Counted from the first letter of the stretch, positions 1-64,000 are shown. The stretch is DNA of 64,000 bases from Pirellulales bacterium (GCA_028066355.1 JALCBP010000006.1:10719-74718), one strand, 5' to 3'. Made by a program: numbers and translations. Notes: generated by a model from the sequence alone, not told the origin.

Positions 1-1691
1 AATACTGCCTTCACGTCCCCATTGATTCGTAGACCAGCCGATACAACAGGAATCGCTTCACCAGGTGTTTCACGAAAAGCTTTACTGGCTCCCGGTACAG
101 CTACACCGGCTGGAAGGCTGCTCGCTAACGGCTTGTTGGCTTCCGTGGGCCAACGCCTCAATTCAAAATTATATTTACCAGACTTCAGCACTTTTACAGC
201 CCAGAAGCTTCCAGAGGCTTCCTCACTTGAATCCCCACCTGTTTGTTTCTTCTTGCCAGAATTTTTTGGGCGATATCCCATTGCCGCACGGACCATGTGC
301 TGATTCCACGGGGGAGTACCACCAATCCAGTCATGACATGTCAATGTGACTCGTGGCGCCTCTTGGGCGCCAAGGTAGATCTCCGTCGTCTCCAAAAAGG
401 TAGGCTCCAGCTCGGCCCACCACCCATCGTAAAAATCCTTCATCTTTTTTACCTGTTGTGGGTGATCAGCGGCTACATCTTTTTCTTGACTGGGATCTTT
501 CTTGATTTCAAAAAGCTCCGCTCCGTTAATGAGCCTCCATTGCTGAGACATGACTGCCGTCTTTCTCCATTTGATAGGGTCACGGATTCGCTGGGAATCT
601 GTGACGAGCATGCGATCCCCGATGTCTGCATCTTGTTTCGGATCAAGAAGTGTTTCAATTGAAACACCATCCCACCTCAGTGACTGAGGCTTCTTCCCTC
701 CCGCAAGCCCAACAACAGTTGGTACAACGTCAACTGCATGACAGAGAATGTCACATCGATGCATCGTGTTCCATCCAGCTGCTGGCCAATGAGCGATGAA
801 TGGAACGCGATGCCCACCCTCATATTCACTGCCTTTTTTGCCCCGCATACCGGCATTAAAGACTTCATTGCCAGTGGCCGTGCCATTATCAGTTGTGAAA
901 ATAAAAAGTGTGTTGTCAGAAACACCCAACTCCTTCAAAAATTTTCGTGTTGCCCCAACATTATCATCGATGTTCGTAATCATTCCGTAGAAGGCAGCGA
1001 TTTTTTGACTCTGGCTTGGATACATGTCGAGATATTTTTGTGGACAGTGCAGGGGACCGTGCGGTGCATTTGTACTGATGTAAGCAAAAAATGGCTTGCC
1101 AGCCTCAACCTGTTTTTTAATGAACTTCCTGGCCTGTCCAAAAAAAACATCCGTGCAGAATCCCTCTGCTGGAACGATCTCACCGTTATGAAAATACGAA
1201 CCACCAAAGTAGGCATTGTCCCACACGTCTGGAGTTTGCCCGACTCCCCCACCCCCGTGTCGATACACCTCATCAAATCCGCGGTCTTCAGGACGATAGG
1301 GGAAATTATCACCAAGATGCCATTTCCCGAACATTCCGGTGGTGTAACCATTGTCTTTGAGTAATTGGCCAAGGGTGACTTCGTTCGCCCGAAGCATTGA
1401 GCGACCGTTTATGGTATGCCAAACTCCCGTTCGGTCAGTCCAATGTCCAGTCATTAATGCCGAGCGGGTAGGGGAGCAAGTTGGCGCGACGTGGTAATCA
1501 GTCAAGCTTGTTGATTCCGATGCAAGTGCATCAATATTTGGGGTTTTAATTACTGGATTACCGGTGTGCCCAAGATCGCCATACCCCTGATCATCAGCAA
1601 TCACAATCACGATATTTGGTTGACTGGCATTTACATTTACCGCGCTGAGCAACGCACTGAACAACACTAAAGAAGGCAAAACCAATTTCAT
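1..1691 (-). CDS. Exported formylglycine-type (S1) sulfatase, 3' end truncated by the window edge
   Basis: Not in the ORF track because there is no stop codon in the window. Manual translation from ATG at 1691: MKLVLPSLVLFSALLSAVNVNASQPNIVIVIADDQGYGDLG...VAPTCSPTRSALMTG...FGKWHLG...TTDNG...RGKKGSEYEGGHRVP. It has a signal peptide, the CxPxR motif and GKWHLG, and the frame stays open to the window edge. Confidence 0.95.
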   Translation of the reverse strand, partial: MKLVLPSLVLFSALLSAVNVNASQPNIVIVIADDQGYGDLGHTGNPVIKTPNIDALASESTSLTDYHVAPTCSPTRSALMTGHWTDRTGVWHTINGRSMLRANEVTLGQLLKDNGYTTGMFGKWHLGDNFPYRPEDRGFDEVYRHGGGGVGQTPDVWDNAYFGGSYFHNGEIVPAEGFCTDVFFGQARKFIKKQVEAGKPFFAYISTNAPHGPLHCPQKYLDMYPSQSQKIAAFYGMITNIDDNVGATRKFLKELGVSDNTLFIFTTDNGTATGNEVFNAGMRGKKGSEYEGGHRVPFIAHWPAAGWNTMHRCDILCHAVDVVPTVVGLAGGKKPQSLRWDGVSIETLLDPKQDADIGDRMLVTDSQRIRDPIKWRKTAVMSQQWRLINGAELFEIKKDPSQEKDVAADHPQQVKKMKDFYDGWWAELEPTFLETTEIYLGAQEAPRVTLTCHDWIGGTPPWNQHMVRAAMGYRPKNSGKKKQTGGDSSEEASGSFWAVKVLKSGKYNFELRRWPTEANKPLASSLPAGVAVPGASKAFRETPGEAIPVVSAGLRINGDVKAV

Positions 1692-1937
1692 GTCACCACC
1701 CCTTTTCAAATATCTGACGTGTAGGAAAATGTAGCTTAGCCGATTCACATAGAACTAAAAAGAACGCAGACACATCAAGATACGTGCTTTTAGTCCCTCC
1801 CAAGAAAAAACTCTGCCCTAGCCCACCGTGTAACAGAGAAAAGGTATCCTAGGGAGATTCTTGAATGAATCCTGTGTATTTTTGCGTCAACAAAAGATTA
1901 CTACACCAATACCACCTAAGAATTACGAAATTCCTGT

Positions 1938-3590
1938 ATGAGCATTTATGTCTTTGGGCACCGAAACCCCGATACAGATGCAATCTGTTCCGCAATTGCC
2001 TACGCCGACCTCCTCCGCCAAACAGGAAAACCGGATGCACTGGCTGCCTGCTGCGGACCACCCAATAAACGTACAGAATATGTTCTCAAGACAGCGAACA
2101 CTGCTCCCCCAAAAATAATTATGGATGTTCGTCCTGAGATGGAAGATGTCTGCCGGAAGGAAACCATCACCGCATCTTTTGGAGACGCCTTTTTCGAAGC
2201 ATATCGACGCATGCAGGAATGGGACCTTCGAGCTATTCCTGTTGTCGATACGGAAAGCCGAGTCAACGGGGTCCTGTCAGTTCTCGATTTGATGGAACTC
2301 CTGTTCCGTGATGAAGGCGATCCAATTAAATCCCGAACAGTAACAACGAATCTAAAAAAAATCACAGAGGCCCTCGGTGGCTCCTTCCAGCATGAAGTTG
2401 ATCCCCAACGAAGTGATGAACTTCTTGTCATGGTCGGAGCAATGAGTTCTGACGGCTTCACTGAAAGAATGCAAAAGTTTGACAAGGATCGTGTCCTTGT
2501 TGTCTGCGGAGACAGACCGACTATACAACTGCCTGCCATTGAACAAGGTGTTCGCGGGCTTGTGATAACCGGTGGCTTTGCTCTCAGCCCGGGACTCATT
2601 GAACTGGCTAGGGCACGCGGTGTCTCGGTTCTATTAAGCCCCTTTGATACCGTCAACACAACAACAAGAATACGTTCCTCCCAGTTCATTGACCCTGCCG
2701 TGAATCGTCAGGTGGTTACACTGCCAGCAAAGATGAGAGTATCGGAAGCACGTGCAATCGTTGAACGCTCAAAACAACCCGTCTTTCCGGTAGTAGGAGA
2801 TGACGGACTGCTTGCTGGCATATCGTTTAAATCTGATGTCATCAATCCACCCCGGCCCAGGCTCGTCTTGGTTGACCACAACGAACTTGCCCAAGCGGTT
2901 GCAGGAATTGAAGACGCAGATGTTCTCGAAGTTCTTGATCATCATCGACTGGGAGGTGGGCTAAAATCATCGCAACCAATTCGTTTCGTGAATGAGCCGG
3001 TAGGATCAACGTGCACGCTCGTTGCACGACAATATCGAGATTCGGGAATCGAGCCAGACCAATCTATTGCACTCTGCATGGCGTCTGGGATTATCTCTGA
3101 CACTCTTTATTTACAGAGCCCAACGACCACTTCAGTTGATAGGGCAATGCTCGAATGGCTTAGGCAACGATGCCCCGTTGACCTCGATCAATTCGCACGA
3201 ACTTTTTTTGAAATTGGATCAGCACTCCGCACAAGCACGCCCGATGGTGTCGTTGAAGAGGATTGTAAAGAATTTACAGAGCGAGACATCCGCTTCTCAA
3301 TTTCGCAGATTGAGGAAACAGGATTTGATCTCTTCTGGGAAAGAAAAGATGAACTCCGAATCGCGTTGGTGGCCTACGCCAAGCAACACGAACTCGATTT
3401 TTCAGCCCTTTTGATCACTGACGTGGTAAGCAACGGGTCACTGCTTCTGTTGTCAAAGGAGACTGAAGCTTGGGAAGAGATAAATTACCCGCGAATCGAC
3501 CGAGGACTTTATGCACTAAAGAACGTGGTCAGCCGTAAAAAGCAACTTCTGCCTCTGGTGACGCAACTTATCCAGAGTGCGGTGCTTTAA
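1938..3590 (+). CDS. ppaC: Family II Mn-dependent inorganic pyrophosphatase with CBS-DRTGG-CBS regulatory insert
   Basis: Motifs GHRNPDTDAICS, LVDHNE, LDHHR, EPVGSTCT, GIISDT and C-terminal VSRKKQ. The central insert has CBS-like (IPVVD, FPVVG) and DRTGG-like (GDR...ITGG) segments. Confidence 0.92.
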   Translation: MSIYVFGHRNPDTDAICSAIAYADLLRQTGKPDALAACCGPPNKRTEYVLKTANTAPPKIIMDVRPEMEDVCRKETITASFGDAFFEAYRRMQEWDLRAIPVVDTESRVNGVLSVLDLMELLFRDEGDPIKSRTVTTNLKKITEALGGSFQHEVDPQRSDELLVMVGAMSSDGFTERMQKFDKDRVLVVCGDRPTIQLPAIEQGVRGLVITGGFALSPGLIELARARGVSVLLSPFDTVNTTTRIRSSQFIDPAVNRQVVTLPAKMRVSEARAIVERSKQPVFPVVGDDGLLAGISFKSDVINPPRPRLVLVDHNELAQAVAGIEDADVLEVLDHHRLGGGLKSSQPIRFVNEPVGSTCTLVARQYRDSGIEPDQSIALCMASGIISDTLYLQSPTTTSVDRAMLEWLRQRCPVDLDQFARTFFEIGSALRTSTPDGVVEEDCKEFTERDIRFSISQIEETGFDLFWERKDELRIALVAYAKQHELDFSALLITDVVSNGSLLLLSKETEAWEEINYPRIDRGLYALKNVVSRKKQLLPLVTQLIQSAVL

Positions 3591-3614
3591 ATACCATATA
3601 TTTTTGCTGTTCGT

Positions 3615-4613
3615 CTACTGAGCAACCGACTTGCTACCTTCCGCCGATCCACCGATTGGAGCACCTTCCGGGAGTGGCCGACAAGCAGCAGAGACTCCGA
3701 TGCGATGCAACTCCTCACGGACAGCACGATACTCTTCGAAACTATCTGGGTAGCACCAAAGCGTCACAGTCGTAGCAGGCGTAACACCAGCCAAAATTGT
3801 GCGAAATCGAGATTGACGCGCAAGAGCCTCATCCAACGTCTCGCCAATGTCATACCGGGCTGGCTTCACAACCCACTCACGACTACGAACAAATACCTGA
3901 CCTGCACTTCGATTAATTTGCACTTCGATAACATAATCCAGTGCAAAGTCCTGAATTGGACCGACCGTCTCAATTCTCGCCTCCATCGATGCTAAGGATC
4001 CGCCACTTTTACGCTGAGTGCGTGCCTTTGCTCTATCGAATAACTCTGTGAGCGGGATGTACGCAATACGCCCTGCAGCAAGGCGAAAATGTAATTCATC
4101 ACCTGTGACTGTCCGGCCCACTGGCGTTGGATAGGCAAGGAGTTCCTTTGTTGTCTGTGGAGCATGGGCAATACCTTCAGCCTCAAGGTTACACTGTTCA
4201 ATTTCGTCTTTGATCCGCTGGCTCTGAGCAGCCATCTCAACCTGCTTGGCTTTGTCTTTTTGTACTCTCTGTTTTTGATCTTCAACTTCTCGTTTTGTTG
4301 CTGAAACAGCCGTCGCCAAATGAATTCTTGCATTTCCAGCATCTGCCACGGTGACAGCGAGTTGTCTCCCTTGTTCATCAAGATCAACCAACTCGCTCTC
4401 GGACGCTACAACAGCATCCTCCAGACGGACAACTTCCATCATCAAATTCTCGAGATTCGGACTGTTGACCTCTTTTGGCTTTAACGAGATGCTCTGAACT
4501 CGGGCACCGATGACCATAACGAGAATAATGAGAATCCCAACAATATTAGTCACAATATCAAGGAATGAATCCTGACTCCCTGCATCAACACGGCTTCCAC
4601 GTTGTCTCATCAT
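3615..4613 (-). CDS. Single-pass membrane protein with ExbD/TolR-like TM helix (Asp retained), coiled coil and C-terminal globular domain
   Basis: 332 aa. Basic N-terminus, then DSFLDIVTNIVGILIILVMV, then a heptad-rich region. ATGA overlap with the upstream gene at 4610-4613. Confidence 0.7.
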   Translation of the reverse strand: MMRQRGSRVDAGSQDSFLDIVTNIVGILIILVMVIGARVQSISLKPKEVNSPNLENLMMEVVRLEDAVVASESELVDLDEQGRQLAVTVADAGNARIHLATAVSATKREVEDQKQRVQKDKAKQVEMAAQSQRIKDEIEQCNLEAEGIAHAPQTTKELLAYPTPVGRTVTGDELHFRLAAGRIAYIPLTELFDRAKARTQRKSGGSLASMEARIETVGPIQDFALDYVIEVQINRSAGQVFVRSREWVVKPARYDIGETLDEALARQSRFRTILAGVTPATTVTLWCYPDSFEEYRAVREELHRIGVSAACRPLPEGAPIGGSAEGSKSVAQ

Positions 4614-6733
4614 AACTCCACATCCTGACTGGCTGCTGTTTCAAGAGATGCTGTACGACGAAAGCGCCGCTTCGTTGGTTGAGAAGGCGGCAGCCGTTTG
4701 ACAGCATCGGAGGCCTGTTTCTGTCGGGTCTCAATACCGCTATCCGCTAGAAGCACCTGCACGTCTTCGCGTCGCTCACGCCCGTCTTCAGTCTCTGTGA
4801 GCACTAGCTCAGGCTTCCAATAAAGGCGGTCTCCAGCGAGCCCCCAACTGTCGACTCGACTACGAATCGCAAGAACAAGGGAATCGATGGATTGAACCGT
4901 CAACCCTGTGAGTGGAATACGATAGACAACACGCCTGCCGCTATCGTCAAACAGCCGTAACTCATCAGCAGCACACTCAATCTGAATTGGCCGAGTGATT
5001 GGGATATATCGCTGCGATGTTGCAAAACTTGCCCAGTCACTTCCTCTTGCCCCGGCAAGAGACCCGCCGGAACTGCTCTCACGCTCAGACGTCCCGTTTG
5101 CCATTTCAGATGAAGCTGGAGCTGATCCAACCTGAATTCCAACTGGCATTGGCATGCTGCCAGTAGATGAACTCGGAGAACCGCTGCCACTGCCACCCGC
5201 TGCTCCACCAGCCCCGTCAGCAAGTCCTTGACTCAATGAAGAGGATTGAGAAGAACCGTCGCTAACTCCACTATCACCCGAACCCTGCTGTTTGCCTGAT
5301 GACCCAGGTTCGCTCTCACTAATCGACCCTGTGTCTGTTCCGTTGGGATAAACCCCCATAGACCCATTTGATGTACCATGCCCATCATAGGAACCAGCGT
5401 CTGATGCCACCAGCTCACCACCCAAACCATTACCAAAATGTGATTGGTGTTCTTGAGCCCCAACTGCACCGCCAGGCTGTGCTACCCGCGAGCCACCGGT
5501 GAGACTACCCACCTCTGTATCCATACCGTTACCAAATCCAATCCCTGAATTACTACTACCACTTCCAAAGTGACTTCCACCACCAAACTCACCGGCGTTT
5601 AAGGGACGCCCAACAAGCTTACCAGTTGAAGATTGCTGCCCCGTCTTACCAACACTTTCCTGGCCCGTGGGGCTGTTCCCACCGCGTAGCGAACCACCTT
5701 GCTTCTGCTGCCTTGACCAGTCCCAACGAGACTGATCCCCAAGAACAGACGGTCCACCCACAGCGACTGCACCACCTCGCACAGAAGAAGCCCGGTACTG
5801 CGTTGCGACTGGCTTCTTCCTTCGTACAGCAGAACGAGTTTGCGCCAACCATTGCAGACGTTCACGAGCCTCATTTATGGCCTGCAATTCAACATCGCGT
5901 AACGCAAGGTCTTTTTCAGGAAAAGAGAGTCGCCAATCTTCCTCAATTAATTGATACCCAAAATCGCTACCCCAAGAAGCAATGGCGTCTCTCGCTGCAT
6001 AGTAGGCCATCACACCAGATGGCCGAACGAGTAACAGCGGATAAGGCCGCAGACCAGGATCATTTTTCGAAATGGACTGTCTTGCCAGATACTCACGTGC
6101 AGCTCGCAAACCACTCGCCAACGGATTGCCCGGCCCCGATGGACCTTCAAAGTCATCTGGATTCAGCCGAATACCTTCGGGCTGCAGAAATACTCCATCC
6201 AGACAGCATTCGATAAAAAGAGGACGACGATGTGTTCCCGAAGATCCTTGGTACGGTATGACTGCATACGCCGGCGGATTCGAATCTCTTTCTTTCCTTG
6301 CTTCATCAAGACTTTCACGTGCCGAAGCCAACTCTGCCTCAAGTTCACGCATTTCATCACTCGTGGTCACTGCAACTAGTTTGGCATCGAAAAGATCCTC
6401 TCTCACTTTCTGTAGAGCCTTAAGTTCCGCTGCCAAATTTCTTGAGTTATCTTCGATACCAGCTAGCTGAAGCCTCAGGGTCTCAAGTTCATCACTTGTC
6501 TTTGATCGCATCTCCTTTAACTGCTCAAGCCGCCATGAAAGACTATCTACTCTTCCTTGCAACTCTGCTTCCATTTGCATCGCCAGCTCGACTACTACTC
6601 TCTCGTCCTGCCGGCTGATGGAATTACCAAACAAGACCAATAAAACAAGCAGCGCACCCATCGTGCACAACAAAACTGCAAGAAAAGGGAAGAGCGAAAT
6701 AGCTATGCCCTCTCGTGTACGCGATCTTCTCAT
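4610..6733 (-). CDS. Single-pass membrane protein with ExbD-like TM helix (Asp replaced by Ala), coiled coil and two similar domains joined by a Gly/Ser-rich linker
   Basis: 707 aa. MRRSR...ISLFPFLAVLLCTMGALLVLLV. Internal similarity RPLFIECCLDGVFL vs RPIQIECAADELRL. ATGA overlaps at both ends. Confidence 0.7.
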   Translation of the reverse strand: MRRSRTREGIAISLFPFLAVLLCTMGALLVLLVLFGNSISRQDERVVVELAMQMEAELQGRVDSLSWRLEQLKEMRSKTSDELETLRLQLAGIEDNSRNLAAELKALQKVREDLFDAKLVAVTTSDEMRELEAELASARESLDEARKERDSNPPAYAVIPYQGSSGTHRRPLFIECCLDGVFLQPEGIRLNPDDFEGPSGPGNPLASGLRAAREYLARQSISKNDPGLRPYPLLLVRPSGVMAYYAARDAIASWGSDFGYQLIEEDWRLSFPEKDLALRDVELQAINEARERLQWLAQTRSAVRRKKPVATQYRASSVRGGAVAVGGPSVLGDQSRWDWSRQQKQGGSLRGGNSPTGQESVGKTGQQSSTGKLVGRPLNAGEFGGGSHFGSGSSNSGIGFGNGMDTEVGSLTGGSRVAQPGGAVGAQEHQSHFGNGLGGELVASDAGSYDGHGTSNGSMGVYPNGTDTGSISESEPGSSGKQQGSGDSGVSDGSSQSSSLSQGLADGAGGAAGGSGSGSPSSSTGSMPMPVGIQVGSAPASSEMANGTSERESSSGGSLAGARGSDWASFATSQRYIPITRPIQIECAADELRLFDDSGRRVVYRIPLTGLTVQSIDSLVLAIRSRVDSWGLAGDRLYWKPELVLTETEDGRERREDVQVLLADSGIETRQKQASDAVKRLPPSQPTKRRFRRTASLETAASQDVEL

Positions 6734-8031
6734 GCAACTTTCTCAACAGGGGTGCTATCCTGGGCCAGAACACCTGACTTGCCACTAGGCACCCCCGGGC
6801 TACGCGCCGCCAACAATTGCGTCGCCGCTGAGAGTGAAATAATCGCCTCCTCAAATCGGCCACTCGCCGTAACAGCATTCAGATTACTCTCGAGCCTTTG
6901 CTCCATCGCCACTATTTCATTCAACATTGAAATCACTTTCTCAAGGGCTGCAGACTGGGCTGCGACAGCTACCTGCTGTTTGTCAAATGCAATAGCAGCA
7001 TCAGCCATTGTCTGTCCCGCTAGCTCCCAACGACCATCTCGCTCATGTGCTAGCTGACGATGTGCCTCGACTAGTGACTCCCTCCACGAATCCAGAGTAT
7101 CTTCCAGAGATTCGGACAGTGTTTCTCGAAGATGTTCACTTAGACCACCAAAGACATTTTCAAGGCTACTTGAGGCAACGCTTTGAAGTTCTTTCCATGA
7201 CTGAGTCTGTGCCTCAATGAGTTGAGCCGAACTTCTTCCAACGGCATCTCCAAGTCGTGCCACAGCCAAAGCCGAACCATCTGCGATTCCTTCAGTCTGA
7301 AAACGACCTGCAAGTGAATCCCATGCCTGCTCGTCAACCTGATCGAGCAACGATTGCTCCATTCGCTCAATCACAAACTGCGTGAACATCAGTACCATCG
7401 ACAATGCCAATGCAGTCGCTGTCGTGTCAAAAGCGGTACCCAGCCCAGCAACTACACCTGAAATATTTTCGAGTTCCGTCGGTGATAGATTTGCTATCGC
7501 CACAGTTATTCCAATGACCGTCCCTAGGAAGCCCATGATCGGGATCGCCCAGACAATAAATCGAACGAGCCCATAGCTAGCATGAGCGCGAGCCCCATCC
7601 ACGTCGGCAAGATATTTGAGATGATCCTCAAGATCATCAGCTTTTCCGGTCCGTGTAACAAAGTCGAGACCATCACCGAGTCTTTTCGGAAGATAACCCT
7701 GTTCACCATTCACATTTTCGAGAAGATACGTTCGCAGACTGATCGCCTCAGAAGGATGCTGACCGCCCGACATTACAGCGGGCAAAGCACACCTCGACAA
7801 ACTATTTCTCTGGCGAATCGTACTCAACAGTTTCATCGCAAGACTGCTTAGACCTACACAGAACAATCCAACTTCTATGTACTCTACCCAGTGTCCCGCA
7901 AGATATCGCACAACGTAGCTGTTGCTTATAACTCCACGCTGAATCAACGAAAAAAAGCAAAAGGCCAAACCAGTACCCCACAACAGGGGCGATCGAAGTA
8001 GAAGTTTCGATATCTTAGTCAGGAACGACAC
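6730..8031 (-). CDS. MotA/TolQ/ExbB proton-channel family protein with long C-terminal helical tail
   Basis: AIPIMGFLGTVIGI and GLGTAFDTTATALAL match the TolQ/ExbB TM signatures. GTG start preceded by GGAGG. About 200 residues of helical tail follow the last TM. Confidence 0.88.
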   Translation of the reverse strand: MSFLTKISKLLLRSPLLWGTGLAFCFFSLIQRGVISNSYVVRYLAGHWVEYIEVGLFCVGLSSLAMKLLSTIRQRNSLSRCALPAVMSGGQHPSEAISLRTYLLENVNGEQGYLPKRLGDGLDFVTRTGKADDLEDHLKYLADVDGARAHASYGLVRFIVWAIPIMGFLGTVIGITVAIANLSPTELENISGVVAGLGTAFDTTATALALSMVLMFTQFVIERMEQSLLDQVDEQAWDSLAGRFQTEGIADGSALAVARLGDAVGRSSAQLIEAQTQSWKELQSVASSSLENVFGGLSEHLRETLSESLEDTLDSWRESLVEAHRQLAHERDGRWELAGQTMADAAIAFDKQQVAVAAQSAALEKVISMLNEIVAMEQRLESNLNAVTASGRFEEAIISLSAATQLLAARSPGVPSGKSGVLAQDSTPVEKVA

Positions 8032-8413
8032 TGGGCACCTCCGTGAACGGAATTATTCGATACGGTCTCTCTCACACAAGACGTGGAATTTGTTCCTTTA
8101 TCGGAAATCTTTACCCACATGTTTGAATCCAAATATCCACTGCAGTCGTTTTTCCTGGCAGTGAGATCCGTGACCAAGAGAGCAGGGCAGGCTAGGGAAG
8201 CATGGGAGGGCAGGGAGACCACGGACTTCCCGACTGGAACAAGCTGGCACGGTGAATTTCGGGCTGTCGCAGAATGTATCCGCCCTGCAATACTCTATTT
8301 CTTAACTAAGTAGATCAACGACTCAAAAGCCCTCTTCGCTGCTTGAAGGATGTTTGCACACTCATCACTTTGAAAGCACAAGAGACACTCAAGCTCACCC
8401 GGAACCGCAAACC

Positions 8414-8791
8414 ATGAAATCACGAAAGTATTGTCTTCAAGTACTTGCTGGAGTGGCATTATTTATGTCACTTCCGATATCCAACGCTCTGGCGTCAGAA
8501 ACTGAAGCACTGATCGTTTCGACGGTGCCGATTGATTCCGGACGACAAATGCTTCTCGTTATCAACACGGAAACAAACATCCTTGCCGTCTATCACATTG
8601 AAACTGGAAGTGGCGAAATTTCACTTCGCAGCACCCGCGCAATTGGATACGACCTCCAACTTGAGGACTTCAACGCTAAAGACCCGAAACCAGCCGCTAT
8701 AAAAAAAATGCTGCGGATTGACTCATCTCCCAGCCTTCCAGCCAATAGGATCGAGATAATCCCACCTTCTACGACTCAATCCAGCAGGTAA
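8414..8791 (+). CDS. Small exported hypothetical protein
   Basis: ATG at 8414 gives a signal peptide (MKSRKYCLQVLAGVALFMSLPISNALA) followed by a beta-rich domain (MLLVIN...LAVYHI...ISLRSTR). Confidence 0.7.
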   Translation: MKSRKYCLQVLAGVALFMSLPISNALASETEALIVSTVPIDSGRQMLLVINTETNILAVYHIETGSGEISLRSTRAIGYDLQLEDFNAKDPKPAAIKKMLRIDSSPSLPANRIEIIPPSTTQSSR

Positions 8792-9012
8792 TAACCAGCT
8801 AAATTCCCCGCTGTTGTGGGGCTGTCCTCATACATCAGCCAGTAAAGTTCTGGCAAATTGCCATTTGATTTCGAAACTGCCCATCTATACCGGTTGCAGT
8901 AACTGCACGGACTGGATCGGCCCGATCGGGCTGCGTAGACTTTCGTAGAGGGGATAGTCGAGTTCCAAGATAGCGGGAGCTAGTTTTTCGATTAAGTAAG
9001 GAAGACTGATTT

Positions 9013-10452
9013 ATGGCTGGTGGGTTTCTCGACATTGCTGAAGCGGCAGCGCATCTCAATATTTCAGAAGATGCAGTCAAACAACTCGTTGACCAGCGGA
9101 AACTTTTTTCACTGAGGGACACATCCGGCCTTAAATTCAAACGTGAGGAACTCGATCGTTACCTAGAGGATCAGAAAGATATTCTTGCCACAGATGGAAC
9201 GGCCCCGGGAAACACAGAGAGTGGCCTCTCACTAGATGGATTAGAACTCGATCTCTCTGATAGTGAGTCCACAAGTCAAGAAAACAATGCACAGCAGCCG
9301 AATGCTGATGCACCTGCGAACGTTAACGAAGAGCAACCTGGCTCTGAAATCGGACTCGGTGAACTTGAACTTGAATCTGGCCTGTCACTCGCAGAAGGCA
9401 GCAATATTGATGATGGACCAGCAATTGAGGCGACTGGTATTCTGCCCGCTCAAGAAGCAGAAGCATCATTACTGATCGGTGGGGACCTTGATAGTTCAGA
9501 CATTGATGTTCCTGCAACTTTACTCGGAACAAATGAAGAATTTTCTCAAGCACAAGACAAAGACATCTCACCACAAGAGCAAGACATTGAGGCTGCCTCG
9601 AGTGATGCGCTTGGTAAATCAGTTGACATCAGTGGAATCGATATTGATCTGAGCGGTGTTGACATCGCGGATTCCGCTGCCGCAGAAGAACCCGCACAAA
9701 GTCTGGTGCTCGGTGATTCCCTCGCTGGTGATATTGAGAGCATCGTTGCGAGTGATATTTTTATCGATGAAGGGTTGGCGTCCGCCGTATTTGAAACAGA
9801 TGGATCTGGGAGCGTCGTCATACAGGATAGTGGTAGTATAGAGGCTAGCAATTCAAGTGATTTTATTGACGACAATGAAACGAGTGGCATTATTGATTCG
9901 GACCCTTTAAGCGATGGTTCTGACATTGGAAGCGCTATCTCAGACGTCAAAATGGAGGGGGGGCTTTCACTTGAGGATGGGAAAATTCAGGCATGGGACG
10001 TTGATCTAGGAGAATTTCTCAATGATGTTGAGGACGACCCTGATGCTGCAACCATGTTGGGTACCGCAAATGACTTTGATCTTGATGCTGAGGGTTCGTC
10101 AACGGATGACCCGAGTCAATCAGCCGATCTAGCTTCGTCTCAGGCTGGCGATTCAATGTTCGATAAATCAGCAGGTCCTGGTGATTCAAGCTTCTTCGGT
10201 GATGAGGTGGGACAGGATGCGGCACCACTGACAGCAGCTTCAGATATGCTCTCGAGCTCATTTGCTCTCATGGGCGACGACGCGAGATTTAATAGCTTAC
10301 AGGTAACAGGTCTCATCTGTTGTGCGTTGCTGTTACTCGTCGGTGGCCTCCTGACGTTTGATCTTGTCAGAACTATCGGAAGTTCGGCAGACACCTCATT
10401 GTCGAATCCACTGGTTGGCAGTCTTTCACAGCTTTTTGGATGGCGCCAGTAG
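9013..10452 (+). CDS. Excisionase-like HTH domain, long acidic low-complexity region and C-terminal TM anchor
   Basis: N-terminal FLDIAEAAAHLNISEDAVKQLVDQRKL...KFKREELDRYL (HTH_17-like). D/E/S/G-rich middle. Hydrophobic LQVTGLICCALLLLVGGLLTF near the C-terminus. Confidence 0.85.
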   Translation: MAGGFLDIAEAAAHLNISEDAVKQLVDQRKLFSLRDTSGLKFKREELDRYLEDQKDILATDGTAPGNTESGLSLDGLELDLSDSESTSQENNAQQPNADAPANVNEEQPGSEIGLGELELESGLSLAEGSNIDDGPAIEATGILPAQEAEASLLIGGDLDSSDIDVPATLLGTNEEFSQAQDKDISPQEQDIEAASSDALGKSVDISGIDIDLSGVDIADSAAAEEPAQSLVLGDSLAGDIESIVASDIFIDEGLASAVFETDGSGSVVIQDSGSIEASNSSDFIDDNETSGIIDSDPLSDGSDIGSAISDVKMEGGLSLEDGKIQAWDVDLGEFLNDVEDDPDAATMLGTANDFDLDAEGSSTDDPSQSADLASSQAGDSMFDKSAGPGDSSFFGDEVGQDAAPLTAASDMLSSSFALMGDDARFNSLQVTGLICCALLLLVGGLLTFDLVRTIGSSADTSLSNPLVGSLSQLFGWRQ

Positions 10453-10475
10453 GCATCAAAAGGATCTGTCCCTTA

Positions 10476-13145
10476 TCACAGAATACATCGCCAACTGTTG
10501 GACCGAAACTGCTTCACCGTCATTGCGTCGTCAGTCATTGTAATCAAAACCGCGCCGTGATCTGTTGGACTTTCACCTGCTGTTCTTAAAACCTTTCGCA
10601 GACCATTCCAGCTCTGATAAAAGTTTTCACAAACACAGGACCAGTCACGACCACCAGACCCACTAACTATCACGACGCTTGGCCGCACTCCTGATGCGAG
10701 TTCTCGTGAGAAACCCGTTGTGCTTCCATGATGAGGAGCGATGAGAATATCACAATGAGGTAAACCAGAATGCAAAAGATTCCTCAAGGCGTCACCCTCA
10801 ATATCGCCAGTGAATAACACTCGCTTTGATTCAATCGAGAGGTCAAGCACGATGCTACTCTGATTATCACTCACAACACTTGTCGTGGGGGCAAGCTGTG
10901 GATGTAACACACGAGCGACACATGAAGCACCAACAGAAATGACATCTCCAGCCAGCACAGTTCTGATCGGCACTTCGTACTTGACAAAAAGTCTCTTTAT
11001 TTCAGTTGCTGAACGGGAAGAACTGTCGAGAAATTGTGGTGACACGATTACCTGACCTACGCGAAACTCTTTGAGAATACCGGGAACGGCATTGAAATGA
11101 TCGGTGTCAGCGTGAGAAAGGACCAGATAATCAATCGTATGAATTCGATTGCTGAATAATGTTGCCCGAATTGATCGCAAAGCTGTTCTAGGCGCACCCA
11201 GCCTTCCCGCATCATACACGAGACAGTGACCTTCCCGCGTTTTTACTACTATTCCACAACCGTGTCCCATCCCCGCAATGGTTATTTGACTTTTTTTCAG
11301 ACCAGCTTTTGGTATCAATTTCAGGCCGATCCCCAACACACTCAATACAAACAGGAAAACAAGGAATATGCAGGTTTTCTGCTGAAAGACTGATCGCTGG
11401 CTTCTTCCGCACAGACTTGCAAACCGTGATCCGCACAAAGCCTGTGTCTTTTTTGAGTAGCTACATAAGTGGAGCAGAAACAAAAAAACAACGACGTACC
11501 AGATTACAACCCACCACGTCGGCAATGCATATACACGGAATGCACTTCCCGGAAGACTCGATATCCGCGTGACGATCAGTGTAAGAAGTTCGAATAAGAT
11601 CCCTGTAAGCCAACCCAAAGGTGCACAAATCGCTAAGGGCAATCCTGCTGTTACAAGACAGACAAACCCCGCTGCCATAACAATGGGGAGAAGGGGTGCA
11701 ATGAGCAGATTTGCCCCTACAGCAATTGGCACGAAGCGATTGAACTCAGAAGCCACCAGAGGGGCAGATGCAACCCATACCGATCCACTTACCATGATTC
11801 CCCAGCGAAGACTACGCAAGATTTTATAAGCTGTATTTTTAAAGCCACTCTGATTTTTTTCAATTAATTGCTGAATTGCTTCATGCGTCTGACGCTTCGG
11901 AGACAATCCGCCAAGAGACATCAACACCGCAGTCGCGAGAAAAGAAAGTTGCGAACCAACAGCGAGAACTGAAACAGGATTCCAGATAAGCAAAACAACA
12001 CCGACAACTGCGAGTGAATGGATACCAGCCATTCGCCTCTTGGTCCAGACGCCAGCACACGCGACCCAGAGAAGTAATGTTGCACGCATTACAGGAAGAG
12101 CTGCACCGGTAATTCCGGCGTAAACCGTAATGACACATGTAACACACAACCAACTCATTCGATAAGGACAGCCAAGGAAGCGGAGCACATAGAAAACCGC
12201 AGTGGCTACCAATCCGACATGGAGACCAGAGATTGCAAGGATATGAATACAACCTGTATCCGAAAACACCCGCATCGTCTGTTCTGGTAGTGCCCGCCGT
12301 AGACCAAGAAGTAACGAGTCTGAAAGTGGTTGACTTCGGCTAGGTACAATTGCATGAAGTCGATCACGAAGAAGTTGACGTAGCCAATCTACGCAGCGTG
12401 TTGTGGAGTAAGTAACACCGTCTGGGCATATACCAATCGATGACCAATCACGCACCCGGATGATTGTCAATACTCGATTCACCTGTGAATGGCGACGGTA
12501 ATCGAACTCACCAGGATTATTGGGCGATGAAGGTCTCATCGCTCGCCCGTAGAGACGCACATGAGTCCCCACTAAGAGCGAAGGAGAATTACCATTAACA
12601 AAAACACGTGCATACCCAGAAACTGGCACCCAATGCTGCAAATGTCTGGCAGAACTCAACTGAAGAACCCAAGTCGACAACTCAGTGTCTTTTCCGTCTC
12701 CAAGCGTCCCTTGTGTTTTTGTCGTTTGCTCCGGAGCCTCTACAACACGACCCTTGACTACTACAGGTTGCGGTGACTCTGTCAGACTCCAAGCTAAGTC
12801 ATCGCGTGAAAATAACCGCGCACAGCACCAGGCCCAACAACACACCGCAAACGCAATGCCGATCAAAAGAACCCACCATGCAATACGACGCACAACAACC
12901 GGTTGGCCTTCCACCCGCAACAAATACGATGTCAGGGAAACACAGGCGATGGATACAACAATGAGCGAGATGACCCAAAAACCACAAAATGTTGGGCAGC
13001 TACTAAAGAATGCTCCACTCGCGGCTCCGACGGCCAAGAAAATGAAGATTGATACCATCAAAGGAACTGATGGAATAAGCTCTCTGAGCACAGTGGCTAC
13101 TCTTTTAAAGCCATTAGCCCGACGTTTTCGAGTAAACCCCAACAC
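10476..13145 (-). CDS. comEC: ComEC/Rec2 DNA-uptake channel protein (OB-like, Competence and metallo-beta-lactamase domains); start uncertain
   Basis: NPGEFDY, HILAISGLH, QLSFLA, SHADTDH, FTGDI and PHHGS motifs, with many TM helices. Confidence 0.92.
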   Translation of the reverse strand: MLGFTRKRRANGFKRVATVLRELIPSVPLMVSIFIFLAVGAASGAFFSSCPTFCGFWVISLIVVSIACVSLTSYLLRVEGQPVVVRRIAWWVLLIGIAFAVCCWAWCCARLFSRDDLAWSLTESPQPVVVKGRVVEAPEQTTKTQGTLGDGKDTELSTWVLQLSSARHLQHWVPVSGYARVFVNGNSPSLLVGTHVRLYGRAMRPSSPNNPGEFDYRRHSQVNRVLTIIRVRDWSSIGICPDGVTYSTTRCVDWLRQLLRDRLHAIVPSRSQPLSDSLLLGLRRALPEQTMRVFSDTGCIHILAISGLHVGLVATAVFYVLRFLGCPYRMSWLCVTCVITVYAGITGAALPVMRATLLLWVACAGVWTKRRMAGIHSLAVVGVVLLIWNPVSVLAVGSQLSFLATAVLMSLGGLSPKRQTHEAIQQLIEKNQSGFKNTAYKILRSLRWGIMVSGSVWVASAPLVASEFNRFVPIAVGANLLIAPLLPIVMAAGFVCLVTAGLPLAICAPLGWLTGILFELLTLIVTRISSLPGSAFRVYALPTWWVVIWYVVVFLFLLHLCSYSKKTQALCGSRFASLCGRSQRSVFQQKTCIFLVFLFVLSVLGIGLKLIPKAGLKKSQITIAGMGHGCGIVVKTREGHCLVYDAGRLGAPRTALRSIRATLFSNRIHTIDYLVLSHADTDHFNAVPGILKEFRVGQVIVSPQFLDSSSRSATEIKRLFVKYEVPIRTVLAGDVISVGASCVARVLHPQLAPTTSVVSDNQSSIVLDLSIESKRVLFTGDIEGDALRNLLHSGLPHCDILIAPHHGSTTGFSRELASGVRPSVVIVSGSGGRDWSCVCENFYQSWNGLRKVLRTAGESPTDHGAVLITMTDDAMTVKQFRSNSWRCIL

Positions 13146-13257
13146 AACCTGTACCGACGTTTGAACAGAATAGCATTGTTGCTACATGCGTGCAGGAAAA
13201 CACACCTGACGCTGCTTAGAAGAAAAAGCGAGAGTAAGCCCGCCGAGGGGCAACTAA

Positions 13258-14166
13258 TTACAATGCTCGGGCTTGTATCACACGGGGTAAACCCGCGCCG
13301 TCTTTTACTGTTGGTTCTCCGACCAACTCCGGCGCATCTGAAACAATTTTTTCCGCTGTTGAAGCTGTTGACGGGCCAACCTCAAGAAACATCCAACCAT
13401 TCGATGACAGGCATCCTGACGCCTGCGCGACCAGTCGTTGAACTATTTCGCACCCTGTTACACCTCCCACAAGCGCTTCTCGCGGCTCGTAGATCCGAAT
13501 GTCGTCAGGAAGACCATCAAACTCATCTTCGCGAATATATGGTGGATTACTCACGATTATATCCCACGGTCCAACTAGACTGGGATGGTCCAGCAGATCT
13601 GATCGAAACAGACTAATTTGCGTCTCCAGAGAGTGCTTACTCACATTAACAGACGCGATATCAAGAGCAGGTTGTGAGATATCTGTAGCCGCAACGATGG
13701 CATCCTTCATGTGAGTCGCAAGTGCGATTGCAAGTGCACCCGAACCCGTGCCGACATCAAGTACACGCATGCCAACCTTACTGGAAAATTCCTGCTTCCA
13801 AACATCAAGGGCGCGAACCACAAGACCTTCAGTTTCCGGTCTTGGAATCAACGTTGCTGGCGTAACATTCAGTGATATTGAGAAAAACTCTTTCACACCA
13901 ACAAGGTAAGCCACCGGCTCTCCCCGACCACGACGACGAACAAGCTCTCTGAAGTTGTCTCGAGACTTGCCATCAACAACTTCATCAAACGTCGTGTAGA
14001 GGTGAATCCTTGGACAGTTTCGCACGAAGGCAAGAAGCACTTCTGCATCTAGTCGCGGTGAATCGCTACCCCGTTTGGTGAGCCACTCTGTTGTCCACGT
14101 TAACAGTCGACCAACAGTCCAGACATCTCCTTCATCATCCTTGCTTACCGACAAATTATCTTCCAT
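13258..14166 (-). CDS. prmC: Release factor glutamine methyltransferase
   Basis: LIPRPETE, LDVGTGSG and SNPPY motifs; directly downstream of prfA. Confidence 0.96.
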   Translation of the reverse strand: MEDNLSVSKDDEGDVWTVGRLLTWTTEWLTKRGSDSPRLDAEVLLAFVRNCPRIHLYTTFDEVVDGKSRDNFRELVRRRGRGEPVAYLVGVKEFFSISLNVTPATLIPRPETEGLVVRALDVWKQEFSSKVGMRVLDVGTGSGALAIALATHMKDAIVAATDISQPALDIASVNVSKHSLETQISLFRSDLLDHPSLVGPWDIIVSNPPYIREDEFDGLPDDIRIYEPREALVGGVTGCEIVQRLVAQASGCLSSNGWMFLEVGPSTASTAEKIVSDAPELVGEPTVKDGAGLPRVIQARAL

Positions 14167-14223
14167 ACGTTAATCAAGTCTTATCAAGAAAGGAGAGAGT
14201 CGGCTCGAAAAAAAACATTCTTA

Positions 14224-15291
14224 TCAACGAGCCGCTGCGCTACTACGCCGTTCCTGTCGCACGCGATCTTCCATTGCATCAAATAGAAGATTTAATCGTC
14301 CAGCGAGAATCTGATCAAGATTGAAATTCTGATTCATTCTATGATCTGTGACCCGATTCTGCGGGAAATTGTAGGTCCGAATCCGTTGACTGCGGTCACC
14401 GGACCCAACAAGCCCCTTTCGCTCATTCGCACGTTTTTCATGTTCAATTTGTCGCTGGCGTTCATAGATCCGCGTCTTCAGAACCCGCAATGCCTTCGCA
14501 AAGTTTTTGTGCTGGCTCTTTTCATCCTGACACTGCACAACGATACCCGTCTCGTGGTGTGTAAGCCGCACGGCGGAAGTTGTTTTGTTCACGTGCTGAC
14601 CACCTGGCCCACTGGCACAAAACAAATCTTTCCGATACTCATCTGGAGCGATAGTAACCTCAACATCCTCTGGCTCCGGAAGCACTGCCACAGTCGCAGC
14701 TGATGTATGAACCCGCCCCTTCGTCTCCGTATCAGGAACACGCTGCACTCGATGGCCACCACTTTCGTACTGAAGATGCCTAAATACTTCGCCCCCAGAA
14801 ACACCTATCACGAGCTCTTTAAAACCACCAAGCTCTGTAGGGCTGGCATCCATCACTTCTACATTCCATCCTGTTTCCGTGGCGTAACGTCGATACATTT
14901 CGAAAAGGTCACGAACAAAGAGTGCAGCCTCATCTCCCCCAGTACCCGCTCGTATTTCAACAATACACCGCGCTCGATCGGCATCTGGATCATCAAGACA
15001 AACATCAAGAATCGCATCCCACTCGTCATCTCGTCGTTTCTGAAGATTAGGCAGTTCAGCTTCTGCGAGTTCACGCAAATCAGCATCATCTCCAGATATC
15101 ATCTCATTGTATTCATCAATCTCTTGACCAATCGCAAGAAACGCCTTGTATCGGCGGACAATGCGAGTGAGGCTTCCATGCTCTCGGGCAATAGCTGACA
15201 TCCGTTGTGAATCAGCGAGAACCTCTGGATCAGCAAGAAGCCTTTCCAGTTCCTCAAACCTTGCTAGCTTGGCATCGAGTTCTTCCCGCAT
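14224..15291 (-). CDS. prfA: Peptide chain release factor 1
   Basis: [20 protein letters not shown] (PxT motif) and [18 protein letters not shown] at 15291 is preceded by GGAG. Confidence 0.97.
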
Positions 15292-15417
15292 CACAACTCC
15301 AACTGCCAATAGAAATGAAATCGGCTAGCATACCTGCCACACCCGATGAACACTCTGCCCCTCCTCGGACCCTTTCGATAGCATGATCCGGACACATCTG
15401 CCTGCCAGAGAGATGAA

Positions 15418-15669
15418 TCACGACTCTCCTGAGGCTTGGGCAGTCTTTTTCTTTTTCAAACTTGCGTAGCCACTCGTGCCGAACTTTGTCTTAAACTTTT
15501 CTATTCGTCCAGCAGTGTCAACAAATTTCAGTTTGCCTGTAAAAAACGGATGACAAACATTGCAAATATCAATCTTTATCTCAGGTACGGTACTTCGTGT
15601 CGTAAAGGTATTTCCACAACCACACTTCACGACAGATTCCGAGTACTGTGGGTGAATGCCTTCTTTCAT
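15418..15669 (-). CDS. rpmE: 50S ribosomal protein L31 (Zn-binding CxC...CxxC form)
   Basis: MKEGIHPQY...CGCG...[12 protein letters not shown]...DTAGRIEKF; canonical rpmE-prfA-prmC order. Confidence 0.97.
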
Positions 15670-15807
15670 CGTATTCGTCTTTCGATTTATTGTGCGTCCC
15701 TAAACGCGGACAAGTCATTTCCTAAACATGCTGTCTCGCAGGCAGAATGATACCGCCGAACTCGACACTGGGCAATTGGACTCTCTTTATTAAGGTCAAA
15801 AACGCCT

Positions 15808-17484
15808 CTACTGAGATGAACTTTCTTGTGTTGCGCCTTCGGCCTGTGCCCCGAGTTTCTTTGAATTGCTATCAAAACTTATCTTCTCCGCTCGGAAACG
15901 GCTCCCAAAACGCTGAGGCGAGCGATCTTCAAGAAGTAATCGAATCGCTCCTTTTGTGTCTCCTGCCTGAAGCTTTGCCTCAGCGAGATTCAAACGGGCT
16001 GCCGACGCCCAACGGCCGTCTGGAGACGCAAGGAGCGTCATCCTCCCGAGGTAGTCCATGGCAATTTCAAAGTCACCCTCGGAAAGTGTGACAATACCCA
16101 GCCAATAGGTAGCATCTTCCTTCATCTCTTCATAAATACTGCGGACTGCTTCTCGCTGACCATCTGGCAAACTCGCGACCAATTCGCCCACAGCTGCATT
16201 ACTCGGCCGAGACAGCAAATATGCCTTTTTTGCTCCATTCGGACCTTCCAGCTGCCCTCGAAATTCACGCAGTCGGCCCGCATAAAGTGGACGAATAGTT
16301 CGTCTACCAGTACTAAGCCCGCCTCCCTGTCGTTTCTCTTCCATCACGACACCCATGCCCCGAAGTTCTCTCGCTAGTGCCTGGTTCACGGCCATGTCTT
16401 TCGACTGTCTCCTTCGACGCACTTCAAAGGGGAAGGACCAAAGTGCCACGGGAGTTTCTCCGTTGCTCTCGGGAAGCGCTCCCACGGCTAAGCTACCCAA
16501 ATTAGATGCATCGACAGCTAGCCGTACTGCCGAGCTACCAAAAAGGTTTTGCTCCAACATACTCATCCTTCGTGATAAGGATTGTGGATCAGCAACAACT
16601 AAGACAACAAGACTAGTCATGTCATTCGCCGAAACCGGATAGCGGCGAGACTCATCATCGAGCTGCTTCAAAACAGCTGGATTGGTTGATGCTTCTCGCG
16701 CCGTCGCAACACCTGCCCCAGCTAAACTCGGCACCGGAATCCCATAGGTTGGTTCAAATAAATAGGCTTCGTTTCCGGAAATAAGCGCTGGCAGCCACGG
16801 GCGATAGCTGCCATCACGGTCAACCGTTGCCAACATTACTCCTTGAAGCCCTGACTGTCGTAGCAACTCAAGAAAGATCCAACTTCTTTGGGATGCACTT
16901 GCTCGACCAGACAAAAGAATTTCACCCCGTTCAAACCATCGCACTCCTTTGCTATCGGCCGATGCCGTGAATGGTGGATCACTTTGAATCGCCAATGATC
17001 GGATTGTCCAGCGGAAAAGTGACGTTGCGATGTCGACGTCATCAAGTGCGTCGCCCCGGGCTGTTTTTGCAATATCCGACAGCCATCGCTGATCGCGAAT
17101 GGCTACAATGTCGTAGTTTGGGTCGAAGACAGAACTCGCAAGAACTTTCTCAGTACACATGCCTTGATAGTTTGTTGGCAACGCACTACAGAGACTGTCT
17201 ACCTTCCACTCTGCAATTGCGGCTGAGTCACCGACTGGATCGGCATGTATCCATTGGTTCAAACGATCGAACACCTGATCAACCGCCAGGGTCTCCTCGT
17301 AATTTTCCAAACTGTCGAGGATGGTCATGGCCCCTTCGAGCAATTTACCACGAACGTCTTCTGAGACATGAGGAACAATAACAACCTCGGTAGAAGGATT
17401 GGCAGGCGGGTCGCCACATCCTATAAATAAAAGAGCCAAAATAACGACACATACGCGGCCAGATCGTTGCAAAAACATAGTCAC
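15808..17484 (-). CDS. Hypothetical lipoprotein with probable degenerate transglutaminase-like domain and C-terminal TPR-like helices
   Basis: Lipobox-like LLFIGC. Central LFRWTIR...ILLSGRASASQRSWIFLELLRQSGL...YLFEPTYG. C-terminal ATYWLGIV...ARLNLAEA helices. Confidence 0.7.
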   Translation of the reverse strand: MTMFLQRSGRVCVVILALLFIGCGDPPANPSTEVVIVPHVSEDVRGKLLEGAMTILDSLENYEETLAVDQVFDRLNQWIHADPVGDSAAIAEWKVDSLCSALPTNYQGMCTEKVLASSVFDPNYDIVAIRDQRWLSDIAKTARGDALDDVDIATSLFRWTIRSLAIQSDPPFTASADSKGVRWFERGEILLSGRASASQRSWIFLELLRQSGLQGVMLATVDRDGSYRPWLPALISGNEAYLFEPTYGIPVPSLAGAGVATAREASTNPAVLKQLDDESRRYPVSANDMTSLVVLVVADPQSLSRRMSMLEQNLFGSSAVRLAVDASNLGSLAVGALPESNGETPVALWSFPFEVRRRRQSKDMAVNQALARELRGMGVVMEEKRQGGGLSTGRRTIRPLYAGRLREFRGQLEGPNGAKKAYLLSRPSNAAVGELVASLPDGQREAVRSIYEEMKEDATYWLGIVTLSEGDFEIAMDYLGRMTLLASPDGRWASAARLNLAEAKLQAGDTKGAIRLLLEDRSPQRFGSRFRAEKISFDSNSKKLGAQAEGATQESSSQ

Positions 17485-17537
17485 TCCGTTTTCAGGGCGC
17501 CTTTATCAACCAGCCATGTCGCCCCGTTTGATGATTT

Positions 17538-18419
17538 TTACAGTGAACTTTTCTGAGGCGCACTCTCCGCCGCAGAAACATCATCATCCATTGAGCCACG
17601 AACTGCATGAATTTGCAACACCCGTTCAAGTACCGAACGAAATTTGGACAGCGGCACCATATTAGGACCATCACTTGGACTGGAATCAGGATTTGGATGC
17701 GTTTCAAAGAATACGCCATCCACACCTACAGCGGCTGCGGCACGCGCGAGTGGCTCAACCAATCTTCGATCACCACCAGTGGCATCGCCATGACTCGCAG
17801 GCCGCTGAACAGAATGTGTGGCATCGAACAGCACGGGAACTCCAAACGATCGCATCGTCAACAGGCCAGTGAAATCATTAACCAGCCTCCCATACCCAAA
17901 GAATGTACCTCGCTCACACAACAGTGCATTCTTGCAACCACCAGCAGCCAATTTCGAAACCGCATGCTTCATCTCAGACGCCGCCATAAATTGGCCCTTT
18001 TTCACATTCACTGCCCGACCCGTGCCGGCCGCCGCCAAAAGCAAGTCCGTCTGCCTACAGAGAAACGCAGGGATCTGAAGCATGTCACAGACTTCTGCAA
18101 CCGCTTCAGCTTGCTCAGGCAGATGAATATCTGTTGTTACTGGTAAACCAAATGCAGTCTTCACGGATTGTAGGATTTTTAATCCAGCCTGAAGGCCTGG
18201 GCCGCGCTTTGAAGATGCTGACGTTCGATTGGCTTTATCGAAAGAAGCCTTAAAAACTACGTTGACAGGGAGGCTTTGATTAATCTCAACAAGAACGCGA
18301 GCGATTTCATGACACAGTTCTTCGCTTTCGATGACACAGGGCCCGGCTACCACAAAGAGTGGTTGGCCGCGACCACAGTGATATGTCCCAACCTGAGCAC
18401 AACCTGCTTTCGCGTTCAT
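17538..18419 (-). CDS. kdsA: KDO-8-phosphate synthase
   Basis: [47 protein letters not shown] and SDGPN motifs; likely start ATG at 18419. Confidence 0.96.
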
Positions 18420-18729
18420 ATGCAATCTGTTTTTTTTCTTCGAATTTGGACTTTTGTCTCCAACCAGACGGTACCTGAAACACGTCGACGCCGCCCAGTC
18501 AAAATTTGACGCAAAAAGCAACGCAGTGAAGCTTTTTGCAAATTATTTCCATAGGTTAGAAAGGCTTGTCTCAAATTGAGACCGTGCCTGGCTAGCTTTT
18601 TGGGAAGCACACAATCCCAACCAAGTCACCGAAAAAAAGGTAAATAGCGTGTTTTAACCCATTTTTAAACTCGCATTGAACTCCAACGAAAAAAACAAAT
18701 TAGAAAACGTTGCGAAAGTTGGTTTTGGC

Positions 18730-18908
18730 ATGCCACATGCATTCTCCTATTGATGACGAGTCATTCCGAGTCTCGTCAACCACACCTTAAAAAAGTGGGG
18801 TCTTCGACTTTTTTTGGTCGAGCGGTCGCCTTGCCCCTGACCCGCTCGATTTTGGTAGGACGCTCCTGCCGGGTCGAGACCCTGCTTTTTTTACGCGCTG
18901 TGTGGCAT
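18730..18908 (+). ncRNA. Candidate structured RNA (multi-helix, unassigned)
   Basis: Nested helices 18730-37/18901-08, 18754-60/18772-78, 18789-808/18873-91, 18816-27/18839-51 and 18854-60/18864-70. The non-Watson-Crick pairs are G-U on the + strand. Confidence 0.45.
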
Positions 18909-18932
18909 AGAAGCCCAAAAAAAGCCTACCAC

Positions 18933-18962
18933 TTGACGCTCACTTATCGTCTGCGCTACCTT
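18933..18962 (+). promoter_or_regulatory. Putative sigma70 promoter for tRNA-Thr
   Basis: TTGACG-N18-TACCTT, about 40 nt upstream of the tRNA. Confidence 0.5.
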
Positions 18963-19003
18963 AAAGGACTCGGCGGTACGGCGTTTCCCTGCCGGATGCC
19001 CCC

Positions 19004-19077
19004 GCCAGCGTAGCTTCAATTGGCAGAGCACCGCATTCGTAATGCGGGGGTTGTGGGTTCGATTCCCATCGCTGGCT
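19004..19077 (+). tRNA. tRNA-Thr(CGT); CCA not encoded
   Basis: Acceptor GCCAGCG/CGCTGGC, D arm GCTT..GAGC, anticodon arm CCGCA-TT-CGT-AA-TGCGG, T arm GTGGG-TTCGATT-CCCAT. Confidence 0.96.
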
Positions 19078-19169
19078 CTCTACAATATTAGCCACGGTCG
19101 CCTTCGGCGATTTCTTCCTTTATGCTATAGCCCGTCTCGTCCTGCAGTCACAAAGGCATTTAACACACT

Positions 19170-20534
19170 ATGCAAAGTTCTGTTACTCCAAGTCCAACTA
19201 CTATCGACGTACGCGAACTCATTATCGGCAGCGGTCCATTTGGCCCCAACGAAGTTCGGGCGATTGCTGACTCACTTGGAACCAACACGGATACCCACCG
19301 AGAACTAAGGCTAACTGTCCAGGAACTTCAACAGGTCAGCGACCTGAGCCCAGCAGCGTCCGTTCGCCTTGGCGTCGCCCTATACCTACTCGGGCGGAGT
19401 AGTGAAGCCGTCGTATCACTTAAATCTGGTGATGGTTCAGCGCTTGCCCTATTTGCACTCGGCCTAGCTCAAGCTGCTCTTGCTGCAGCCGACGATGCGT
19501 GTGCTTCTTTTGATGCGGCCCGAACAGCAGGATATCCCGCCGGCGCATGCCTCGCCGCGCAAGCGAATACGCTGCGTGCGGCGAACAGACTTGAGGAGGC
19601 TGTTGCCGTATTGAGCAACGCCACCGATGAAGAAAAGTCATCGGCTGAATACCTCGCCGCGCAGGGGGCTATTGCGGTCGAGCGTGGTGATTCTGTCGCA
19701 GACACACTCAATATACTTGAGAAGGCGGTCGAAAGTGACAGTGGCCAACCACTTGCTTTGTTCTGCCTTGGCGTACTCCACGACAGAATCGGTAATGACG
19801 ATGAAGCAATAGACTGTTACCAACGTTCGCTGCTCAGATATCCTGCAACGGTCGGGGCACTCATGAACCTCGGTCTTCTCTACGAGGATCGTGATGACTT
19901 TTCTCAGGCTCAGCAGTGTTACCGAAGAATTCTCGATGGCCTCCCGATTGATGCACCGGGTCGAGAAGAAGCTATTTCCCGTGCAAAGCTTTTCCTCAAG
20001 GATTCTGCGGCATCTGGTGATCGACAACTCGATGAGCAGGAGCAGCGACAGCGTGACCGACTCGAGCAGGTACTCGCACTCCCAGTAAGTGACTTTGAGC
20101 TTTCAGTTCGGAGCCGCAATTGCTTGGCAAAAATGGGCATCCAAACATTGGGCGACCTCACGCAGACTAGTGAAGCGGATGTACTAGCCAGCAAGAACTT
20201 CGGTGAAACTAGCCTTGTTGAAATCAAAGACATTCTTGCGTCAAAGGGACTCCTGCTCGGTCAGTTTGCAACACCATCAATGGCTGCAGAATCCTCACCG
20301 AACTTCGATGAACCTGTTGGCGAACAAACTGAAATTCATGGACTGCCAGTCACGGAACTCAACCTTTCCGTTCGCGCGAGAAAATGCACCACCAAGCTTG
20401 GCATCATGACCATTGGTGAGTTAGTTCGTAGAACGGCAGAGGATCTTATGGAATGCAAAAACTTTGGAGTAACGAGCCTCAACGAAGTTCGTGAGAGACT
20501 TGGCGAACGAGGACTAAAGCTTCGGGGCGAGTAG
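19170..20534 (+). CDS. TPR-repeat protein with two RNA polymerase alpha-subunit C-terminal domains
   Basis: TPR-like helices (ALFCLGVLHDRIG..EAIDCYQRSL; ALMNLGLLYED). Then PVSDFELSVRSRNCL...KNFGETSLVEIKDILASKGL and PVTELNLSVRARKC...KNFGVTSLNEVRERL. There is no alpha N-terminal domain. Confidence 0.9.
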   Translation: MQSSVTPSPTTIDVRELIIGSGPFGPNEVRAIADSLGTNTDTHRELRLTVQELQQVSDLSPAASVRLGVALYLLGRSSEAVVSLKSGDGSALALFALGLAQAALAAADDACASFDAARTAGYPAGACLAAQANTLRAANRLEEAVAVLSNATDEEKSSAEYLAAQGAIAVERGDSVADTLNILEKAVESDSGQPLALFCLGVLHDRIGNDDEAIDCYQRSLLRYPATVGALMNLGLLYEDRDDFSQAQQCYRRILDGLPIDAPGREEAISRAKLFLKDSAASGDRQLDEQEQRQRDRLEQVLALPVSDFELSVRSRNCLAKMGIQTLGDLTQTSEADVLASKNFGETSLVEIKDILASKGLLLGQFATPSMAAESSPNFDEPVGEQTEIHGLPVTELNLSVRARKCTTKLGIMTIGELVRRTAEDLMECKNFGVTSLNEVRERLGERGLKLRGE

Positions 20535-20537
20535 CAT

Positions 20538-20574
20538 CCGCCAGCAGGAACAGCGCCCGCCAGCAGGAACGGCG
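20538..20574. repeat. 18-bp tandem direct repeat, two copies, one mismatch
   Basis: CCGCCAGCAGGAACAGCG (20538-20555) and CCGCCAGCAGGAACGGCG (20557-20574). Confidence 0.85.
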
Positions 20575-20598
20575 TATCTACCAGTATTCTGCACACCA

Positions 20599-20676
20599 TC
20601 ATGCAATAAATTGCATGAAACGCTTGAAAAATAGCAACTCATGGGGGATTTCGCTCAAATTTGCCTAAAATTTGAG
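20599..20676. promoter_or_regulatory. Two perfect 9-bp-arm palindromes (operator-like) upstream of the DUF4912 gene
   Basis: TCATGCAAT-AA-ATTGCATGA (20599-20618) and CTCAAATTT-GCCTA-AAATTTGAG (20654-20676). Confidence 0.45.
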
Positions 20677-20780
20677 TCGTTTCTTTAGTTTCGATACCGT
20701 GGAGTCATCGGTGCGCCCAATGTGCAAAGGACGTTGACGCTCTCCAAAACCACACTTAATCGGGGTTTCTGAGGAATCAC

Positions 20781-22025
20781 ATGACAGTTGCAAGCCTTAA
20801 ACAGATGCGGGTTCGTGAACTTGCGCGAATGGCGAAACAATCCAAGATTCGTGGTTGGCACGCCATGCGAAAAGACCAACTGGTTAACGAACTTGTGCGA
20901 CGAGCCACAGCAGCCAAGTCAATTCGTGACACCAATGCTGATCAAGACAGCCACAAAGAGACCTGGGAAGAGGGCTCAACAGGTGAAACGAAAAGAAATC
21001 CGTCTAAAAAAGACGGTCGAAAATCCAAGTCTAATAGATCAACTGACATCAAGTTGAAGATCGATAGTTCGAAAACGGATAAAAAAAGGAGTCAAAAGAA
21101 AAAACAAGCAACTGTGCAGCGTGAAAGTACGGTAAAGCTGATCAAGGAAGCACAGGCACAACGGTCGCGTGTGAAAAGCCTTGTCACTCAACCTGAGCCG
21201 AGCCAGAAAGGAAACGCCGTACGTAACCGTGCCGTCCTTATGGCCCGTGGCCCGCATTGGCTCCATGCGTTCTGGGAAATCACAAGTGATAGCGTCCTCC
21301 GCGTTAAAGCCGCAATGGGGACCAAGTGGCACACAGCAGTTCCCGTACTTCGGGTGCTTGAAGTTTTTGGCGACAAAGGTGAGACACCTTCGGAACGTAT
21401 TTTTCGTGAAATCCAAATACATGGTGGCGTTAAGAACTGGTTTATCGACATGCGCAAGCCTATGCCTTGTCGAGTGGAGGTTGGCTACAAGACTCGTTGC
21501 GGGAAATTCTACAAGCTATGCCGCAGCAACAGGATCGCTGCAGCACCGGTCTGCCGCGCTGATTCGCTCGACATACACTGGAAAGACATTGAATCGGACT
21601 CTTCCAGGATTTTTTCGCTTAGTGGTGGCTACACGGATGATACTGACTCCGAAGAGGTGCGGAAGCTCTTTCAAGAACGTTTGCGGCAGCCATTAGGACC
21701 GCCGGAAATAAACAATATGAAACACAATGAGGCAAATACTTACAGCGAGAAAAAGGGATTCCCGATGGAAGTTGACGCGGAACTGGTTATTTTTGGAACC
21801 ACTGAGAAAGGCAGCTATCTATCCATTAAGGGTGAGCCAATCGACATAGCCAGTGATGGAAGTTTCCGCATACGCCTGCAGATGCCAAACAGACGTCAAG
21901 TCATTCCCATTTATGGCCAATCAGCTTCTGGACTCGAACAGCAAACTGTTGTGCTCGCCGTTGAGAGAAATACCAGAATGATGGAGCCTGCCCCAATAGG
22001 TGAAACGGCCAGCAACGAACTCTAA
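20781..22025 (+). CDS. DUF4912-family protein with N-terminal Rho_N-like domain
   Basis: LKQMRVRELARMAKQSKIRGWHAMRKDQLV (Rho_N-like), a basic linker, VLMARGPHWLHAFWEI...NWFID...VEVGY...SN, and C-terminal VDAELVIFGTTE..DGSF. Confidence 0.85.
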   Translation: MTVASLKQMRVRELARMAKQSKIRGWHAMRKDQLVNELVRRATAAKSIRDTNADQDSHKETWEEGSTGETKRNPSKKDGRKSKSNRSTDIKLKIDSSKTDKKRSQKKKQATVQRESTVKLIKEAQAQRSRVKSLVTQPEPSQKGNAVRNRAVLMARGPHWLHAFWEITSDSVLRVKAAMGTKWHTAVPVLRVLEVFGDKGETPSERIFREIQIHGGVKNWFIDMRKPMPCRVEVGYKTRCGKFYKLCRSNRIAAAPVCRADSLDIHWKDIESDSSRIFSLSGGYTDDTDSEEVRKLFQERLRQPLGPPEINNMKHNEANTYSEKKGFPMEVDAELVIFGTTEKGSYLSIKGEPIDIASDGSFRIRLQMPNRRQVIPIYGQSASGLEQQTVVLAVERNTRMMEPAPIGETASNEL

Positions 22026-22386
22026 ATCACTTTTTTGGCGATACGCACCTCTAAAATCGATGCGCTTCTATTCATTGAAACTGATGTGGGTATCATAGAA
22101 ATAGTGGAAGAATGCGAGATGTCGCTCAACGAGAGTGTGGGGCGGTAAGTTTTCTGCCATGCCCGTGTTGTGTCGAACCATGCCGGTGAGCTCTTAATGA
22201 GGCTCGTCGGGTGCCAAACATAGCTCCGGTCGTTTGCGATGCCGAGACGAAAATTTTTCTCGTGTTCGGATGCCAACCCCGGGTTGCTGAGGCACCCTCC
22301 TTTTAATTTGGCGAGCTCTCCGCATTCCGCGACACCACGACATCGCGGTGGTTTGCTTATCGCCCCATGCCCTCATCGGCAAAAGT

Positions 22387-22638
22387 CTATCCTTCTTTGT
22401 CGGATGTCTTGTCTGGTCGTTCAAGGATGGTGATACCTGCGGTGACTGTTGTCGTCACCAGTGAACAGGCCCACCCTACGCCCAGACCAATAGCGACACG
22501 AACACAGAAACGACCGCCTGCATGATCGCCCATCCCTTCCAGCAAGCCAGCGAGGCCAAGTACGAGAACTATCACAACTGGGAGAAATAGCCCTAGTAGA
22601 ACAGACCATGTAAGAACGCGATGCAAAATGGAGAACAT
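22387..22638 (-). CDS. Small two-TM membrane protein
   Basis: 83 aa with two hydrophobic helices joined by GMGDHAGG. Confidence 0.6.
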   Translation of the reverse strand: MFSILHRVLTWSVLLGLFLPVVIVLVLGLAGLLEGMGDHAGGRFCVRVAIGLGVGWACSLVTTTVTAGITILERPDKTSDKEG

Positions 22639-22792
22639 GAATTGGCAAATCCTTGCGGCTTTACGCGACTCGATTGCTTAGATGGAACAAGTGATGAATT
22701 TTTCTACGCAGACCGATCTATAAAGATAAATAACCGCTCGGCCAGGAACGAGTATCTCTATAATATTGAAATTCTCTTCGTATATTGAGATA

Positions 22793-25192
22793 ATGATTCA
22801 CTTTTTTCGAACGTCAACCTGCGAAAGTCCAGCCCGAAGAGCTGGAACCTATTTCCCTTGTTTTTGCACGGTTTTGCTAGCCTACTGCATTTCATCTATT
22901 CCCTCTTATGCTGACCGCGTAACCCTTGATGATGGCCGCATTCTTAGTGGCACAATCGCTCTACTTCCAGGGGTAAGTGTTGACCCCGAGGCAGAGGACG
23001 GATCCGGGTCTACCGTCGTAATGTGCGACAATGGCTTAACTCGAACATTTGTTTCAAAGAAGCGGGTTATCGGAGCAGCTGAAGAGGACGCCGGTCAGGC
23101 GTTCGAGAAAATAAGAATTTCCCAGCGAGTACCAGATAGTGGCCGGCGTGTGTCGAGCATCGGAAATATCATTGCCACCACTCCATTTGACGAGTTCGGC
23201 AGACGCGTTATCACGCTCTCAACACCGGGAGGCCGTTTAGACCTCGTACAAGGGATCACTTCGATAACACCCGAGTGGACTGCAGTCGAAGGACTGATCA
23301 CAGAACACTCGCTACGTCTTGACATGCGACTTGCCACATCCTCAGTTCCCCGCGAGACGCTCAGCCAGATTATCAAAAAGCAACTGGATAGTGACGATCT
23401 CGATGAGCGGCTCCAATTTGTTCGCCTTCTCATTCAAGGGGCTCAATACAAGGAAGCAAAACTTGAACTGCAGAGCGTGTTAAAAGATTTTCCCTCTCTC
23501 AAAAGCCTTCAGGAACAACAAAAGAACATCTCGAACCTTGCAGCAAACCAAGTGCTTGCAGAGATACTTTTACGAAAAAACTCGGGGCAAGACCGCCTCG
23601 TAATTAGCCTGTTGGAAAATTTTTCTGCGGAGGATGGAGACGGTGAATTACTTCAAGCTGTCAAAGAACTCCGCGATGATTATCGTGCAGAATTGAAACG
23701 GGCCAGAACTCAAGTCCAGGAAATTAAAGCACTGGCTGACCAATTGCCTGATGCTCGTGACAAGAACCTGGTTGGTACCATCGTGGAGGAGATCTCGACG
23801 GAACTTACATTCGAAAGCCTTAAGCGACTGTCGGTATTCGAACGCGTTGGCTCAAACGGCCAGTTACCACCAGAACAAGCACTTTCATTAGCTCTTACCG
23901 GTTGGCTTGGTGGTGAAAATGCGTCACAGATAAACCTCAAGCTAGCCATTTCTATGGCGAATGTCCGTAATCTTTTGAGTCGGTATCTTCTTTCAAAGGA
24001 ACCCAAAGAGCGGCAAGAGATTCGCCAACGACTCGACACCGAGGAAGCGTTTGACGCAAAAACGATTGCAGCCCTAGCGTCACATATGGTGCCTCCAGCC
24101 GCTCCTGCTGGCAGTAGCGTCGATGGATTTTTTGAGCTCGAGGCTTGCCTCCCATTCCCAGAAGGCCAAAACAAAGCGACTGCCCGTTATTTCGTGCAAT
24201 TGCCTCCGGAATATGACGCGCGTCGAAGATACCCGACCATCATGACATTACATGGTGCAGGAACCACACCACTGCAACAGATCGACTGGTGGGCGGGAAC
24301 AAAAACCAAAAATGGAAGACGTGACGGGCAGGGCGGCAGGCACGGAGTAATCGTGATCTCGCCAGCATGGAGTGAAAAAACACAGCTTGAATATCGATAT
24401 TCTGCAAAGGAACATTCATTGATTCTAGCAGTGCTGCGTGACGCTTCTCGTCAATTTTCAATCGATTCAAACCGAGTATTTCTATCAGGGCATTCCATCG
24501 GTGGGGATGCAGCATGGGACATCGGACTATCACATCCAGATCTCTGGGCAGGAATTATTGTTTTATCAGGTAAAGCTGGCCGGTTTGTTCACCACTACCA
24601 CCCAAACGCACAAACGCTTCCTTTTTATATTGTCTGCGGTGGACTTGACCACACGACATTTACCGCCAATGAAATGGATCTTGATCGGTATTTAAAGAAA
24701 GGGTTCGACCTAACGTATGTAGAGTATCGGGGACGGGGGCACGAGCATTTCTCTGATGAACTGATAAATATATTTGATTGGACAACTCGTAAAATCCGAT
24801 CAAGCTCTCCAAAAGAAATTGATGCTGTGAGCATGAGGCCATGGGACCGGTTTTTCTGGTGGATTGAAATGAATTCACCGCCCCAGCAAACAATGGTACT
24901 GCCTGAGAATTGGCCGCCTGCTCGCTTTGGTCAGCCCTTCTCGCTCTCAGCCAAAGCCGGCACAAGCAACAAAATTAATGCCCGCTGTGGTGCTGACCAA
25001 GTACGAATCTGGTTATCACCAGAAATAATCGACTTTCAACGGCCGCTTACGATTTACTTGGGTAGTCGTCGCTTACATCAAGGTGAGATCACACCTGATG
25101 TCGATGTGCTCTTGGAAGATCTTCGTACCCGGTGTGACTACCAACACCCGTTTTGGGCTGTCATCACAAAACCCAGCGTGGCTGAGAATTGA
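22793..25192 (+). CDS. Large exported protein with C-terminal alpha/beta-hydrolase domain; start uncertain
   Basis: Signal-like segment ending ...PSYA-DRVTLDDGRILSG. LPPEYD..RYP..LHG, nucleophile GHSIGG, GGLD and GRGHE. Confidence 0.85.
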   Translation: MIHFFRTSTCESPARRAGTYFPCFCTVLLAYCISSIPSYADRVTLDDGRILSGTIALLPGVSVDPEAEDGSGSTVVMCDNGLTRTFVSKKRVIGAAEEDAGQAFEKIRISQRVPDSGRRVSSIGNIIATTPFDEFGRRVITLSTPGGRLDLVQGITSITPEWTAVEGLITEHSLRLDMRLATSSVPRETLSQIIKKQLDSDDLDERLQFVRLLIQGAQYKEAKLELQSVLKDFPSLKSLQEQQKNISNLAANQVLAEILLRKNSGQDRLVISLLENFSAEDGDGELLQAVKELRDDYRAELKRARTQVQEIKALADQLPDARDKNLVGTIVEEISTELTFESLKRLSVFERVGSNGQLPPEQALSLALTGWLGGENASQINLKLAISMANVRNLLSRYLLSKEPKERQEIRQRLDTEEAFDAKTIAALASHMVPPAAPAGSSVDGFFELEACLPFPEGQNKATARYFVQLPPEYDARRRYPTIMTLHGAGTTPLQQIDWWAGTKTKNGRRDGQGGRHGVIVISPAWSEKTQLEYRYSAKEHSLILAVLRDASRQFSIDSNRVFLSGHSIGGDAAWDIGLSHPDLWAGIIVLSGKAGRFVHHYHPNAQTLPFYIVCGGLDHTTFTANEMDLDRYLKKGFDLTYVEYRGRGHEHFSDELINIFDWTTRKIRSSSPKEIDAVSMRPWDRFFWWIEMNSPPQQTMVLPENWPPARFGQPFSLSAKAGTSNKINARCGADQVRIWLSPEIIDFQRPLTIYLGSRRLHQGEITPDVDVLLEDLRTRCDYQHPFWAVITKPSVAEN

Positions 25193-25221
25193 CTGGCCTG
25201 CATTTTTGTTACATTCCAAAA

Positions 25222-27279
25222 CTAATTGCTGGCACTCGTTGCAGCATCTTGGTTCGTTGAGGCAGCAGAACGAGCCAGCGTGATACCGCTGAGCCGCCAT
25301 CCGTCCTCTAAATTTTGCATAACGAATCCATTCGTACCAAAATATTTTTTAATACGTTCAAAATCAGGCAACGTACTTCCATCAATTTTTTGATCACGAA
25401 CACTGCCAGGCTCTCCATCTCCTAAAAGACTGTTCAGCAGTTGGCCTGTTATGCTTTTTGACTTTGGCATTGCACCCCGCTTTAGCATTTCAAAAGTCGG
25501 TCGGATTGAATCGCCTGAACGCCCAAATCCCCATAAAACAACTGCGGAAGGGAAGAGCTTCTTGAGAGCGGCATCAATCCGTTTGTAGTCACCTGAAGTT
25601 GCAAGAGAATCCCCTTCACTCATTGTTAACACCCGTTCAAGAACATCTCGGTGTGAGGCGATCAAAAGATGACCATGCGCAACGGTTACGGCAGAATGAG
25701 GGAGCAGTTTTTCTTCCTTTTCACGCAGCCGTCTACGACGATCGCTTGGGCTGTCTTCTTCCTGGTCTGCATGTGCAACAATTCCGCCGGGCGTTTCTAT
25801 CTCGAGTGTAGGAATTTCCATCGAACGGTCTATTAACTCCCAGATAACAACACCATGAGCCTCAATCCGGCGCATATCCGGATCAGTTGCCATACTTTTG
25901 CCAACTGTGGCTGCAACTTTTTCTGGATCTGTTGCCTCAACTGCAATCACAAGGCGGTCGCTATCGATATCAATTGGCTCTTCGTAATCACCAAGAAGAA
26001 CAATTCTTTTACCCAAACACGCAATCAGGTCTGACTCGACATCGATTTGCGGACCATCTGGGTCTTCTTTGAGCGATGCAATTACGTCATCAAAAACCCC
26101 TTTTTCACCAACGACGTCATCCACAAGAGATTCCGCGGACTGAAAGGCAGTCTGTATGTCCCATTTCAACGAGGACCAACTCGACACATTTTTTGGGACC
26201 CAACTCAAAGGCTGAATTTCGGCACTCTCTGGGAACCGAAGCATACGAGCAGCAAGATCATATCGGTCGATTGATGCAGGGTCACGTCCGGGTAGTGGCG
26301 GTGCATAGGCGATAGTTTGATGACGCATTTGGTGCGGGCCGTCATCGAACATGATAACACCGCCCAGAGCCTTCACTGCATCAAATCCCTGGCGGCCGAG
26401 TATCTCAACGTAGTCTGGTCCCTTCTGTCGTTTTTTGGGTGGGTGCGCCAACTTGTATGCTGCAGCAAACCTGAACGGATCGATGTACCAACGCAGTTTT
26501 GATGGAGAAGCAGCTAAATTCTCTAGCGAGCCTTCGCTTACCTTTACGAACTGTTCTTTTGAAGCGAGGCTATCTTGCCGACCGTTTTCGAGAACCGCAA
26601 GCACGTGACTGACCTGAACCGGATCATCTCCGACGACAAGAGCTCTCCCTTCGTGCACAACTGCCACGACCTGTTCTGCTGGTTCTTCAGTGCCTACATC
26701 GTCTGCGCTTGGATCCTCCTGAGGAAGTTTATAGACACGGATTTTTTCTTCGAAGTCAGCAAGACGTTCTGCTTTTTGTTCAAGCAGACGGTCTTCAATC
26801 GTACCCAGCAGTTCCTCGGTCTCCTTCTCATGCCCCGAGGTATCGACGAGTAATACGGTTGCTAGACGACCAGCCTCTGGAACGATCGCTGCTACGGCAA
26901 TCTCTCCTCCTGGAATCTCTCCAAGGTCTTCAATAGTAAGACCGAGTTTACCAAGCCGTTGCTTTCCAGCCTTTGAAAGCTGCTGTCGGAAACTCGTAAC
27001 AAAAGCCTCCATACTTGGATCACTCAGAAGTTTGCCGTACTGAGTACGATCAAAACTTGCTCCAAAATCTTCCGGATCAGCGATACTTATCCACGCCACT
27101 GTTGTATCTGGAAAAACTCTCTGGCTCTCCGGAAATGCTGGGTTCTCAGCCCACACAGGACCGACGCAACACACAACGAAGTGAAAGGCAAACAGCCAAC
27201 CGGCAAAACCTCTCAGAAGGCATCGATGGGGTATTGTGAGACACCAACCCTTTATTTGATCGTTCGATATACGCTCCAC
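25222..27279 (-). CDS. Exported hypothetical protein (possibly DUF3352-like)
   Basis: 685-aa ORF with a signal-like segment (..VGPVWA), then FPDTTVAWISIAD. No catalytic motif recognised. Confidence 0.7.
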   Translation of the reverse strand: MERISNDQIKGWCLTIPHRCLLRGFAGWLFAFHFVVCCVGPVWAENPAFPESQRVFPDTTVAWISIADPEDFGASFDRTQYGKLLSDPSMEAFVTSFRQQLSKAGKQRLGKLGLTIEDLGEIPGGEIAVAAIVPEAGRLATVLLVDTSGHEKETEELLGTIEDRLLEQKAERLADFEEKIRVYKLPQEDPSADDVGTEEPAEQVVAVVHEGRALVVGDDPVQVSHVLAVLENGRQDSLASKEQFVKVSEGSLENLAASPSKLRWYIDPFRFAAAYKLAHPPKKRQKGPDYVEILGRQGFDAVKALGGVIMFDDGPHQMRHQTIAYAPPLPGRDPASIDRYDLAARMLRFPESAEIQPLSWVPKNVSSWSSLKWDIQTAFQSAESLVDDVVGEKGVFDDVIASLKEDPDGPQIDVESDLIACLGKRIVLLGDYEEPIDIDSDRLVIAVEATDPEKVAATVGKSMATDPDMRRIEAHGVVIWELIDRSMEIPTLEIETPGGIVAHADQEEDSPSDRRRRLREKEEKLLPHSAVTVAHGHLLIASHRDVLERVLTMSEGDSLATSGDYKRIDAALKKLFPSAVVLWGFGRSGDSIRPTFEMLKRGAMPKSKSITGQLLNSLLGDGEPGSVRDQKIDGSTLPDFERIKKYFGTNGFVMQNLEDGWRLSGITLARSAASTNQDAATSASN

Positions 27280-27504
27280 AGATCAACTCCTTTTGATTCC
27301 GGCACCCTGCGGCGACCAGACGTAACTCCGAAAACCAATCCGTCGTGAATCCAGCTGAACACCTGACAGCTCGACAGTCTTTACGGACAAACCTGTCAGA
27401 ACCAGAACTTGGAGTGTGTCAGGCTTTCCCATTTTTCTCAACATCAACTTTCTCGGATAAAGCACACAAAAACAGGCATCTACGCGCATTTTCATGGAGT
27501 TTAT

Positions 27505-28782
27505 TCATGACAGTGTGTCATAAAAACTCTGTTGCAACAGGAACGTGCCCCATACTCCCATAACAAAGACTGCAAGACTGAAAGCAAACACAGTCTCAGT
27601 TCGTGCCTTAGCTCGTTGCAAAAAAAGACATGCAATCAGTGTTATGGCCCCTATCACAGTAAGAAAACCTACCGCCTGCAAGCCACTACCTGCTCCAGAA
27701 CTCCCAACAGCAGCCAGAGACACCACGAGTGGCGGCCAAGAAACAATCGCCCCATAACTGACAAGTACAATTCCGGCTTGAAAAATTCGATTGGGTGTAG
27801 TGAGTCTCTCCAACCATCTGGCTCGTCTTCTGCATGACAAAAGACAATCCCACTCGGAAACAACCTTGTGACCGTCCAACAACGAGGCAGATGGAATTGC
27901 TATCGCACCGAACACAATACTCGCAAGAATTTCGTACCTTGGAACGTCTGAACTCGTTAGCAGAAGCCAACCTACCATAGCCACTAGTAGTGACACGATT
28001 GCAATGATTCGCAAAGTGCGCCGCCATGGTGACTGAACTGGAAGTATCCCGAGGAACGCAATTGATGAGAAACCATTCTCTTTTGAAGGTCGTGCTGCCG
28101 CCTCATTACGTAGCAGAATACTGCCAAAGATATCTGGATAGCTACTTGAGAACACTTCTGCACCAAGTAGAAGCAAGACAAGGCCCGCACCCAGCCAAAC
28201 CATTACCAAGATGAAAGGGACTGCCCAAATAAGCCACGGTGGCATGCACGAAAAACTCCACCCAACTATCGCGATGGCAGACCATCCGGTTAAGAGCACA
28301 CCCGAATATGCATCAGCTATTGGAAACCCAGAAACCAAAAAAGTGAAGAATGTTCCTGCCGTTAAAACAATGATTACAATGCCTTCCAAAAGCAACGTGG
28401 CTTGTTGCACTTGATCATTCTGCCCAACAATGGCCTTCACAATAAGTCCTGAAACACATCCTATGGTTGGCCAGAGAAGCCGTACGACATACCAGGAAAG
28501 CCCATGCGGCAACGCCGAGACTGACCTTGTGAAACTGCCGAAGGCCCATTTCCTCGCATGACTGCGGAATGACCAAAGTGGAAGCGTTGCGGATACCTCT
28601 CCCATACCAATGGCAGCCGCCGAGGCAAGAATACCCCAGAAAAACAGGGGGAGCCCCCACACGCCTGGTATTGTCATCTTCGGTATTGTCATCACAGCAC
28701 AGCCGGCTAGGCACAGGGAAACCCACGATGCAGGGCGTTGCCAATCGTGCTTGAGCCAAATCTTGATGACGGTAAAAAACAT
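27505..28782 (-). CDS. Multi-pass membrane protein of unknown function
   Basis: 425 aa with many hydrophobic segments; co-oriented downstream of argG. Confidence 0.65.
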   Translation of the reverse strand: MFFTVIKIWLKHDWQRPASWVSLCLAGCAVMTIPKMTIPGVWGLPLFFWGILASAAAIGMGEVSATLPLWSFRSHARKWAFGSFTRSVSALPHGLSWYVVRLLWPTIGCVSGLIVKAIVGQNDQVQQATLLLEGIVIIVLTAGTFFTFLVSGFPIADAYSGVLLTGWSAIAIVGWSFSCMPPWLIWAVPFILVMVWLGAGLVLLLLGAEVFSSSYPDIFGSILLRNEAAARPSKENGFSSIAFLGILPVQSPWRRTLRIIAIVSLLVAMVGWLLLTSSDVPRYEILASIVFGAIAIPSASLLDGHKVVSEWDCLLSCRRRARWLERLTTPNRIFQAGIVLVSYGAIVSWPPLVVSLAAVGSSGAGSGLQAVGFLTVIGAITLIACLFLQRAKARTETVFAFSLAVFVMGVWGTFLLQQSFYDTLS

Positions 28783-28833
28783 CCCACCGTGCTTTTTTAA
28801 AGACCCTCAAATCCTGTCATGTCAACATGAATA

Positions 28834-30045
28834 CTATTTCCTCGGACGAATCCCGCCCTGAACCCGAAGCGGCAGCCCAAGGATTCTGAGAAATCCCTCA
28901 GCGTCAGTCTGATCATATGAGCCGCCACCCTCCATTGAGGCAATTGCGGCATCATACAAACTCTCAGAGCTTTCTCTACTTTTTACGAGGATGTTCCCTT
29001 TGTATAAGTTGAGCTCGACACTACCTGTAACGGGTCGCTGTGCCTCACGAATGAATGCAAGAAGTGCATCCATTTTTGCACAATACCAAAACCCGTAATA
29101 AACCGCCTCAGCGAACTCAGCTGACAAACGATCTCGAAGATGAACCAGATCGCGATCAAGTGTCAGTTGCTCAATAAACCGGTGTGATTCATACAAAAGG
29201 GTCATCCCGGGAGCTTCGTACACACCACGACTTTTCATTCCCACAAGACGGTTCTCGAGGATATCTATTCGACCAATCCCGTTGCGTCCACCAATTTCAT
29301 TGAGCCTAAGAACCATTTCGTGTGGACAAAGTTCCTCACCGTTAAGCTTCACTGGAACACCAGAATCAAACGTAATTCGTATGGTCTCGACACGATCTGG
29401 CGCTTGTTGCGGCGAAACAGACATTCCAAAATCAACAAGCTCATAGCCATCTGTATCAAGTTCTTCCAGAAGACCTGCCTCATAGCTAGTGTGCAGGCAA
29501 TTCTCATCCGAGCTGTACGGTTTTGCTTTCGAAGCTTTCACAGGAATCGATTTTTCTTCACAAAATTCAATGAGTTCTTTTCGACCTGGAAAACGTTTAC
29601 GAAACGCTTCTATCCGCCACGGTGCAAGCACCTCGATCGACGGATCAATGGCCTCAGCAGCCAACTGAAAACGGCACTGATCATTGCCTTTACCGGTCGA
29701 ACCATGTGCAAATACGGTCGCACCCTCTGCATGTGCAAGATCGACACAGACCTTACTTATCAGGGGCCGGGCGATCGATGTCCCAAGAAGGTATGTCCCC
29801 TCATAGCGTGCCTGCCACTGCATGGCTGGAAACGCGTAATCTCGGCAGAGTTCCTCTCTTACGTCAACAAGAATCGCTTTTTTCGCACCACACCGACGGG
29901 CTTTTTCAAGCGTCGCCTCTCTGTCTTCACACGGCTGCCCAAGATCAACGTAGACACAAATTACTTCGTACCCTTGCTCAATCAACCAGCCAAGTATTAC
30001 GGACGTGTCGAGACCACCCGAGTACGCGAGGACGCATTTTTTCAT
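28834..30045 (-). CDS. argG: Argininosuccinate synthase
   Basis: LAYSGGLDTS, YLLGTSIARP, HGSTGKGNDQCRF and ENRLVGMKSRGVYEAPG. Confidence 0.98.
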   Translation of the reverse strand: MKKCVLAYSGGLDTSVILGWLIEQGYEVICVYVDLGQPCEDREATLEKARRCGAKKAILVDVREELCRDYAFPAMQWQARYEGTYLLGTSIARPLISKVCVDLAHAEGATVFAHGSTGKGNDQCRFQLAAEAIDPSIEVLAPWRIEAFRKRFPGRKELIEFCEEKSIPVKASKAKPYSSDENCLHTSYEAGLLEELDTDGYELVDFGMSVSPQQAPDRVETIRITFDSGVPVKLNGEELCPHEMVLRLNEIGGRNGIGRIDILENRLVGMKSRGVYEAPGMTLLYESHRFIEQLTLDRDLVHLRDRLSAEFAEAVYYGFWYCAKMDALLAFIREAQRPVTGSVELNLYKGNILVKSRESSESLYDAAIASMEGGGSYDQTDAEGFLRILGLPLRVQGGIRPRK

Positions 30046-30213
30046 TCGTCATTTCCTAAAAAGTAACTAGCCTACGAAGCTCTAGACCTAAAATGTGACA
30101 AAAAATTCAATTCAGGCAATGCAGACCCATCAAGCCTGCTAACAATTGCCTGTTACTCGAAAAAAGTGTTCTAAATTAAGGATGTTTCCACCTAGCGTTC
30201 AGTGCACGACCGT

Positions 30214-31764
30214 TCACACTTCGTGCACCATCGCCATATTGTGACCGCCTGCTCCAAACCCTATTCCAGCAACAAGAACGATACGGTCTCCTCGCTCAAG
30301 TCGACCATTCTGCAACCCCCATTCACTTACATGGCTCAGCAACTGATTCACGTCAGCTCCCTCAGGAACAGCAACCGGAGTCACACCCCAGTACAACGTC
30401 ATCTGCCTGAGTGTTGCCGGGTCATCAGTCAACCCGATTGTAGGAACGGCACCACGGTGTTTTGACCGAGCGATCGCCGTAACTCCACTCTTACTGGCAA
30501 CAACAAAAAGCCGTGCATCTAGCTCTGCTGCGATGCGGCTCGCCCCTTCAACAACTGCCTGAGTGATTGGATGGAGTCCGTGTACAAGCCGTTGAGGCTT
30601 TGGTAGGTAAGCATTCCCAGCAGCACCGACTCTACTTTTTCCTAACAACTCATCGAGGTATTGTCGTCGTGAATTCAGATACTGCCGCTCAGTTGATTGT
30701 GCTATACGACGCATCATTTCTACAACACGTCGCGGATGATCACCGATGGCTGTTTCTCCCGAGAGCATGCATGCATCTGCACCATCAAGAATGGCATTAG
30801 CAACATCGGTCGTCTCAGCACGCGTCGGGCGTCTTGAATATTGCATGCTATCCAGCATCTGCGTCGCTACGATCACCGGCTTTTGGTATTGCTGACAGAC
30901 CCGAATAATCTGCTTCTGTACCATCGGCATACTTGCGACATCAATTTCAACTCCAAGGTCACCACGGGCGACCATTACCACATCGGCTCCGTCAATAATC
31001 GAGTCGAGGTTATCAAGCGCCTCCCGCTTTTCAATCTTGGCAACCACTCGTGCAGAGGATTGTCTGGTGCGTAATAATTCCTTAAGAAGGTTAACCTCGC
31101 CAGAAGATCGCACGAAAGAAAGACTCACAAAATCAGCACCCACAGAAGCTGCCCATTCAGCATGCTTCCAATCGTCCGCACTCATTGCAGCAACCGACAA
31201 GTTAACACCTGGCAAATTTACGCCCTGACGGCTTCTGACAACTCCACCTTGCACCACTCGACAACGTGCGTGGTCGTTTGTCTTCTCAGATACAACCAAA
31301 CTGATTGTACCGTCAGCAAGCATGATGGAATCTCCAACAGCCAACTCATTTACAAGCGTCGGATAGGTCGTCACAAAATGGTGCATCCGGTCGCTTGCTG
31401 TGCCGGGAACAAAAAAAATATCACTTCCTTCAACGCACTCAACGCTACCACCAGTGATTTCTCCTAGCCGTATTTTTGGGCCGGCCAAGTCAACAAGGAT
31501 ACCTACAGGCCTTCCAACTTTTTCCGATATATCTCGAACCGTGTTGAGCGTCGCGGTATGCTCATCTATGGAGCCATGCGCCATGTTGAGTCTGAAAACA
31601 TCAACGCCACCTTCAATGAGTGCCTGAACACCTGCTTCACCAGAACTCGCAGGCCCTATGGTTGCAATAATTTTTGTTCGTACCGGTGCACCAGGGAGAG
31701 ACGGTGCTGCTTCATCCACGCCTGAATAACCGGGAATATCTGTCACGACGCGGCCCTGCTGCAT
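30214..31764 (-). CDS. pyk: Pyruvate kinase
   Basis: RTKIIATIGPAS, DLAGPKIR, MVARGDLGVE, ATQMLDSM and MLSGETA. Confidence 0.97.
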   Translation of the reverse strand: MQQGRVVTDIPGYSGVDEAAPSLPGAPVRTKIIATIGPASSGEAGVQALIEGGVDVFRLNMAHGSIDEHTATLNTVRDISEKVGRPVGILVDLAGPKIRLGEITGGSVECVEGSDIFFVPGTASDRMHHFVTTYPTLVNELAVGDSIMLADGTISLVVSEKTNDHARCRVVQGGVVRSRQGVNLPGVNLSVAAMSADDWKHAEWAASVGADFVSLSFVRSSGEVNLLKELLRTRQSSARVVAKIEKREALDNLDSIIDGADVVMVARGDLGVEIDVASMPMVQKQIIRVCQQYQKPVIVATQMLDSMQYSRRPTRAETTDVANAILDGADACMLSGETAIGDHPRRVVEMMRRIAQSTERQYLNSRRQYLDELLGKSRVGAAGNAYLPKPQRLVHGLHPITQAVVEGASRIAAELDARLFVVASKSGVTAIARSKHRGAVPTIGLTDDPATLRQMTLYWGVTPVAVPEGADVNQLLSHVSEWGLQNGRLERGDRIVLVAGIGFGAGGHNMAMVHEV

Positions 31765-31875
31765 CTAAGGGGTAGGATAAATCAGTCAAACCAAACACAA
31801 TTGTAGTTTACCGTAATTAAGAAACATGTTCTTAAGAGTGAATCAACCCTTTTTACCTTTGCAGAAAAACACCGT

Positions 31876-32787
31876 TTGATGGTTAAATCTGGCTTGTACG
31901 CCTCAACAAAGAGAAAGTCTTCGGCAGATTACTGGCGACAACAACGCGTTCTCATAGCTGGTGGCACCAGCGGATTTGGGCTCGTTTTAGCAAAACTACT
32001 AAGTCGTTTAGGTGCCTCTGTTATGGTGATTGGTCGTTCGGCTGAACGAGTCCGAAACGCAATGGTCCAGTGCGATGCTGAAGCAGACAACGCTGGGCAC
32101 TCAAAAAATCGAGTGCAGGGGATTACCGCTGACCTCAGTCAAAATGGAGAGGGCAACCGCGTTGCTGCTCACTGTATTGATAAGCTTGGTGGTTGTGACT
32201 CATTCTTTTTCTGTATTGGTCAATCAAGTCGATCGCTTGTTCTCAAACTGACCCCTCAAGAGATACGCTCCTCTCTTGATGCAAATCTCATGACAGCCAT
32301 TGAAATCACTCAGGCTGTGGCCGAATCTGTTTGCCATGCCCACGGGCATCTTGTTTTTATTGGAAGCCTCGCTGGAAAGTTTGTCACTCCAGCGATGGGT
32401 AACTACGCTATCGGAAAGTCAGCGCTTGCGGCTTTTGCTGAGGCCGTTCGCCTTGAAACACAACCACATGGTGGGCACGTCCTTCTTGTTTGTCCTGGCC
32501 CGATTCAGCGAGTATCGGTAGAAGGATCAAGCGATCCTTCGCACAATCGTTACGATGAACAAGTACTGAATTACGGACTCCCCAATAGCACTGCACAGCC
32601 GGGCGGTGGGGCGTCAGTGCGGCTTTTGGATGCAGAGAAACTCGCTGACGAGGTACTGGCTGCGTGCCAGCAGAATCATCAGGAACTCGTCCGCCCGAAA
32701 AAGGCAATGTTTCTCGCCGGTCTCATTGAATGGTTCCCGTCATGGGGGCGGACAATACTCAACCGCTATACGAGACAAAAAGACTGA
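31876..32787 (+). CDS. Short-chain dehydrogenase/reductase
   Basis: AGGTSGFG nucleotide-binding motif, GS..YAIGK catalytic motif and VCPGP. Confidence 0.88.
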   Translation: MMVKSGLYASTKRKSSADYWRQQRVLIAGGTSGFGLVLAKLLSRLGASVMVIGRSAERVRNAMVQCDAEADNAGHSKNRVQGITADLSQNGEGNRVAAHCIDKLGGCDSFFFCIGQSSRSLVLKLTPQEIRSSLDANLMTAIEITQAVAESVCHAHGHLVFIGSLAGKFVTPAMGNYAIGKSALAAFAEAVRLETQPHGGHVLLVCPGPIQRVSVEGSSDPSHNRYDEQVLNYGLPNSTAQPGGGASVRLLDAEKLADEVLAACQQNHQELVRPKKAMFLAGLIEWFPSWGRTILNRYTRQKD

Positions 32788-32883
32788 TAGCAGGATCAGC
32801 ACGCTGCCCACACAAAAACATTTTTTTCAACCGAGCCAGATACCAGCAAGTGGATAGCTCATGAGGTGTCGTCACGATACCCA

Positions 32884-35646
32884 TCAAGACATCATCTCCG
32901 AATTTACACCTGATCCGGCAACCTCTTTCAACGCCATCCGAATCGTTGCAAGACGGTCTGAGTCTTCGACTTTTGCACCATCAAAGTCGACCACATGAAA
33001 TGCATCTACAATCTGGTCAAGATAGGTGCTGATTTTTGCTGAACGCACCGAGAATTGATGTTCGTAAAGCGTTTTCGATAAAGCGAGAAGAAGCCCATCA
33101 GAATCCTCTGCGAAAACTTCGATTATTGTCGCATCCGTCGACGAGTCGTTGTCGACCTGAACTCGTGGCGGCAATTTTGCAGCTGCCTGCACTTCGGATG
33201 CGAAAGGGTTCCACCTTCGCTTGATCGATGGCAACTCATTCTCAAGGCAGGACTCAACAGCTTTCGAAATCTCTTCTAACCGTCCCGCCGGAACAGTACC
33301 AACAAAGTCTTTATCCACAACACGAAAATGATCAATAAGATATTCATCATCGAGTGTGTGAATATCAGCTGAAAGGATTTCAAGCCGTTGGCTCGCCAAC
33401 CCGGCTGCTATTCTGTGAAATACGCCGGATATTAGGGACGCTCTCAATCCAACAGTGACTGATATTGTCGATGTGTCAGGTTGCCACCGGACGGCAACGA
33501 ATCGTCCACCAGTCGGTAGATTGGTCAATTTAGCGAGTTCTTCAACAACGCGATTCGGCTCGTACGATCGAAGATAGCCACGAGGAAGGTCGGTTGCGAG
33601 CCTTACGAGTGGTTCACTCGCATCTAGGTCTGCCAGAAGTTCGCTTATTTCTGCCCGCCTAAGATCCGCGCCCCGGTCATTCGCATCGGGATCAAGAAAC
33701 TGTAGCGTCCGGTTATAGAGATCGCTCAGGAGTTCTGCCTTCCACTGATTCCAAACACCGGGTCCAACAGCTGCAATATCTGCCATCGTCAAAACGGTGA
33801 GGAGCCGCAGAATTTCAGGGGAGCCAACCTCACGAGCAAATGAAAGAACAAGTGAATCGTCATCGACATTTCGCCTGAAGGCAAGTTCCGCCATAAGAAG
33901 GTGACGCAGTACAAGAAACTCAAGTACCTCCGCCTCATCATTGTCCAGGCCAAATAGGGGAGCAACATCTCTTGCTATTCGAGCACCGACCTCGCTGTGA
34001 TCACCCTCATATCCTTTGCCAAGATCATGAATTAATAGCGCAAGCAGCACGAGCCGTCGCCTTCTTCGAACCTGGCGCCAGACATCACCGAGCCAGCCTT
34101 CATCAGCATCGAGTTCATTGGCCCTCTCGACTGCCAGAAGGCAATGTTCGTCAACTGTATATTTATGAAAATTGTTAAACTGCAAAAGACCTCGTGCATG
34201 AAAAAAAGCGGGTAGCAATTGCTCGAGCAGTCTCAGTTCATGAAGCCTCCGAAGTGCCGGGCCGAGGGGAGAAACAATAGAGAAAAGTCCAATAAAGCGT
34301 TGCCGAGCCTCGTCTGTAACTGGTGGGGAAAATCGAGCGACTGACTGACGCAAAGCGGTCCAATTCGTCGGCTCAATCGGAACTTCATAAAGCATTGAGA
34401 GCTCAACCAGCCGAACAATCCGCTCCATATCAGAAGCGACTGTCTTAAAGGAACTTGGCACGATAGCAACAGCCATCGGCCCCACCACAAAGCAACCATC
34501 GACCCTATTGCCAAATAACCCAGTCATCCAGCTTCGCAGTCTACGCCCCCCCTCGGCCTGCTGTGTCAGCCCTCGTGTCACTTGGGCGACCTCACGGGTG
34601 TAACCAAAATAAACCTGCATAAAATGCTCAACACCCAACATTCCAGCAGCCGCGTAGAAACCGCGTTCCTCTGCAATGCGAACCTGTTCTTCGCGTGTTA
34701 ATTCATCACTTCCTCGGCCCGCCTGAATATGAAGTTCAACTCGCAGGTCTCTAAGAAAAACAAGGCATTGGCCGAGCATGTCGGCGTCTGCATCCGAAAG
34801 CCCACGATTACGATTGAGAACTCGGCGATCATCTACGGAAATAACACTTTCTCCACCAGGCAATGGTGAAGGCCCAAGAGGAAGAAGCCGGTCAGACTCA
34901 AGAAACGATAGCCATCTCGCTAGTTGGATATCTCGAATACCACCAACGGAGCGTTTGACATTTGGCTGAAGGAGATAAACGGTTTCACCGTACTTCTTCG
35001 CTTCCTCCTTTCGAGCGGCAACGAGCATTCTTGCCATCTTCCGACGCGAACGCAGAGCCATTGCTCTCAACCGTGCGATCAGTTTGTGGCATCGCGCTTC
35101 GTCCCCTGCGAGCACCCTGAGTTCCAACAAGGAACTGAAGATAGTTGCGTCTGCTGATGCTAATTGCGTGGCCTCAGCAACAGTCCGAACACTTTGCCCG
35201 ACCTCAAGTCCTGCGTCAAAAAGGTCACGTAAAAGCTGACTAGCGACTTCGGCTACTACGTCAGTCTGGCTGACATTTTCTGATAGTGAGCTTCGATTTT
35301 TCCGTATTCCTTCAGAACCAACTGTTTTCTCAAGCAACAACACTAGATCCACATCAGAACCTGGTGTCATTTCACCACGCGCGTACCCCCCACATGCTAC
35401 AACCGTTACCCGCTTGCTCACCTCGCACCGATCACTCTCCCGCAATTCTGCAAGAATTGCCTTCCAGATCTCACGCACACACCGATCAACTGCTTTTGTC
35501 CGTAATCGACAAAGCGATAATCCATTATCACCGGCTGCGTGCCGAAGCCTGATATCTTTGTCAACCACCGCGAGCAAAGATGATGCATCTTGAACCGACT
35601 TCCGAACCGCTCGGCTTGACGCATTACTAGCAACTGATTTATTCAT
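32884..35646 (-). CDS. glnD: [Protein-PII] uridylyltransferase / uridylyl-removing enzyme
   Basis: GGYARGEMTPGSDVDL, PNVKRSVGGIRD, HKYTVDEH...HDLGKG (HD domain) and C-terminal ACT-like domains. Confidence 0.95.
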   Translation of the reverse strand: MNKSVASNASSRAVRKSVQDASSLLAVVDKDIRLRHAAGDNGLSLCRLRTKAVDRCVREIWKAILAELRESDRCEVSKRVTVVACGGYARGEMTPGSDVDLVLLLEKTVGSEGIRKNRSSLSENVSQTDVVAEVASQLLRDLFDAGLEVGQSVRTVAEATQLASADATIFSSLLELRVLAGDEARCHKLIARLRAMALRSRRKMARMLVAARKEEAKKYGETVYLLQPNVKRSVGGIRDIQLARWLSFLESDRLLPLGPSPLPGGESVISVDDRRVLNRNRGLSDADADMLGQCLVFLRDLRVELHIQAGRGSDELTREEQVRIAEERGFYAAAGMLGVEHFMQVYFGYTREVAQVTRGLTQQAEGGRRLRSWMTGLFGNRVDGCFVVGPMAVAIVPSSFKTVASDMERIVRLVELSMLYEVPIEPTNWTALRQSVARFSPPVTDEARQRFIGLFSIVSPLGPALRRLHELRLLEQLLPAFFHARGLLQFNNFHKYTVDEHCLLAVERANELDADEGWLGDVWRQVRRRRRLVLLALLIHDLGKGYEGDHSEVGARIARDVAPLFGLDNDEAEVLEFLVLRHLLMAELAFRRNVDDDSLVLSFAREVGSPEILRLLTVLTMADIAAVGPGVWNQWKAELLSDLYNRTLQFLDPDANDRGADLRRAEISELLADLDASEPLVRLATDLPRGYLRSYEPNRVVEELAKLTNLPTGGRFVAVRWQPDTSTISVTVGLRASLISGVFHRIAAGLASQRLEILSADIHTLDDEYLIDHFRVVDKDFVGTVPAGRLEEISKAVESCLENELPSIKRRWNPFASEVQAAAKLPPRVQVDNDSSTDATIIEVFAEDSDGLLLALSKTLYEHQFSVRSAKISTYLDQIVDAFHVVDFDGAKVEDSDRLATIRMALKEVAGSGVNSEMMS

Positions 35647-36182
35647 GACGGGTGCCAGGGGTCATCCTTAACGCGTGCTTGCTTATTTACCGTTCGTGCT
35701 AATACAAACAGAAGATCACCCAAGCGGTTCAGGTATTCAATTGCATTTGCTGGAACCGTCGTTTCAAGACGACCTGCCAACGTAACAACACGTCGTTCCG
35801 CACGACGACACACTGTTCGAGCAACATGAAGAGACGCAGCCAAAGGGCTTCCAGTCGGCAGAATAAAACTGGCTAGTGGTTCAAGGGCCTCTTCATACTG
35901 GTCAATGGCAGTTTCGAGAGCCTCTACCTGGCAAACCTTGATTCTTTCATCGTGGTCACCTGGAGTAGCTAATTCGGCACCAAGTTCAAAAAGATCGCAT
36001 TGAATTACCCGCAGCAGGTCGTCAAATACATCGGCGTTCGGTTGAGCCCTGGCCATCCCGAGATGACTATTCAGTTCGTCAACCGTTCCAAACGCCTCAA
36101 TGCGTGCATGATCCTTGGTCACCCTCGGACCTCCGAATAGACCTGTCTGTCCTGCATCGCCAGTTTTTGTATAAATTTTCAT
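35643..36182 (-). CDS. PduO-type cob(I)alamin adenosyltransferase
   Basis: MKIYTKTGDAGQT, GTVDELNS, ARTVCRRAER and YLNRLGDLLF. ATGA overlap with glnD. Confidence 0.94.
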   Translation of the reverse strand: MKIYTKTGDAGQTGLFGGPRVTKDHARIEAFGTVDELNSHLGMARAQPNADVFDDLLRVIQCDLFELGAELATPGDHDERIKVCQVEALETAIDQYEEALEPLASFILPTGSPLAASLHVARTVCRRAERRVVTLAGRLETTVPANAIEYLNRLGDLLFVLARTVNKQARVKDDPWHPS

Positions 36183-36321
36183 GCGTATCCTAGAATCTTC
36201 TCCGGTGCCGCGTGTGCAATTCATTCCTATACTAAGACGTATTTAGCTTAATTCTTTCGAAAATAAGTTTATTCAAGCCAATTTTCCTTTGGAGCTAACG
36301 CCCGTGATACCTCTTAAGCAT

Positions 36322-37437
36322 ATGCCTTCCGCGCCATCACAACTGCTGATTTATTTGACTGCGATTCTATCATTTGTTTCATTTCCTGCCCTCGCTTCAG
36401 AATACGAGAACACGTTTCTATCTAGCCCTGTGCGAATCACCGCTGGCCTAACAAAAGCTGGAGAAGGTTATTTCGCTCAGGACATGAGCCGCATCTGCTA
36501 CCAAGGCATCCCGGACAAAAAACCGTTTTACCAGATTTTTATCCAGCCGTTTTCATCATCGACACCAAGAATCGCAGAGCCTTTCCGCGTAAGCACTGGA
36601 ACAGGAAGGACAACATGTGCCTGGTTTTCGCCGAATGGAAAACAACTGCTATTTGCCTCGAGTCACCTCGACCCAGACGTCAAGACAACAGAAGAGAACG
36701 CGATTGCTCAGGCCAAGGCGGACGCACTTGCGGGAAGACGTCGTCGATACCAATGGGACTTCGATCCCTTCATGGATTTATTCGTCGCCGATCTAGAAAA
36801 ACCCGGTTCTCTGAAGCAACTCACAAATACACTTGGATATGACGCTGAGTGTTCGTTTTCCCCCGACGGGACCCGTCTTCTTTTCGTGAGTGATAGAGAT
36901 GGCGACCCTGACATCTATGTTGCAAATGCAGATGGAAGCCATGTCAAACAATTAACAAATCATCCTGGATACGACGGTGGACCCTTTTTTTCACCCGACG
37001 GCCAATGGATTGCATATCGGACTGATCGACTCGAGAAAGATCTTTTACAGATTCATGTCATGAAAGCTGATGGCTCGAATGATGTTGCCATTACCCGAGG
37101 GCGAAGCGTTCATTGGGCACCGTTTTGGCACCCGACAAAACCATGGCTGATTTGGACAGGTGCTGATCATTCTGACCCGACATCCCGTCCCAACTACGAT
37201 CTCTGGCTTGCTGAGTATAGCACTGATCAAAATTCTATTCAGTGCGGCACTCCTTTACGGCTTACCGACCACCCAGGAGCGGACGTCCTTCCTGTTTTTT
37301 CACCAGACGGAAAGCTTCTCATGTGGACTGCAAGTCGTGAAGCCGAGGCTGGAAAGAAGCCAACCAGCCAGCTATATGTAAGTACAATCAAGACTGCCAA
37401 CGTTGACAATGCTCTCAGTACCATTAACAAACATTGA
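36322..37437 (+). CDS. Exported PD40/TolB-like beta-propeller protein
   Basis: Repeated FSPDG/FSPNG, SDRDGDPDIY and GYDGGPFFSPDG; signal peptide. Alternative TTG start at 36289. Confidence 0.88.
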   Translation: MPSAPSQLLIYLTAILSFVSFPALASEYENTFLSSPVRITAGLTKAGEGYFAQDMSRICYQGIPDKKPFYQIFIQPFSSSTPRIAEPFRVSTGTGRTTCAWFSPNGKQLLFASSHLDPDVKTTEENAIAQAKADALAGRRRRYQWDFDPFMDLFVADLEKPGSLKQLTNTLGYDAECSFSPDGTRLLFVSDRDGDPDIYVANADGSHVKQLTNHPGYDGGPFFSPDGQWIAYRTDRLEKDLLQIHVMKADGSNDVAITRGRSVHWAPFWHPTKPWLIWTGADHSDPTSRPNYDLWLAEYSTDQNSIQCGTPLRLTDHPGADVLPVFSPDGKLLMWTASREAEAGKKPTSQLYVSTIKTANVDNALSTINKH

Positions 37438-37460
37438 CCCGAACGTCAGGACGAATCGCC

Positions 37461-38285
37461 ATGACACCCTTCGAAAACTCTATCGCCCTCATCGGAGCAG
37501 GGCAGATGGGGCAGGCCTTGGTCCGCGGGTTCTGCAGTTCTGGAGAATGTGATCCGACCGCAATCATCGCCTACGACCCCAATCCCGCTGCAGAGAAGAA
37601 TCTTCAAGACACCATCTCGGGTGTACGGCTGACAACATCTGCTTCTGAAGCGACTCGAGCCGCTCGGTTTGTTATCCTCGCGGTCAAGCCTCAACATGCA
37701 GCGAGCGTGTGCCATGAGATCCAGCCTGCTATACAGGACAACTCGATTGTCATTTCAATCATTGCCGGATTGCCAACATCTTGGCTTTCTAAGGCTTTGA
37801 GAACATCCCGAGTAGTCCGAGTCATGCCGAATACACCGTGTCTCGTTGCTCAGGGCGTCTCAGCTATTTCCAATCCACCAGAACTCGACACGAAAGACTG
37901 TGAGACAATTCAACGACTCTTCTCGACCGTCGGCGTTGTGCATTCCGTTCCAGAGTCGCTTCTCGATGCTGTCACGGCTGTGTCAGGATCAGGCCCAGGC
38001 TACGTCGCACTACTAATCGATGCTCTCGCCGACGGTGGCGTACAGGCGGGTCTTCCTCGACAACTCGCTCTTGATCTCGCCGTTCAAACGTTTGCTGGCA
38101 CAGCCAGCCTCATTGCAGATACAGGTGATCATCCGGCAGTTGTGAAAGACCGAGTAAGTAGTCCAGGTGGAACAACAGTCGCCGGCCTTTCGGTACTCGA
38201 GAGAAAAGGCGTCAGAGGAGCTCTTGCCGATGCAGTAGCAGCAGCAGCAGAGCGTTCAGTGGAACTGGCACGCTCTATCACCTAG
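37461..38285 (+). CDS. proC: Pyrroline-5-carboxylate reductase
   Basis: IGAGQMG, LAVKPQ, RVMPNTP, SGSGPGY and SSPGGTT. Alternative TTG start at 37434. Confidence 0.96.
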   Translation: MTPFENSIALIGAGQMGQALVRGFCSSGECDPTAIIAYDPNPAAEKNLQDTISGVRLTTSASEATRAARFVILAVKPQHAASVCHEIQPAIQDNSIVISIIAGLPTSWLSKALRTSRVVRVMPNTPCLVAQGVSAISNPPELDTKDCETIQRLFSTVGVVHSVPESLLDAVTAVSGSGPGYVALLIDALADGGVQAGLPRQLALDLAVQTFAGTASLIADTGDHPAVVKDRVSSPGGTTVAGLSVLERKGVRGALADAVAAAAERSVELARSIT

Positions 38286-38332
38286 CTAGCGAGCACAAGC
38301 CAGCGAGAACCTAAGTCGCTTCGAAGCTGCAC

Positions 38333-38650
38333 CTATCTGCCGCGTCGGCCCGCCTTCTTCTTTTTTGCTTTTTTAGCTAATGTCTTCTTCTTTGTTGCTT
38401 TTACCTTCTTCAGGCGGCGACTCGCCGGGCTTGATACTCCTTTTGTTTTCTTGGAGGCCTTTTTCTTTCCAGCTACTTTCTTTTTCTTAACAACTGACTT
38501 TTTTTTCTTTTTGGCCTTCCTTGTCGACGTTTTCTTTACCGTTCGCTTTTTATTTCCTGAAGATTTCTTTGCAGCCTTTTGCTCATTACCAAAAACATTT
38601 TCCCAGCCCGCGGCATAATCAGTTGTAGAACCAACTCGAATGACCGACAT
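38333..38650 (-). CDS. Small Lys-rich, histone-H1-like basic protein
   Basis: ATG with a purine-rich RBS. Non-basic head (IRVGSTTDYAAGWENVFG), then a tail; about 35 Lys and 8 Arg in 105 aa by manual count. Confidence 0.75.
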   Translation of the reverse strand: MSVIRVGSTTDYAAGWENVFGNEQKAAKKSSGNKKRTVKKTSTRKAKKKKKSVVKKKKVAGKKKASKKTKGVSSPASRRLKKVKATKKKTLAKKAKKKKAGRRGR

Positions 38651-38758
38651 ACTTCCCTCTTCTCTTCATTATTGTTTTCGTGTATTCACTGTCCCGATCC
38701 ATCCAGCCTTTTTCTAAACTATTTTTACATGACGGATGTGCTGTGAATGTACCAACTC

Positions 38759-39127
38759 CTAACCGATTTTTAAGCCAACTTTTCCAAATTCTTTTGGCAA
38801 AACACGTCGATCTGATGAAAGCTGACCGGATTGAATTTCCATGAACCATTGCTTGTTGCTGCATTCAGTTCGCTCCGCCTGACAGAAAATGAGGCAATTC
38901 CGTCGACCAAGCAGCTCTGAAATACAAACGATTCCTTTCCCGCATTTCATGTCAGCCAGGGCATCGCCGTTGAGCCACATATTGGGAAGATGGCATGGGT
39001 CTGCCACAAGATAAACCCTTTCACCAGCCACAACATTCGTAGGCATTTGGAACCAGCGCACCCAGACGGAATGGTGATCTGGCGTGACGTGTCGCTCCCA
39101 TGCACGCTGAAGACTTATTTCATGCAT
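38759..39127 (-). CDS. Small hypothetical protein, possibly a stand-alone GH2 N-terminal-like beta-sandwich
   Basis: MHEISLQRAW...WVRWFQMPTN...ERVYL...WLNG...ISELLGRRN; its start overlaps the upstream stop. Confidence 0.55.
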   Translation of the reverse strand: MHEISLQRAWERHVTPDHHSVWVRWFQMPTNVVAGERVYLVADPCHLPNMWLNGDALADMKCGKGIVCISELLGRRNCLIFCQAERTECSNKQWFMEIQSGQLSSDRRVLPKEFGKVGLKIG

Positions 39128-40172
39128 GAAAGCCCGCCGCCTGCTTCTCTGGTAGCACAACGGCCCTCCCCACGATTCGGCCTGCCCGCATTCGAGACGC
39201 CCATTCGCCAATTTCTTTCAAGCCAATCGTTTGCACAGGGAAAAACCCACTGACTAATGGCCATAACATAGCCAGTCTAGCCCATAGTTGTGCCCGTTTT
39301 TCACGAGATGGAAGACCTGATGCATCAATCCCTGCTAGTGTGATTCCTCTCAAAATAAATGGATAGACAGTGGTTTGAAGCTCAACACCACCAGCATTTC
39401 CGATACTTGCAACAGCTCCACCTGGGGCAACGACTCGGAGAACGCTCGCGAGCACGTTACCGCCCACGGTATCGACAGCCCCAAGGTAACGAGCACTCGA
39501 AAGTTGCTTTTTATCAGCAGGAAGAGCCTGTTGTGGAGATTGCACAGCAGAAGCTCCGAGTGACGTCAATACATCGCCCAGACCTTCTTTGCGAGTGCAC
39601 GCTATGACTCGAAATCCAGCCAGCGCAATCGCCGCTACTGCCAACATACCCACACCACCACTGGCGCCTGTGACAAGCCACGGTAGCGGCTCATCATGCT
39701 GAAGCCGCGACTGAAAGTCCCAGTCTATGGCCGCTCGCAAGCGTTCTACCGCTAGCATCGCAGTAAGCCCTGCCGTCCCCATCGCCATTGCCGCAGTAGC
39801 AGAGAGGCTTTCCGGTCTCTGAATGATTGCGGATGGTGGAACCCATACTTCCGTAGCAAATCCTCCTTGTATTTTTTCACCCAATCCATTGCCAGTTGCC
39901 ACAACAGGCGTTCCAGCGGCAAATGCCTCACAAGTGGATCGAAGTGTACCTGCAGTATCTATACCTGGCACAAGAGGTAAGGTGCGGGCAACACCCGGGT
40001 GCCCGTCACAGGCTAGAGCGTCTTTGTAATTAAAACCTGCAGCCTCGACATCGATACATACAAAGCCTTCATGGTGGCTGTCAGGCAAGGAAGCCACCCC
40101 TGACTGGACCGCACCATCAGGGTCTCGATCAACAACCCAACCATAGGGCTCATCAGATTGTTTAGTTGTCAT
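39120..40172 (-). CDS. YhdH/AcuI-family MDR oxidoreductase (acryloyl-CoA reductase-like)
   Basis: NYKDALA, PGID.AG, AMAMGTAGLTA, VTGASGGVG, DTVGG and PFILRGI. Confidence 0.88.
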   Translation of the reverse strand: MTTKQSDEPYGWVVDRDPDGAVQSGVASLPDSHHEGFVCIDVEAAGFNYKDALACDGHPGVARTLPLVPGIDTAGTLRSTCEAFAAGTPVVATGNGLGEKIQGGFATEVWVPPSAIIQRPESLSATAAMAMGTAGLTAMLAVERLRAAIDWDFQSRLQHDEPLPWLVTGASGGVGMLAVAAIALAGFRVIACTRKEGLGDVLTSLGASAVQSPQQALPADKKQLSSARYLGAVDTVGGNVLASVLRVVAPGGAVASIGNAGGVELQTTVYPFILRGITLAGIDASGLPSREKRAQLWARLAMLWPLVSGFFPVQTIGLKEIGEWASRMRAGRIVGRAVVLPEKQAAGFHA

Positions 40173-40270
40173 CTGCCTTCTACTTTCCTGGCTTAGTTCC
40201 AGCTCTCAATCACCGACAACGAGTCTTCTGAGATCATTCCATAAGGCCCCACGACCGTTTTTAGCTTTCC

Positions 40271-40279
40271 TGCTATACT
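40271..40279 (+). promoter_or_regulatory. Extended -10 element upstream of trxA
   Basis: TGCTATACT (TGnTATAAT-like), about 100 nt before the ATG. Confidence 0.45.
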
Positions 40280-40381
40280 ACAAAAACTGTATGTGCAATA
40301 CGTGGAAAGCGATAGAGTAGCAGTTGTTACTTTGCCCGCACCACAGGCAACTACTCTCTATTCCCCCTACAGGAGAAAACA

Positions 40382-40711
40382 ATGGGAACCGCGATGGAGT
40401 TTACCGACGCTAATTTTCAGCAAGAGGTTCTTGAATCAGATGTGCCGGTGTTGGTTGACTTTTGGGCCCCTTGGTGTGGACCCTGCCGAATGATTGGCCC
40501 GGTTATTGAGGAGCTTGCCTCAGAAAATACGGGTACGTTTCGAGTTGGCAAAGTAAATGTGGACGACAATGGCAGCCTTGCTATGAATTACAACGTTTCA
40601 AGTATTCCGGCGATCATGATTTTCAAGGGCGGTCAACTGGTCAACCAGTTCATGGGTGTCCAGTCGAAGGAGAAGTTGCAACAGGCACTCGATGAGGCAA
40701 AGTCGGCATAG
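40382..40711 (+). CDS. trxA: Thioredoxin
   Basis: [14 protein letters not shown] and SIP; AGGAG RBS. Confidence 0.97.
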
Positions 40712-42185
40712 GCTTTGCCGTCGATCGCACCGGTCGCGAACGAGTATCAATTGTCCCTCGGCCCCTGTGTGGGCCGAGGGTACTTACCTTCTCTAAACGA
40801 CCCTCGTCAACAAAACCTGCAAGATCGGCATGAAAACCGGGCTGTCGTAATTTCTCAACCGCCTTGGCTTCAATCTGCCGTACGCGTTCTCGTGTGACAC
40901 CAAAAATTGTGCCAACCTCTTCAAGCGTATAAGAACACCCATCGGCGAGACCAAACCGCAGACGTAGAATCTCACGTTCGCGATAGGAGAGTGCATTGAG
41001 GACTTTCCCCACTGAAGTTCGTAACGCGTGCTGATTCATGGCGCGAAGCGGGTCATCTTGATGACTATCACAAACAAAGTCACCAGTTGCGTTTTCCTCG
41101 CTCTCACCCAAAGGCTGATCAAGGGAAACCAGCCGATGAGCCATACGTTCGATACAACACACATCCTCAAGGGGCATCCCGGAACAATCAGCCAGTTCTT
41201 CAACACTTGGCTCTCGACCATGCTCCTGAAGAAATTCCCGAGAAAGGTTTCGTAATTTCCCCATTGCATCCACCATGTGTACAGGCATTCGGATTGTGCG
41301 ACTCTGATCGGCAATAGCTCTGGTTATAGCCTGACGAATCCACCAGGTCGCGTACGTAGAGAACTTGAAGCCACGAGCATGCTCAAATTTATCAACCGCT
41401 CTCATCAAGCCCGCATTCCCCTCCTGAATCAGATCTAGAAATGCCAGCCCACGATTGCGATATCTTTTGGCAATCGAAATAACAAGACGCAAATTTCCAG
41501 CAGCAAGCTGCCGTTTGGCAGTGTCGTATTTCTCTTCATAGGATTTCAATCGCGATAAACGCCGACGAAGGGTTCGCCGGGTCTCACCCAAGCCAATGTA
41601 GAGGCGGCGACATTCTTGCTGGCTCATATCACCTGCTTTGATTGCCAGATCACGAAGCTGTTTAAGCATCGGATCGAGTCTCTGGACCCGTAGCCGCATT
41701 TCCTCGACAAGACGAACTGCTTTGCCTCGCTGCCGAACTAATTGTCGCCAAATCTTGCGCCGTTCGGCCAGAGATCTTGTGGTCGACGTTGCCTGACGGA
41801 ACAGTTTGTGATTTTCAGAAATAATTCCACGCAGAGTCTCCAGGTTCGGACGCAGACGTTTTAAAAGCCGTTTTTTTTCATCTGTGTTCGTGACAGAGAC
41901 TTCAAGGGTACGATCAAGCCGAACAGTTCCAGCTTCAACACGCTCAAGGAGTTTGACTGCTGACCTGAGTGCGTAATCATTCCCCAGCAATTCATGTCGA
42001 TAACGGCGACGCCAAAGCTCGATTTGACGTGCACTCTGCACCTCACCATCACGATTCAGAAGAGGAATGCCGCCCATCTGCAAAAGGTACAGACGGATGG
42101 GATCATCGATTGCCTGATTGGATTGACGGCTATTTCTGCTCTGAGTACTTTTCCGACTTGATGAAATGACAGGAGATGGTGACAT
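40650..42185 (-). CDS. RpoD-like sigma70-family factor lacking region 1.1
   Basis: DDPIRLYL (1.2), [44 protein letters not shown] (2) and [16 protein letters not shown] (4). Likely start ATG at 42185. Confidence 0.93.
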
Positions 42186-42511
42186 ACGAGCTCTTTTCGT
42201 AGACGGGAAGTGGAAGCATATGCAGACAACGAACAATCGCTCGTGTCTTTGAAACCGCCTTCCACACCAGTGCATTCGCTATGCCAAGAAGACGCCTAGA
42301 AGCCCGCCGGTACCGTTTTTTCGGCCAAAACGGCGGTTTAAAGGCTCCGCAAAGCCTACGTTGCTGCACTTGTACTGGATGCCGTGTCGCCTCTTGGCAA
42401 CATGGCAACAGGTGCCTGTTGCCCGAAAACAGCAAATTTCCCCGAAAACTGCTCTCGATTTCAGGCCTAGGGCACTGGCTATACTGCGGCTATCCCGGGC
42501 GGAGTCCCCTT

Positions 42512-43861
42512 ATGAATTATGTAATAGTTGGTCTCATCGTTGTTCTCTTACTTGCCGGCGCCACTGCGCTCGTGCTTGGACGGCAAGGTATTAACAGGAC
42601 AACACTAGTTTTTGCGTGGCTTGTTCTTGTCGCATCGGGCGGCTTTATTTATCTCGCTGGCCGTGTCGGTGAGCGTGAGCGTGTCTGGCGAGAGAAAATC
42701 CGAACAACCACAGAGGAAATCAATACAGCAATCTATGGGAAATTTGCTGGAAAAAAATTTTTCATTGCAGATCTCGCCGGCACTGACATCTCAGATGAAA
42801 CAACCAAACTCCGACGTAAGATTCTTTTACTCGGAGGTACAGTCAGCACTACCAAAACTATCCGCCGCGATGTTGATGTAGTGGTTGTGGATGACTTGGA
42901 AAACATCCCCCCGCGCGCGAAAGAATTAAACATCGAAGCCATTGTCAAGTCGGACATTGACGATGCTCTAGCACGAACTCTTACAGGCCTCAACACAGCC
43001 ATCATTCATGAACGACGGGAGCAGACCAAAATAGAAACCTGGCGAAACCGCAACTGGAAAACTTCTGCATTCGCTCCTCCAAAAGTTGAGCCTGACGTGA
43101 CCAAACCCGGGCTTTACCGCGTCGCAAATAACGGCACCCTGCAACTTACCTTGTCCGCCAAAGATACAGAAAAGCCGTTAAACGAAGGCGCTGAGCTTGC
43201 GGTCTTCAACTTACAAACGGATGACAAATATGGGTTCCTCGGTGTTTTCAGTGTGAAAGCTGTAAAAGACTTGGGAGAAAACATTCTTTCTCTTTCTATA
43301 TCCCCATTAGCAACTCCTGATGCACACGATATTGCTGCATGGAAAGATTGGGGATTGACCTCACGTGCCGCCAAGGATCCCAAAGTAGCTGTTTACGAAG
43401 ACCTTCCAACCACCAGCGGGGTTTCCGTCGATGCCCTGACGGCACTGTTTGGCACCGAAGTGGAGACTGCAAATAATGGCTCTATCACATCCGGTGGAAT
43501 TGAGGGAATGAGGCGCGACCTATTTGAAGAGCTATCTGCAATCGACGTCATGATCGATTCAATCAGTCTGGCAAAGTCGGCTACTGAACGAGAGCGTGAC
43601 CGAAAAAAACAAACTGCAAGTGATTTGGAAAAAGATCGTGACGCATGGGTAGAGGATCAGCAGTTCGCGCAGGCTGCTCTCGAAAGGCTCAATGTGAGAA
43701 ATAGCCGCTTACAGAAAACGATTCGTGATACCAGAGCCAGCATTTTCGATTTGCGAAAAGAGCTAGCGGAACTTAACGGACGACTCATGGCGGAGGGAAA
43801 CCGGAAACAGCAAACAGGGGAAAAAAGTGCTGCCGACAGCGGAGCAACTGCTCTTCGCTAG
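42512..43861 (+). CDS. Membrane-anchored protein with BRCT-like domain and C-terminal coiled coil
   Basis: ATG at 42512 after GGAG; two N-terminal TMs; FAGKKFFI...KILLLGGTV...DVVVV...RAKELNI; heptad-rich C-terminus. Confidence 0.75.
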   Translation: MNYVIVGLIVVLLLAGATALVLGRQGINRTTLVFAWLVLVASGGFIYLAGRVGERERVWREKIRTTTEEINTAIYGKFAGKKFFIADLAGTDISDETTKLRRKILLLGGTVSTTKTIRRDVDVVVVDDLENIPPRAKELNIEAIVKSDIDDALARTLTGLNTAIIHERREQTKIETWRNRNWKTSAFAPPKVEPDVTKPGLYRVANNGTLQLTLSAKDTEKPLNEGAELAVFNLQTDDKYGFLGVFSVKAVKDLGENILSLSISPLATPDAHDIAAWKDWGLTSRAAKDPKVAVYEDLPTTSGVSVDALTALFGTEVETANNGSITSGGIEGMRRDLFEELSAIDVMIDSISLAKSATERERDRKKQTASDLEKDRDAWVEDQQFAQAALERLNVRNSRLQKTIRDTRASIFDLRKELAELNGRLMAEGNRKQQTGEKSAADSGATALR

Positions 43862-44078
43862 CAGCCAATTTTCTCCTCGAATTTTCAGTCACTCCAAATA
43901 GCTATCAAAACCGACTGCGAGCCCCCAAACCTCTGCTTTCTTTGACTGTTTTGCTATTTTCTGGCTATCCATCGACGAAGGCTATGCATCTCCGTTACAC
44001 TTTCGCTGAGGGTTTACGGCCTTGCCTAACGGCCGGAGACATACCATTGTTATTTTTTTGCAGGGAAAATATCCGCTG

Positions 44079-45353
44079 ATGACGACCGTTACCGATGGCC
44101 CCAAAACGGAAGCCAATTTAAAGAAGGCCGTTCACCACCATCGCCTTGCAAGCAAGAGAGGCCTTCTTGAGCGGTTGTTCACACTTTGGTTTCGCGGATT
44201 CGTCTACAACCAGATTTGGGAAGACCCACGGGTGGACGCCGAGGCACTATCAATCGGTCCGCAGTCAAACTTACTGACGATTTCGAGTGGTGGTTGTAAC
44301 GTATTAAATTATCTCGTGCATAAACCAAAGAAAATCGTTGCTGTCGACCTCAATTCCAATCACATGTGTCTTACGCGACTTAAACTCGCGGCTGTCAAAT
44401 ATCTTCCTGATTATGAAACATTTTATAATTTCTTTGGATTTGGACAACATAGAGACAACATCGCTTCGTATCGAAAGTACATCCGGGATAATCTCGATCC
44501 TGCGACTCGGTCTTTCTGGGAATCGAGTGATTGGCCCGGAAAAAAAATCGGTCCTAAACGTATAAGTTATTTCAAGCGTGGACTCTACAACCAAGCAAAG
44601 CTTGGCCAATTCTTTCGCGTTATCCACGGACTCGCGCGTCGGATGGGAAAGGACCCAAACAAACTTCTAGAAGCTCGCTCAATAGCTGAGCAGGAGCAAA
44701 TTTTTGATGAGTATTTCGGTCCCCTATTCAATAATCGACTTGTACGATGGATGGGCCGGCAGCCTGTAGCGGTTTACAGTCTTGGTATCCCGCCAAGTCA
44801 GCACGCTGCAATGCTTGAGGAGTCTGGCGGCAACGGCCAAAAACTCTTTGACACATACAAGGAACGAATCCGTCGCCTTGCATGCGGTTTTCCTCTTGAT
44901 GACAACTACTTCACCTGGCAGGCATTTGGACGCCGGTATGATCATGAAAACAGGAAGGCCTTGCCGGATTATCTGAAAAGAGAAAACTACGACACCATTC
45001 GTGAGATGGTTGAACGTGTTGAGACCCACGTTGCATCCCTCGGCGACTACCTCGGAACTGCCGAACCAAATTCACTGAATGGATTCATTCTTCTTGACAG
45101 CCAGGATTGGATGCCTCCACATGTTATCGATGAACTCTGGAGTCTGATTGCGAAGGTCGGAGCAGACGACACCCGTGTTATTTTCAGAACTGCGGGCGAG
45201 AAATCCCCTGTAGACGAGGCCTTCTCGCCGGAAACTGCATCTCATTTTCGCTATAAATCAGAAGAATCTCGCCGGCTTCACGAACAGGATCGCTCAGCGA
45301 TATACGGCATGTTCCACATCTACAACAAGGTTGCTGCTTCAGAAAATCAATGA
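44079..45353 (+). CDS. btaA: SAM:diacylglycerol 3-amino-3-carboxypropyl transferase (DUF3419)
   Basis: VYNQIWEDPRVD, ISSGGCNVLNYL, NYFTWQAFGRRY, LLDSQDWM and DRSAIYG. Confidence 0.92.
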   Translation: MTTVTDGPKTEANLKKAVHHHRLASKRGLLERLFTLWFRGFVYNQIWEDPRVDAEALSIGPQSNLLTISSGGCNVLNYLVHKPKKIVAVDLNSNHMCLTRLKLAAVKYLPDYETFYNFFGFGQHRDNIASYRKYIRDNLDPATRSFWESSDWPGKKIGPKRISYFKRGLYNQAKLGQFFRVIHGLARRMGKDPNKLLEARSIAEQEQIFDEYFGPLFNNRLVRWMGRQPVAVYSLGIPPSQHAAMLEESGGNGQKLFDTYKERIRRLACGFPLDDNYFTWQAFGRRYDHENRKALPDYLKRENYDTIREMVERVETHVASLGDYLGTAEPNSLNGFILLDSQDWMPPHVIDELWSLIAKVGADDTRVIFRTAGEKSPVDEAFSPETASHFRYKSEESRRLHEQDRSAIYGMFHIYNKVAASENQ

Positions 45354-46081
45354 GCGATACTCCAGAATCTTTTCCCTCACCCCAGCCACCGGTCTCCTCA
45401 TCAAATAACAAATTGTCCGCCGGGCACGATCAAGCCGTAGCAATGGACAATATGTATCGCTTCACTCGACATATTTATGACCTCACTCGACACTATTACC
45501 TTCTTGGTCGAGACCAGCTACTCGAAGAGGTCGTAACTGGGCCCGATACAGCGACCCTTGAGGTCGGGTGCGGAACCGCTCGAAATTTAATTAAACTCGG
45601 AAAACGGACTACAGCCGGTGCACTCTACGGACTCGATGCCTCTCACGAAATGCTTGAAACTGCCTCGCAAAGCATCTCTTCAGCTGGCTTACCCCAAGGC
45701 AACAATCCACCGATCATGCTTCGACAAGGTCTGGCGGAAGAACTAGATGGTGTAAAAATGTTTGGCCGAGATGAGCCGTTTGATACCATTTTTTTCTCCT
45801 ACTGCCTGTCAATGGTGCCAACTTGGCCAGGTGCACTTGAGGCAGCCTTTGCAAATCTCAAAACAGGTGGAGAGCTTCTCATCGTTGATTTTTGGGATCA
45901 GGCAGACCTTCCCTCATTTTTTGCAAAAGGCCTCAAAAAGTGGCTTGCGTGCTTTCATGTCCACTATCGACCTGAACTCCACAAAGCCATTTCTGCCATG
46001 TCAGAACAAAAAGGCTGCACTGTTGCATTCAAATCGATCCACCGACGCTATGCGTATTTGGCAACTGTGAAGAAAAACTGA
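45350..46081 (+). CDS. btaB: SAM:diacylglycerylhomoserine N-methyltransferase
   Basis: MDNMYR..RHIYDLTR.YYLLGRD, LEVGCGTARNL and FSYCLSM. ATGA overlap with btaA. Confidence 0.9.
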   Translation: MSDTPESFPSPQPPVSSSNNKLSAGHDQAVAMDNMYRFTRHIYDLTRHYYLLGRDQLLEEVVTGPDTATLEVGCGTARNLIKLGKRTTAGALYGLDASHEMLETASQSISSAGLPQGNNPPIMLRQGLAEELDGVKMFGRDEPFDTIFFSYCLSMVPTWPGALEAAFANLKTGGELLIVDFWDQADLPSFFAKGLKKWLACFHVHYRPELHKAISAMSEQKGCTVAFKSIHRRYAYLATVKKN

Positions 46082-46094
46082 ACATACTCACCAG

Positions 46095-46886
46095 CTAAAA
46101 CCCTGGGCCAGGGAATGGGAGAATAAAGTACGCACCGGTAAGTGCAGCGGCTTCTAGGGCCGCACCTCGCAAACTCATCGCTGGTGCCGGAACGGTCCAC
46201 GGAGCACAATCGCCAGGCCGGTAATAGCCAAGAGGATACATGCACTCCCAAGGCAATTCGACTCCCATTTTGTATGGAAGAAATGCCGCCGATGTAAAAA
46301 AGTGACCTGCCGACAAGAACGGGTCTGCCACTGGATGAACCGAATGGCCATACCGTTCAAAGTTCCACTGTTCAAAATAGAGCGGTTTATGACAGTATCC
46401 AGCGGCTTTCCAGGTCATTGTTGTGCTTGTAAACTGGCGAGCTTTCCAATCTTCCCCCTCAAGCCGGCATTCACACGGAAAGTCATTTCCAGCTACACCT
46501 GTAACATGGATATCCAGATTAATTGAAGCCAGCGTATCAGCACGCAGTTTGTCAAGTTCTTCCCGGCAATCATCAGCAGTATTTAGACAATTACTGGGAA
46601 CCTCAGAAGAAGCGAGTCGGATATCTTTTTGAAGCAAAGGTGAGCTACTCTCGTCTGTTCTCTCTATGGCAGAAACAGTGGTTTCGTAAGACTTTTTACT
46701 GGAATTCATCACAGCGTGCTGAACAACGTACTTCGAGCTAGGTGAAAAATCCTGCCAGCCACCTGCCATTGCTACACTCCAACACAAAGCACTCGCCATA
46801 AATGCCGTCACTGTTAACGCCCACCAGAGAGCTGGCCGACGTGTTGTCCTAGTCGTCAGAATCCATCGTGTAGTTTGGTGCTTCAT
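46095..46886 (-). CDS. Exported Cys-containing hypothetical protein; start uncertain and overlapping the guaB 3' end
   Basis: Signal-like [26 protein letters not shown]. Conserved-looking [23 protein letters not shown]...LPYKMG...[15 protein letters not shown]. Confidence 0.7.
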
Positions 46887-48318
46887 GCGTAATGGCGATG
46901 TCATGAGGATGGCTTTCTCGAACAGTAGCGGCAGACACCTGAATAAAACGAGCATCTCGCCGTAAGTCTTCAATTGTTTGCGTTCCACAATAGCCCATCC
47001 CGGCACGAAGGCCGCCGACAAGCTGGTAAACAAACATGCTCAGAGATCCTTTGAAAGGCACCCGGCCCTCCACACCCTCTGGAACAAGTTTGTTCGTATT
47101 CCGACCATCCTGCTGCTGTCGATATCGCTCACTCGAACCCTGAACCATTGCTCCCAGCGATCCCATTCCGCGGTACGCCTTAAATGTTCGGCCGTGAAAA
47201 AGTACGGTCTCACCTGGGCTTTCCGCGACACCAGCCAGCAAACCACCAATCATTACAGAGTTGGCACCAGCTGCGATCGCCTTCGTAATATCTCCCGAGT
47301 AGCGAATACCTCCATCAGCGATGATTGGAACATCTGTACCGGCTACTTCTTGTGCTGCTTCCCAAACCGCGGAGATCTGCGGGACACCAACACCGGAAAT
47401 AACCCGTGTAGTACAGATCGACCCGGGACCGATCCCAACTTTGATCCCATCTGCATTAGATTTCAAAAGATCACGACAGCCTTCCCGGGTTGCCACATTG
47501 CCCGCGATTACCTGTATTTCCCATTGCTTCTTAATCTCCTGCACCGTCTCCATCACGTTACTCGAGTGACCGTGTGCCGAATCCACAACAAGCACGTCCA
47601 CGCCCTTGGAAATAAGATTTTCAGCTCTTTCGAAATCAAATACGCCAACGGCCGCACCAACTCGCAACCGCCCGTGATTGTCCTTGCACGCATTCGGAAA
47701 TCGCTTGAGCATATCGATATCCTTGATGGTAATGAGTCCGGTGAGTACACCCATTTCATCTACCAATAGCAACTTCTCGACTTTATTTGCCATGAGGACT
47801 TTTTCTGCCTCATCAAGCGTTACCGCGCCAGTTGCCGTTACCAGCCCAGCTTGTGTCATGATTTCCGCGATAGGTGTGTCGCCACTTTCAAGAAATCGCA
47901 AATCACGTTTTGTAATTATTCCAACGAGCTTTTGCCCCTCAGTCGTAATTGGCACACCTGAGATATTTGACTGTGCCATCACTTCACGTGCACGCGCTAC
48001 AGTGGCCGAGGGTGGCAGCGTCACTGGGTCAGCAATAATTCCATTTGCTGTTCTTTTGACCTTATCCACTTCATCTGCCTGACCTTCAATCGAAAGATTC
48101 TTATGGATGACGCCCAGTCCACCTTCTTGGGCCAACGCAATAGCCATAGCACTTTCAGTCACCGTATCCATTGGAGAACTCACAAGGGGGAGGTTCAACC
48201 CAATAGATCGTGTCAGCTGGGTACTGACATCAACTTCTGACGGGACAACGGTTGAAAACCGTGGAATCAACAACACATCGTCAAAAGTAATCCCAGCTTG
48301 AGCGATTTTCCCTTCCAT
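46849..48318 (-). CDS. guaB: IMP dehydrogenase
   Basis: [35 protein letters not shown] and VPEGVEG; GGAGG RBS. Confidence 0.98.
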
Positions 48319-48690
48319 TACGATCTCTTACCTCCGATGAATTTGAATTCTCTCTCTTGTGGAAACGCCCGTACTCATAAACGCCGCGGACTAGAACAGC
48401 TTTAGTCGCTCGAACAGTTGAGTCACTTACGACAGGATTTGCACGATCCTTCCCATTCGCACCTTCGGGAAGTTGGGATTATGCGGGCAAAACCGAAAAA
48501 AAGGCAACGGCAACGTATTAAGCCGCTATTCACAGGGCACTCACGTGTCGTAAACCGGCGTTGATGAAAACCATAACCTAAGTTTGAGTGGCTTCTGTTT
48601 CGTTTCTTTTCCAATCATATACGGCCTGTATGGCTCACGTAATCCTTCTGTATCCCATCGCAAGAATACCAGCCTTAATCGCTATCCACT

Positions 48691-49362
48691 ATGCAACAAG
48701 AACAACATATCTCGAAAAACAAGACACCTGTTGAAGACATCGCAACACCTCTTGCAAGACCTGATCGCACAACTTTTGAAGCACACCTAGCAAGAAGACG
48801 CTACGGTCATTTTACGCTCACTGAAGCAATACGACCCGCCTGGCAACTCGGTATCGTACCAGAGGCGGGATACCGTCATGACTCGTATCATGATCCAGTA
48901 TCAGGTGAAAATCTACCTGCCATTGTTGCAGCAGTTTCAAGCGAACGGCTCTTTGAGACATTCCTCCAACTGATCGATTTTCTTGGTGATACCTGTGATG
49001 TTGTCCTTGAATCGTCTCACGAACATAAGAGTCATCCAAAAGAATATCGGCGCGAGGGTATCGAACGAATCCTACTTGAAAGCCAACTCTGGAATTTTGA
49101 AGATCTACTTCTCAACGATGGATGTACGAGTATTGCTGTACTCCATGCTCAGGAACCTTTCGAAGTACAACTCGACGAGCATAAGTTGCTCATTACGTAC
49201 GGACCGACCTTGGACGGCTTTGAAACAATACTTTCCGAACAAGGTGTCCGGCAGAAAGATAATCTACGAGTCATTTCACAGGGGGACCACATGCATACCT
49301 CAACAAGCCGCTATACGTCTCAGTTTGAAGACCTTGTCTCTCACCTGCATGCCGACCTTTAG
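48691..49362 (+). CDS. Hypothetical cytoplasmic protein
   Basis: 223-aa ORF filling an intergenic gap (DVVLESSH, EDLLLNDGC, QLDEHK); no family recognised. Confidence 0.75.
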   Translation: MQQEQHISKNKTPVEDIATPLARPDRTTFEAHLARRRYGHFTLTEAIRPAWQLGIVPEAGYRHDSYHDPVSGENLPAIVAAVSSERLFETFLQLIDFLGDTCDVVLESSHEHKSHPKEYRREGIERILLESQLWNFEDLLLNDGCTSIAVLHAQEPFEVQLDEHKLLITYGPTLDGFETILSEQGVRQKDNLRVISQGDHMHTSTSRYTSQFEDLVSHLHADL

Positions 49363-49560
49363 GGCTTAGAAGCGTCCGCAACCAAAACTACGCAATCAGC
49401 GCTTCCTATCACTCACGCGAATTCTGACTCACTTAAAAAGTCGTGGGCCATCGCGAAAATGGCACTTATTTTGTGAAAAAATTGGACTTGAGTCCAAAGC
49501 ACCATTCAACGAATCTTACAGATCTTCGTGACAAATTTTCGGTTGCTACTCAGGTGATTC

Positions 49561-50346
49561 ATGTCTGCACGACACGGCCTTGCTATCGTATTACTTGCTG
49601 CCGCGACATCTGGCTGGATTTCTTCAAGCCTCGCCCAGCAAGTCTTACCACCGCCGGTGCAATTCAATCCGCCACAGGTACCTTACGATCCCACAAGCCC
49701 ACTTCCTGCCGGTACCGTGATTGATTCTTCCGGTCCTATATACCCAAGCCCGATCGCCGTGCCTGGAAATTCCGTTCTAATTCCACCTCTTGACGCCGAG
49801 GTTGTCTGGTGCCAACTCGTGAATGTTACCGATGATTTCTTCAAAATTCAAAGCGAACAACGGGTGGTTTTCGCCCAAGGTATTCCAACAGAAGGGCGAA
49901 TAACGACGTTCCCTCAAACCGGCGCCACCCTTCTTGAGCCCTGGCGGGGTGATTCGGTTGGCTTTCATGAGCGACTTGAGAGCACTTTACAGTCGATTCG
50001 TCGGATTGCGTCAGTCCGTCTGATTCCTGACCCTGGTGGCTGGAGGGTCGAAGTATCAGTACAAAAGGAACTAGAGAATCTTCTCAGACCGATGCACGCC
50101 ACTGCTGGTGGAGCTACCTTTCGTAACGATGATTCGCTGTACCGATATGGCACACCTCTTCCTGTACTCGGGCAGCGGGTTGGGGATCAACCCCGACCCG
50201 TAGCAACACCTACACGAACCGATGGCTGGATCCCGCTTGGCCGTGACGCGCTCCTCGAGCGGCGAATGCTTGATAAAATTCTTAAGCGATTGGGTGTTGC
50301 ACCAGTACCACAATATTCTGCAGCGGCAACACTTCCTGTGAACTGA
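49561..50346 (+). CDS. Exported hypothetical protein with Pro-rich linker
   Basis: Signal peptide ending SSLA, a Pro-rich stretch, then a globular domain (VWCQLVNVTDDFFKI...GATLLEPWRGDS). Confidence 0.75.
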   Translation: MSARHGLAIVLLAAATSGWISSSLAQQVLPPPVQFNPPQVPYDPTSPLPAGTVIDSSGPIYPSPIAVPGNSVLIPPLDAEVVWCQLVNVTDDFFKIQSEQRVVFAQGIPTEGRITTFPQTGATLLEPWRGDSVGFHERLESTLQSIRRIASVRLIPDPGGWRVEVSVQKELENLLRPMHATAGGATFRNDDSLYRYGTPLPVLGQRVGDQPRPVATPTRTDGWIPLGRDALLERRMLDKILKRLGVAPVPQYSAAATLPVN

Positions 50347-50352
50347 TCATGG

Positions 50353-52032
50353 CTACTCGTCAGTAACACATCCCTCTGAAGCTGGCGAAACACAACGAAT
50401 ATATTTTGCCAAGATTCCACGGTCACATTTTGGAGAAGGTTGTTGCCAACGACTCTTTCGGTCCGCAAGTTCAGTCGCACTCACATCCACGTCGATGGCT
50501 GCCTTCTCAGCATCAATGGTGATGACATCACCGTTCTCAACAAGTGCAATTGGCCCCCCGTCAAACGCTTCTGGTACAACGTGACCAACAATAAAGCCAT
50601 GCGACCCACCAGAAAATCTGCCATCGGTAATTAGTGCGACATCGGCCCCCAAACCAGCTCCCATTAACGCCGATGTCGGCGTTAACATCTCAGGCATTCC
50701 GGGACCTCCCTTCGGGCCTTCGTAGCGAATAATGACCACGTCTCCACGGTGAATACCACCGTTCTCTAACGCCGTCAGCATATCCTCCTCACTATCAAAT
50801 ACTCTTGCCGGGCCAGAGAACCGAGATCCCTCCTTTCCGGTAATCTTCGCAACAGCAGTCCCAGGAGCAAGATTGCCAGTAAGTATCGTTATGTGACCAG
50901 TTGGTTTAATAGGATCTTCAACCGGTTGAATAATCCTTTGACCCTCAGCCAAACCTTTACTGCCAGCAAGATTTTCAGCCAAGGTTTTTCCAGTCACCGT
51001 AAGGCAGTCTCCTTCAAGAAGGCCCTTGTCAAGGAGATATTTCATGAGGCCACTCGTGCCACCAATCGAATGCAGATCCTCCTGGACGAACTTTCCACTT
51101 GGTTTCAAGTCAGCAAGGTAGGGAATACGCCGGGAGACTGCCTGAAAGTCAGAGGGCTCAAGTGTGACACCAACACTTCGAGCCATCGCAATCAAATGAA
51201 GTACAGCATTTGTTGAACCACCTAGCGCCATGATAACGACCATGGCGTTCTCGAAGGCTGCCCTAGTCATGATGTCCCGCGGCTTGATGTCCAGTTCCAA
51301 CAGATGAAGCAGTGCAGCACCAGCTCGACGGCACTCAGCGATTTTTGCTTCATCTTCAGCTGGTATAGATGCCGTATCTGGAAGCGCCATCCCCATCGCT
51401 TCAATGGCTGTTGCCATCGTGTTTGCGGTATACATCCCACCGCACGCACCCGAACCTGGGCATGCATGACGCACGATATCTGATCGCCTGCTGTCATCGA
51501 TACGACCAGCAACATACTCTCCATAACACTGGAATGCCGAGACGATATCGAGCGACGTCCCGTCATCGAGATGTCCCGGTTTAATCGTACCACCGTATAC
51601 CATGAGGGCAGGGCGGTTCAGTCGACCCATTGCAATCAAGCACCCCGGCATATTCTTGTCACACCCAGGAATCGCAACGAGCCCATCGTACCATTGAGCC
51701 TGCATAACAGTTTCGATTGAATCAGCAATGATATCTCGTGACGGCAATGAAAAACTCATGCCATCAGTGCCCATTGAAATCCCATCGCTCACACCTATGG
51801 TGTTGAACCGCATACCAACCAGACCATTCTCGATAACACCGTCTCGCACCGCAGCTGCAAGTTTATCGAGGTGCATATTGCATGTGTTTCCTTCGTACCA
51901 CATGCTCGCTATACCTACCTGCGGCTTGCCGAGGTCTTCGGGAGTCAGGCCCGTGCCCAGCAACATAGCCTGCGAAGCGCCTTGGGCGCGTGGTTGGGTA
52001 ATTCTTGAACTGTAACGATTAAGCGTAGTCAT
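50353..52032 (-). CDS. ilvD: Dihydroxy-acid dehydratase
   Basis: [36 protein letters not shown] and TDGRFSGGS. Confidence 0.98.
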
Positions 52033-52283
52033 CTATGTATGGTCTCCAGTTAGTCGGACCTCCGCAGAATAGATTTTCTTAGCAAAGTAGAAAAGTCTTG
52101 CCAATGAAGCCCCCACCACAGTTCATCTTTTTCGATGCCGGCAAGCTTTAAATTTTTTCCAGTTACGACCTTGAATTTCACGAGATCTCTGAAAGAACAG
52201 GAATTTCTTTCTCGTATGTGAAGGAGTTGTACACCCACAAAAAAACCGGACACCTCTGCCCACCAGCTTATTTGTGACCTGAA

Positions 52284-52538
52284 TCATCCTGACATTCGTT
52301 TGGGGGATTTGACTGACAAAGCCAGCCTCGCAACATCGGCTTCTCTAAAGGCTCCTTCCAGCACTACCTCACCATCTTTGAGCAAGACGGGAACCCGCAC
52401 TCCATACAGACGCTTACGCGACTCATCCACATCGACATCCCAAACCAGGCAGCCAGGAAAATACACAGCAACCAGATCTTCAGCCTGCTCACAGAGATGG
52501 CAATGTTTCCGACTAATCAGTGCGATGGTATTCGTCAT
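52284..52538 (-). CDS. Glutaredoxin-like protein (DUF836 type)
   Basis: CHLC motif and YGVRVPVL cis-Pro loop. Confidence 0.8.
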   Translation of the reverse strand: MTNTIALISRKHCHLCEQAEDLVAVYFPGCLVWDVDVDESRKRLYGVRVPVLLKDGEVVLEGAFREADVARLALSVKSPKRMSG

Positions 52539-52609
52539 GAAAGCCCACCTACCGCCACACCCCTTAGATTTACTGTTTTGGACATGTCGCACAACCTTTT
52601 CCAGTCAAA

Positions 52610-52618
52610 TGCTATGAT
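52610..52618 (+). promoter_or_regulatory. Extended -10 element upstream of the kinase gene
   Basis: TGCTATGAT, about 50 nt before the ATG. Confidence 0.4.
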
Positions 52619-52670
52619 AGAATTCGGTTAGTTTTAGCAAAAGTGTTTATTCAAGTTCAGATGGGCAACA

Positions 52671-54404
52671 ATGAGCCAGTCGGTCTCTACTATCAAAAAT
52701 TTTGTCGACATTGTGAGAAAAAGTGGTCTCGCAGAGGCATCAAAGATTGATGAGGTCGTTGCCTCCTTGGATAATCTCGACGCGGCTGTAACTGATGAAG
52801 TCACCAACGCTTTTATTGAAGCCAAACTGATCACAACATGGCATCTTAAGCAACTCCTCAAGGGAAAACACCGTGGCTTTTTTCTTGAACGCTACAAACT
52901 ACTCAATGAGTTAGGCAAAGGTGGCATGAGCAGTGTGTATCTCGCTGAGCACACAGATATGCATCTCCCGGTCGCCATTAAGGTTCTCCCTGTAAAAAGA
53001 GTTGGTGAAAAATCTTATCTTGAGAGGTTTAAACGAGAAGCAAAAGCTTCTTTCAAACTCCGGCATGACAATATTGCCGGTGCGACAAACTTCGCACATC
53101 ATGGTGACCTCTGGTACATCGTGCTGGATTACATTGAAGGTGAAGACCTTTACCAAAAAGTCAAGGCGAGTGGCCCCCTCCCTGTTCGTGATGCTGTGGA
53201 ATATATTCGCCAAGCAGCGTGTGGTCTTCAATACGCGCATGAACAGGGGCTAGTCCACCGTGACATAAAGCCCGCCAACTTGATGTTAGACACGAAAGGT
53301 ACCGTCAAAATTCTTGATCTGGGATTGGCCCTAGACGGTGATGACGATGAGGAGGGCGGACTTACAAAGGCACACGACGAGAAGGTTTTAGGCACGGCAG
53401 ACTATCTTGCCCCAGAGCAATCAAAAAACAGCCACTCCGCTGACCCACGATCAGATATCTACGCACTCGGTTGCACGCTCTACTACCTCATCGTTGGCAG
53501 AGCACCATTCGCACGGGGAAGTGTTATTGAGCGAATTAAGGCTCACTGGAACGAACCAGCCCCGAACCCTCTTGACGAACTTGAAAAGCCACCAACAGAC
53601 CTCGATTCCGCCCTCATTGACTTGTATTTCAGGATGATGGAAAAGCATCCTGACGCACGCCCGCAGACTGCAGGAGAGGTTGCTGACCAGCTCAACGCGT
53701 GGCTTAATCAGCATCAACAAGATCGGCCCCAACCAGCAGGACTACGTCGTCATACCACCGAAAGTTCTCAAGACAGTAGCGGATCGCTCCCCACATCCAA
53801 TTCTTCAAGTATCGCTGGACTGCGGCGACAGCCTTCGAAACAACAACCCTCTGGTATTGGAAACCAAGAAAACCTTCGCCGGACCCCGTCAAAAACAAGT
53901 CCTGAACCAACAGATGATTTTGATAACCCCGATGATGAAGATGATTTTCTCGGGGGTGCCGAAGCAGATGAAGACGCTGACGACGAAGACGATGACTTTC
54001 TTTTTGCCGGTGCTGGAAATAGTTCACCGACAACTTCATCGAACAGTCAAACAGGAAACGCCGATGACGACGATGATGATTTCCTAGCCATGACAGGCGG
54101 TGGCTCAGCTGCTAGATCTTCATCGCAGCAGCAACTCCATGCTGATGAGCTTTCTGTTGATGAGTGGTGGAGCACAACATTTTTGCGTCTCTCTCTACGC
54201 GCCTGGTTCTGGATCGGCATTGGCCTCTTTATTACCTTTGTGCTGACTGTCATCACAATTGAAGTATTGAAGGCATATAACGTCGGACCATTTAAAGAGA
54301 CAACCGCCCAAACATCCGACACGGCCAACTACTTGTCGCCATCTGGTCATTTTAGCCGTGAATTCAGAGCACACTGTGGAAATCAGATTCAGTGTTTTCT
54401 CTGA
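52671..54404 (+). CDS. Hanks-type Ser/Thr protein kinase with acidic linker and C-terminal TM
   Basis: LGKGGMSSVY, VAIK, HRDIKPAN, DLG, GTADYLAPE and DIYALG; TM WFWIGIGLFITFVLTVITI. Confidence 0.95.
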   Translation: MSQSVSTIKNFVDIVRKSGLAEASKIDEVVASLDNLDAAVTDEVTNAFIEAKLITTWHLKQLLKGKHRGFFLERYKLLNELGKGGMSSVYLAEHTDMHLPVAIKVLPVKRVGEKSYLERFKREAKASFKLRHDNIAGATNFAHHGDLWYIVLDYIEGEDLYQKVKASGPLPVRDAVEYIRQAACGLQYAHEQGLVHRDIKPANLMLDTKGTVKILDLGLALDGDDDEEGGLTKAHDEKVLGTADYLAPEQSKNSHSADPRSDIYALGCTLYYLIVGRAPFARGSVIERIKAHWNEPAPNPLDELEKPPTDLDSALIDLYFRMMEKHPDARPQTAGEVADQLNAWLNQHQQDRPQPAGLRRHTTESSQDSSGSLPTSNSSSIAGLRRQPSKQQPSGIGNQENLRRTPSKTSPEPTDDFDNPDDEDDFLGGAEADEDADDEDDDFLFAGAGNSSPTTSSNSQTGNADDDDDDFLAMTGGGSAARSSSQQQLHADELSVDEWWSTTFLRLSLRAWFWIGIGLFITFVLTVITIEVLKAYNVGPFKETTAQTSDTANYLSPSGHFSREFRAHCGNQIQCFL

Positions 54405-54500
54405 AAAATTAAGCGATCGCCTTTGTGTCCAATTTTTAAAATATTTTTAAAAATGTTATGGCACAAAATAAAATAGTGATTTCAACCATCTATCTTGGTA

Positions 54501-55265
54501 TTAACAGAACTGCAGGAAATCCACTTCCCTCAGCTCATTAAGCTGAGAGCCGTTTGTAAGATCATATTTGAGCGGTGTGACGGTAATCACTCCTTCGGCA
54601 AGTGCTGTAACATCACTGTCTTTGGCTGATGGTGGTGGTGGTGGATCGTTACTGGCCCAATAATAGTTCCGCCCACGTGGATCGATTCGTCGCTCGAACG
54701 CTTCTCCGTAGCGGGCGACGCTCATTGGAACAACTCGCACCTCAGGTTTCCGGGTCAGGGCAGCTGTTGGAATATTGATATTGAAGAGACTGCCGGCAGG
54801 TGGACGAAGTGAAACCAACCCTTTGACAAGTCCACCCGCCATCGCTGCCGCCTGTTCGAAGTTCATGTGATCATCCCATTCCAGGGATACAGCAATACTC
54901 GTGATTCCAAAGAATGAGCCTTCAATAGCTGCCGCAACTGTCCCGGAATAGAGAACGTTGATACCGGCATTCAGACCAGCATTAATGCCGCTTATGATGA
55001 GGTCTGGTCGCTGTGGGCATATTTCTGAGACACCGAGTTTCACGGCGTCTGCAGGACTACCATCAACTGCCCATCCCCGACGCTTCTCACCTCGAAAAAC
55101 CTCTTTTGCCGTAAGTGGTGAAAGAAATGTAATACCGTGACCAACGCCACTCTGCTCAGTTGATGGTGCAACAACCAGGGTCTGAAACTCATCTTTTACG
55201 ATGTCCTCCAAAGCGGCAAGCCCTGGCGCGTAGATTCCATCATCATTCGAAAGCAGGGCAAACAT
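54501..55265 (-). CDS. surE: 5'/3'-nucleotidase SurE
   Basis: LSNDDG, QSGVGH, GSPADAV and SGINAGLN..YSGTVAAA. Confidence 0.96.
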   Translation of the reverse strand: MFALLSNDDGIYAPGLAALEDIVKDEFQTLVVAPSTEQSGVGHGITFLSPLTAKEVFRGEKRRGWAVDGSPADAVKLGVSEICPQRPDLIISGINAGLNAGINVLYSGTVAAAIEGSFFGITSIAVSLEWDDHMNFEQAAAMAGGLVKGLVSLRPPAGSLFNINIPTAALTRKPEVRVVPMSVARYGEAFERRIDPRGRNYYWASNDPPPPPSAKDSDVTALAEGVITVTPLKYDLTNGSQLNELREVDFLQFC

Positions 55266-55433
55266 GCAGTTTCTCCATTTGTCAGACTAACCCATATTTT
55301 ATCGTGACTCTCGAGCCAAACACTAATTTAGCAGTTCATACCGGGAAACTCATACATGGTGTGTTTTCATAGGGCAGGGGGAGTATACTGTCGGGCTTTC
55401 AAAAAAGTCCTCGTAGGGAATGACCAGATACCA

Positions 55434-57029
55434 ATGACGAGTTCACTGCCGGAAGCTACTAATTCAGATCACAAAGCTTTTCAGTCTGTAAATGCTGAAC
55501 GGGTAGTGGTATTGGATTTTGGATCGCAGTATGCCCAACTCATCGCTCGGCGAGTTCGTGAACAACACGTATACTGCGAAATTGTCCGTCATGATATATC
55601 TGCAGAACGCCTCGCTGAAATCTCACCAAAGGGCATCATTCTCTCTGGTGGACCAGCGAGCATTTATGAAGATGATGCTCCTCGCTGTGACCCCGGACTA
55701 TTCTCGCTAGGCATTCCAGTTCTGGGAATTTGTTACGGCATGCAGGCTGCGTGTGAGGCTCTTGGTGGCACGGTAGGCCGTGCAGAATCAAGGGAATACG
55801 GTCGATCCAATTGTGATGTCATCTCAGATAGTTCACTTTTTTCAGGTGTCCCCACAAGCACTGATGTCTGGATGAGTCACGGTGATCAGGTAACCACTGT
55901 CTCAGATGACTTTGTTGCGCTTGCAAAAACAGAAACGTGCCCTCTGGCTGCAGTTCGGCATAGGACCCTTCCAGTCTTTGGCCTACAATTTCATCCTGAG
56001 GTGACCCACACGCCCGCGGGTAGCGAAATTCTTGCCAACTTTCTTCAGCACGAATGCGGTTGTACTGGCACGTGGCGGCTTGAAGATTTTGCCGAACTTG
56101 CAATTGAGTCAATTAGACAAAAAGTAGGCTCTGACCGTGTCATCTGTGGCCTTTCTGGTGGAGTTGACTCCGCTGTAGTCGCAGCGCTAATCAGCAAGGC
56201 GATTGGAGATAACCTCTCTTGCATTCTTGTTGACAACGGTCTTCTTCGCAAAAACGAGGCTTCTGCTGTTATTGAAGAGTTTTCCGATCACTTCAAGACA
56301 GATCTTCACGTTGTTTCAGCAGAGGACCGTTTTCTTGATGTCCTCGCCGGCATTACCGAGCCACAGGAAAAGCGACGTCGCATCGGCGCAACGTTTATTG
56401 ACTGTTTCGCCGATGAAGCATCAAAAATTGAAGATGCTCGCTTTCTCGCGCAGGGAACGCTCTACCCGGATGTCATCGAGAGTGGTGCAGCTGCTGATGG
56501 GCCCGCGGCGACGATTAAACTACACCACAATGTTGGTGGCCTGCCAGATGATCTGCAGTTTGAACTTATTGAACCACTCCGAGATCTATTTAAGGACGAA
56601 GTTCGCCAACTTGGCATCAACTTAGGATTGCCAGAGCATATTGTCTGGCGGCATCCGTTCCCCGGTCCAGGCCTTGCCGTCCGCTGTCTTGGTGAAATAA
56701 CAAAAACACGGCTTGATACACTTCGTGAAGCTGATGCGATTGTTCTGCAAGAACTGCAAGAAGCCGGCTTAATGAGAAAAATCGCTCAGGCATTTGCTGT
56801 ACTGCTTCCGGTACAGAGCGTCGGGGTCATGGGTGACGCGCGCACCTATGAAGATGCTCTAGCAATTCGTGCTGTTGAAACAGAAGACTTTATGACTGCT
56901 GACTGGAGTCATATTCCCTACGAGGTTCTCGGCCGAATGTCGACAAGAATCATTAATGAAGTACGGGGGGTTAACCGAGTAGTCTACGATATTTCATCAA
57001 AGCCACCAGCAACGATTGAATGGGAATAA
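55434..57029 (+). CDS. guaA: GMP synthase (glutamine-hydrolysing)
   Basis: LDFGSQY, GICYGMQ, QFHPEV, LSGGVDS, HPFPGPG and KPPATIEWE. Confidence 0.98.
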
Positions 57030-57177
57030 TATTTCCTGCGGGTCAGATTTTCATTACCGAACATCTATTACTCTTACGAATAGTGACGCACAATAGATAA
57101 CAGACCCTACGTCAGAAGCAGATAAACAACACCGTGCGATTCACGGAAGCTGTGAAGTTTCAGCTTTTAAACATTGG

Positions 57178-57945
57178 ATGATTTCAATGGTGAACAAAGA
57201 GAACGGATCGAATCCACGTCCCCTCGGTATCATCTTTGCGTTACCTATTGAAGCCCACACATTTGAACGTCGGGCTTGTGATACGAAGGAGTTCCGAGGA
57301 CAAGAATGCGTTGTCTTTGAGGGACGTATTGGGAACTATCCGATTACCTGGACAATTTCCGGTGTTGGGCGAGACGCAGCTTCACGTGCTGCACAACTCA
57401 TGATTGACGGGCACCGACCCCACACGTTGATTTCTGCAGGATTTGCAGGCGCTCTGGCCCCAGACCTTGAACATGGAAATGTGCTTATTCCAGACAAAAT
57501 ACTGAACGATCGCCATGAATGCATCTACACCGTAGTCTCGATTGATCAAATTCCGTTCCTTGTTACGAAAACAAGAAAACCGAGAGCACTGATAACTGTT
57601 GATTCAGTTATCACTTCAAAAGAAGCCAAGGCTCAACTTCGGAAAAGCTCGAATGCTGATCTGGTTGACATGGAATCTGTAGCAGTCGCACAGATTGCAC
57701 GAGAAGCCGACATTCCATTCCTGGCTGTCCGAGCAATCTCTGACACGTCCGATGAAACACTTCCTCCTGAAGTTAGTCGCCTGAGCCAGCCACAGTCACC
57801 GATGCATCGTTTTGGTGCTGCCATTGCCGCGATTACTCGGCGTCCAGCAGCCATCACTGATCTCTGGAAACTATGGGAGCAGGGCATGTTCTGCTCTCGA
57901 ACGCTTGCAGATCAACTCGAAAAGATCATCCGAGCAGACAACTGA
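57178..57945 (+). CDS. PNP/MTA-nucleosidase superfamily protein (possibly HpnG-like)
   Basis: FALPIE, SGVG, ISAGFAGAL, VDMES and VRAISD. Confidence 0.8.
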   Translation: MISMVNKENGSNPRPLGIIFALPIEAHTFERRACDTKEFRGQECVVFEGRIGNYPITWTISGVGRDAASRAAQLMIDGHRPHTLISAGFAGALAPDLEHGNVLIPDKILNDRHECIYTVVSIDQIPFLVTKTRKPRALITVDSVITSKEAKAQLRKSSNADLVDMESVAVAQIAREADIPFLAVRAISDTSDETLPPEVSRLSQPQSPMHRFGAAIAAITRRPAAITDLWKLWEQGMFCSRTLADQLEKIIRADN

Positions 57946-57963
57946 GACTGCGCATTCGCAAGG

Positions 57964-58734
57964 TCAATTGAGATGTTTCTGACAAAACTCAACCGACAGA
58001 CCAAGCCATGTCATTCCAGATTCTACTTTCGGCAGTTCATTTCTATCTCCACCATATAACGAAGAAGGAACGCCAAGCTTTTGAGCCTTTTCATAGACGA
58101 TCTTGGCGGCCCAAGGTGGATGAATTTTGTCTTTGGGCGAGGCATTCGAGTAAAGGAAAACCGGGGCTTCTCCAGCATCCATAAGCGGTATGATGATTTC
58201 TTTCGTTCGCCATGGCTGCCAGAGGCTCACCACCACATTCGGGCGTGAACTCATGCGAGCAACATTGTCATCACTCTCAGGGTTTGCATAATCATCTTGG
58301 TACGCCAGGTATTCACTGATGATAGCGCCGGCAGAAGCTCCACCACACACAATTCGATCAGCGTCAATTTTCCAGTTTTCTGATTGAGACCGTACAAACT
58401 GAATGGCTCGTGCACAATGCCTTGCTATTTCAAGGTGATCAATGTTTTTGCTGAGAAGCGGATAGTTGCAACTAGCAACGGCGAAACCAGCCTCTTGATA
58501 CACATCGAGCATTGCCGAATTCTTTTTGCCAAACTCGCTTTTATCGCCCGTCTGAAAACCTCCACCATGAAACCAGACAAACACGGGAGCCGGACCTTCT
58601 TCAGACAGAGCCGGCCAGTAATCGAGCACATCTCGTTCGTGCTTTGTGTCGTACGCGATGTCCTGCTGTGGTTCAGCACCAAATGAGACCGCTGAACACC
58701 ACGCAACAACAAGTAGTGCTATTTTTTTCATCAC
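57964..58734 (-). CDS. Exported alpha/beta-hydrolase (esterase-like)
   Basis: Signal peptide, FHGGGF and GASAG. Confidence 0.85.
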   Translation of the reverse strand: MMKKIALLVVAWCSAVSFGAEPQQDIAYDTKHERDVLDYWPALSEEGPAPVFVWFHGGGFQTGDKSEFGKKNSAMLDVYQEAGFAVASCNYPLLSKNIDHLEIARHCARAIQFVRSQSENWKIDADRIVCGGASAGAIISEYLAYQDDYANPESDDNVARMSSRPNVVVSLWQPWRTKEIIIPLMDAGEAPVFLYSNASPKDKIHPPWAAKIVYEKAQKLGVPSSLYGGDRNELPKVESGMTWLGLSVEFCQKHLN

Positions 58735-58827
58735 AACCCAAAAAGAAACTGACAGAACGGGACAATGAAGACTGATATCAACTCGAAGAAGTTGACCCCG
58801 TTCATTTAGTAATGGCTATTAGATCGA

Positions 58828-59316
58828 TTACTTCGATGTAAGCTCAAAATTAAAAACATTTTCGCCATCAGCAGTGACCGTTGCAGATAACCCTGACTTC
58901 TCATGATCACTGTATTTCTCTGGCAACTCATTGACAGGATCTTTTTCAGAATCGGCTGACGGGCCCTCGTCTGTGTTCATCGATTCATCATATGGAGTTC
59001 CACCCGGGGTCGTCTCAATTTCAACAGCAGGAAATTTCTCAATTGCGACACCGAATGAGCCGAGCATAGCGCCATCACCAGCATTGAAAGAAGTTACTTC
59101 AAAGGCTCCGCTCGCGTCCGTTGTCGCGTTCGCTGGCTTCTGTCCATCGAGTGGATAAAAAGAAATGGTTGCTCGCTCAACCGGAGTTCCGTCAAGCGTA
59201 ACGGTACCCGAACTTTTATATGTTGGCGGCCACTTTGGGCCACCACAACCCACGAAGGCTACAACAGTAAGGCTTGCCAGAAATACCGTCAGATAACATA
59301 CAGGAGTTTTGCTCAT
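58828..59316 (-). CDS. Small lipoprotein with carboxypeptidase-regulatory-like beta-sandwich (typical DUF1559 partner)
   Basis: Lipobox FVGC; SGTVTLDGTP..ATISF.P, ATTDASGAF and LPEKYS...L.ATV...FNFEL. Confidence 0.9.
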   Translation of the reverse strand: MSKTPVCYLTVFLASLTVVAFVGCGGPKWPPTYKSSGTVTLDGTPVERATISFYPLDGQKPANATTDASGAFEVTSFNAGDGAMLGSFGVAIEKFPAVEIETTPGGTPYDESMNTDEGPSADSEKDPVNELPEKYSDHEKSGLSATVTADGENVFNFELTSK

Positions 59317-59347
59317 TTTGGTTCACGGCGTAAAAAAGAAGATGAAT

Positions 59348-59384
59348 AAAAAAGCTTGCCGCAGGCCAAGAACCTGCGGCAAGC
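59348..59384 (-). terminator. Intrinsic terminator between the DUF1559 gene and the lipoprotein gene
   Basis: Minus strand GCTTGCCGCAGG-TTCTTGG-CCTGCGGCAAGC-TTTTTT: perfect 12-bp stem plus U6. Confidence 0.85.
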
Positions 59385-59397
59385 CATACTTGAATGC

Positions 59398-60594
59398 TTA
59401 CTGACGAATTGCCTCGCCACCCATTTTTGATCCCATGGCACCCCAGACACCATAAGGTGAAGGAGTTGGATTAGCTAAACGATCAACACCACTGCCAACT
59501 TTTTTGGTCAGATCACCGGTATCGATGTTGTCGTTTACAAATCGGGTACTCGCATCAGCCATCGCAAGCACAACTCCACCCGGATGGTAAGAAGATGCTG
59601 ACAAAACACCGTGATTCCAATTTACAGGGTTTTGCACAACACCACACGATGGCGAGTTGGGTGGCAGCACCGTGTTAAATCCTGTCCTTGAAATGTAACC
59701 ATCAACAAAGTTACCACCCTTAATCGAGTGAAGAGACTGGCCAGCTACGAACTTCTGTCCATCACGGACTGCTAAACACCTACTCGGGTTATTCTGCACA
59801 CCCGCAACACCAATTGCTTCAGCCGTCCGATAGTCTTCATTTGTTGCCGAGATATTAGTCCGACCGTTTCCAACACACCCCTCACTGATAAGAGCTGTAT
59901 TCGATAGACCGTCAGTGACCTCTCTAAATTCAATTCCTCGTTTTGTCGCGTTGTCAAGGGGCGTTGTCGGGTTTTGTACGGGATATGAGGCATTCCCAAA
60001 CATACCGCGATACCATTCCTTCCAAACGCGCCCTGCGGGGTCGCTCTGAGGAAAATACCGTTGACGCAGGTTCACTGTACTGTCGCCATAGCAACCGAGA
60101 TAATTAGTTGGCGCGTACTGACCTGCAGCTACTGTCGGTTGCGTATCTGATGGACAGCGGAGAAAGGTCGGTTCACCAATACCTGGCCGACCATATCTTA
60201 AAGCCCCGTGCCAAACGGGCTTGTCAGGAAACGAAGCAATTGTATCTGCAACCATCTGCTGTTCCATAAACGGCATCACTTGAGCTATCCAAGACAAACG
60301 TCCGCCCTGACTAATCCCAGGACCAACCCACTTCGTGTATGTGCCACCCTGACCGGAAGGGAAGGCCCCATTTGAATCCGAGAAAGTATGGCAAGCCAAG
60401 GCTAATTGCTTCACTTGGTTCGTGCACGCGCTACGACGAGCAGCTTCACGTGCCTGCTGAACTGCCGGCAACAACAAGCCGACAAGAACACCAATAATGG
60501 CAATAACCACGAGTAGTTCAATCAGCGTGAAGCCGACTCTGCGTTTGTCAGCAGGTGGAGCACCACACCGCAATGCATATTGAAAAGTAGACAT
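59398..60594 (-). CDS. DUF1559 prepilin-type N-terminal cleavage/methylation domain protein
   Basis: RVG|[46 protein letters not shown] and SYHPGG...MADAS. Confidence 0.95.
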
Positions 60595-60795
60595 AGTAAA
60601 AACCTTCAGAAAAAGTATTAAATATTCATTCCTCACCAAAAACTAACACTACAAATATGACAAAGCAGCAACTTAAGGACAACTGCTATTTTTCTGCTTG
60701 TTTCCGGCCAACTGATCACACTAACGCCTGAAAGCGGTTTCACGGCTTGGTTGCTGCTTGTGATTCTACTTAATTATCAAAACTCACCATGAAGT

Positions 60796-61563
60796 TCAGC
60801 CGCACCATGTGGCCACCTCCCGGAGCGCTGGCAGACAATCTGTCTGACTTGGCCAATACTCGAGCCCGACATAGCCCGCAAAACCAGTCGCTCGGATCTG
60901 TTCGAAAACGTAGGGGTATGCGATTTCACTATTTTGCAATTCATGACGTCCAGGATTTCCGGCGGCGTGAAAATGACCGATTTTATTTATGTTCCGCCGA
61001 ATGTTCTCGACCAGATCACCTTCACTGATCTGCTGATGATAAATATCGAAAACAACTTTAATGTTGTCGCTATTCACTTCATTAATAATCTGAAAGGCCT
61101 CGTCACTACGAACGAGATAATATCCGGGATGGTTCACTCGTTCATTGAGTGGTTCAATGACCAAGGTAATGCCAGATTGCTCAAGGAGTGGAGCAACCTC
61201 TCGTAACCCATCGACTAACGACTCATGCTGCGCCGCCCGCGGTACACCCTCTTGAAAATCACCGACTTGCGAAATAAGAATATTTGTTCCGAGCTTGTGG
61301 GCTGCTTCAATCGACGCCGCTACCCCATCAACATACGCAGAACGATCAGCTGGATTCACAAGGCTAATAAACTTGGTACAGCAAGCGGATATTACTAACT
61401 CATTTTGTAGTTGCGCTTCCTGCAAAGCATCGAGGTCTTTGTCCCACCAGCCCCAGAACTCAATGGCTGGTATACCTGCTTGTCGGACCATCTGACATGC
61501 ATGCTGGAACGACTGTCCTTCGAATACAGAATCAATACAAACAGATGGTTTAAAGTCGGTCAT
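60796..61563 (-). CDS. Hydroxypyruvate-isomerase-like / sugar-phosphate isomerase TIM barrel
   Basis: IEPLN...HPGY, FDIYHQQISEG, HFHAAGNPGRHE and GLEY. Confidence 0.88.
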   Translation of the reverse strand: MTDFKPSVCIDSVFEGQSFQHACQMVRQAGIPAIEFWGWWDKDLDALQEAQLQNELVISACCTKFISLVNPADRSAYVDGVAASIEAAHKLGTNILISQVGDFQEGVPRAAQHESLVDGLREVAPLLEQSGITLVIEPLNERVNHPGYYLVRSDEAFQIINEVNSDNIKVVFDIYHQQISEGDLVENIRRNINKIGHFHAAGNPGRHELQNSEIAYPYVFEQIRATGFAGYVGLEYWPSQTDCLPALREVATWCG

Positions 61564-61601
61564 ATATCCTGCTGTTCACTTTCTACTACTGACTGGTCCT
61601 C

Positions 61602-63233
61602 TTATAAAATCGCGAGCATGGCGTACAAAACAACTACTGTTGTCACCAGTCCCACGCCGACATACGGAGCAGGGGCCCACGGCGTAAGATCTACTTTCTT
61701 CGCGTCCTTTTGCAGATAAGCAACCTCACGCTTCATAAATTTCCCTAGGACAAGTTGCAGAATTACCAAAGCAATAAAGACTGCGCCCATAAAGTGATAT
61801 CCCGAACCAAATACATCCTGAATGAACGATTCTCCGAAAAAGGTCCCCCAGATCATGACGCTCAAGCCAACCAGAATCGTAATAAAGGCAGTTCGCCCAT
61901 TCACCCATCGGTTCAGCATGCCAACGAGGATGACAGCTAGTAGCGGTATAAAGTAGACGCCGTTCAGTTTTTGGAAGTATCCAAAAATTCCATCGATACC
62001 CATGAAAATGAGCGGAGCACCGACGGCGGCAAACACTGCTACAAGCCCACTACACCAGCGCCCCGACTGGACAACCTGCTCCATGGTTGCATCCGGCCGA
62101 ATGCTTTTCTTGTAGACCCCAAGCGAAAACAGGGTGGCGCTCGAATTCAAAACAGAATTGAACGTTGACAAAATAGAACCGACGACCACAGCCGCAAAAA
62201 AACCTGTAAGTGGTGCTGGTAGAACCAGTCGAACGAGTGACCCGTATACCTTCGAATCATCTCGCTGCCCCGAAGCATTGAGAAGCATTGCATTAAATTC
62301 TGAATCCTGGTTTGCGATATAGAGCGCAACAATCCCAGGTAGAACGAGAATAATGGGCGCGAGTATCTTGAAAAATGCAGCAAGGAGTACACCCTTTTGG
62401 CCTTCTGCCAGATTTTTGGCACCAAATGTGCGCTGAATGATTTGCTGGTTTGTGCACCAATAGAAAAAATTTAGAAGTAAGACTCCGGTAAACAGTGTGG
62501 GCCAATGCACGTCCTCACCGGTTCTACCAAGGGACATGAAGGCGTCCGGATTATCTTTCTTGATATTGGAAATTGTTGTAAAGAAAGACGCATTTTCTCC
62601 AGCGGCATACGCAAAAGAGTAATACGTAATTAGAAAACCACCAACGAGTAACCCAAGTCCGTTAAAGGTATCGGAAACAGCGACTGCCCGAAGTCCACCG
62701 AATACTGCATATGCAGAGCCAACCACTGCAATAAACGCAACAACTGCCCATATTGTGCCCGCCTCGCTTAGGCCTAATTTGACCTGAAGATCAAGCATAT
62801 GGGTAAGCGCACTCGCGCCACTAAAAAGTACAAATGGCAGCAGAATTAACATATAGGCAATGATGAAAATACCTGTTGTCAGTGAACGGACATTCGAGTC
62901 GTAACGCTCCTCGAGAAATTGTGGAATAGTTGCGATACCTGATTTCAAATATCGAGGCAGAAAAAAGAGTGCGAGCACAACCAGCGACATACCGGCGATC
63001 ACTTCCCACGCCATCACAGACAGTCCTTCTTTAAAGGCTCCGCCATTTAAACCCACAAGCTGCTCGGTCGAGAGATTCGTCAAAAGCAGCGAACCGGCAA
63101 TAACTACCCCTGGAAGACTTCGTCCGGCAAGAAAAAAACCGTCCTCAGTATTGGTGACTTTTCCACGAGTGATAAACCACGTCAGGAATGCAACTAAGGC
63201 GGTAAAGAGAACAAATGTAATAAGAGAAATCAT
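61602..63233 (-). CDS. Sodium:solute symporter (SSS family, YidK-like)
   Basis: FFLAGRSL, SLLLTNLSTEQLVGLNG, YWCTNQQIIQR and ILSTFNSVLNS; many TMs. Confidence 0.93.
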   Translation of the reverse strand: MISLITFVLFTALVAFLTWFITRGKVTNTEDGFFLAGRSLPGVVIAGSLLLTNLSTEQLVGLNGGAFKEGLSVMAWEVIAGMSLVVLALFFLPRYLKSGIATIPQFLEERYDSNVRSLTTGIFIIAYMLILLPFVLFSGASALTHMLDLQVKLGLSEAGTIWAVVAFIAVVGSAYAVFGGLRAVAVSDTFNGLGLLVGGFLITYYSFAYAAGENASFFTTISNIKKDNPDAFMSLGRTGEDVHWPTLFTGVLLLNFFYWCTNQQIIQRTFGAKNLAEGQKGVLLAAFFKILAPIILVLPGIVALYIANQDSEFNAMLLNASGQRDDSKVYGSLVRLVLPAPLTGFFAAVVVGSILSTFNSVLNSSATLFSLGVYKKSIRPDATMEQVVQSGRWCSGLVAVFAAVGAPLIFMGIDGIFGYFQKLNGVYFIPLLAVILVGMLNRWVNGRTAFITILVGLSVMIWGTFFGESFIQDVFGSGYHFMGAVFIALVILQLVLGKFMKREVAYLQKDAKKVDLTPWAPAPYVGVGLVTTVVVLYAMLAIL

Positions 63234-63410
63234 GAAGCACCGACCTCTTCGAGCGAACTTGTGGAAAAAGACCCAGCACTAGGATACCCGACGCGAATCT
63301 TTTTGCACTTCGTCACAAAAAGATTCAGGACAAGCCAAACCTAATCAAGCTGGCTTTGACGAGTATTGTCCATTACTTTAACTCAGGACTGCAAAAACTC
63401 GCCAACTGCT

Positions 63411-64000
63411 TCAACCACCGACAAACAAACGAATCAGTGGATTTTTATGAAGTTCCTCAACTGCATGAGGTTGCGTTTCATTTGCCGATTCGGCGAGCAT
63501 TAACGCAGCATGTCTGCCACTACGAACAGCACCCTCCATCGTGGAGGGCCAACCGGTCTGCGTCCAATCACCGGCAAGAAAAAGATTTCTAATTGGAGTC
63601 ACCGCCGCAGGCCGTACCATGTCAATTCCCGGTCTTACCGAAAGGACTGCTGTGGGATCAGTCACAACACGGGAGCGTATCAGACGAGCAGTTTGTGCAT
63701 CTGGAAAGATTTCTCGCAACTCAGATACAACTGTCTCCAGTAGTTGTTCTCTATTTCCATCACAGAGTCCGCGTGAGGCACTAATCACAACTTGGCAATG
63801 GTAGGCCTTCTCGCTTTTCCCTTCACTAGACAATTCTTCGTGCTTCTGAACGTGTTCTTCGCCGCCTCGAAAAACCCACTGTGACACCCGTCCAACAAGC
63901 ACAGCGTGAGGCAAATCCACTATCTGTCGATCAAACCACAGATGAACTGCGGTGATCGGTGATCCAACAAATGAATCGTCCACAGGGGGTAAGACTTCAG
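63411..64000 (-). CDS. hpnE: HpnE-like squalene-associated FAD-dependent oxidoreductase, C-terminal part (5' end outside the window)
   Basis: SPITAVHLWFDR, QVVISAS and NLFLAGDWTQTGWPSTMEGAVRSG; the frame is open to the window edge. Confidence 0.82.
   Translation of the reverse strand, partial: EVLPPVDDSFVGSPITAVHLWFDRQIVDLPHAVLVGRVSQWVFRGGEEHVQKHEELSSEGKSEKAYHCQVVISASRGLCDGNREQLLETVVSELREIFPDAQTARLIRSRVVTDPTAVLSVRPGIDMVRPAAVTPIRNLFLAGDWTQTGWPSTMEGAVRSGRHAALMLAESANETQPHAVEELHKNPLIRLFVGG

Follow-up and report, generated by a model that had tools for sequence, protein, structure and literature searches.

A locus of a Pirellulales bacterium raises the question of what machine is encoded by one ring subunit of the MotA/ExbB/TolQ kind together with two unequal partners, one with an aspartate and the other with an alanine at the same position of its membrane helix. 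We examined this locus within a window, that is, the whole stretch of 64,000 nt that was analysed (GCA_028066355.1 JALCBP010000006.1:10719-74718). ORF calls and translations placed three co-oriented genes, here called A, B1 and B2, on the minus strand at 3615..8031, and confirmed the coordinates of all three as well as the two ATGA overlaps that a previous sequence-only reading had proposed.

6730..8031, minus strand: gene A, 433 aa, GTG start, membrane subunit of the MotA/ExbB family (ORF, translation, PF01618)
4610..6733, minus strand: gene B1, 707 aa (translation, alignment, predicted structure)
3615..4613, minus strand: gene B2, 332 aa (translation, alignment, predicted structure with pLDDT 78.8)
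6730..6733, minus strand: ATGA overlap of the A stop and the B1 start, read in the sequence
4610..4613, minus strand: ATGA overlap of the B1 stop and the B2 start, read in the sequence

A Shine-Dalgarno sequence (GGAGG) lies a few bases upstream of the A GTG at 8031. According to locus coordinates, the 4-base A/B1 overlap is seen again in most related loci, and the presence of two ATGA overlaps suggests that translation of A, B1 and B2 may be coupled. The neighbours of the trio are a sulfatase, a CBS-DHH pyrophosphatase, a small ORF, an HTH_17 protein and ComEC. As the earlier reading had stated, no tonB, tolA, flagellar or zorC/D/E gene was detected among the window neighbours using Pfam, PADLOC and NCBIfam.

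The product of gene A matched the Pfam family PF01618 (MotA_ExbB) over residues 130-231 with 41.7 bits, well above the cut-off of 22.9 (E 1.2e-10), and it is one of only 3 PF01618 genes in the genome. Its assignment to the TolQ/ExbB type, the aspartate of its AFDTT motif and an additional tail of about 200 residues were borne out.

7366..7563, minus strand: last two TM helices of A (residues ~157-222), with Thr171, Asp202 and Thr203/Thr204; alignment
7426..7428, minus strand: codon of A Asp202 (AFDTT, last helix); Asp in 69 and Asn in 4 of 74 genomes with both A202 and B1-19 read, the other being a spurious hit
6733..7335, minus strand: C-terminal tail of A (residues ~233-433), probably cytoplasmic and helical; conserved in the alignment

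In an alignment of 27 sequences, T171, D202, T203 and T204 were nearly invariant. Profile alignment placed T171 and T204 on the two conserved threonines of ExbB (6ye4), whose equivalents we take to be pore-lining residues around the aspartate of the partner, and D202 on a leucine. The tail contains a conserved end motif (residues ~380-407); apart from coiled-coil or helical PDB chains, it matched just the tail of a type II ZorA (8vvi, E 1.3e-3).

Both partners begin with a basic N-terminus followed by one TM helix, in which the strings ISLFPFLAVLL (B1, Ala19) and SQDSFLDIVT (B2, Asp19) were read as previously claimed. A coiled coil comes next in both. B2 then ends in an alpha/beta domain, and B1 continues through a first domain (D1), a Gly/Ser-rich linker and a second domain (D2).

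6629..6697, minus strand: B1 TM helix (residues ~13-35), Ala19 codon at 6677-6679; alignment
6284..6601, minus strand: B1 coiled-coil stalk (residues ~45-150); Pfam and PDB matches to coiled coils only; in the complex model it touches B2 at heptad spacing
5837..6223, minus strand: B1 domain D1 (residues 171-299), beta-beta-beta-alpha-beta-alpha-beta plus a helix, pLDDT ~90
5060..5818, minus strand: B1 linker (residues ~306-558), Gly/Ser-rich, of low complexity, length varying among relatives, pLDDT <50
4721..5059, minus strand: B1 domain D2 (residues 559-671), topology of D1, pLDDT ~94
4491..4571, minus strand: B2 TM helix (residues 15-41), Asp19 codon at 4557-4559; alignment
4164..4454, minus strand: B2 coiled-coil stalk (residues 54-150), one unbroken helix in the model, in-register contacts with B1
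3645..4097, minus strand: B2 C-terminal alpha/beta domain (residues 173-323), pLDDT mostly 80-93, touching B1 D1 in the complex model

Alignments revealed an invariant set of residues in each TM helix: F15, F17, L21, C23, M25, G26, L28 and L32 in B1, and D15, S16, F17, D19, V21, N23, V25 and G26 in B2. With regard to the globular domains, the best structural match of D1 was E. coli TolR (5by4_A; Z 6.8, rmsd 5.1, 88 residues aligned), with RNase H-like folds scoring about the same, and D2 aligned to H. influenzae TolR (2jwk) over 72 of 74 residues (Z 5.3, rmsd 3.2), again with RNase H-like folds at about the same score. The two domains share a short motif (hhalign E 4e-5, 19 columns), and the D1 profile collected 2,542 representative proteins, many of which matched in two stretches. 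Foldseek searches with the B1 domains returned nothing at E <= 0.001. A TolR-like fold of D1 and D2 is only hinted at by these models. No Pfam match identified D2 as a TonB_C domain, family searches with the B2 C-terminal domain returned no named family, and no peptidoglycan-binding domain was detected in the trio partners.

The partners had also been described as ExbD-like, a claim that the sequence searches did not support. PF02472 gave no match for B1 or B2, whole or as fragments, at E values up to 10, and a six-frame search of the genome with this family found only two canonical ExbD genes, located on another contig. Comparison of B1 and B2 with 24 local ExbD sequences by hhalign was not significant (E 0.026-0.24, including 0.064 and 0.12). 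As for the ExbD/TolR feature of a single N-terminal TM helix with a mid-membrane Asp, B2 has it and B1, with Ala19, does not.

The split between aspartate and alanine is conserved in relatives. B2 carried Asp19 in 80 of 80 loci and in all 55 readable genomes, and position 19 of B1 was Ala in 115 of 124 readable representatives, which answers in the negative the question of whether homologues of the Ala-type partner usually carry Asp; some B1 proteins had Asp or Glu. When A202 and B1-19 were read together in 74 genomes, the states were D/A (65), N/D (4), D/S (2), D/T (1) and D/D (1), plus one spurious hit (57.8 bits). All 65 genomes with B1-Ala19 had Asp202 in A, and all four with A-Asn202 had Asp19 in B1. 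This reciprocal swap favours the earlier proposal that the aspartate of A complements the one missing from B1. In a quick, unfinished tree, however, the N202/D19 genomes mapped to a single clade, and therefore the swap counts as one evolutionary event.

Alternatively, B1 might sit outside the ring. The pore would then hold a B2 homodimer, equivalent to TolR/ExbD and with two aspartates, and B1 would act like TolA/TonB as the force transducer. We consider this arrangement unlikely, even though it ranks ahead of the other alternatives. B1 does have the layout of a transducer (a TM helix, a long low-complexity linker and a globular end domain), its lack of aspartate is the rule among the readable representatives, and the genome (95.5% complete) gave no match to TonB_C or TolB_N that could serve other motors. 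Against it, the B1 helix is a homologue of the pore-type helix of B2, the two N-termini aligning in register over 42 columns (hhalign E 4.3e-6) with both positions 19 matched to each other; some B1 proteins retain an acidic residue at position 19; and the B1 helix has neither a His nor an SHLS-type motif for contact with the outer face of the ring (motif as described in passages of PMC12204202).

The stalks of B1 and B2 also match in length, and the predicted structure of B1(1-310) with B2 packed the two proteins closely in parallel, starting in the membrane and continuing outward. This complex model reached an ipSAE of 0.74, a mark attained by 116 of 157 solved complexes and by 2 of 215 mismatched pairs, versus a best value of 0.00 in three controls, which were unrelated natural proteins and not other coiled coils; of the possible dimers, the model covered the heterodimer. 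Coiled coils are readily paired by structure predictors. At least 77% of the contacts agreed between runs, the partner pLDDT was at least 80, and the contacts ran in register across the TM helices, the coiled coil and the globular domains, with position 19 outside the dimer interface. B1 and B2 also vary together in the spacing from TM helix to globular domain (Pearson 0.95 across 21 diverse loci), a correlation that for the most part reflects two clades. These results support a predicted parallel B1:B2 heterodimer with stalks of matched length.

We then considered how widely the three genes occur together. The gene order of the trio was kept in 15 of 17 loci at family and order level and in 8 of 9 loci from another family of the same class, confirming synteny in relatives and an arrangement well beyond chance. 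Homologues of A were present in 39 of 41 related genomes and the B1-D1 domain in 164 of 201 genomes of the class, covering 18 of 19 families. The trio is a near-universal system of the class Planctomycetia, with a paralogue in the same genome, and not the orphan motor that had been proposed. In 14 related loci it was flanked by housekeeping genes. As a point against complementation by A, the paralogous trios break the A202/B1-19 rule: the second trio of the window's own genome reads D/D, that of genome G230 N/S and that of genome G522 D/S.

The same survey bears on another explanation, that the B1:B2 stalk and domains form a structural periplasmic scaffold organising the wall or envelope, with A as a regulatory or gating ion channel or as an anchor, not a rotary motor. 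In one family of the class (f126), 5 of 5 loci had a B1-like and B2-like pair with neither A beside it nor the conserved pore-helix motif or the Asp, so the periplasmic module can exist without this motor. The A gene is located elsewhere in the genome in G510 and G522, and the large size of the B1-D1 family points in the same direction. Yet collinearity over most of the class, the widely kept A/B1 overlap, and the combination of ring threonines in A with an invariant Asp in B2, a signature of an active ion path, make us rate the scaffold as improbable, somewhat below the homodimer arrangement. Finally, a Zorya-like anti-phage sensor, in which a long-tailed ZorA-type ring and a wall-anchored partner signal to cytoplasmic effectors, is very improbable, since the weak matches over the last helices and tail of A (PADLOC ZorA2, E 1.7e-6; NCBIfam ZorA_4, E 9.1e-6; ZorA 8vvi, the closest solved chain by sequence) are outweighed by a score of 24.8 bits for NF033917 against a curated cut-off of 500, by the absence of zorC/zorD/zorE-like or other defence genes next to the trio in the window and in the flanks of the 14 related loci, by a near-universal single-copy core set amid housekeeping genes unlike a sporadic defence island, and by two different partners where ZorB is a homodimer.

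The explanation we prefer, and hold with middling confidence, is that the trio encodes a motor of the MotA/ExbB type whose axle is heteromeric and has a single Asp, with a periplasmic domain on a tether, working in an envelope process. It builds on direct observations (the family of A, conservation, synteny, homology of the TM helices, and the Asp/Ala pattern with its swap) and on a B1:B2 pairing taken from the structural model; we infer the A pentamer, the rotation, the ion path, the direction of force and the cellular role. According to this scheme, the three proteins would form a single inner-membrane machine of the MotA/ExbB/TolQ kind, with five copies of A making a ring, as expected from the family. 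The pore of the ring would hold a parallel B1/B2 heterodimer in place of the usual homodimer. B2 would provide the canonical mid-membrane Asp, the equivalent B1 site being Ala, and Asp202 in the last helix of A, beside the conserved threonine ring, would complete the ion path as its second acidic residue. Outside the membrane, B1 and B2 would form a coiled-coil stalk of ~100 residues capped by two touching globular domains, from which B1 would run on via a disordered linker of ~250 residues to D2, the latter presumably binding a partner in the wall or outer envelope. Ion flow might turn the ring relative to the axle and thereby pull or reposition D2 on its tether; the extended tail of A would act in the cytoplasm.

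Current models of 5:2 motors have the two aspartates acting alternately, and hence a one-Asp axle may not rotate at all. We put forward with considerable doubt a broader proposal, namely that in the trio Planctomycetia have an envelope force machine of their own. It would be a self-contained equivalent of TolQ-TolR-TolA in bacteria for which this genome shows no TonB_C or TolB_N match, with the transducer (B1 linker and D2) joined to one of the two halves of a heteromeric axle and the proton path split between B2 Asp19 and A Asp202. If true, this would be the first natural MotA/ExbB-type motor running on one axle aspartate. Such a machine might have a role in outer-envelope tethering or constriction during budding division.

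Compared with TolQ-TolR-TolA and ExbB-ExbD-TonB, the trio shares a ring subunit of the MotA/ExbB/TolQ family that keeps both pore threonines, single-pass partners with a basic N-terminus, a mid-membrane Asp in B2, periplasmic B1 domains with weak TolR-like fold matches and, as in TolA/TonB, a long linker with a terminal domain in B1. It differs in that B1 and B2 lack a Pfam ExbD match, are unlike each other as axle candidates, only B2 having the Asp, and each carry a coiled coil of ~100 residues; in that the transducer-like linker and end domain sit on the axle protein B1 itself; in the ~200-residue tail of A and its Asp two residues before the ring Thr; and in a genome without a TonB_C or TolB_N match. 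Zorya ZorA-ZorB resembles it in that its MotA/ExbB-type subunit likewise has a long C-terminal tail, 8vvi being weakly the closest solved sequence. In contrast to Zorya, the trio has no nearby effector genes, is distributed as core genes, has heteromeric partners and gives HMM scores far below the cut-offs.

A point in common with GldL-GldM is that the key acidic residue lies on the ring subunit. GldM is a homodimer, unlike the B1:B2 axle proposed here, and no gliding or type IX secretion genes adjoin the trio. A further likeness is one of layout, in that the GldM shaft is a long periplasmic extension of the axle, of 18 nm according to the sections of PMC9389320 that describe it. The same sections present Myxococcus AglR-AglQ-AglS as a ring gene accompanied by two distinct MotB/TolR-like partners, as in the trio, with the choice between hetero- and homodimers unsettled and a conserved aspartate described for both AglQ and AglS (PMC9389320). 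B1, in contrast, normally has Ala, and the stalks, linker and tail are without counterpart in that description of AglRQS.

A further parallel, in the part of PMC12204202 that deals with it, is a tolQ-like gene that has no tolR/exbD and precedes two different vWA proteins, each starting with a pore-type helix; these pairs, mainly from Proteobacteria and Verrucomicrobia, are proposed there to transduce force directly from within the pentamer. Both vWA proteins keep the aspartate in that account, whereas B1 and B2 have domains that match no Pfam family and one helix without Asp. By analogy, such heterologous pore-helix pairs beside tolQ-like genes are a printed precedent for a putative B1:B2 axle (PMC12204202, in the part cited).

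The trio consists of gene A, encoding a MotA/ExbB-family membrane subunit, and the genes of its partners B1 and B2, each with a single transmembrane helix. All three are read in the same direction from the minus strand of the window, part of a metagenome-assembled Pirellulales (Planctomycetota) genome, and overlap by an ATGA at both junctions.

Genes of the trio in the window
6730-8031, minus strand: A, 433 aa, GTG start preceded by GGAGG
4610-6733, minus strand: B1, 707 aa
3615-4613, minus strand: B2, 332 aa

Residues 130-231 of A match the Pfam family MotA_ExbB (E 1.2e-10; 41.7 bits, the cut-off being 22.9), and the protein extends about 200 residues past this match. Searches of B1 and B2 in Pfam, NCBIfam and PADLOC returned no family and only coiled-coil noise. 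The trio is neighboured by genes for a sulfatase, a CBS-DHH pyrophosphatase, a small ORF, an HTH_17 protein and ComEC; none of the neighbouring genes was identified in the same three databases as a tonB, tolA, flagellar or Zorya effector gene. Reading frames, junctions, Pfam match and neighbours thus show that the sequence-only reading had described the trio accurately in all details. A scan for sigma-70 promoters gave 0 sites and no terminator-like site was found after B2. When window positions 3400-8400 were matched to libraries labelled as marine or sediment metatranscriptomes, 13 short contigs (171-369 bases, at least 90% identity) from four RNA-labelled runs of four studies (X1, X2, X3 and X8) corresponded to parts of A, B1 and B2, none of them spanning a gene junction by 31 bases. 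These contigs from RNA libraries hint that the operon or close relatives of it are present in such samples, and are no proof of transcription.

Two divergent genes on the plus strand are located upstream of A, one for the small ORF (8354-8788, 145 aa, hydrophobic N-terminus) and one for the HTH_17 (excisionase-type) protein (9013-10449, 479 aa). Both are found again upstream of the trio at three other loci (L037, L039 and L128), with small ORFs 30-34% identical, and may represent a conserved neighbour or regulator. Elsewhere in the window, a 454-aa protein (19170-20531, plus strand) combines TPR repeats with two RNA polymerase alpha C-terminal domains (PF03118, E 5.7e-40), which is an unusual architecture.

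The trio had been proposed to be an orphan motor. Homologues of A were present in 39 of 41 related genomes, and synteny held in relatives, the order A-B1-B2 being collinear in 15 of 17 loci at family and order level, in 8 of 9 from another family of the class and in one further order-level genome. At a threshold of E <= 1e-8, the profile of D1, the first globular domain of B1, matched 164 of the 201 genomes of the class and 18 of its 19 families, almost always as a single copy; one family was patchy (11 of 41 genomes). Among 1.84 billion representative proteins, the same profile found 2,542 at E <= 0.001, of which 1,354 reached E <= 1e-30. Full-length B2 was restricted, in a sample of 301 genomes of the phylum, to the window's order and one more family of the class (14/15 genomes), the other matches being weak and spanning little beyond the coiled coil. 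The genes that flank the trio are housekeeping genes and vary by lineage. Trio homologues with names are all called 'hypothetical protein' or, rarely, bear a seemingly mistaken name, which for a few B2 homologues is 'nucleoid-associated protein YgaU'. The trio is therefore no orphan but part of the core gene content of the class. It is a real, unannotated and strongly conserved system that ranks with the most widely conserved envelope gene sets of Planctomycetia still lacking annotation.

B1 and B2 have similar N-termini, consisting of a basic stretch and a single transmembrane helix that is strongly conserved in both. In a profile comparison the two stretches aligned in register, position 19 facing position 19, over 42 columns (E 4.3e-6). 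After the helix, both proteins have a coiled coil of ~100 residues and then a globular domain. Helix and domain are equally far apart in B1 and B2, and the spacing is longer in both in a second family; over 21 diverse loci the two spacings were correlated (Pearson 0.95, Spearman 0.75), which mostly reflects the contrast of two clades among relatives that are not independent. Past D1, B1 has a Gly/Ser-rich linker that varies in length and is modelled with low confidence, and then a C-terminal globular domain, D2.

Contrary to the earlier description of the partners as ExbD-like, neither B1 nor B2 is an ExbD by sequence. Searching the genome with PF02472 retrieved only two canonical ExbD genes, beside ExbB on another contig, and not B1 or B2, and hhalign comparison of the B1 and B2 profiles with 24 local ExbD sequences was not significant; the short, non-significant ExbD alignments put position 19 on the ExbD aspartate. 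Pfam searches with isolated domains and transmembrane segments gave nothing relevant, the only ExbD match among the fragments being sub-threshold (E 0.068) and belonging to the N-terminus of B1', the B1 counterpart in a diverged second trio of the same genome. In the PDB, the alignment profiles of B1 and B2 matched coiled-coil proteins only. A likeness of the B2 N-terminus to NCBIfam PRK09039 was rejected (23.4 bits against a cut-off of 388).

At the level of folds, D1 and D2 were both modelled as beta-beta-beta-alpha-beta-alpha-beta (pLDDT about 90-94). In a structural search against representatives, D1 aligned with Escherichia coli TolR (5by4_A; Z 6.8, rmsd 5.1, 88 residues aligned, rank 3), the sole D1-covering row among the top 50, and D2 aligned with Haemophilus influenzae TolR (2jwk; Z 5.3, rmsd 3.2, 72/74 residues), with RNase H-like folds scoring near TolR and all Z values below 8, a range where chance arrangements are common. 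In a Foldseek search with a model of D1 plus D2, no match reached E <= 0.001 and ribosomal protein uS11 ranked highest, at about E 0.008, and the ESM Atlas returned only unnamed clusters with scores below 0.9 for D1 and for the C-terminal domain of B2. With the whole B2 model, Foldseek against the PDB gave no match at E <= 0.001 and coiled coils over residues 44-155 filled the results of a VIA wide search, so that these searches assigned no fold class to the C-terminal domain. Alignment of this domain to D1 or D2 by hhalign was not significant (E 0.22 and 0.16).

The sequence-only reading had also set an Asp at position 19 of B2 against an Ala in B1. Asp19 of B2 was found in 80/80 close loci and in 55/55 genomes where the position is readable. 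Ala19 of B1 was found in 56/56 close loci, the other 24 being without a B1 start, which speaks against a mutation or sequencing error confined to this genome. Of the 150 top-scoring representative B1 proteins, 26 were truncated and 124 could be read (117 by pattern and 7 by eye), giving Ala in 115, Asp in 6, Glu in 2 and Gly in 1. Homologues of the Ala-type partner hence mostly carry Ala, not Asp, and the split is conserved.

Residues T171 and T204 of A align to both conserved threonines of ExbB, and D202 lies two residues before T204, at a position that is Leu in ExbB and Trp in Zorya ZorA (8vvi). We tabulated A202 and B1 position 19 in 77 genomes, in 74 of which both were readable. The combination Asp/Ala occurred in 65, Asn/Asp in 4, Asp/Ser in 2, Asp/Thr in 1 and Asp/Asp in 1, the remaining entry being a spurious low-score match. 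In the Asp/Asp genome, the A adjoining B1 has lost T171, T203 and T204. Genome G025 (loci L219 and L214) contains two A genes; the copy beside a B1 with Asp19 reads ADAL at 171, 202, 203 and 204, and the second, on another contig, is intact and of a divergent subtype. In all four genomes with Asn202, A is paired with a B1 that has regained Asp19, although in two of them it does not adjoin B1-B2. A quick, unfinished tree of A placed these four proteins and one Asp202 copy in one clade (SH-aLRT 100, one change), so the swap represents a single evolutionary event. The pairing of Asn202 with Asp19 would fit a position 19 of B1 close to residue 202 of A inside the ring, and an acidic group required on either A or B1.

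Paralogous trios show other combinations at these two positions. The diverged trio of the window's genome is encoded on another contig (L041, G000:C166:8000-20000, positions 3595-8595) and comprises A' (540 aa, N-terminal zinc ribbon, SFDTT), B1' (298 aa, Asp at the position-19 equivalent, single globular domain) and B2' (383 aa, with Asp), with a signal peptidase S26-like gene next. Genome G230 (L134) has the same arrangement, with Ser in B1' and Asn in A'. At a further locus (L127, G295:C5, 2871-4961), a B1 orthologue has a B2-looking N-terminus (GSFLDVLCNMVGI, with Asp) and no A gene lies within 2.8 kb upstream of it; this protein may be a chimera of both partners.

Complex prediction for B1(1-310) and full B2 gave an ipSAE of 0.74 (0.71-0.77 in three runs) compared with 0.00 for the best of three controls with unrelated proteins; each chain was supplied with its own alignment, and coiled coils pair easily in silico. 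In the calibration of the tool, 116 of 157 solved complexes attained the mark of the B1:B2 pair, as did 2 of 215 mismatched pairs. The runs agreed in at least 77% of contacts, with a partner pLDDT of at least 80. In the predicted complex the two chains run parallel and in register, touching at the membrane helices, along the whole coiled coil and where D1 meets the C-terminal domain of B2; the predicted interface residues do not include position 19, which would thus face outward. The model supports binding of B1 to B2.

Taking these data together, we propose that a ring of A would enclose a B1:B2 heterodimer and form a MotA/ExbB-type ion-driven machine, an architecture to which we give an even chance; the role of such a machine we hold with less confidence. 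The ion path would be made of B2 Asp19 and A Asp202, the coiled coil would hold the pair of domains out in the periplasm, the long B1 linker would tether D2 to an envelope partner, and the tail of A would be cytoplasmic, by likeness to other family members. A pentamer, rotation, ion specificity and target would be those expected by analogy with the family. The best-surviving alternative, which we consider unlikely, is a pore formed by a B2 homodimer, with B1 as a TolA/TonB-like peripheral transducer.

A mainly structural scaffold is slightly less probable still, and is favoured by the family f126 of the class, where B1-like and B2-like genes adjoin without an A gene beside them in 5/5 loci (L197-L201) and neither the conserved helix motif nor the Asp is present. 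Each f126 genome has one strong A-like match elsewhere (E 1e-23 to 1e-28). The f126 genes resemble a version of the periplasmic B1/B2 pair that has no motor; the pair is evidently able to function without this motor, and a structural role therefore stays a live rival. That the trio is a Zorya-like defence sensor is very improbable. A flagellar stator was rejected, as the genome holds only three PF01618 genes, none with flagellar neighbours in the regions read.

In MotAB, ExbBD, TolQR and ZorAB, the axle is described as two identical helices with an essential aspartate on each, and current rotary models have the two aspartates acting in turn. A ring of A around a near-universal heteromeric axle with one aspartate would, if true, be a direct natural test of these models, and the same holds for the lineage whose acidic residue has shifted from the ring back to the second axle helix. 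Such a MotA/ExbB motor, with one Asp on its axle and another borne by the ring, would be a new form. The cell envelope and FtsZ-less division of the class are poorly understood.

Compared with known systems, the trio belongs to the MotA/ExbB family only, through A, and the features tested set it apart from ExbD/TolR (by sequence), Zorya, TolA/TonB and AglRQS. In literature searches confined to the main papers we found no description of it. The window's genome, 95.5% complete, has no match to Pfam TonB_C or TolB_N despite a canonical ExbB-ExbD-ExbD cluster (L042, G000:C114:119000-129000, 3955-5777) with Asp in both ExbD copies, just downstream of a masked stretch that reads as X. The trio shares a tailed ring subunit with Zorya, whose ZorA and ZorB form a 5:2 complex according to the abstract of PMC11890865. 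It shares two partner genes with AglRQS, where both partners are described with the aspartate and the choice between hetero- and homodimers is left undecided (PMC9389320). The systems that the trio works most like are the Tol/Ton motors and the recently proposed tolQ-like genes that are accompanied by heterologous pairs of pore-helix vWA proteins (PMC12204202, section 8).
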